A model generated the notes under the pieces. That model saw nothing but the letters and a program-made list of their open reading frames with translations, had not been told where the DNA came from and made no database searches. This document shows positions 1 to 32,111 of a stretch of 32,111 nucleotides of DNA, in pieces. The position numbers and the translations under genes were made by a program. This stretch comes from Macrostomum lignano (taxonomy: Eukaryota). Within the stretch, counting starts at the first letter, position 1. Every line of letters begins with the position of its first letter. The stretch covers positions 1-32,111 of the forward strand of contig NIVC01001005.1 of assembly GCA_002269645.1 (NCBI GenBank). Reading direction: 5' to 3'.

Positions 1-2
1 CG

Positions 3-397
3 ACTGGCTGCCACCGGGAGATCGGCGGGACGGCAGGCGCGAGCCCGGCGGGCGGCTTCACCGACTGGTTCGGCCTCGGCGCGCTGGCCGCCAGCCTCCT
101 CGCCGCCGACCACTCGAAGGACGTCGAGTCGCCGGATTTCCGACATTTCGTGTCCCGACTGCGGTGCCCACAGCCCGGCCACCGGCTAGGCAGTCAGGGC
201 GGCGTGGCCGAGGTGCTGAGCCACGGCTTTGTGACCGGCCGGGCCGCCCGCTGCTGGAGATCCCGCTGCTGCCCGCGGCCGAGGCGGACGGCGGCGGAGT
301 GGCCGGCCTGCGGGACCTGCTGAGGCGGCAGCGGCTGCGGCCGCCCGACCGGCTGCTGCGGCTGGTGCCCGAGCTGGCAACTGCGGGAGCTGAGTGA
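3..397 (+). CDS. 3' part of a divergent AGC-group/RPS6KC1-like protein (pseudo)kinase; 5'-partial, with an apparent frameshift near 231-250
   Basis: Frame +3 from base 3 reads TGCHREIGG...FTDWFGLGALAASLL...DFRHFVSRLRCPQPGHRLGSQGGVAEVLSHGFVTG. This matches kinase subdomains VIII-XI (APE, DWWSLG, RLG, HPFF). GC3-rich protein-like sequence then continues in frame +2 (RPLLEIPLLP...ELATAGAE, TGA 395-397), while frame +3 stops at 321-323. Confidence 0.55.
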   Translation, partial: WLPPGDRRDGRREPGGRLHRLVRPRRAGRQPPRRRPLEGRRVAGFPTFRVPTAVPTARPPARQSGRRGRGAEPRLCDRPGRPLLEIPLLPAAEADGGGVAGLRDLLRRQRLRPPDRLLRLVPELATAGAE

Positions 398-889
398 CTG
401 AGCCTTAGGTTGCTGAGTGACTGAGCCTTAGGTTGCTGAGTGCCTGAGCCTTAGGTTGCTGAGTGACTGAGCCTTAGGTTGCTGAGTGACTGAGCCTTAG
501 GTTGCTGAGTGACTGAGCCTTAGGTTGCTGAGTGACTGAGCCTTAGGTTGCTGAGTGACTGAGCCTTAGGTTGCTGAGTGACTGAGCCTTAGGTTGCTGA
601 GTGACTGAGCCTTAGGTTGCTGAGTGACTGAGCCTTAGGTTGCTGAGTGACTGAGCCTTAGGTTGCTGAGTGACTGAGCCTTAGGTTGCTGAGTGACTGA
701 GCCTTAGGTTGCTGAGTGACTGAGCCTTAGGTTGCTGAGTGACTGAGCCTTAGGTTGCTGAGTGACTGAGCCTTAGGTTGCTGAGTGACTGAGCCTTAGG
801 TTGCTGAGTGACTGAGCCTTAGGTTGCTGAGTGACTGAGCCTTAGGTTGCTGAGTGACTGAGCCTTAGGTTGCTGAGTGACTGAGCCTT
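389..889. repeat. 23-bp minisatellite (GCTGAGTGACTGAGCCTTAGGTT)n, ~22 copies
   Basis: Period 23 read directly (AGCCTTAGG at 401, 424, ...); degenerate GAGTGACT tail to ~945. Confidence 0.97.
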
Positions 890-1391
890 GAGTCCTGAGG
901 GACTGAGTGACTGAATGATTGATGCTGAGTGACTGAGTGACTGAGCTGGAGCATCATATTTTCAACTGGCTTATTTTAAGCAGCAAGCCTTCATGTACAC
1001 AGCCACAGGTCATCTGTATATTCAGTGTAAATCCTGCTTGTATTCAATGAACTTTCAGATGCTTTCTTGGAAACAAATAATTTTGTATTGCTGCTTCAAG
1101 AATATCTGCTGAAGAACCAATAAATTCAAATATGATTTACTTTGCCTCGGAGGCTACTAAATCCGCGGTTTTACTTTGGGTAAACATTTTTAAGCGACAT
1201 TTCGCTAAACAGGAAACTCAGAAGTGATGAAGTTCACTGGCTGGGCGCATCAGTCAAATCGGGCACTCGATCCTGACAAAGCTGGGCGGGACGGCACGAA
1301 ATTTTGGGCTTTGCCGCTAATCTTTTAAAAATTAATTGCCTCTGTTCACAGCTGCCTTCTGTTGGCCTTCTTTGTGCCTCCGTTTGAAGGA

Positions 1392-2486
1392 CACCCTGTC
1401 TCACCCTGTCTCACCCTGTCTCACCCTGTCTCACCCTGTCTCACCCTGTCTCACCCTGTCTCACCCTGTCTCACCCTGTCTCACCCTGTCTAACTCTGTC
1501 TCACCCTGTCTCACCCTGTCTCACCCTGTCTCACCCTGTCTCACCCTGTCTCACCCTGTCTCACCCTGTCTCACCCTGTCTCACCCTGTCTCACCCTGTC
1601 TCACCCTGTCTCACCCTGTCTCACCCTGTCTCACCCTGTCTCACCCTGTCTCACCCTGTCTCACCCTGTCTCACCCTGTCTCACCCTGTCTCACCCTGTC
1701 TCACCCTGTCTCACCCTGTCTCACCCTGTCTCACTCTGTCTCACCCTGTCTCACCCTGTCTCACCCTGTCTCACCCTGTCTCACCCTGTCTCACCCTGTC
1801 TCACCCTGTCTCACCCTGTCTCACCCTGTCTCACCCTGTCTCACTCTGTCTCACTCTGTCTCACTTTGTCTCACTCTGTCTCACTCTGTCTCACTCTGTC
1901 TCACTCTGTCTCACTCTGTCTCACTCTGTCTCACTCTGTCTCACTCTGTCTCACTCTGTCTCACTCTGTCTCACTCTGTCTCACTCTGTCTCACTCTGTC
2001 TCACTCTGTCTCACTCTGTCTCACTCTGTCTCACTCTGTCTCACTCTGTCTCACTCTGTCTCACTCTGTCTCACTCTGTCTCACTCTGTCTCACTCTGTC
2101 TCACTCTGTCTCACTCTGTCTCACTCTGTCTCACTCTGGTTCACTCTGTCTCACCCTGTCTCACTCTGTCTCACTCTGTCTCACTCTGTCTCACTCTGTC
2201 TCACTCTGTCTCACCCTGTCTCACTCTGTCTCACTCTGTCTCACTCTGTCTCACTCTGTCTCACTTTGTCTCACTCTGTCTCACCCTGTCTCACTCTGTC
2301 TCACTCTGTCTCACTCTGTCTCACTCTGTCTCACTCTGGTTCACTCTGTCTCACCCTGTCTCACCCTGTCTCACTCTGTCTCACTCTGTCTCACTCTGTC
2401 TCACTCTGTCTCACTCTGTCTCACTCTGTCTCACTTTGTCTCACTCTGTCTCACCCTGTCTCACTCTGTCTCACTCTGTCTCACTC
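1392..2486. repeat. 10-bp minisatellite (TCACCCTGTC/TCACTCTGTC)n, ~109 copies
   Basis: Near-perfect period 10; CCC variant in the 5' part, CTC variant in the 3' part. Confidence 0.98.
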
Positions 2487-3040
2487 GTTCTCCCTCTACC
2501 GATTCCACCATCTGTCCCACCTCTCCAGTGACGAGTTATCAGTCAGTTTCAATCTGTATTTTGTTATTCTAATCTCTGCAGCCGCGTGACGCCCTCAGTG
2601 CAGACCAGTTCACCCGCCGCCACTTCGGTCACCCCAAGCTGCCCGGGCATTGTCCAAACATTTCCTATCAGTTTTCATCTCATCTGCTGCCGCCGCTTAT
2701 TCACCAGGCCGGAGCTGTCAAACCTCGCTTCGGAGTGACTGACAGAGCCAACCGCTGGCGGAGGCGGCCCACGCAGCGCGGCTGCCACCCGCAGCGCCAG
2801 TTAGCCGCTCTTCTTCTTCTAGAAGCGCAGAAATACAGCACAGCTGCGCAGCAAGGCACTTGGCGGAAGAACAACTGCGCAGAATTTGCAGGCGGTTTTG
2901 CCAGCAACTGCGAGCCGATGCTTTTGGGATTTGGGATCCTCTTGCATTTAATTTATATTTCATATTTTCATTTATGATTGTGGTTGATTCAAATAATTTT
3001 AAATTCTTGTGAAATCAACTCGAGATAGAGATGTGGAGAG

Positions 3041-3472
3041 CTGTATGGGGATCAGAGTTGGGATCTGTATGGGGATCAGAGTTGGTATCTGTATGGGAAT
3101 CAGAGTTGGGATCTGTATGGGGATCAGAGTTGGGATCTGTATGGAGATTAGAGTTGGGATCTGTATGGGGATCAGAGTTGGGATCTGTATGGGGATCAGA
3201 GTTGGGATCTGTATGGAGATCAGAGTTGGGATCTGTATGGGGATCAGAGTTGGGATCTGTATGGGGATCAGAGTTGGGATCTGTATGGGGATCAGAGTTG
3301 GGATCTGTATGGGGATCAGAGTTGGGATCTGTATGGGGATCAGAGTTGGGATCTGTATGGGGATCAGAGTTGGGATCTGTATGGGGATCAGAGTTGGGAT
3401 CTGTATGGGGATCAGAGTTGGGATCTGTATGGGGATCAGAGTTGGGATCTGTATGGGGATCAGATTTGGGAT
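3041..3472. repeat. 24-bp minisatellite (CTGTATGGGGATCAGAGTTGGGAT)n, ~18 copies
   Basis: Period 24; produces the MGIRVGIC/SVWGSELG/IPIQIPTL pseudo-ORFs. Confidence 0.97.
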
Positions 3473-4067
3473 CGCTACAGTGGCTGCATAATTATTTGAA
3501 GATTTTTGCAACAAAAATTGTCACAGAAATTCAAGTCAAAATGAAATCCCCTCTGATTGACAGCCCAAGTTGCCATTCATTCCCAATAAACCGTCACGCG
3601 TCCCTGGATGACCCCGGGCACAGCGGCAGGACTCATCGGACCCCCCAGCTCGGAAGGAAGCTGGAAATGCTAAAATCCCATTTAGGGGAAAAAGATTCTC
3701 ACGAATCGGCGAACTCTCCAATGCTGATGAGGCGGCGGCTTGCGTGAGCCCTCGGATCTCAGAGCAGCTCATCGTGAGCTCTTTATGATATTTGGGCACC
3801 GACTGACTCGCGCTCTGAGAGCAGGGGGGCTCAGGAGGAAGGAAGTAACGGGAGGTAGAATGGGGAAAATTCGCCATATCCATATTTCTCGTCTCCATTT
3901 TTCAGCTCCCATACAGTTTCAGCCTTGGCCGCACGCGACTGACTCAGCGAGTGGGGATGCCGTCCGGCTGGGGATGTGGCGGGGCGACCATGCGGGCAAA
4001 CAAAAGAGACCTGCGCAGTCGCTGGGCACGGCGCCAAGGAGGCTCGGGACAAATGCCTGGAATAGCA

Positions 4068-4478
4068 ACTGCTGGAACTGCAGGCTGGGACTGCAGGCTG
4101 GGACTGCAGGCAGGCTGGAACTGCAGGCTGGAACTGCAGGCTGGAACTGCAGGCTGGGACTGCAGGCTGGGACTGCAGGCAGGCTGGAACTGCAGGCTGG
4201 AACTGCAGGCAGGCTGGAACTGCAGGCAGGCTGGAACTGCAGGCTGGAACTGCAGGCTGGAACTGCAGGCAGGGACTGCAGGCAGGCTGGAACTGCAGGC
4301 AGGCTGGAACTGCAGGCTGGAACTGCAGGCTGGGACTGCAGGCTGGAACTGCAGGCAGGCTGGAACTGCAGGCTGGAACTGCAGGCAGGCTGGAACTGCA
4401 GGCTGGAACTGCAGGCTGGAACTGCAGGCTGGAACTGCAGGCTGGGACTGCAGGCTGGAACTGCAGGCAGGCTGGAAC
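4068..4478. repeat. 13/17-bp compound minisatellite (CTGCAGGCTGGAA, with extra CAGG variants)
   Basis: Interspersed 13-bp and 17-bp units, with GGAA/GGGA variants. Confidence 0.95.
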
Positions 4479-5127
4479 TTGAATCAGAGCGAAGAAAAGA
4501 TATATTCTACATCAAACTGAAAAAAAGCTTAAAAACTTGTGCCAACCCAGCCTACAGCTCAGACTGCAAGTACTTTTTCTCAATTACTGAGAACTCATCC
4601 TCGGTTTAAAATGAGACCAAATTTATAAGCATCGTTTTAAACTGGAGTTGGCACTCCAGATTCTGCTTCTGGGCCTCCTTAGCGCAGAGCCGGGAAAAGC
4701 CTTCAGCTGAGCTGCCTGGCTAGGGAGATGGGAAGAGCAGCGAGGACAACAGGGGAGGGGGACTCAGCACTGCCCCCAGGGCAACTCAGCATGGTAGGAA
4801 AGCGACATGGAGAGAGAGAGCTGCGGGGCGCAGGTGGGTGGAGCAGCGGCTCCCATTAGCGGCTTCCGCGCCGGTCCCCAGCATCCTCCAGCATCATTTT
4901 AATTCCCTTTTCAGAGGAGCTGGCAGACACTGCGTACCGGGCTTGCAGGCGGAGGCTGTGCGATGAGGCAGCGGTGCGCCATTGTTGTGGTTGTTGCCAT
5001 CCGGGACAGGCTTGCTTGTGTTCCCTTGGATTCTAAAATTATAAATTCAAAATACCTTTCTCTCAGAAAACCCAAGTTCCAAATTCCAGGTCCTGAATCT
5101 CATTATTCCAGTACGAGAGTCCAGATC

Positions 5128-5410
5128 TCAACTCCCAAATCCCAACTCCCAAATCCCAACTCCCAAATCCCAACTCCCAACTCCCAACTCCCAACTCCCA
5201 AATCCCAACTCCCAACTCCCAACTCCCAACTCCCAAATCCCAACTCCCAAATCCCAACCCCAAATCCCAACTTCCAAATCCCAACTCCAAATCTTAACTC
5301 CCAACTCCCAACTCCCAAATCCCAACTTCCAAATCCCAACTCCAACTCCCAACTCCCAACTCCCAACTCCCAACTCCCAACTCCCAACTCCCAACTCCCA
5401 AATCCCAACT
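5128..5410. repeat. 7-bp repeat (ACTCCCA/AATCCCA)n
   Basis: Period 7; C-rich on +, GGG runs on -. Confidence 0.95.
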
Positions 5411-6473
5411 CTCAAATCTCCTAAGTTCTCAATAACCTCTGAACTTAAGTGACTTCCCCAGCCATAAACTGAGCAGTGACTCACTCCCACAAGCGGCACT
5501 GAGAGCCCCGGGATTTCGGAATCGAATCGCAGATATTCGGAGGCCCCGGGAGACGGGCGGCTGCAAGTCAATCGCTTCGCCAAATTGGCGACCCGCGCAG
5601 ATCTGCAGCGATCTGCGGTTATGCAACTGCTCCGGAGGCACAGACAGACAGCGGCTGGAAATCACGACCCGCGGACTAAAAAAAGCTTTCGAACTCGAGG
5701 GGCTCCGCATCGACAGCGGGTCCGGGATGAGTCAGCCAGATGGATTGCCTCCGCGATCGCACTTGGCAGATGTGATGCAACTTCTAACACTCCGCCGTCT
5801 CCGAGGCATCCCAGGCTGAGCGATCCGGGGATCGAGCCCCCGCGACTCGCGAGATCCCCACTTGGGATTCGAGACGAGAGCAGCTGAATGGGGATTTCTC
5901 CCAGGCGCAATCATTTCTGGGGAGCCAGGGAGGGAATGAGAGGATCAGCGGGGCTGCCAGCCAGAGTGTCCAACTTGAATGGGGATTTCATAAATCGCTG
6001 TCTGGTGTGGGATTTGGGACACAAGAGGGGAGGGCGAGGGGAAAATTGTAAACGAAGGGCGGGCCGACTTCCCCAGCAGCAGCAGCAGCAGCGGGAATCC
6101 GCCGGAGACCCGAGTTTGCCGCTGCCGTCATTAATCAAAGGGGAGACCCGCCTGCGATAGAGGCTGCAGGGAGGGGGCAGAGGGGGAAGCGGGATTGCGG
6201 GAGGCGGGCGGCGGACTAAAAAGCAATCAAAGTCAGGAGAAACTCAAGACATTCTGCAGCAGCGGCAAGAATGAAAGTCGGCTTTTGCGGGAGTTGCCTC
6301 TGCCTCGCCATCCGGTGCTGCATGGCAACAAGAATTGAGCAAAGACCGAATTTCAGCCGCAGCCTGAGAATGGGATTCTGGATGGGGGGAGCTGCGACTT
6401 GATGAGGCTGGACACCGTGTTTCTGTCTTCTGGCGGGTCTGATTGGGAATTGTCCGAATTTCTGCAATTAGCG

Positions 6474-6758
<285 letters not shown>

Positions 6759-7763
6759 GTGAGTCCGAGCCCTGCCCAATTGAAAAAAGCAGAAATTTGC
6801 AGAAATTGTGCAGAAGCAGCCGCCTGGAGACAATGCAGCTCCCTACTGAATGATTCAGGAGCAGTCGCCCGACGCTTTCAAAACAACCCAGGTGCCGAAA
6901 AAAGGTGAAGCAGCCGCAGCCCTAGAAGTGGAAGAGAAGCCTCCCTCCCCCATCGGGGGGTCTTCATGTTCTTCAGACGCGGCAAACCCGGAAAAAGTGA
7001 TGACAGAAAAGCAGAGAGAAGCAAGAGACTGTCGGGGCGGAGGCGGAACCATCAAAGCGGCGGCGTGAGGCGGTGTCGGGTGACGCCAGCGGGAACTCAG
7101 GCTGCCCAGGGGAGGCTGGCGGGTCATTAGCGCTGGGGATCCACGGGAGGCGCTTCATTTTGGGGTGCGGACGGGAACTTTAGTGGGGATTCTTCCCAGT
7201 TGGGATACTTCTGAAGAGGGAAGAGCAGCGGAGCAGTCGGGCGAGAGTTGCGCAACTTCCTGCCGCATCTCTTTAAGCCGGAGTTGCTGCCCCTCATGGG
7301 GGATGTGGGAGTTTATCCCCTCCCCAGGGCCGGTGTCAGGTTTCCGTGTGATGGCTGCGAACAGCTTGTTTTCGCGCGGAGCAGCACAGTGTCGGGTGAC
7401 CAGCCCAGTGGGGACAGCAGAGTCAACACGCCGCTAATTGCCGCCCCCTTTCCCAGTTCAGAAATCAGGCCATTGCCTGCAAGAGCTTCAGTCGCGCCCA
7501 TTTCGCTGACCGTTGAGCACGGCGCACGGCAACCCTGACTTTCTCAGCCCAGTTTCTAGTTCTCAAGCCTCAAATGAATTTGTCTCAGAGTCAGACTCGT
7601 TACCGCTAAACTACCCACGAAAATTGCTGTGTAGTTTTTACCGAGGCGAAAGTATCTTTTCGATACATATCGTTAATGCCGATTCTTGAATGAGTTTTCA
7701 TTTAGAATAAATCCCACGATTAGCGAAAAAATTCCATTCCTGAATCTCACATCAGTGCGAGCC

Positions 7764-7950
7764 GGTCCTGTTCCCCCCGGTCCTGTTCCCCCCGGTCCTG
7801 TTCCCCCCGGTCCTGTTCCCCCCGGTTCTGTTCCCCCCGGTCCTGTTCCCCCGGTCCTGTTCCCCCCGGTCCTGTTCCCCCCGGTTCTGTTCCCCCGGTC
7901 CTGTTCCCCCCGGTCCTGTTCCCCCCGGTCCTGTTCCCCCCGGTCCTGTT
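7764..7950. repeat. 14/15-bp minisatellite (GGTCCTGTTCCCCCC)n, ~12 copies
   Basis: Units differ in C-run length (5 or 6). Confidence 0.95.
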
Positions 7951-8350
7951 TCCACTCGCGCGCTTTCAGCAGCTCCCACTCCCCTCGTCCCGGGGACTCC
8001 GCTGCGACCTGCCTGTCGAAGCCTCTGCCCTCCCCAACCCTCCCGCCAGGACTCAGTCGTGCATTATTTTTCCCCCTCGCGTTTTCCTCGAACGCCTTTC
8101 GATGAATTCTCGTCATTTTTTTCTCTTCCCACTTTATTGGTCTCATTTTCTTCTAGATCCCTAATGGGGAGGAGCTCAGATCCCCAGACTCTCTTCCCCA
8201 TCTCCCCTCGCTCCGGCTCGCAGAGTCAGCAGGTGGCGAGCGAGGTCGCCTCAGGTGAGAGGAGGCTGGCGGGCCGGATGAAGCAGCTTGCCCGCCGTGC
8301 TCACACCTGTTCGCGATTTAGTCGGTGCTGGGAATAACCGGATAGTGTCA

Positions 8351-9000
8351 GTTCATGAGTGAGTTCATGAGTGAGTTCATGAGTGAGTTCATGAGTGAGA
8401 TCATGAGTGAGTTCATGAGTGAGTTCATGAGTGAGTTCATGAGTGAGTTCACGAGTGAGTTCATGAGTGAGTTCATGAGTGAGTTCATGAGTGAGATCAT
8501 GAGTGAGTTCATGAGTGAGTTCATGAGTGAGTTCATGAGTGAGTTCATGAGTGAGTTCATGAGTGAGTTCATGAGTGAGTTCATGAGTGAGTTCATGAGT
8601 GAGTTCATGAGTGAGATCATGAGTGAGTTCATGAGTGAGTTCATGAGTGAGTTCATGAGTGAGTTCATGAGTGAGTTCATGAGTGAGTTCATGAGTGAGT
8701 TCATGAGTGAGTTCATGAGTGAGTTCATGAGTGAGTTCATGAGTGAGTTCACGAGTGAGTTCATGAGTGAGTTCATGAGTGAGTTCATGAGTGAGTTCAT
8801 GAGTGAGTTCATGAGTGAGTTCATGAGTGAGTTCATGAGTGAGTTCATGAGTGAGTTCATGAGTGAGTTCATGAGTGAGTTCATGAGTGAGATCATGAGT
8901 GAGTTCATGAGTGAGTTCATGAGTGAGTTCATGAGTGAGTTCATGAGTGAGTTCATGAGTGAGTTCATGAGTGAGTTCATGAGTGAGATCATGAGTGAGT
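8351..9000. repeat. 12-bp minisatellite (GAGTTCATGAGT)n, ~54 copies
   Basis: Period 12; rare GAGATC and TTCACG variants; source of the MSEF/HELT/NSLM ORFs. Confidence 0.99.
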
Positions 9001-10130
9001 GACACTCGTCTCAGTTCAGCAGCTCCGGGCAGCCAGGTGAATCATTCCATCCCCCAACCCGCCCCAGCTGTCAGCGCCCCTGCCAACTTCCAAAAGAAGC
9101 TGGGATGGCCATGCCGTGTGAGCACTCACTCAGCAGCAGAAGCAGAGAGTTCAGAATTTTGTGGCTGTGCCACCGAGCAGGCTGAGGGGCTCGGGCCACT
9201 TAGGATCGACTCGCGTACTCGCCCTGCTCTGCCCGCCTAATTGATGAAGAGAGGGATAGGCTGGAGAGCAGGCGGAAAGGAACCAGTGAGCGAAGATGCT
9301 GAAGTTGAAGTTTAAAAGATGCTGAGTCCTCCCTACTCAAGCTTATCGATCTGATGAAGAAGAAATGTTTAAGAGTCTGCAGCCAGTCCGCTTTTGTTTA
9401 ACCGCGTGTCCCAATTAGCCGAAATGCCCCATCGGGTCTGGGCTGAAATCGCGGAGCATTTCGCGGGAAGTCACGATCGAAGCGGGGCGAAGCAAAGAAA
9501 CGAATATTGCTGTCCATCTCTCACAGACTCAATTGAGGATTTCGTGTCGCTCATTTTTCCCAAGGGAGCATCTTTTATTCATGCAGCTCTCCAGCTCCTC
9601 GATGAAGCTGATTTCCCAGTCTCCATGCGGGACATCGCATCTCAATTCCCATGAGGTTTCCCTCAGGCTGGGAATTGCAATGCAGGGATTTTGCCCGCCA
9701 GACTCTCAGCTGAAGCAGACAATCCATGCAGAAAGAAAGCGGAATTTCGGGGGGGGGCTCTAGCCGGAGGGATGCTGGCTCAGGTGTAAAAAAATTACAC
9801 TAGCTGCTGATGAAGCATGGGATTCTGGGGGAGACAGGTGGGCGCGCCTAGACCCAGATGAGTAGGTTGGGCTGGGCGAGACACTGCAGCGGACCGGGGA
9901 CTGGCTGCCTGCTCTGGCGAATCAGGTGGCGGCCAGAGGGGATGCTAAAATGGGGGATCATTTTAGCAGAGGAAGGAACAGGGCAGAGGAGGAACAGAAG
10001 AACTGCAGGAGAGACGGAAAGACCTCATCGCTGAGGATTTTGCTTGCAGCAGCCGCCTACGCGCATTTTCCCATCGCTGTTGCTCTTCGGACTGTCAGGG
10101 GAAATTTATCCCAACCATAGCGCACCCACC

Positions 10131-12488
10131 ATGCCGCCGCCGCCGCCGCCGCCGCCGATGCTGCTGATGCTGCTGCTTCTCGCCGCCGCGGCCGCTGCAC
10201 AGCCGCCTCCTCCAGCTGCATCGCCGAGCTCCACGCCGAGCCCGACGCCGCTGGAGGAGGCGGCGCTCGCCGAAGCGCTGTCCGTCGTGCGCCACGACTT
10301 CCGGTTCCTGCGGCACGAGTGGGCCTACACTGCCATCAAGTACCGCGGCTTCATGCGCCACTTCGCCGCGCCCTGGCGCCTCGTAGCCAATCTTGGCGGC
10401 GCCTACACGGTGGGCGGCTCCGTCTACTTCAACCGCTGGGCCTGGGAGAAGGCGCTGGCCACGCTGACGGAGTTCTCCAGCGAGATGGAGCGCTACCACC
10501 GGGTGTACGGCGCCGTCCGGTCAGGCGGCCGCCTCCGCCGGCACTGGCTGGCGCGCTACCCGCGCCTGGCGCGGGACACCATCGATTTTGTTGACTTTGT
10601 CGAGCGCCACTCGGCCCGAGTCTCCGACTGCAGCGGCCGCCCGATCCGCGCCTTCCTGGCGCCTGGCGTCTCCTACGGCGAAGGCGGCGACAACGCCACG
10701 TGCGAGCTGCTGCGGCTGGCAGGCGACATCTTGGCCGACGCCACCGCCGGCCGCCTGTCCGAGGCTCTGATTGGCTATGTTCGGCTGTCCGAGCTCGCCT
10801 GGTCGGCTGATGCCTGGCCCGGACAGTCGGGCCCAGAGTCGGACATCCGCCGGCCAGCCGCCGTGCCTGGCGAGTCCTCGGCGACATCCGACGCCGCCGC
10901 CGCCACCGACATGGCTGAGCAGCCAACTTCGAACCGCTCGTCGCGGCCGATCGACGCCCGGAGCCTCGCCCGGCAGATTCTTGGCCACGCGCTGCTGCAC
11001 CTGCGCCGCTATCGGCCCCGCCCGCCGGCCGCCGGCCTGCCCGACTTCTACTGTCGGGTCGTCCGCGAAGACCTCGACGGCCGGCTGGCACAGCAGCTGG
11101 ACGCCGGCGAGCTGGTGGAGCTCAATGCCGTGCTGGAGCAGTGCCGAAATGCCAGCAGGGGCTCCGCGGCCTCGAAGGACATTGCGGTGGTGTCGAAGGC
11201 CTACACGGAGCTGCTGGGGCTGTGGGAGCGCACGCGGCGCCAGCTGTGGCGGGAGTACTCGGCCTACAGGCAGTACCGCAGCCGCATCCCCGCCATCCTG
11301 GCCGCCAAGTCCGCCATGCGGGCCGTCCTGCCGCTCATCGCCGCTGTCGGCCTGCTGCTCAACGCCGCCGTGCTGATCTTCTACGGCCGATGGGCTTGTC
11401 GACACGGCGGCGGGCGAAGCCTCCTGATCGCCCTGCTGGCGCTCAGCGACTCGGCCCTACTGGCCGTAGCTCTGGTGTCGCTGTTCACCGACAACTACAT
11501 GGAGCACGACCACAGCCTGCGGCCCAGCGGCGCCGCCGATCTCTGGTGCAAGTTCCAGCCGCACCTGTACAACCTGGCCGCCGAGACCTCCGCCTACCTG
11601 CTGGTGGTGCTGGCGGCCGAGCGCTTCCTCGCTGTCCGCGCCTGCTGCTGCAGCGGCGGCGGCCACAAGCCGCTGCCACAGCGCCGGCTCTGGGTCCTGG
11701 CGCTCACCGCCTTCTGCTCCGCCTGCATCCTCAACTGCCTGCTGGTCATTGGCGACGAGCTGGCGGCCCCGGCCAGGTCCACGGTCGGCCGGCAGTGCGT
11801 GCAGTACGTGCGCCTGCGGCACTTCGACTCCAACCTGGCCTACGTGACCCGCGCCAAGCCGCTGCTGAACGCGCTGGCCCGCAGCCTGGCGCCCTTCGGC
11901 CTGGTGCTCGGCCTCAGCCTGGCCACCTGCCGGCTGCTCTGCCGCCGCGGCGCCTACCGGCTGCTGCTCCGCCAGGACGAGGCGCGCGGCGAGCAGCCCG
12001 AGCTGCCGGCGGCCGTGGGCCAGCTGTGCCTGGCGCTGGCCTACCTGCTGCTCACCGCCCCCGCCCCGGTCACCCACGCCCTGTTCATGACGGCCCACGC
12101 CGACCGGCTGGTTGTGAAGCTCGCCAACGGGCTGATGGACGAGTCCGACCCGATGTTCCGCGGCCACTGGCAGCGCCTCGGCCGCCTCACCGTCGCCCAG
12201 TACGTGGCGGAGTTCGGCCTGCTGCCCGCCAGCGCCGCCTGCTGCTTCTTCGCCTTCGCTGCCACCGACCGCGCCTTCCGCGGCTTCGTGCGGGCGGCCC
12301 TGCGCGGTAGGTCGCCGAGCCCGGCGTCCGCGGCTCCTGCGTCGGCTGTCGGGGAGGCCGCGACGACCGCCATCGCCGACTTGTCGGACCCGGCGATCGG
12401 TCAGGCAGCAGAGATGGCCGGTGCTGAGCCCGCGGAGCGGCAGCGAAGGGTTCAGGAAGCCGACTGGGAGCAGACTGACCTTATTTGA
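10131..12488 (+). CDS. Intronless class A (rhodopsin-like) GPCR, peptide-receptor-like 7TM, with signal peptide and ~380-aa extracellular N-terminal domain (785 aa from ATG 10131; alternative ATG 10158)
   Basis: CCACCATG context at 10131. Signal-like MLLMLLLLAAAAAA|QPPP. Seven hydrophobic segments from ~11325: TM1 GLLLN, TM2 LALSD, TM3 WCK...AERFLAV, ECL2 Cys, TM5 LAPF, TM6 YLLLTAP, TM7 and helix 8 FRGFVRAAL. Strong GC3 bias throughout. Confidence 0.9.
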   Translation: MPPPPPPPPMLLMLLLLAAAAAAQPPPPAASPSSTPSPTPLEEAALAEALSVVRHDFRFLRHEWAYTAIKYRGFMRHFAAPWRLVANLGGAYTVGGSVYFNRWAWEKALATLTEFSSEMERYHRVYGAVRSGGRLRRHWLARYPRLARDTIDFVDFVERHSARVSDCSGRPIRAFLAPGVSYGEGGDNATCELLRLAGDILADATAGRLSEALIGYVRLSELAWSADAWPGQSGPESDIRRPAAVPGESSATSDAAAATDMAEQPTSNRSSRPIDARSLARQILGHALLHLRRYRPRPPAAGLPDFYCRVVREDLDGRLAQQLDAGELVELNAVLEQCRNASRGSAASKDIAVVSKAYTELLGLWERTRRQLWREYSAYRQYRSRIPAILAAKSAMRAVLPLIAAVGLLLNAAVLIFYGRWACRHGGGRSLLIALLALSDSALLAVALVSLFTDNYMEHDHSLRPSGAADLWCKFQPHLYNLAAETSAYLLVVLAAERFLAVRACCCSGGGHKPLPQRRLWVLALTAFCSACILNCLLVIGDELAAPARSTVGRQCVQYVRLRHFDSNLAYVTRAKPLLNALARSLAPFGLVLGLSLATCRLLCRRGAYRLLLRQDEARGEQPELPAAVGQLCLALAYLLLTAPAPVTHALFMTAHADRLVVKLANGLMDESDPMFRGHWQRLGRLTVAQYVAEFGLLPASAACCFFAFAATDRAFRGFVRAALRGRSPSPASAAPASAVGEAATTAIADLSDPAIGQAAEMAGAEPAERQRRVQEADWEQTDLI

Positions 12489-12576
12489 CCTCGCCGGACA
12501 GACTGCTGACATTTTCATTTATCCTCCGGATTGAAAATGCACTTGGCTGTTGTTGTGTATTTACCTGGCAGTTGCG

Positions 12577-12860
12577 AATTGACCTCGGAACATCCAAGGG
12601 TTTTTTGTACAAGTTGACCTTGGATGACTCCCAGTTGTTTATTGTTGACCTCAGATGACCCCATTTGTCCATGGTTGACCTGAAATGACCCCATTTGTCC
12701 ATGGTTGACCTGAAATGACTCCATATGTCCTTGCTTGATCTCGGATGATCCCAGTTGTCCATGGTTGACCTCGGCTGACCTTAGTTGTCCATGGTTGACC
12801 TCGGCTGACCTTAGTTGTCCATGATTGACCTCGGCTGACCTTAGTTGTCCATGGTTGACA
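12577..12860. repeat. Degenerate 30-bp minisatellite (GTTGTCCATGGTTGACCTCGGCTGACCTTA-like), ~9 copies, downstream of the GPCR stop
   Basis: TTGACC core recurs at 30-bp spacing (e.g. 12674, 12704, 12764, 12794, 12824, 12854). Confidence 0.9.
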
Positions 12861-13027
12861 TTTGATGCAACCAGTTCGCCATCTGGAGAACTTCAAAAAA
12901 GTAGCTGAGAGCTTCATCTTGCGCACCTGCGTGGCTTTTATCCAAACGAATTTCGTCCCTCTCGGCGCCGCGGCAGTTTGTCTTCGAACCGCGGCATCCA
13001 AAACTTGCCCGATACTTTTAACTTTGG

Positions 13028-13033
13028 AATAAA
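13028..13033 (+). promoter_or_regulatory. Candidate polyadenylation signal for the large GPCR (second candidate at 13157-13162)
   Basis: First AATAAA after stop 12488, followed by a T/GT-rich tract (GTTTTTTGATTTGTTGTTG). Confidence 0.4.
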
Positions 13034-14645
13034 GTTTTTTGATTTGTTGTTGCTGTTGCCCTTTTCTGAATACTTTAAAGCAGAAATAGCAAATATGTAT
13101 CATACAGTTCCCTTAATCCGTGCTACTTGTCTCTGCAAAATCAATAATCAACCTCAAATAAAGTTCTTTCGCAGAGTTCAGTGCCAGCAATTCTTTTTTC
13201 ATTTCATTGTCCAGATAAAAAGCTGACATATTTGATTGACAACTATAAGGCCAGGTAATTTCAATGGCTCCAAAACAGTTGCTTTAGACACCTGAGGTTT
13301 CCTGGAATTTTGACCGGGCTGCCTGGCCGGCTGGCACGCGACCCCCATTATCATAGCTATTCCCCCTTTCAGTCAGATTTCCCAATAGAAGAGCGGGGCC
13401 CGATGCAGTCAGCTGAGCTCAACGGGAAATGCCAATTATGAAGATGAGCCCGCTGCAGAAAAAATGTTGCGACTATATGGCCACCGGCTAGCAGAGATTG
13501 CTTGTGCGGGCTCATCCGCAGCTCTAAATCGGGATTCCAGGCTTGGCATGGGAGGCGCATCGCAACGATAATTGTGGCCTCATCAACTCAATTGGTTGCT
13601 GCATAGGTGAAGTGGATGTCATGAATGGCGCTGTGCTGTGCTGCATTGGCGCAACTTCTGATTAGTTTGGCATGCGAAATGGCCAGTGGAATGTGCAGTT
13701 ATTGCGCCATATAAATGAGATTATCCTATCAATAACTCCGCTTATACCATGGGGGTTCGGAGAGCAAGGGCTGCACTAGTTCTGCTTTTTGCACTTCTCT
13801 GGCTGGAGTAATGATGAATTCATATACTCGTATAACCTTACTTCCCTGGCAATTTAATATAATTCAAATACAAGGAATTTTTATAAATATCAATGGACTT
13901 ATTAATGTTTCACTAATCCCCTTTGAGTTGAGTTGATCCTCATACAGACTTGATGTCATCGATTTTCGTTACTTCAGTCGCAGTTTAATCACTAATCACA
14001 AACACAATCTGATAGGGTATGCAGCGGCCCTGGATTCCTAACCGTCAGATAAGTTCACTCTGTGCCCTAGGGGTTGGGCTCTCATGGATGCGAATTGCGC
14101 GACAACCATCTAGCAATTTTTCGCGCACACGCCATGAGTTATTCAAAGACACATGTAGGAGTTACATATGAATGGGGCTTGAAATACGCTGACTCAAAAG
14201 ATGCTTGCACCTTGCACAATATTTTTTTCCTATTCGACGAGGTAAGCGTAGTATTAAACATCAAACAATCAGAACAGAACATACAGAACATGATAACGTC
14301 AGACCCATTGAGTCTAATTTCATCGCAATATAATTATGAAGGGGTTGAAATGGTACATGGTAATTTTTACGGTAGAACGATTGATATCTTCAAAAATAAT
14401 TTGAGTTAAAATCCATTTCTTTATTTTAGAAGCAGTTAGAAAAAGCTTGCAACCTAATTTAATACTAGTATATAAACTAATGTTGTTTTTCTTTCTTTTC
14501 ATAGAAGTTGTAAATTTCAAAACACTATACGTCACGTTACTGCAAGAATTCACTATCTTTATATTTTTTCCTTACTGTCTCTATTAAAGTCATTTGGCTT
14601 TGGCTTTAACTTCTAGAATTAAAAAATCATCTTACATTGAAAGTA

Positions 14646-14813
14646 ATGGAAAACGCAACTTTAAATGATACCCTGAATGGTACAGCTGGAAATGCCACAT
14701 TTACAGCTACAACTGAAGGCTTTTTGTTGGCCTATTCTAGTCTTTTTACCATGGCTATTGTGCCTATTATCATTGGATCACTGCAGTCTGTTGCCGCTAA
14801 CAAGCTAAATAAG
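14646..14813 (+). CDS. HM13: Signal peptide peptidase (HM13/SPP, GxGD aspartyl protease) exon 1
   Basis: MENATLNDTLNGTAGNAT (four N-glycosylation sequons), then TM1 EGFLLAYSSLFTMAIVPIIIGS; AAG|GTAATT donor, phase 0. Confidence 0.85.
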
Positions 14814-15495
14814 GTAATTTTATAATTTTAAGCATGCCTTCAATTTGCCCAAAATAAGCCTGCTGTTATAATTTACTTTTTAGTTAAAAAATAAAATAAT
14901 ATTATAAATATTTGCTATCTATAGACATAGTATCATTGTTATGAAAACTTTAATTTAATGTCGCTTTAATTTGCCTTAAATACAGAACTATAAAACATCT
15001 AAATTTAATATTAATTTCAAATATATGCTTTCCTATTCCTAAAGTTGACTTGTTTTTTCTAAATTGATTTATCAAAGTTAACTATTCTATTAGGCCTACC
15101 TTCAAACCAATCTTAATATCTAGTACATCTTGATACTTGACTATTTATTGTCTACTTTGATAGTAATTGAAATTTTATAGTTGTTTTGTTGTATGACATA
15201 TTTTAAATACAATATATTTATATTATTAAGATTTATTTTATTGTCAAATAGATCAATCAAAGATAATTTGAATTAAATTGGATTTATATAATATTTAAAT
15301 AATTAATGTGTTAAAACTGGTATTTTTTATTAACTGTATAGAACTAGTTCATTTTAAATTTTTTGTTTTACTTTTAACTTTTTAGAACAGTTAAACCTTT
15401 TTTTTAAATTTAGCTTTCTATTTTTTCATTAAGGGTTGGCTATTCTTTCTGATCAAAATTTAGCTATTGTAACTAATGACTATGTATATAAAGAC

Positions 15496-15895
15496 TAGGG
15501 GTCGGACGTGATCACGATTGTGATCACAATTTCTTGAATTCATGACCATTTTTTTCACAATCGTTATTTCCTTGAAACCCGTTCACGACAGTCGTGAATT
15601 TTGCTTTATTACATTTTTATTAGAAGTATGACTTTTCTACTTGGTTTACCAAAATATGTGAACACAAATGTGTAAAAGAGTAATAAATTTTAAATTTGTT
15701 GACTTGACAGCATTACCAAGTAGCTATTATCAATTTATAAATATTTCTTTTCTTGTTTTGTTATTTTTAACACTTGTAACCTACGGGCTCAAAATATGTG
15801 TATGCAAATATAAATTCACGATCACAATCACGCCCGACTTTGAAAATTTCACAAAATTTCACGCCGACCAAAATTTTTTGCTCATCTGACCTCTA
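15496..15895. mobile_element. Non-autonomous hAT-type DNA transposon (MITE), 400 bp, in SPP intron 1
   Basis: Perfect 8-bp TSD ATAAAGAC at 15488-15495 and 15896-15903. 11-bp TIRs TAGGGGTCGGA / TCTGACCTCTA (2 mismatches). Subterminal inverted GTGATCAC/TCACG-rich motifs. An 8-bp TSD with short TAG-starting TIRs is typical of hAT. Confidence 0.85.
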
Positions 15896-16564
15896 ATAAA
15901 GACTATGCCAAATATAAATTTAATCATTTTTATATGGACTAATTGTGTAGATTGATTTATACTTAGAACTTTTGGTCCTATGCTATTTGCTATCTTGGCA
16001 ATCTTTATATGCCAAGCTATATACCAAGAGGGCATGCCAGGCCCCTCTATATGCCAATTTGTATGCCAATGGTATACTCTGAATTTCTAATTTCTGAATG
16101 CCAAAATTTTCTAGCATTTATGTATACCATCTGGAGTCTGGAATGTGCACAGTTGGCATCCATGACTCTTAAGAAAATAGTATGCATATACACCTGATAT
16201 ACATTTCATAGAATCATATGGAAAAATTAGTTTTAAGTAGAAAAAAAGATTGAAAAAGTTCAATAAAAGGTTCATATTTTAGCATAAATTCTAAACTTTC
16301 AAGCTTTTAAGCTCATTAATAATTGTAACAAATCTATAGTTTATACATATCAATTTTCTGCTATAAATAGTATAGAACAAGAATGATGAATGATCAACTA
16401 AATTATTAGCCAAAAAGGGTCCTATACGCAATACAAATCATTTATTGTAACAACACTAGCTTAGATTTTGAGAGTGCAGATATATATTAAATTTTTGGCA
16501 TGAATTTGTAACTCTTCAATTTTTGTTTGGGTATGCACCTAGCATGATTTGGAATATAGAAGTA

Positions 16565-16668
16565 ATCATCCACTTTGGGAATAGCTACTTTAGTAACAGC
16601 CACTTCAGTAACAAACCATGACCAATCTGGTAATAGCCATTTTGGTAATAGCCACTTTGGTAACAAGT
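16565..16668. repeat. Short degenerate ~15-bp repeat (TAGCCACTTTGGTAA-like) in SPP intron 1
   Basis: About 5 imperfect copies (CACTTTGGGAA, TAGCTACTTTAGTAA, CAGCCACTTCAGTAA, TAGCCATTTTGGTAA, TAGCCACTTTGGTAA). Confidence 0.6.
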
Positions 16669-17290
16669 GGAGAATAATATATTGTATATATAATAATAAT
16701 AATATATATTGATTGATGAACTTGAAAAAAAGACAAAAAATAATTGAGATAATTCTTGCACACTTTGAAAGATTTTTGTTGATGCAGAAAACTACTTGTT
16801 TAAGTATTTTAATTAATATTTTTAATTACTAGGTGAATTAGATGCATGTACCAAAAACACCCTGTAATTGACCAAATATTGTATACTATACAATTGTATA
16901 ATATAATATAATATTTTGTACTATATATAATATATATTAGAATCTCTGAGTTAGCAACTTAAAATTACACAATATACTTTTTTCTTATGCCATATTTACC
17001 TTGTATAGTTTGAGTAGTAGGGCTTAAGTGAAGATAATATACTGTTAGCTATTCTTTTTGTACAATAAAAAATATAAAAAAGCCTTTGGAAATAAGTTCT
17101 TTGTTTATGTTGGAATTTATTATGTTGGTTAAATTATTATTGAATGGTTGCAAATAGATTTAATATCATTAAATGTTATATGGGAAATTATGAGAGTCAT
17201 CCATTTTGGTTATTGATTTAAATGATAGGTACTCATGAACAATAATTGTAATTTTGCAACTGTAATTTAAACCTAACTTAATTTGAACAG

Positions 17291-17386
17291 GAAACTGGAG
17301 AAGTGGAAACCATGACATCAAAGGATGCCGCCATGTTCCCTCTGTATGCCAGTGGTGCGCTGTTTGGCATTTATCTGTTTTTCAAG
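17291..17386 (+). CDS. HM13: HM13/SPP exon 2
   Basis: CAG|ETGEVETMTSKDAAMFPLYASGALFGIYLFFK|GT, 96 bp, phase 0/0; matches the conserved SPP ETITSRDAARFP...LYLFFK motif. Confidence 0.93.
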
Positions 17387-17478
17387 GTGTGTATTGTGTT
17401 AATTAACTTGCCATTGAATTGCCTAAGAAACGCTTAACTTTATTACTGTTGCATTTCTGTTATCATTCCTGACTGCAG

Positions 17479-17561
17479 TTGATATCTAAGGAGTACATCA
17501 ACATGCTGCTGGCTTTCTACTTTTTCCTGCTTGGAGTTCTGGCCCTCACGCACGTGCTCAA
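17479..17561 (+). CDS. HM13: HM13/SPP exon 3
   Basis: CTGCAG|LISKEYINMLLAFYFFLLGVLALTHVL-AA|GTGAGT, phase 0/2, after a 92-bp intron. Confidence 0.93.
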
Positions 17562-17631
17562 GTGAGTTAAGATTTTTTACAAGCTGAGCACCTTGAAGTT
17601 ATTCTGCTTTTGTCCCTTAGCACTGCTGCTT

Positions 17632-18412
17632 CACTTGTCACTCACCCAGCCTTGTCACTCCCCCAGCCTTGTCACTCCCCAGCCTTGTCACTCCCCCAGC
17701 CTTTTCACTACCGCCGCCCTTGTCACTCCCCCACCCTTGTCACTCCCCCACCCTTGTCACTCCCCCACCCTTGTGACTCCCCCAGCCTTGTCAATCCCCC
17801 AGCCTTGTCACTCCCCCAGCCTTTTTACTACCGCCGCCCTGATCACTCCCCCAGCCTTGTCACTCCCCCAGCCTTGTCACTCCCCCAGCCTTGTCAATCC
17901 CCCAGCCTTGTCACTCCCCCAGCCTTGTCACTCCCCCAGCCTTGTCAATCCCCCAGCCTTTTCACTACCGCCGCCCTGATCACTCCCCCAGCCTTTTTAC
18001 TACCGCCGCCCTGATCACTCCCCCAGCCTTGTCACTCCCCCAGCCTTGTCACTCCCCCAGCCTTGTCAATCCCCCAGCCTTGTCACTCCCCCAGCCTTGT
18101 CACTCCCCCAGCCTTGTCAATCCCCCAGCCTTTTCACTACCGCCGCCCTGATCACTCCCCCAGCCTTGTCACTCCCCCAGCCTTTTCACTACCGCCGCCC
18201 TGATCACTCCCCCAGCCTTGTCACTCCCCCAGCCTTGTCACTCCCCTAGCCTTGTCACTCCGCCAGCCTTGTCACTCCCCAGCCTTGTCACTCCGCCAGC
18301 CTTGTCACTCCCCCAGCCTTTTCACTACCGCCGCCCTTGTCACTCCCCCGCCCTTGTCACTCCCCCCACCCTTGTCACTCCCCCACCCTTGTCACTCTGA
18401 TACCCTTGTCAC
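17632..18412. repeat. ~17-bp minisatellite (CTTGTCACTCCCCCAGC)n with TTTTCACTACCGCCGCC variants, filling SPP intron 3
   Basis: Period 16-17 with higher-order reuse of variant blocks. Confidence 0.95.
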
Positions 18413-18482
18413 CCTTCTGCCCAGCTCTGAGGCGCAAAAGCAGTTCGGGCCCGGCTTGACCCCTGACCCGCCCCTGTCCCAG

Positions 18483-18685
18483 GCCGGTCTACCACAGGCT
18501 GGTGCCCGCCAGCCTGCCCAACCGCAGCTTCAACATCCGCATCCTGGAGTTCGTCTCCAAGCTGAAACCAGCCGCTGCCGGGGAAGCCAAGGAGAAGGAG
18601 AAGCAGCAGACTGGCGAAAAGGCCGAACAGAAGCAGCCAGCCTCTGATGAAGCTGCCCCCGCCGGAGAAGAGGCCGCTGGCAAGG
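18483..18685 (+). CDS. HM13: HM13/SPP exon 4 (includes a charged low-complexity loop)
   Basis: CCCAG|g-PVYHRLVPASLPNRSFNIRILEFVSKLKPAAAGEAKEKEKQQ...GK-g|GTGAGT; phase 2/1 fits both neighbours; PASLPNR matches SPP PASFPNR. Confidence 0.88.
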
Positions 18686-18744
18686 GTGAGTGAGCTCGGA
18701 TCGTACAATACAAGTCTTGGATTCCCTTCTTAGATCATTGTTGG

Positions 18745-19382
18745 GAATCTTAGGGGAGATCTCACTTCTTAGATGGGAATCTTAGGGGAGATCTCACTTC
18801 TTAGATGGGATTTTTAGGGGAGATCTCACTTCTTAGATGGGAATCTTAGGGGAGATCTCACTTCTTAGATGGGAATCTTAGGGGAGATCTCACTTCTTAG
18901 ATGGGAATCTTAGGGGAGATCTCACTTCTTAGATGGGAATCTTAGGGGAGATCTCACTTTTTAGATGGGAATCTTAGGGGAGATCTCACTTCTTAGATGG
19001 GAATCTTAGGGGAGATCTCACTTCTTAGACAGGATTCTTAGGGGAGATGTCACTTCTTAGATAGGAATCTTATGGGAGATCTCACGTCTTAGGTAGAAAT
19101 CTTAGGGGAGATCTTACTTCTTAGACGGGATTCTTAGGGGAGATCTCACTTCTCAGATGGGATTCTCAGGGAAGATCTCACTTCTTAGATGGGATTCTTA
19201 GGGGAGATCTCACTTCTTAGATGGAGTCTAGGGTAGATCTCACTTCTTAGATGGGATTCTTAGGGGAGATCTCACTTCTTAGATGGGAATATTAGGGTAG
19301 ATCTCACTTCTTAGATAGAAATCTTAGGAGAGATCTCACTTCTTAGATGGGATTCTTAGGGGAGATCTCACTTCTTAGATGG
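18745..19382. repeat. 32-bp minisatellite (GAATCTTAGGGGAGATCTCACTTCTTAGATGG)x20, filling SPP intron 4
   Basis: 638 bp = 20 x 32 minus one 2-bp deletion; bracketed by direct repeat GATCATTGTTGG (18733-18744, 19383-19394). Confidence 0.95.
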
Positions 19383-19420
19383 GATCATTGTTGGTGCCAT
19401 CGCTCACCCCGCCTGGCCAG

Positions 19421-20067
19421 GCTCGGAGCTGTGGCTGAACCTGGACTTCGACCTCCTTGACCTGGCCAACCTGGCCGTGTCTGCCTGCGTGGGCCTGTGG
19501 TACCTGGCCACCCGCCACTGGCTGGCTAACAACGCCTTCGGCTTGGCCTTCGCCATCAACGCCATCGAGCTGCTGCACCTCAACAAGGTGGCCACCGGGG
19601 CCATCCTGCTCAGCGGCCTGTTCATCTACGACGTCTTCTGGGTGTTCGGCACCAACGTGATGGTGACGGTGGCCAAGAGCTTCGAGGCCCCCATCAAGCT
19701 GGTGTTCCCGCAGGACCTGCTGGAGAAGGGCCTGGCGGCCGACAAGTTCGCCATGCTCGGCCTCGGCGACATCGTCATCCCCGGCATCTTCGTGGCCCTC
19801 CTGCTGCGCTACGACGCCGCCAGGGGCCGCTCCGGCCGCCCGTACTTCTGCTGCTGCCTGGCCGCCTACTGCGCCGGCCTGCTGGCCACGATCGTTGTGA
19901 TGCACGTGTTCAAGCACGCCCAGCCAGCGCTGCTGTACCTGGTGCCCTGCTGCCTGGGCGCCCCGCTGCTGCTGGCCCTGGCCAGGGGCGAACTGGGCTG
20001 CCTGCTGCGCTACGAGGACACGGACGGGGCCGCCGATAGCCGCACGGGCGCCAAGAAGACCGACTGA
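19421..20067 (+). CDS. HM13: HM13/SPP exon 5 (catalytic; last coding exon). Joined CDS 1197 bp, 398 aa
   Basis: HWLANNAFG, YD (LFIYDVFWVFGTNVM), GxGD (LGLGDIVIPG), PAL (QPALLYLVP) and a C-terminal KKxx ER-retrieval motif (KKTD). Exon lengths 168+96+83+203+647 sum in frame. Confidence 0.97.
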
Positions 20068-20111
20068 GCGGCTGCTGGGGATCTCTTCTGCTTTCTGTTT
20101 GACCTGTTTTA

Positions 20112-20132
20112 GTCTGTCTAGATCTGTCTGTG

Positions 20133-20169
<37 letters not shown>

Positions 20170-20301
20170 GCCTGTCCTGTCTAGATCTGTCTGTCTGTCT
20201 GTCTGTCTGTCTGTGTGTCTGTCTGTGTGTCTGTCTGTCTGTCTGTCTGCCTTTCTGTCTGTGTCTGTCTGTCTGTGTGTCTGTTTGTCTGTCTGTCTGC
20301 C

Positions 20302-20400
<99 letters not shown>

Positions 20401-20401
20401 C

Positions 20402-20436
<35 letters not shown>

Positions 20437-20563
20437 CTGTCTGTCTGTCTGTCTGCCCGTCTGTCTGTCTGTCTGTCCGTCTGTCTGTCTGTCTGTCCGT
20501 CTGTCTGTCTGTCTGTCTGTCCGTCTGTCTGTCTGTCTGTCCGTCTGTCTGTCTGTCTGTCCG

Positions 20564-20602
<39 letters not shown>

Positions 20603-20615
20603 ATCTGTCTGTCTG
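20112..20615. repeat. Interrupted (TCTG)n microsatellite just after the SPP stop codon
   Basis: Period 4 with TCCG/TGTG/GCCTG interruptions; source of the CLSV/RQTD ORFs. Confidence 0.98.
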
Positions 20616-21358
20616 TTTTAGTGTTTGTCCTTGTCTGTCCGTTAACTCTTATATTATGCAATCCGATAGTCTACCTGTACCTGTCTACGAATACTCCCAG
20701 ATCCCAGGTCCCATCAGCCCGGTCCTGCAATCCATGATTTAATCTCGCTTTTTAAAGCAATTAGTTGTTGACAAATCGTTATGTGTGTTTATTTTATTCG
20801 ATTTATTCCTGGCCCCGTCTCTGCTGCTGTGCCTCCCGCATCAGCGGAATTCAACTGATGGAAGCAGATTGTTATTGTTGGTTTTTCCCGTGTTGCAGTC
20901 TAATCAATGTTTTTCTCTCCAATGCTTGTCGGCGTTCAAAGCTTAACTCTCAAATTCGTGTGGTATTTTCAGTTAATTGTCAGCTTCACGAGTCGTCCTT
21001 TGTCTTCGCGTCCTCCTAGCAACTATAAGCGGTTTAAAAATCAAAGAATTTTTCTTAGTATTTCTGCTTCTTTTGCTTTGAGAATGGCAAATAGGATTTT
21101 AATATTTTCTGCTTACTACTGCAATTTCAAGCGATAGTAGTATGATAAGCGCATAGTCTTAAATATTCGTTGTTACAATAATTTAATATTCGTCTGAACG
21201 AAACGTTTTGCCGCTTCATTCGAGTCAGTTTGTCTTTGTTGTGCTCGCATTGTGTCCTTCCTGTCTCCTTCCTGCTCCTTTGGTCTCTCCTGGTCTGAGC
21301 CACAGATACTAGAATGACTAGATAAGCCACTCAGGCATATACTCAACAAAACAGCTTT

Positions 21359-21685
21359 CTACTTTCAGTTCAGTAGCAATGAAGAATGCGTAAGCTATTT
21401 TATAAGAATAAAGGCAGCTGAGATGACTTTGATAAGTTTTTAAGCCAAGTTTGCAGATGTAAACTTGCTAATTGGTTCAGCCATAATGTACATTAGCCAC
21501 TGCAATGTACAAGGCAGTTTTAGGCTGAAACAACCGAGGACGGCAATAAAAATTGGGCGGCGGGCGGGGTAGAGGTTTGCGTGGAGTTTGGGGGTTTAAG
21601 CTTAAGATGTGAGAACCAATAAATGAGCCGTCTTTAAAAATAAATTAAAATGCTTCAGTTTAACTTACTACTGAACTGAAAGTAG
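21359..21685. mobile_element. 327-bp element bounded by perfect 18-bp inverted repeats (candidate MITE or HINE-like element)
   Basis: CTACTTTCAGTTCAGTAG (21359-21376) is the exact reverse complement of CTACTGAACTGAAAGTAG (21668-21685). No clean TSD seen and no ORF. Confidence 0.55.
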
Positions 21686-22111
21686 CTTGCACGCAAATGT
21701 GCCGATTGGCTCATATATTTATTCTTGTATCTGTGTTCTGAGCTGGTTTCAGCTGCAAGGCATTGCCAATTAGGTATACAAAATGCTAGGCATTTATATT
21801 TAAATCTATTGGAAATTCAGAAATATATAGGTCATGATGCTACTCTTGAAGAGCGGGGAGCAATCATTATTCCCTTCTCTGTTTCTGATCTCTCGGCCTC
21901 CCTTTATTCTCTTAAATGTTGCTTCTTGTTGCTTTCTGTGTTGCTGTGTTGTTAAAGCAGCTTGTTAATTGGGTGTGAAACAAAAAAAAAATCGCAAGCT
22001 TTAAAATGTCACTTGACAACCGTTGGTTGGTTTGGAATTGCAGATGCAGATTCGAAATTTCCAACTCTTAATGGTTATTTATTTGGTCACAGTCGTGTCT
22101 GACTTCTGTCC

Positions 22112-22312
22112 TTACTGCTCTCTCATTGGCTGAGCTGACCTGCATTGGGCCTGCCCCCAGGAGGGTGTGTCCGTCTAAACTTTGACCTCTCCCCTTACTG
22201 CTCTCCCATTGGCTGAGATAGATTGGGCCTGCCCCCAAGCTGAGTTTCGTCTTATCTAAAGTTTGATCTCTCTCCCCAACTGCTCTCCCATTGGCTGAGC
22301 TCGATTGGGCCT
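22112..22312. repeat. Three degenerate ~83-bp units, each carrying CCAAT-box motifs
   Basis: CTGCTCTC(C)CATTGGCTGAG...ATTGGGCCTG repeated; ATTGG at 22125, 22208, 22290 (spacing 83, 82). Confidence 0.8.
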
Positions 22313-23754
22313 GTAGACTGACTTTCGTCCGTCTTGCGTTCACTTGTATACACCGAGTTAGTTAAATGCCTGTTGTTCATTCTTAACCCCATATGCACCT
22401 GAGGCCGCAAACCCTGAGGAAGGAAAGGAAATTTTTGCATCCCGTATTTAATTTAAGTAACACTGCGCAGACAAACTACTGAAAAAAGAGTAGACACTCT
22501 GCTTTTTACAACTTAATTGCAACTGGCATATTTAGTTATTCTAGAATCTGCGGTTCTATCTGTTCAATTTGTCTTAACAGATCGATTCAGCTGTCCATAC
22601 TATAGGAAAAATTTTGCTTCTCATTCAACGAAGTTCTTGCAGTAATTTATGTCTAAAGAAGAACTTTAAAAAGTTCATTTTAATGCATGATTGCCCTTTT
22701 CACTGTTTTATCCTAATTGCTTGTCCGCGCGCTGCTGCAGATGTGCCGTCACAGATAAAGGTCTTAAAAAGAACGCAGATTAACATATCTTATCTGCAGA
22801 TCTGCTCCTGCAGATCTTATCTGCAGATCTGCTCCAGCAGATTAACATACACTCCAACAGCGCGACTGCAAAGCAGTTGCAAATTTCGTGTTTTAGCTAC
22901 TAATTAGCTGCCGAGGCAAAGTTTTCATATACTCACGCTTTTTAGAATGCAGCTCAGATAAGCCGATTCGATTATTCAGAAATTTGAGCACCTCGAAGGC
23001 CTGTCTTGGGCCTGTAGAACTTTAATGCTATAATCTCTAGAGAGCTGTTGTTGAGCATCTGTGAGTTGAGGCGGGCTAGCCATGTACAGTAGTACATGCC
23101 TACGTCACGTCAGATTTCAGAAGCGTGCGTTATGGTGCTGTGCCGATTTAACAAATGCCCACCTTAAATCTGATATTAGCATCTTCCCTTAAATCATCTA
23201 TTTCTCCCTGCATCTTTTGTTCCCCCATCATCTGTCTCCCTGCACCATCTCTGTATCCCTGCATCACGTCCGTCTCCCTGCATCATCTCTGTCACCCTGC
23301 ATCATGTCTCTATCTGAGTCATGATCTCTCTCAGCTATCATTTTCTCCCTGCATCATTAGGACAAAAATCGCCCCTACCAGCAGATGTGCAGCCACAGAA
23401 ACTGCCTTGATGAAGTCTAGCAGCCCAGCCTCTTTGTCCGGTAGAATCTGATTGGCTGGCGCCATCGCGTGGATACATAAAAAGGAGAGTTACTCAAGCA
23501 ATGGGCTGGCAATGGAAATTGTCTCCAATATTTCAACCTGTGTGAGATCCGTTTGCATTATTTCTGTTTCTAAGGCTGACTTCTCGCTTTCTGAGCCAGC
23601 GCTAATTAACAGTACAAAGAGACCTTCGCGGTAAGTTTGTGATATTTTTTAATTTTGTAGCGCCTCCCACTCCTTGCTCAGTTTGGGACTTCATATTTTC
23701 AATTAGATTTGTTTATACCATTGAGGCCATACTATGCACGTAACCACCAGCCTT

Positions 23755-24295
23755 TTATCGTCACTCCGAGTCCACATTATTGTCACCCCAAGGCTATCAT
23801 TGTCACTCCAAGCCAAGCCCCACATTGTCACTCTAAGCCTCACATTGCCACTCCAAGCCTCACATTATCACTCCAAGTCTTACAATGTCACTCCAAGTCT
23901 CACATTGTCACTCCAGGCCTCACATTGTCACTCCAAGTCTCACATTGTCACTCGAAGCTTCAAATTGTCTCTCCAAGCCTCACTTTGTCATAGCCCCATA
24001 TTGTCGCTCCAAGCCCCACATTGTCACTCTAAGTCCCACATGGTCACTCCAAGCCTCACAAGTTGTCACTCCAAGCCTCGCATCGTCACTGCAAGCCTCA
24101 AATTGTCACTCCAAGCCTCACAAGTTGTCACTTCAAGCCTCGCACTGTCACTCCAAGCCTCACATTGTCACTCCAAGCCTCACATTGTCACTCCAAGCAT
24201 CACATCGTCACTCCAAGTCTCAAATTGTCACTCCAAGCCTGACACTTTCACTCCAAGTCCCACATTGTCGCTCCAAGCCTCGCGTTGTCACTCTG
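23755..24295. repeat. Degenerate 20-bp minisatellite (CACATTGTCACTCCAAGCCT)n, ~27 copies, ending ~70 bp upstream of the GPCR ATG
   Basis: Period ~20 with many substitutions. Confidence 0.93.
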
Positions 24296-24364
24296 AGGCT
24301 TACGTCGTCAATCAGTTGGGACTCTAAATCGTTCTAAATAGATCTAAACAACAGGGAACCTGGC

Positions 24365-24771
24365 ATGGAAGCCGCCGAAAACGACACCGGCAGCGTAGAC
24401 GCCGGTGTCGACTTGAACCTGCTAAACTCCCCAGCCTGGCGGGCCGCCGGCCTCGCCTTCCTGCTCGCCGCCTGCTGGCTGGGCCTGGCCGGCAACGCGC
24501 TGGTTCTGGTGCTGATGGCCGCCAACAAGGAGCTGCAGAACGGCATCAACGCCTGCGTGGCCAACATCGCCGCTTGCGACCTGCTGGTCTGCTGCCTCCT
24601 CCTGCCGTTGGCCATCGCGCAGCGGGCGGCCGGCGCTCGTCTAGTCGACGAAACCGTCTGCATGGTGAGCGGCTGCGCTCTCTTCGTGTGCACCGGCGTC
24701 GCCAATTCCAGCTTTGCTCTGATCGGCTTCAACAGATTCGTGTTCCTGCTGTATCCCGCCGCCTACCGCAG
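24365..24771 (+). CDS. Class A GPCR, melatonin-receptor/GPR84-like, exon 1 (TM1-TM3)
   Basis: N-terminal NDT sequon; TM1 GLAGNALV, TM2 NIAACDLL, TM3 VC...IGFNRFV (NRY-type motif), YPAAYR; AG|GTTCGC donor, phase 2. Confidence 0.85.
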
Positions 24772-24810
24772 GTTCGCACCGCGCGCTCGGGGAACCGGGG
24801 CTTTGCGGAG

Positions 24811-24995
24811 CGGGGAGTGAGGTGGCGGTTTTCAAGGACGGGGAGTGAGGTGGCGGTTATCAGAGACGGGGAGTGAGGTGGGGTTATCAGAGACGGGGAG
24901 TGAGGTGGCGGTTATCAGAGACGGGGAGTGAGGTGGGGTTATCAGAGGCGGGGAGTGAGGTGGGGTTATCAGAGGCGGGGAGTGAGGTGGGGTTT
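24811..24995. repeat. 27/28-bp minisatellite (GGGGAGTGAGGTGG[C]GGTTATCAGAGAC)n, ~6.5 copies, in the GPCR intron
   Basis: Direct reading; lies between donor 24772 and acceptor 25130. Confidence 0.93.
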
Positions 24996-25130
24996 ATTAG
25001 AGCCAAGGAATGGGGTGGGGCTATCAGGGGCGAATATAAGAAGCAGCTAGGGAATAAGGTGGGTGGGGTTTGTGTACACGCAAGCCGCCAAGCACGAAAA
25101 GCCACCCAATCATTCTCTCCACCCTCCCAG

Positions 25131-25731
25131 ATGCCTGGTGGGCCCACGCCAGGTGGCTGTCCGCCTGGTCGCAAACTGGGCGGTGTGGCTGGTCCTGAGC
25201 GGTGTGGTGTTCGACAGGCGAGCTTTCCACTACGTGCCGGACAGCTTCCTGTGCTTCTTTAGCGACGCGGATGCGGACCTGGCCACCACGGTGCTGGTGC
25301 TCATGGCCATGGTGACGGTGCCCTCTGCGGTGGCCGGCTTCTGCTACTGCCGCATCCTGCTCCACGTGCTGGCCTCCCGGCGTCGAGTCCGGGACCTTCA
25401 GAACTGCGGCAGCCAGTCGGGCGAACAGACCCGCCTAGTTCGCTCTCTGGCGGTGGTGATGCTGAACTACCTCATCTTCAACGCGCTGTGGCTGCCGTAC
25501 TCCTGCTACGCCATGTTCGGCCGCCTGTTGCGGCTGGCCTCAGACGCCGAGCACAATGCCCTGGTGTGGGCGGCGCTGTTCGCCTGCTCAGTGAAGCCGC
25601 TGCTGCAGGTCAGCATCAGCCCGGAGTTCCGGCGCGGCCTGCGGCGGCTCCGCCTGAGAAAGTGCAGCCGGCGGTCGCAGGCGGCGACATCGACAGCCCC
25701 CGTCGTCGAGATGGTCGCCAGCCGGAACTGA
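25131..25731 (+). CDS. Class A GPCR exon 2 (TM4-TM7, C-tail). Joined CDS 1008 bp, 335 aa
   Basis: CCCTCCCAG acceptor; TM4 Trp (ANWAVW), ECL2 YVPDSFLCFF (compare melatonin receptor YDPRIYSCTF), TM5 VPSAVAGFCYCRI, TM6 LWLPY, TM7 SVKPLLQ, helix 8 EFRRGL. Confidence 0.9.
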
Positions 25732-25789
25732 CTGCCCGCTGCCTGATGAGGGAGACGGGTGGGGGAAGGCTTAAGACTTAAGGCTTAAG

Positions 25790-25936
25790 GGTGAGAATGC
25801 AGGTGGGTGAGCATGCAGGTGGGTGAGCATGCAGGTGGGTGAGAATGCAGGTGCAGGTGGGTGAGCATGCAGGTGGGTGAGAATGCAGGTGGGTGAGCAT
25901 GCAGGTGGGTGAGCATGCAGGTGGGTGAGCATGCAA
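25790..25936. repeat. 16-bp minisatellite (GGTGAGCATGCAGGTG)n, copy 1, ~9 units
   Basis: Starts ~60 bp after the GPCR stop; contains one 6-bp GTGCAG insertion. Confidence 0.95.
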
Positions 25937-26345
25937 GTGGGCAATCAGTGGCGGAGGCGGAGGACATAATGGTCTCAAACACATCGCGTGACATATAACG
26001 GTTATCAAGCAACAAACCTGTCCATAACTGGCGATTTCACAAAATTCAAGAAGAGAGGCGATTTTGATCGAGCAGGGCTGATGGAAAGCATAAAAAGAAC
26101 ACTTTGTAAAAACTTGCATAATGCTTACTGTCATTTTTATACTGGGGTCCGGCATTGGTTCTCTTGTAAAACTGAATACACTGTACTAATTAATTTGGAG
26201 CTGCCCTGACAGCCGTTTATTTGATTTATTGAGGCGGAATTCAGCATCCGCAGAGTACCGCCAGGAATCTGCTGAGAGGCAGGAGCGATGGCTCAGCTCG
26301 AAAACTCAAAATTTAAGATTTTAAATCCCCCCCCAATTTAAATTC

Positions 26346-26533
26346 CCCCCTCAGCAGCACCCAACCCCCTCAGCAGCACCCAACCCCCTCAGCAGCACCC
26401 AACCCCCCTCAGCAGCACCCAACCCCCCTCAGCAGCACCCAACCCCCTCAGCAGCACCCAACCCCCCTCAGCAGCACCCAACCCCTTCAGCAGCACCCAA
26501 CCCCCTCAGCAGCACCCAACCCCCTCAGCAGCA
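26346..26533. repeat. 19/20-bp minisatellite (CAGCAGCACCCAACCCCC[C]T)n, copy 1, ~9 units, truncated at the duplication junction
   Basis: Runs directly into the duplicated GPCR sequence (CAGCAGCAC|TCTGCGGTG). Confidence 0.95.
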
Positions 26534-26942
26534 CTCTGCGGTGGCCGGCTTCTGCTACTGCCGCATCCTGCTCCACGTGCTGGCCTCCCGGCGTCGAGTC
26601 CGGGACCTTCAGAACTGCGGCAGCCAGTCGGGCGAACAGACCCGCCTAGTTCGCTCTCTGGCGGTGGTGATGCTGAACTACCTCATCTTCAACGCGCTGT
26701 GGCTGCCGTACTCCTGCTACGCCATGTTCGGCCGCCTGTTGCGGCTGGCCTCAGACGCCGAGCACAATGCCCTGGTGTGGGCGGCGCTGTTCGCCTGCTC
26801 AGTGAAGCCGCTGCTGCAGGTCAGCATCAGCCCGGAGTTCCGGCGCGGCCTGCGGCGGCTCCGCCTGAGAAAGTGCAGCCGGCGGTCGCAGGCGGCGACA
26901 TCGACAGCCCCCGTCGTCGAGATGGTCGCCAGCCGGAACTGA
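26534..26942 (+). pseudogene. 5'-truncated tandem duplicate of GPCR exon 2 (mid-TM5 to stop)
   Basis: Matches 25323-25731 at offset 1211 with identical translation; lacks TM1-TM4 and an ATG. Confidence 0.85.
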
Positions 26943-26999
26943 CTGCCCGCTGCCTGATGAGGGAGACGGGTGGGGGAAGGCTTAAGACTTAAGGCTTAA

Positions 27000-27685
27000 G
27001 GGTGAGAATGCAGGTGGGTGAGCATGCAGGTGGGTGAGCATGCAGGTGGGTGAGCATGCAGGTGGGTGAGCATGCAGGTGGGTGAGCATGCAGGTGGGTG
27101 AGCATGCAGGTGGGTGAGCATGCAGGTGGGTGAGCATGCAGGTGGGTGAGCATGCAGGTGGGTGAGCATGCAGGTGGGTGAGCATGCAGGTGGGTGAGCA
27201 TGCAGGTGGGTGAGAATGCAGGTGGGTGAGCATGCAGTTGGGTGAGCATGCAGGTGGGTGAGCATGCAGGTGGGTGAGCATGCAGGTGGGTGAGAATGCA
27301 GGTGGGTGAGCATGCAGTTGGGTGAGCATGCAGGTGGGTGAGCATGCAGGTGGGTGAGCATGCAGGTGGGTGAGCATGCAGGTGGGTGAGCATGCAGGTG
27401 GGTGAGCATGCAGGTGGGTGAGCATGCAGGTGGGTGAGCATGCAGGTGGGTGAGCATGCAGGTGGGTGAGCATGCAGGTGGGTGAGCATGCAGGTGGGTG
27501 AGCATGCAGGTGGGTGAGCATGCAGGTGGGTGAGAATGCAGGTGGGTGAGCATGCAGGTGGGTGAGAATGCAGGTGGGTGAGCATGCAGGTGGGTGAGCA
27601 TGCAGGTGGGTGAGAATGCAGGTGGGTGAGAATGCAGGTGGGTGAGCATGCAGGTGGGTGAGCATGCAGGTGGGTGAGCATGCAA
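27000..27685. repeat. 16-bp minisatellite, copy 2, ~43 units
   Basis: 538 bp longer than copy 1 = 34 extra units minus the 6-bp insertion. Confidence 0.96.
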
Positions 27686-28094
27686 GTGGGCAATCAGTGG
27701 CGGAGGCGGAGGACATAATGGTCTCAAACACATCGCGTGACATATAACGGTTATCAAGCAACAAACCTGTCCATAACTGGCGATTTCACAAAATTCAAGA
27801 AGAGAGGCGATTTTGATCGAGCAGGGCTGATGGAAAGCATAAAAAGAACACTTTGTAAAAACTTGCATAATGCTTACTGTCATTTTTATACTGGGGTCCG
27901 GCATTGGTTCTCTTGTAAAACTGAATACACTGTACTAATTAATTTGGAGCTGCCCTGACAGCCGTTTATTTGATTTATTGAGGCGGAATTCAGCATCCGC
28001 AGAGTACCGCCAGGAATCTGCTGAGAGGCAGGAGCGATGGCTCAGCTCGAAAACTCAAAATTTAAGATTTTAAATCCCCCCCCAATTTAAATTC

Positions 28095-28578
28095 CCCCCT
28101 CAGCAGCACCCAACCCCCTCAGCAGCACCCAACCCCCTCAGCAGCACCCAACCCCCCTCAGCAGCACCCAACCCCCCTCAGCAGCACCCAACCCCCTCAG
28201 CAGCACCCAACCCCCTCAGCAGCACCCAACCCCTTCAGCAGCACCCAACCCCCTCAGCAGCACCCAACCCCCTCAGCAGCACCCAACCCCCCTCAGCAGC
28301 ACCCAACCCCCCTCAGCAGCACCCAACCCCCTCAGCAGCACCCAACCCCTCAGCAGCACCCAACCCCCTCAGCAGCACCCAACCCCCTCAGCAGCACCCA
28401 ACCCCTTCAGCAGCACCCAACCCCTCAGCAGCACCCAACCCCCTCAGCAGCACCCAACCCCCCTCAGCAGCACCCAACCCCCTCAGCAGCATCCAATTCC
28501 ACTCATCAGCACCCAACCCCCCTCAGCAGCACCCAACCCCCCTCAGCGGCATCCAATTCCACTCATCAGCACCCAACC
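28095..28578. repeat. 19/20-bp minisatellite, copy 2, ~24 units with a degenerate 3' end
   Basis: Same first units as copy 1, including the CCCCTT variant at offset 1749. Confidence 0.95.
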
Positions 28579-29059
28579 GAAATCAACCATATTCAGAATC
28601 GAACCTTATCCTCTGCAATTATCCCACTTACTCGCGTATCTAGCAAAATTGCAGTTGAGAAATATCCGAACTTCACAAAAATATTCACCAACGTGTGTCG
28701 CGTCGCTCATGGTAATTACTTTAATCAAATACCCGCACGTGCCTAATTAGCAGCTATGTTGCGGCGCGCGTGATTCGGCTAAAATCGAGGCCATGGTTTA
28801 TCTGAACTGGACAGAAAATCGCTGATCCAGTCAGGGAATCCGTTAATTCCGGGTGGGCCTCGCGATGTCGCAGCTGCCGTCGCTAAGCCGCTTTTAGCTG
28901 GGCGGATAAGGGTTTATCTCCCGCGCTCTTATAACAGCGGGACATGGGCGGGGCCTTGGAGCACCGACTGCAGCTGCGGCTCAGACTTGCTTTTGTGCAA
29001 GTGATGCACCCGTGACATTTTCCTGGCAGTGACTAAAAGCAGCCATTGGATTGCTCGAA

Positions 29060-29985
29060 GTGTTGCTGCCTTTATTCATTAAAAACTCAACTCCGGATGC
29101 AGATGCGTCAGTAGTTGGCTGGTCGAGAATTTACTGGCCCTGCGAGAAGGTAGAAACGAGGGGCACTCGAAGTTGGCGTCCGAAGACGAATTACCGCGGC
29201 ATAGCGATGAGTTCCTATGATGGAACAGAGGCTGTAGAAAGGAGGTGAAATCTGCGCGAGTGATGCGTTTCGTCCAGGCACGGAGGGCGCGCTTTACGGT
29301 CTGGACAGCCCTTTCAGCGGCGTCGTTTGCTTGGAGATAGTAGGTGGGAGACTCGAGCTTTTTTACTCCATTTAATTAGTTTCAACCATGTGAGCAACCA
29401 TGCAGTGGCCGACGAACTCTGGTGCATTATCTGACACAAGCAGTTCGGGGACGCCGAAGCGCGTGAAGACAGTGCGCAAGGATCGGAATACGGAGGCAGT
29501 TGACCTAGAGCACTTGACGACGATCAGTGCGTTACCAGCGTCCTTGACGTACGCCCAGTCCATTTGTGAAGCTTTTGGAATGGATAGTCCGTGGCCGGCC
29601 AAGTGTCTCTGGATTTTGAAAGTCTTGGAATTGGGCGCAGCTGGTTGCAGCGCGCACACTGACGAACAAATTGTTCTACGTTGGAGCTCATGCCGGGCCA
29701 CCAATGGGACAGAGCCATGCTATTGAAAGTAGCCGGATGTGTGCTGTGGGCCGCACTGAAAACCTCCCTCCGAGGCAGGATAAAAACCCGGCGGCCTTTA
29801 AATAGTAATTGCCATTCTCTGGCGCAAGCATCTCTGAAACATGCCAGAACGGCTTCCCCGCCGGTGAACATTGGCTCCAATCACCTGAACGGACGCGACG
29901 AATATAATCTTTTGAATAAATAGGTCTGCGCCCAGCTCAGTTTCCAGAGGATCCGCGGAACGACGCCATGCAGTTGATCGCACTG
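29060..29985 (-). mobile_element. Decayed Ty3/gypsy LTR-retrotransposon pol fragment (integrase H2C2 plus rve core), multiple frameshifts and stops
   Basis: Minus-strand pieces: GRRVFILP..AAHSTH, HWWPGMSSNVEQFVRQCARC (zinc finger), MDWAY (D1), TRFGVPELLVSDNAPEF (D2), ESPTYYLQANDAAERAVQTVKRAL (E, codon at 29313-29315), VFGRQLR. No LTRs recognised. Confidence 0.88.
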
Positions 29986-30109
29986 CACACCTCCTTTAGA
30001 TCAACGGACGAGTCTGTGAAGCGCAACCGCAACAAAGCGTAGGCGTGAAGGATATTTTCCGGGGACGTAAGTAATAATTATTTAGTCGTGCCGGACATTG
30101 CCGACGACC

Positions 30110-30520
30110 TGGACTGGCCTGGGCCGCGTTTCGTTCTATGCGCTCCGTGCTCCATTCTGAGGCCCTGGATGACGGGCTCAAGGCTCGGCTGTTTCAGGCA
30201 GTCGTTGAGACTGTTTTGTACAACGCCGAGACCTGGACTCTGACGGACGCTTCGGAGTGCGCAGCGGTCCAGGCAGCGAGACCAACACCGCGCTCTACAC
30301 GAGGGCACGCCTGATGCGGCCTTCTGACCTGCTGCGCGGGCGGCGACTTCGACTGGCAGACCACGTCATCCAGTCGGAGGCTCGCTGCCTTGAGTCGCTG
30401 CACGAGCTGCTGCTGCTCAAGCTGCAGGGACCACGCAGGCGAGGCAAAGGGCGAACGGCGAGATACCCTGACTGGCTTTTGACCGATGCTGGCGCCCCGG
30501 ACCAAGCTGGGGTGCGACTT
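30110..30520 (+). mobile_element. 5'-truncated, frameshifted RTE-like non-LTR retrotransposon fragment (post-RT C-terminal region)
   Basis: GLAWAAFRSMRSVLHSEALDDGLKARLFQAVVETVLYNAETWTLT, then in another frame TNTALY...RGRRLRLADHV...GPRRRGKGRTARYPDWLLTD. These match the K.RLF.A.V..LLYG.ETWTL and RRLR.AGH...RGRP motifs of RTE elements. Confidence 0.8.
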
Positions 30521-30884
30521 TCTGAGGGCTTTGGCCCAGAGCCGCGCTCTCTGACTTCCCCCTTTCTAGCCACTGCGTGGCTGGCGGGTGAAGTAATTTA
30601 TTGTCGTTGTTGTTGCTGTATAGTCGTATTGCATCGTTGCCAACAACACCCATCGCGAGATACGAGCGGATGTATTAAGCGGGATTCCGCCAGATGGACC
30701 CAACAGGCGAACGAGTGACTGCTGGTTGGTGTTGATGGTGAAGCGTCGTCCTAATAAATAGGGTTTTAGTCGTGTGACCGCCCAGAAAATTGCTAATGCC
30801 TCGCGTTCTATAGTTGAATAATTTAACTCGGCCTTGGAGAGACTTCTTGAGATAAAGATGACCCGGTGACCTTCCTGTAGCCTA

Positions 30885-31555
30885 TCTAGTATAATGGATG
30901 CAGGAATAGAATGGATTGCTAATCTAGCCTATCATGGATGCAGGAATAGAATGGATTGCTAATCTAGCCTATCATGGGTGCAGGGATAGAATGGATTGCT
31001 AATCTAGCCTATCATGGCAGCAGGAATAGAATGGATTGCTAATCTAGCCTATCATGGGTGCAGGGATAGAATGGATTGCTAATCTAGCCTATCATGGGTG
31101 CAGGAATAGAATGGATTGCTAATCTAGCCAATCATGGGAGCAGGAATAGAATGGATTGCTAATCTAGCCTATCATGGATGCAGGAATAGAATGGATTGCT
31201 AATCTAGCCTATCATGGGTGCAGGAATAGAATGGATTGCTAATCTAGCCTATCATGGATGCAGGAATAGAATGAATTGCTAATCTAGCCTATCATGGATG
31301 CAGGAATAGAATGGATTGCTAATCTAGCCTATCATGGGTGCAGGAATAGAATGGATTGCTAATCTAGCCTATCATGGGTGCAGGAATAGAATGGATTGCT
31401 AATCTAGCCTATCATGGGTGCAGGAATAGAATGGATTGCTAATCTAGCCTATCATGGGTGCAGGAATAGAATGGATTGCTAATCTAGCCTATCATGGGTG
31501 CAGGAATAGAATGGATTGCTAATCTAGCCTATCATGGGTGCAGGAATAGAATGGG
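30885..31555. repeat. 40-bp minisatellite (ATCATGGGTGCAGGAATAGAATGGATTGCTAATCTAGCCT)n, ~16.5 copies
   Basis: Period 40, few variants. Confidence 0.97.
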
Positions 31556-32111
31556 TAGTACTTCAATGAAGCCTCAGTCACAGGTGGATATGCAATCCAG
31601 AACTGGGAGACACACAGCGGCAGTGGCCTGAACGCATCCATCAGAACTGGTTTCGCACTATTCATGCTGCCATGCCCCCAGCCTTTTGCTTGAAATCTGC
31701 CAAGAACAGGCGAAGCTCCTCAAGTTTGACAGGACATGAAATGATGAGTTAATGAAATAGTTTAATAAAATAAAGTCAACAAAGCAGCCCCAAAAAGGGC
31801 TCGCTCGATTTTCGCCAACCAACAGGCCGCTTGTCCAGTTTAAAGGGAGGAAATTAATGCCAAATCTTCAATTAAGACGAGCAAAAACACGGATTTGAGT
31901 CGACTGATTCATAAGAAACTCACTGTCCATACATTTTTGTTATTACGAAAAATGGAAAAAGTGCCTCATCTCTCTATGAAAACAGGATTATAGAAATACG
32001 CAAGCGCAAAGCTATTGAATGTAGCGATTAAGGGAATAACAAACGGCTTAGGCGCAAATCGGACTCATCATTCAATATGGCGCGCAAACCTGAATTTTTA
32101 GGAATAAATCA

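Follow-up and report, generated by a model that had tools for sequence, protein, structure and literature searches.

Large ectodomains among rhodopsin-family receptors

Receptors of the rhodopsin family (class A; PF00001, 7tm_1) have in common seven transmembrane (TM) helices, N1.50, an LAxxD motif, Cys3.25 and a cysteine in ECL2, an E/DRY-type motif, a TM4 tryptophan, and prolines in TM5, TM6 and TM7. A described layout comparable to that of the locus presented here is found in the LGR-type receptors (glycoprotein-hormone, relaxin, and LGR4-6), in which a signal peptide and a large ectodomain precede a rhodopsin-type 7TM domain, and whose ectodomains, involving LRR, LDLa and hinge domains, capture a ligand or modulate the bundle; LGRs provide a working analogy. 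In vertebrates, large ectodomains within the rhodopsin family are, roughly, confined to LGRs, as the original prediction for this locus had argued in general terms, but the rule carries little weight for an invertebrate lineage of which few members have been sampled. Other GPCR classes carry ectodomains of their own: GAIN/GPS or HRM domains before 7tm_2 in adhesion and secretin receptors, an Fz domain with 10 Cys in Frizzled, and a Venus-flytrap (ANF_receptor) ectodomain in class C.

The flatworm lineage is known to harbor hundreds of lineage-specific rhodopsin-like receptors, and its orphan families include PROF1/Srfb, Srfa, Srfc, Rho-L, Rho-R and the fwRhods, for which the available portions of the sources make no mention of a large N-terminal domain (PMC3261222, PMC4862687, PMC6114109).

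A single-exon receptor gene in Macrostomum lignano

The receptor gene lies in a 32,111-nt stretch of M. lignano DNA (contig NIVC01001005.1, referred to as the window). It consists of a complete coding sequence on the + strand (10131..12488), in which a single open reading frame (ORF) of 785 codons runs from an ATG at 10131, in the context CACCATGC, to a TGA stop at 12486-12488. The longest stop-free run at this position is 817 codons. When 10001-12600 was shuffled 300 times with dinucleotides preserved, the longest run came to 278 +/- 60 and never exceeded 521, which places the ORF approximately 9 SD beyond the shuffle mean. GC content by codon position is 0.72/0.54/0.90 for positions 1/2/3, and third-position GC (GC3) is at least 0.80 per 90-nt bin throughout aa 41-760, low-complexity linker included, falling abruptly to ~0.45 just beyond the ORF ends. 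The regions described below as lobe 1, linker, lobe 2 and 7TM domain are alike in this respect (GC3 0.8-1.0), and the codon signal crosses them with neither a frame shift nor an intron-like dip. One continuous single-exon gene thus encodes the N-terminal region in frame with the 7TM domain, and the expectation that a single exon of uniform GC3 would speak against a mis-joined model was borne out by one codon signature across both halves. Positions 10131-11324 correspond to aa 1-398, all of the sequence N-terminal of TM1.

A stretch situated 82 nt 5' of the ATG, TTTTGCTTGCAG (10038..10049, + strand), reads like a 3' splice (or trans-splice) acceptor and may, speculatively, begin the mature 5'UTR of the gene. 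No LTRs or inverted repeats were found flanking the gene, and a mobile-element or retro-insertion context was rejected on these grounds; neither Rfam families nor tRNAs were detected when the window was scanned for them. Several ORFs of 200-390 aa in other frames overlap that of the receptor. Neither the 785-aa and 814-aa products nor the relative A0A1I8FML4 (P0001) discussed below had an exact sequence match on record. Judged by its sequence, the gene is predicted to be intronless, chromosomal, and expressed-looking.

Signal peptide, stalk, and probable extracellular placement

The protein begins with MPPPPPPPP-LLMLLLLAAAAAA/QPPPP, where the slash marks the predicted cleavage site, and continues into a Pro/Ser/Thr stretch that occupies aa 24-40. 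The cleavable signal peptide predicted from hydropathy at aa 1-23 (10131..10199, + strand) comprises a poly-Pro n-region, whose run is encoded by (GCC)8 at 10133-10157 (TRF), the h-region LLMLLLLAAAAAA, and an AAA/Q site that fits the -3/-1 rule; the alignment of A0A1I8FML4 begins at an internal Met and displays the same layout, MPGPLLLALLMLPGALG/QPG. The stalk itself, QPPPPAASPSSTPSPTP (10200..10250, + strand), also has a P/S/T-rich equivalent in A0A1I8FML4, with two sequons, NGT and NQS. Within the receptor, sequons are present at N188 (NAT), N268 (NRS) and N340 (NAS), so that three of the six ectodomain Asn residues are in sequons versus 0.69 expected (P=0.023), as compared to none of the seven elsewhere in the protein. 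Signal peptide, Pro/Ser stalk and the three sequons had all been part of the original prediction, and all were found. The signal peptide, together with the confinement of sequons to the N-terminal region, suggests an N-out orientation, and this region is probably extracellular. The whole protein is Arg-rich, and the segment directly N-terminal of TM1 is strongly positive, which, by the positive-inside rule, counts against an extracellular segment.

Architecture of the ectodomain

The ectodomain covers ~370 aa (374 residues) and is mostly helical by prediction, being almost all-helix, with a single beta-hairpin at aa 92-100, in both AlphaFold (AF2) runs. These are low-confidence models: mean pLDDT is 46.6 for the ectodomain, from an alignment of 2 sequences, and 44.9 for the full-length protein, from 3 sequences, the 7TM bundle not being confidently folded either. 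The helical look, the four Cys at aa 167 (SDCS), 191 (ATCE), 308 (FYCR) and 338 (EQCR), and the division into two lobes by a low-complexity linker all agree with what had been read from the sequence at the outset, the helical pattern recurring in the two AF2 runs (mean pLDDT ~45). The claimed richness in W, Y, F and R stands for W, Y and R and fails for F, with aa 41-395 containing 12.7% R, 4.2% Y, 2.5% W and 2.8% F.

Within lobe 1, a conserved core (aa 41-170; 10251..10640, + strand), delimited by its phmmer match to A0A1I8FML4 and by AF2 secondary structure, is predicted to comprise a helix at 40-88, the beta-hairpin at 92-100, and helices at 102-131, 133-142 and 144-165; secondary structure is identical in the two runs, with helix pLDDT values of 60-78. 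Its conserved motifs are RHEWA, KYxGF, FAxxWRLVAxxGG, GSxYxxRWxWExAL, ExYHRVY and RLRxxxLxRxPxL. The remainder of lobe 1 (aa 171-226; 10641..10808, + strand), which lies beyond the reach of any homolog, contains N188, Cys191, and predicted helices 188-205 and 209-226. The linker that follows (aa 227-275; 10809..10955, + strand), rich in S, A, P, E and D and carrying N268, has no predicted secondary structure and pLDDT values of 24-33, and is therefore predicted to be disordered; its GC3 of 0.80-0.87 indicates that it is still coding. Lobe 2 (aa 276-397; 10956..11321, + strand), defined by AF2 helices and by its Cys308, Cys338 and N340, has predicted helices at 276-292, 303-343 and 349-383, with a last one (from 386) that runs on into TM1; its juxtamembrane stretch, ERTRRQLWREYSAYRQYRSR, is very Arg-rich. 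Exhaustive phmmer found no homolog of lobe 2, and neither Pfam nor the PDB a match; its folding is presumed. A candidate internal duplication of lobe 1 and lobe 2 was rejected (BLASTP E=56).

By Pfam, NCBIfam, PDB sequence and profile searches, and exhaustive phmmer, the ectodomain fits no described family, as the original prediction had proposed; the models with which its fold was compared have pLDDT 45-47. The absence of LRR, LDLa, GAIN/GPS, EGF, Venus-flytrap (ANF_receptor) and Fz domains extends to Pfam matches at E<=10, and HRM, 7tm_2 and 7tm_3 are equally missing from the receptor at that threshold. NCBIfam yielded no match for the ectodomain, and neither lobe 1 nor TM5-7, each run as a profile against the PDB, gave one below E=0.2. 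Unlike adhesion and secretin receptors, therefore, the protein has no GAIN/GPS or HRM domain before a 7tm_2 domain; unlike class C receptors, it matches neither ANF_receptor nor 7tm_3; and in contrast to Frizzled, it has only four Cys in 374 ectodomain residues. It shares with LGRs the order of signal peptide, large ectodomain and rhodopsin-type 7TM, but no LRR, LDLa or hinge domain is detectable, there is no sequence relation, and the ectodomain is predicted to be alpha-helical, whereas that of LGRs is an LRR solenoid. Foldseek searches of the PDB with the low-confidence models returned noise only (best E about 1); TetR, PA28 and BAR-domain matches at E>1 were discarded as evidence of a fold relation.

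A diverged seven-transmembrane domain

The 7TM domain (aa 398-713; 11322..12269, + strand) was delimited by hydropathy, Pfam 7tm_1, alignment with the vasopressin V1a receptor, and a metagenome fragment (P0002/L001, see below). Approximate helices from hydropathy are TM1 398-420, TM2 430-452, TM3 483-505, TM4 519-541, TM5 582-604, TM6 628-650 and TM7 691-713. Rhodopsin-family landmarks include GLLLN (N1.50), LALSD (D2.50), WC (Cys3.25), ERF as a DRY variant, and the TM4 W, followed by an ECL2 Cys, APF (P5.50), and DRAFR at helix 8. In contrast to typical class A receptors, TM6 reads YLLLTAP instead of F/YxxxWxP, with W6.48 replaced by T and P6.50 retained, and TM7 reads LPASA instead of NPxxY, with N7.49 and Y7.53 lost and P7.50 retained, a degenerate pattern also present in P0002. 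Also atypical are the long ECL3 (~40 aa), which is conserved as HxD...LxNxL...DPxFRxHW, the ~370-aa N-terminal region with its signal peptide, and the invisibility of TM5-7 to PDB profiles. The protein ends in an Ala/Ser/Pro-rich cytoplasmic tail (aa 714-785; 12270..12485, + strand) that terminates in ...EQTDLI.

Pfam 7tm_1 matches aa 430-557 (profile positions 20-139) at E=4.1e-5, a significant value even though the score of 23.6 bits falls below the gathering score of 30.5. The best PDB match is the vasopressin V1a receptor (E=0.009), with GLLLN, LALSD, DLWC and AAERF in register with its GN, LSLAD, WLC and ADRY; in a PDB profile search, TM5-TM7 matched no solved GPCR. A neighboring, ordinary class A gene in the window gives 237 PDB matches below 1e-3, versus 0 for this receptor; paralogy with the neighboring GPCR at 24365-25731 was considered and rejected. 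The best GPCR matches in Foldseek, S1P3 and EP3, have E 2.3-2.5 and probability 0.13-0.16 with a model of pLDDT 44.9. The proposed class A identity thus holds for the TM1-TM4 landmarks and the 7tm_1 match, and falters at the sub-gathering score, the unmatched TM5-7, and the degenerate CWxP and NPxxY motifs; the weak homology in TM1-TM4, which carries the assignment, points to class A. Since the CWxP and NPxxY switches are degenerate, signaling competence is uncertain.

Relatives and taxonomic range

An exhaustive phmmer search of 1.84 billion representative proteins yielded two fragments only, A0A1I8FML4 on the ectodomain side and P0002, which extends from TM5 to TM7. A0A1I8FML4, from M. lignano, aligns over its aa 184-343 with receptor aa 7-169 (42% identity, E=1.6e-29), a match that runs from the Met through signal peptide and P/S/T stalk to the core of lobe 1 and which, within lobe 1, holds 51 invariant columns, with W, Y, F, H and R frequent among them. 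The record (UniRef100_A0A1I8FML4) is named 'Autophagy-related protein 27', and its aa 44-179 are a genuine ATG27/mannose-6-phosphate-receptor domain, which makes it most likely that two adjacent genes were fused and cut after lobe 1; the protein stops at the equivalent of receptor aa 169 and has no known 7TM part, and the window contains no Atg27 gene. Conservation at 42% identity indicates that lobe 1, at least, is a real conserved domain, but it covers only ~130 aa (aa 41-170) of the proposed '~350 aa' module. Cys167 is Ala in A0A1I8FML4, making a conserved two-disulfide design doubtful. P0002, which originates from a 1,044-bp ENA metagenome contig too short to offer helpful context, preserves TM5-TM7, ECL3 and helix 8 (E=1.5e-12, 34% identity), and in this relative an intron seems to lie directly ahead of TM5. 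The gene is intact, its domain layout can be traced throughout, and lobe 1 and TM5-7 are conserved in two separate relatives; as no relative in the phmmer search carries ectodomain and 7TM together, conservation of their fusion is not established.

In JGI metagenomes, profiles of lobe 1 and of TM5-7 detected no relatives, and in viral and prokaryotic contigs the lobe 1 profile detected none either, so that the ectodomain is unlikely to stem from a virus or a bacterium. Word-indexed protein searches (full length, the full length together with the two fragments, and lobe 1 alone) returned nothing, missing even the proteins found by phmmer; for the full-length searches this is probably because poly-P, poly-A and poly-L words swamped them. 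No schistosome or planarian receptor was found by phmmer, assuming that those proteomes are in the library, like the M. lignano UniRef entry. The sole ectodomain relative is a flatworm protein. The receptor is probably a lineage-restricted orphan of macrostomid flatworms.

The receptor shares with the flatworm orphan families an intronless gene, remnants of rhodopsin motifs, and the lack of significant similarity to GPCRs of other phyla (PMC3261222, PMC6114109). Its TM6 Y...T.P resembles the PROF1-II motif [F/V]...T.P (PMC3261222, Table 3), whereas ERF in TM3 and LP..A in TM7 misfit the PROF1 motifs D[R/K][C/M], DR[L/V] and N[F/I] described there; the receptor has the intronless gene and the TM6 pattern of PROF1-II, but neither homology to PROF1 in the phmmer search nor the remaining motifs.

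Proposed mechanism and alternative explanations

The reading we favor, at a probability of roughly 0.55, is that of a lineage-restricted orphan receptor in which a secreted, lobed ectodomain acts as a recognition or modulator module on a diverged rhodopsin-family 7TM domain. The cleavable signal peptide would lead to export of the ~370-aa N-terminal region, formed by the short Pro/Ser/Thr stalk, lobe 1, the flexible linker and a second helical segment, the last helix of which is predicted to lead straight into TM1; the membrane part would be a highly diverged rhodopsin-family bundle. Lobe 1, as a putative alpha-helical domain rich in conserved aromatic and Arg residues with one beta-hairpin, could serve as the recognition module, either by binding an external ligand or by docking on the extracellular loops as a tethered modulator, and lobe 2 and the helix continuous with TM1 may pass its state on to the bundle, as may the unusually long, conserved ECL3. 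A ligand-binding or autoregulatory/autoinhibitory role of the ectodomain is, at this point, conjecture. Retention of D2.50 and ERF suggests a G-protein or arrestin-type output, the missing W6.48, N7.49 and Y7.53 hint that its activation switch is non-canonical, and coupling of the receptor is presumed.

The N-terminal region could also, though we regard this as unlikely, be mainly a device for oligomerization, trafficking or spacing and not one for ligand binding. Helices 40-88, 102-165 and 303-383 would then form a coiled-coil or helical stalk that dimerizes the receptor or distances a small conserved head, with the linker and lobe 2 as fast-evolving filler shaped by GC-driven composition. 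Helices of 30-50 residues in both AF2 runs, conservation demonstrated for aa 41-170 only, a disordered, low-complexity aa 227-275, an Ala/Arg/Leu/Gly-rich composition at GC3 0.9, and the presence of just four Cys, with Cys167 unconserved, are all in keeping with such a device. However, the conserved positions of lobe 1 are mostly clusters of W, Y, F, H and R together with a Gly-rich hairpin, a pattern that speaks for a packed globular domain or a binding surface and less for a heptad coiled coil; lobe 2, which no homolog covers, does not allow such a judgment. Somewhat less probable still is that the 7TM half no longer signals as a G-protein-coupled receptor; the protein would then be an atypical or decoy 7TM protein, or else a scaffold, with its function residing in the ectodomain. 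The replacement of W6.48, N7.49 and Y7.53 (YLLLTAP, LPASA), repeated in P0002, would agree with this, as would the failure of TM5-7 to match any solved GPCR and the sub-threshold Pfam score, but D2.50, ERF, P5.50, P6.50 and P7.50 are kept, and flatworm PROF1 receptors, whose rhodopsin motifs are similarly eroded, are described in PMC3261222 as transcribed and are treated there as receptors.

Two further explanations appear very improbable. The membrane half could belong to a non-rhodopsin 7TM family, its 7tm_1 similarity being convergent, and the weak scores and the missing structural confirmation from Foldseek (pLDDT 44.9 model) leave it some room; against this, 7tm_1 is the sole Pfam family returned for the receptor even at E<=10, and five class A landmark residues are in register in one ungapped-like V1a alignment. 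The slimmest chance is that of an artifact, be it a pseudogene, two adjacent genes taken for a single one, or an ORF open by chance. Long spurious ORFs do arise in GC-rich DNA, ORFs in other frames overlap that of the receptor, and the sole relative of the ectodomain comes from a gene model that is chimeric; yet the stop-free run far exceeds the longest of all shuffles, third-position GC is maximal in the receptor frame in nearly every bin, junctions included, the codon signal is unbroken, and both halves have independent homologs under selection.

Implications for flatworm receptors

On present evidence, the locus would add one further lineage-specific orphan receptor, with an unclassified ectodomain, to those of flatworms. 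A bolder reading, which we hold only tentatively, is that lobe 1, perhaps together with lobe 2, represents an undescribed all-alpha fold, and that it defines a macrostomid- or flatworm-specific, rhodopsin-derived receptor family whose ectodomain is a ligand sensor or tethered regulator rigidly coupled to TM1. If this were true, a large-ectodomain class A architecture would have arisen independently of LGRs, and the resulting flatworm-restricted receptor class would be of relevance to GPCR evolution and to Macrostomum as a regeneration model. It could also offer a template for phylum-specific receptors, which are considered attractive targets in surveys of flatworm GPCRs (PMC6114109). Should the architecture prove conserved and the fold new, it would represent a second, independent route to a large sensing domain in rhodopsin-family receptors.

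Gene structure and genomic setting

The window is 51.7% GC overall, with GC3-rich exons alternating with AT-rich spacers, and coding sequences of Macrostomum lignano are the most GC3-rich among the flatworms compared (genome 45.9% GC, CDS 58.7%; PMC6739440). Within it, the reading frame of the receptor gene is open from 10035 on the forward strand, with a first ATG at 10131 (context CACCATGC) and a stop at 12486-12488, generating a product of 785 aa. Base composition around this ORF is ~70% GC; its stop-free run, however, spans 817 codons, versus 278 ± 60 (maximum 521) in 300 dinucleotide-preserving shuffles, and codon-position GC is 0.72/0.54/0.90. Between aa 41 and aa 760 no 90-nt bin, those of the low-complexity linker included, has a GC3 below 0.80, and the value falls to ~0.45 just up- and downstream of the ORF. 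GC-rich composition thus does not account for the ORF, and the uniform GC3 and long stop-free run leave no room for a concealed intron, a shift of frame or a junction where the N-terminal region meets the membrane domain. The original prediction had taken a single exon as evidence against a mis-joined model, an argument that holds, GC3 being uniform across ectodomain, linker and 7TM.

Minisatellites are extraordinarily dense in the window (45 TRF rows, units of 4-40 bp, up to 124 copies), as at 389-907, 1392-2497, 3041-3473, 8350-9000, 17634-18397, 27000-27690 and 30890-31554, and such arrays yield many long spurious ORFs, for instance those made of 'HELT' and 'MSEF' repeats at 8301-9005. An AT-rich island at 14001-17000 (GC 0.25-0.33) is flanked by GC-rich genes and contrasts with the exon GC3 of 0.9. 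At 19360-20064 (+), one long exon with a GC3 of 0.93 matches Pfam Peptidase_A22B (E=1.4e-73) over profile positions 78-284 of 286 and encodes the greater part of a signal peptide peptidase, whose absent N-terminal part must lie upstream, beyond a 32-bp minisatellite at 18742-19384. An open, exon-like stretch at 3-320 (+), of GC3 0.90, carries no Pfam match and is truncated by the window start; a further gene may end here.

The ectodomain

The N-terminal region begins with a predicted signal peptide (aa 1-23) composed of a poly-Pro n-region, the h-region LLMLLLLAAAAAA and an AAA/Q cleavage site, followed by a Pro/Ser/Thr stalk (aa 24-40). The poly-Pro segment is encoded by a perfect (GCC)8 microsatellite at 10133-10157, a likely site of length polymorphism. 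AlphaFold2 predicts a long helix (aa 40-88), a Gly-rich beta-hairpin (aa 92-100), helices at aa 102-131, 133-142, 144-165, 188-205 and 209-226, an unstructured linker (aa 227-275), helices at aa 276-292, 303-343 and 349-383, and, from aa 386 onward, a helix that runs on into TM1. Predicted secondary structure from aa 40 on is identical between two independent runs; with alignments of 2-3 sequences only, mean pLDDT is 46.6 for the ectodomain and 44.9 at full length, only the helices of lobe 1 (aa 41-226) reach 60-78, and the best Foldseek match of these low-pLDDT models to the PDB has E ~1. The four cysteines and three sequons originally described were located exactly as claimed, at aa 167, 191, 308 and 338 and at N188, N268 and N340; 3/6 Asn of the N-terminal region lie in sequons versus 0.69 expected (P=0.023), as against 0/7 elsewhere in the protein. 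The notion that lobe 2 (aa 276-397) repeats lobe 1 was rejected on sequence comparison.

Pfam at E<=10 offers no family for either lobe, the full protein giving 7tm_1 only, and nothing was retrieved for the ectodomain from NCBIfam or from PDB sequence or profile searches. Exhaustive phmmer against 1.84 billion representative proteins returned two matches only, and the protein itself was not found in any collection searched (exhaustive phmmer, exact-sequence look-ups). The ectodomain relative, P0001 (UniRef100_A0A1I8FML4), is an M. lignano record named 'Autophagy-related protein 27', of which aa 44-179 are a real ATG27/M6P-receptor domain. Its aa 184-343 start at a Met, with a signal peptide (MPGPLLLALLMLPGALG/QPG) leading into a P/S/T stalk with two sequons; the stretch that follows shares 42% identity with lobe 1 (E=1.6e-29), and the 51 invariant positions group in motifs such as RHEWA, WRLVAxxGG, RWxWExAL and YHRVY; Cys167 is replaced by Ala and thus not conserved. 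Most likely, P0001 represents neighboring genes, two in number, that annotation has joined and ended after lobe 1, which would place an M. lignano relative probably directly downstream of Atg27. The alignment shows that signal peptide, stalk and lobe 1 constitute a conserved unit.

The second match, P0002, is a 220-aa product of a 1,044-bp metagenome contig (ENA ERZ21788738 ctg10629l), running from TM5 to the tail at 34% identity (E=1.5e-12). Immediately before TM5, at contig positions 120-140, lies a polypyrimidine-CAG motif (TTTTTGTGCGCAG), a probable intron acceptor, which suggests that the family is not intronless everywhere and that a eukaryote in the metagenome sample is the source of the contig. 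Neither match carries both ectodomain and 7TM, so that the window is the sole evidence for their fusion.

The membrane half

Seven hydrophobic segments (aa 398-713) precede a tail of 72 aa. The sole Pfam match, 7tm_1, covers TM1-TM4 (E=4.1e-5) and, at 23.6 bits, falls short of the gathering score of 30.5 bits. Among solved structures, the vasopressin V1a receptor scores best (E=0.009), with N1.50, D2.50 (LALSD), Cys3.25 and the E/DRY position (ERF) in register. TM5-7 find no match in the PDB, even with a two-sequence profile. Here the protein and P0002 have in common APF/VPF in TM5, Y-L-L-T-x-P in TM6 (W6.48 to T), a long ECL3 (H-x-D...L-x-N-x-L...DP-x-FR-x-HW), L/I-P with loss of NPxxY in TM7, and DR-x-FR in helix 8, a family-specific pattern.

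An ordinary class A GPCR at 24365-25731 (+), encoded by two exons (~24365-24790 and ~25130-25731), shares window and base composition with the receptor gene and so provides a standard of comparison: its best PDB match is melatonin-receptor-like (E=6.5e-18), among 237 PDB matches below 1e-3. In view of this contrast, the weak 7tm_1 and V1a matches and the unmatched TM5-7, the 7TM is judged, on sequence grounds, to be rhodopsin-derived but extremely divergent. The neighbor was rejected as a paralogue, being unrelated by sequence. Its intron contains a 27/28-bp minisatellite (24811-25027), and two 300-nt blocks are duplicated at 100% identity 1.2-1.75 kb apart (25320-25619 = 26531-26830; 25852-26151 = 27601-27900), creating a partial second copy of its last exon, whose ORF (26325-26939) matches 7tm_1 positions 168-258. 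These repeats could stem from a tandem duplication of very recent date within the minisatellite-rich DNA, or else from faulty assembly.

Proposed function and rival explanations

From the domain layout, lobe 1 would be a secreted helical head on a flexible linker, acting as a recognition or regulatory module, the second helical segment would couple rigidly to TM1, and a docking surface may include the long, conserved ECL3. Alternatively, the N-terminal region could be a dimerising or spacer stalk; the part of the ectodomain conserved in the alignment is ~130 aa only. The original prediction of an unassigned ectodomain on a 7TM is confirmed as an observation, and its interpretation is supported in part, ligand binding or autoinhibition being a proposed role.

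A non-signalling 7TM is a further rival, for which the loss of W6.48, N7.49 and Y7.53 would speak; since D2.50 and ERF are kept, some output of G-protein or arrestin type is favored, and the losses argue for a non-canonical switch. A 7TM outside class A would accord with the weak 7tm_1 and V1a scores, and the V1a register of TM1-TM3 positions favors the rhodopsin-derived reading. An artefactual gene is unlikely in view of the coding signal described.

Relation to known receptor families

By analogy, the layout resembles that of LGRs as large-ectodomain class A receptors, but the protein lacks any LGR ectodomain module. Flatworm-specific orphan groups, which include PROF1/Srfb, Srfa, Srfc, Rho-L, Rho-R and fwRhods (PMC3261222, PMC4862687, PMC6114109), are likewise intronless and phylum-restricted, with eroded rhodopsin motifs. 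Compared with the PROF1 motifs (PMC3261222), TM6 fits the PROF1-II type, whereas TM3 and TM7 depart from the PROF1 set. Owing to this misfit, and to the lack of any sequence link to these groups in the exhaustive phmmer search (1.84 billion proteins), the protein is filed in the rhodopsin family as a putative divergent receptor whose ectodomain is unclassified, outside every named subfamily. Orphan GPCRs peculiar to one lineage are frequent among flatworms; what appears to be new here is the domain combination, together with an orphan domain limited to one lineage.
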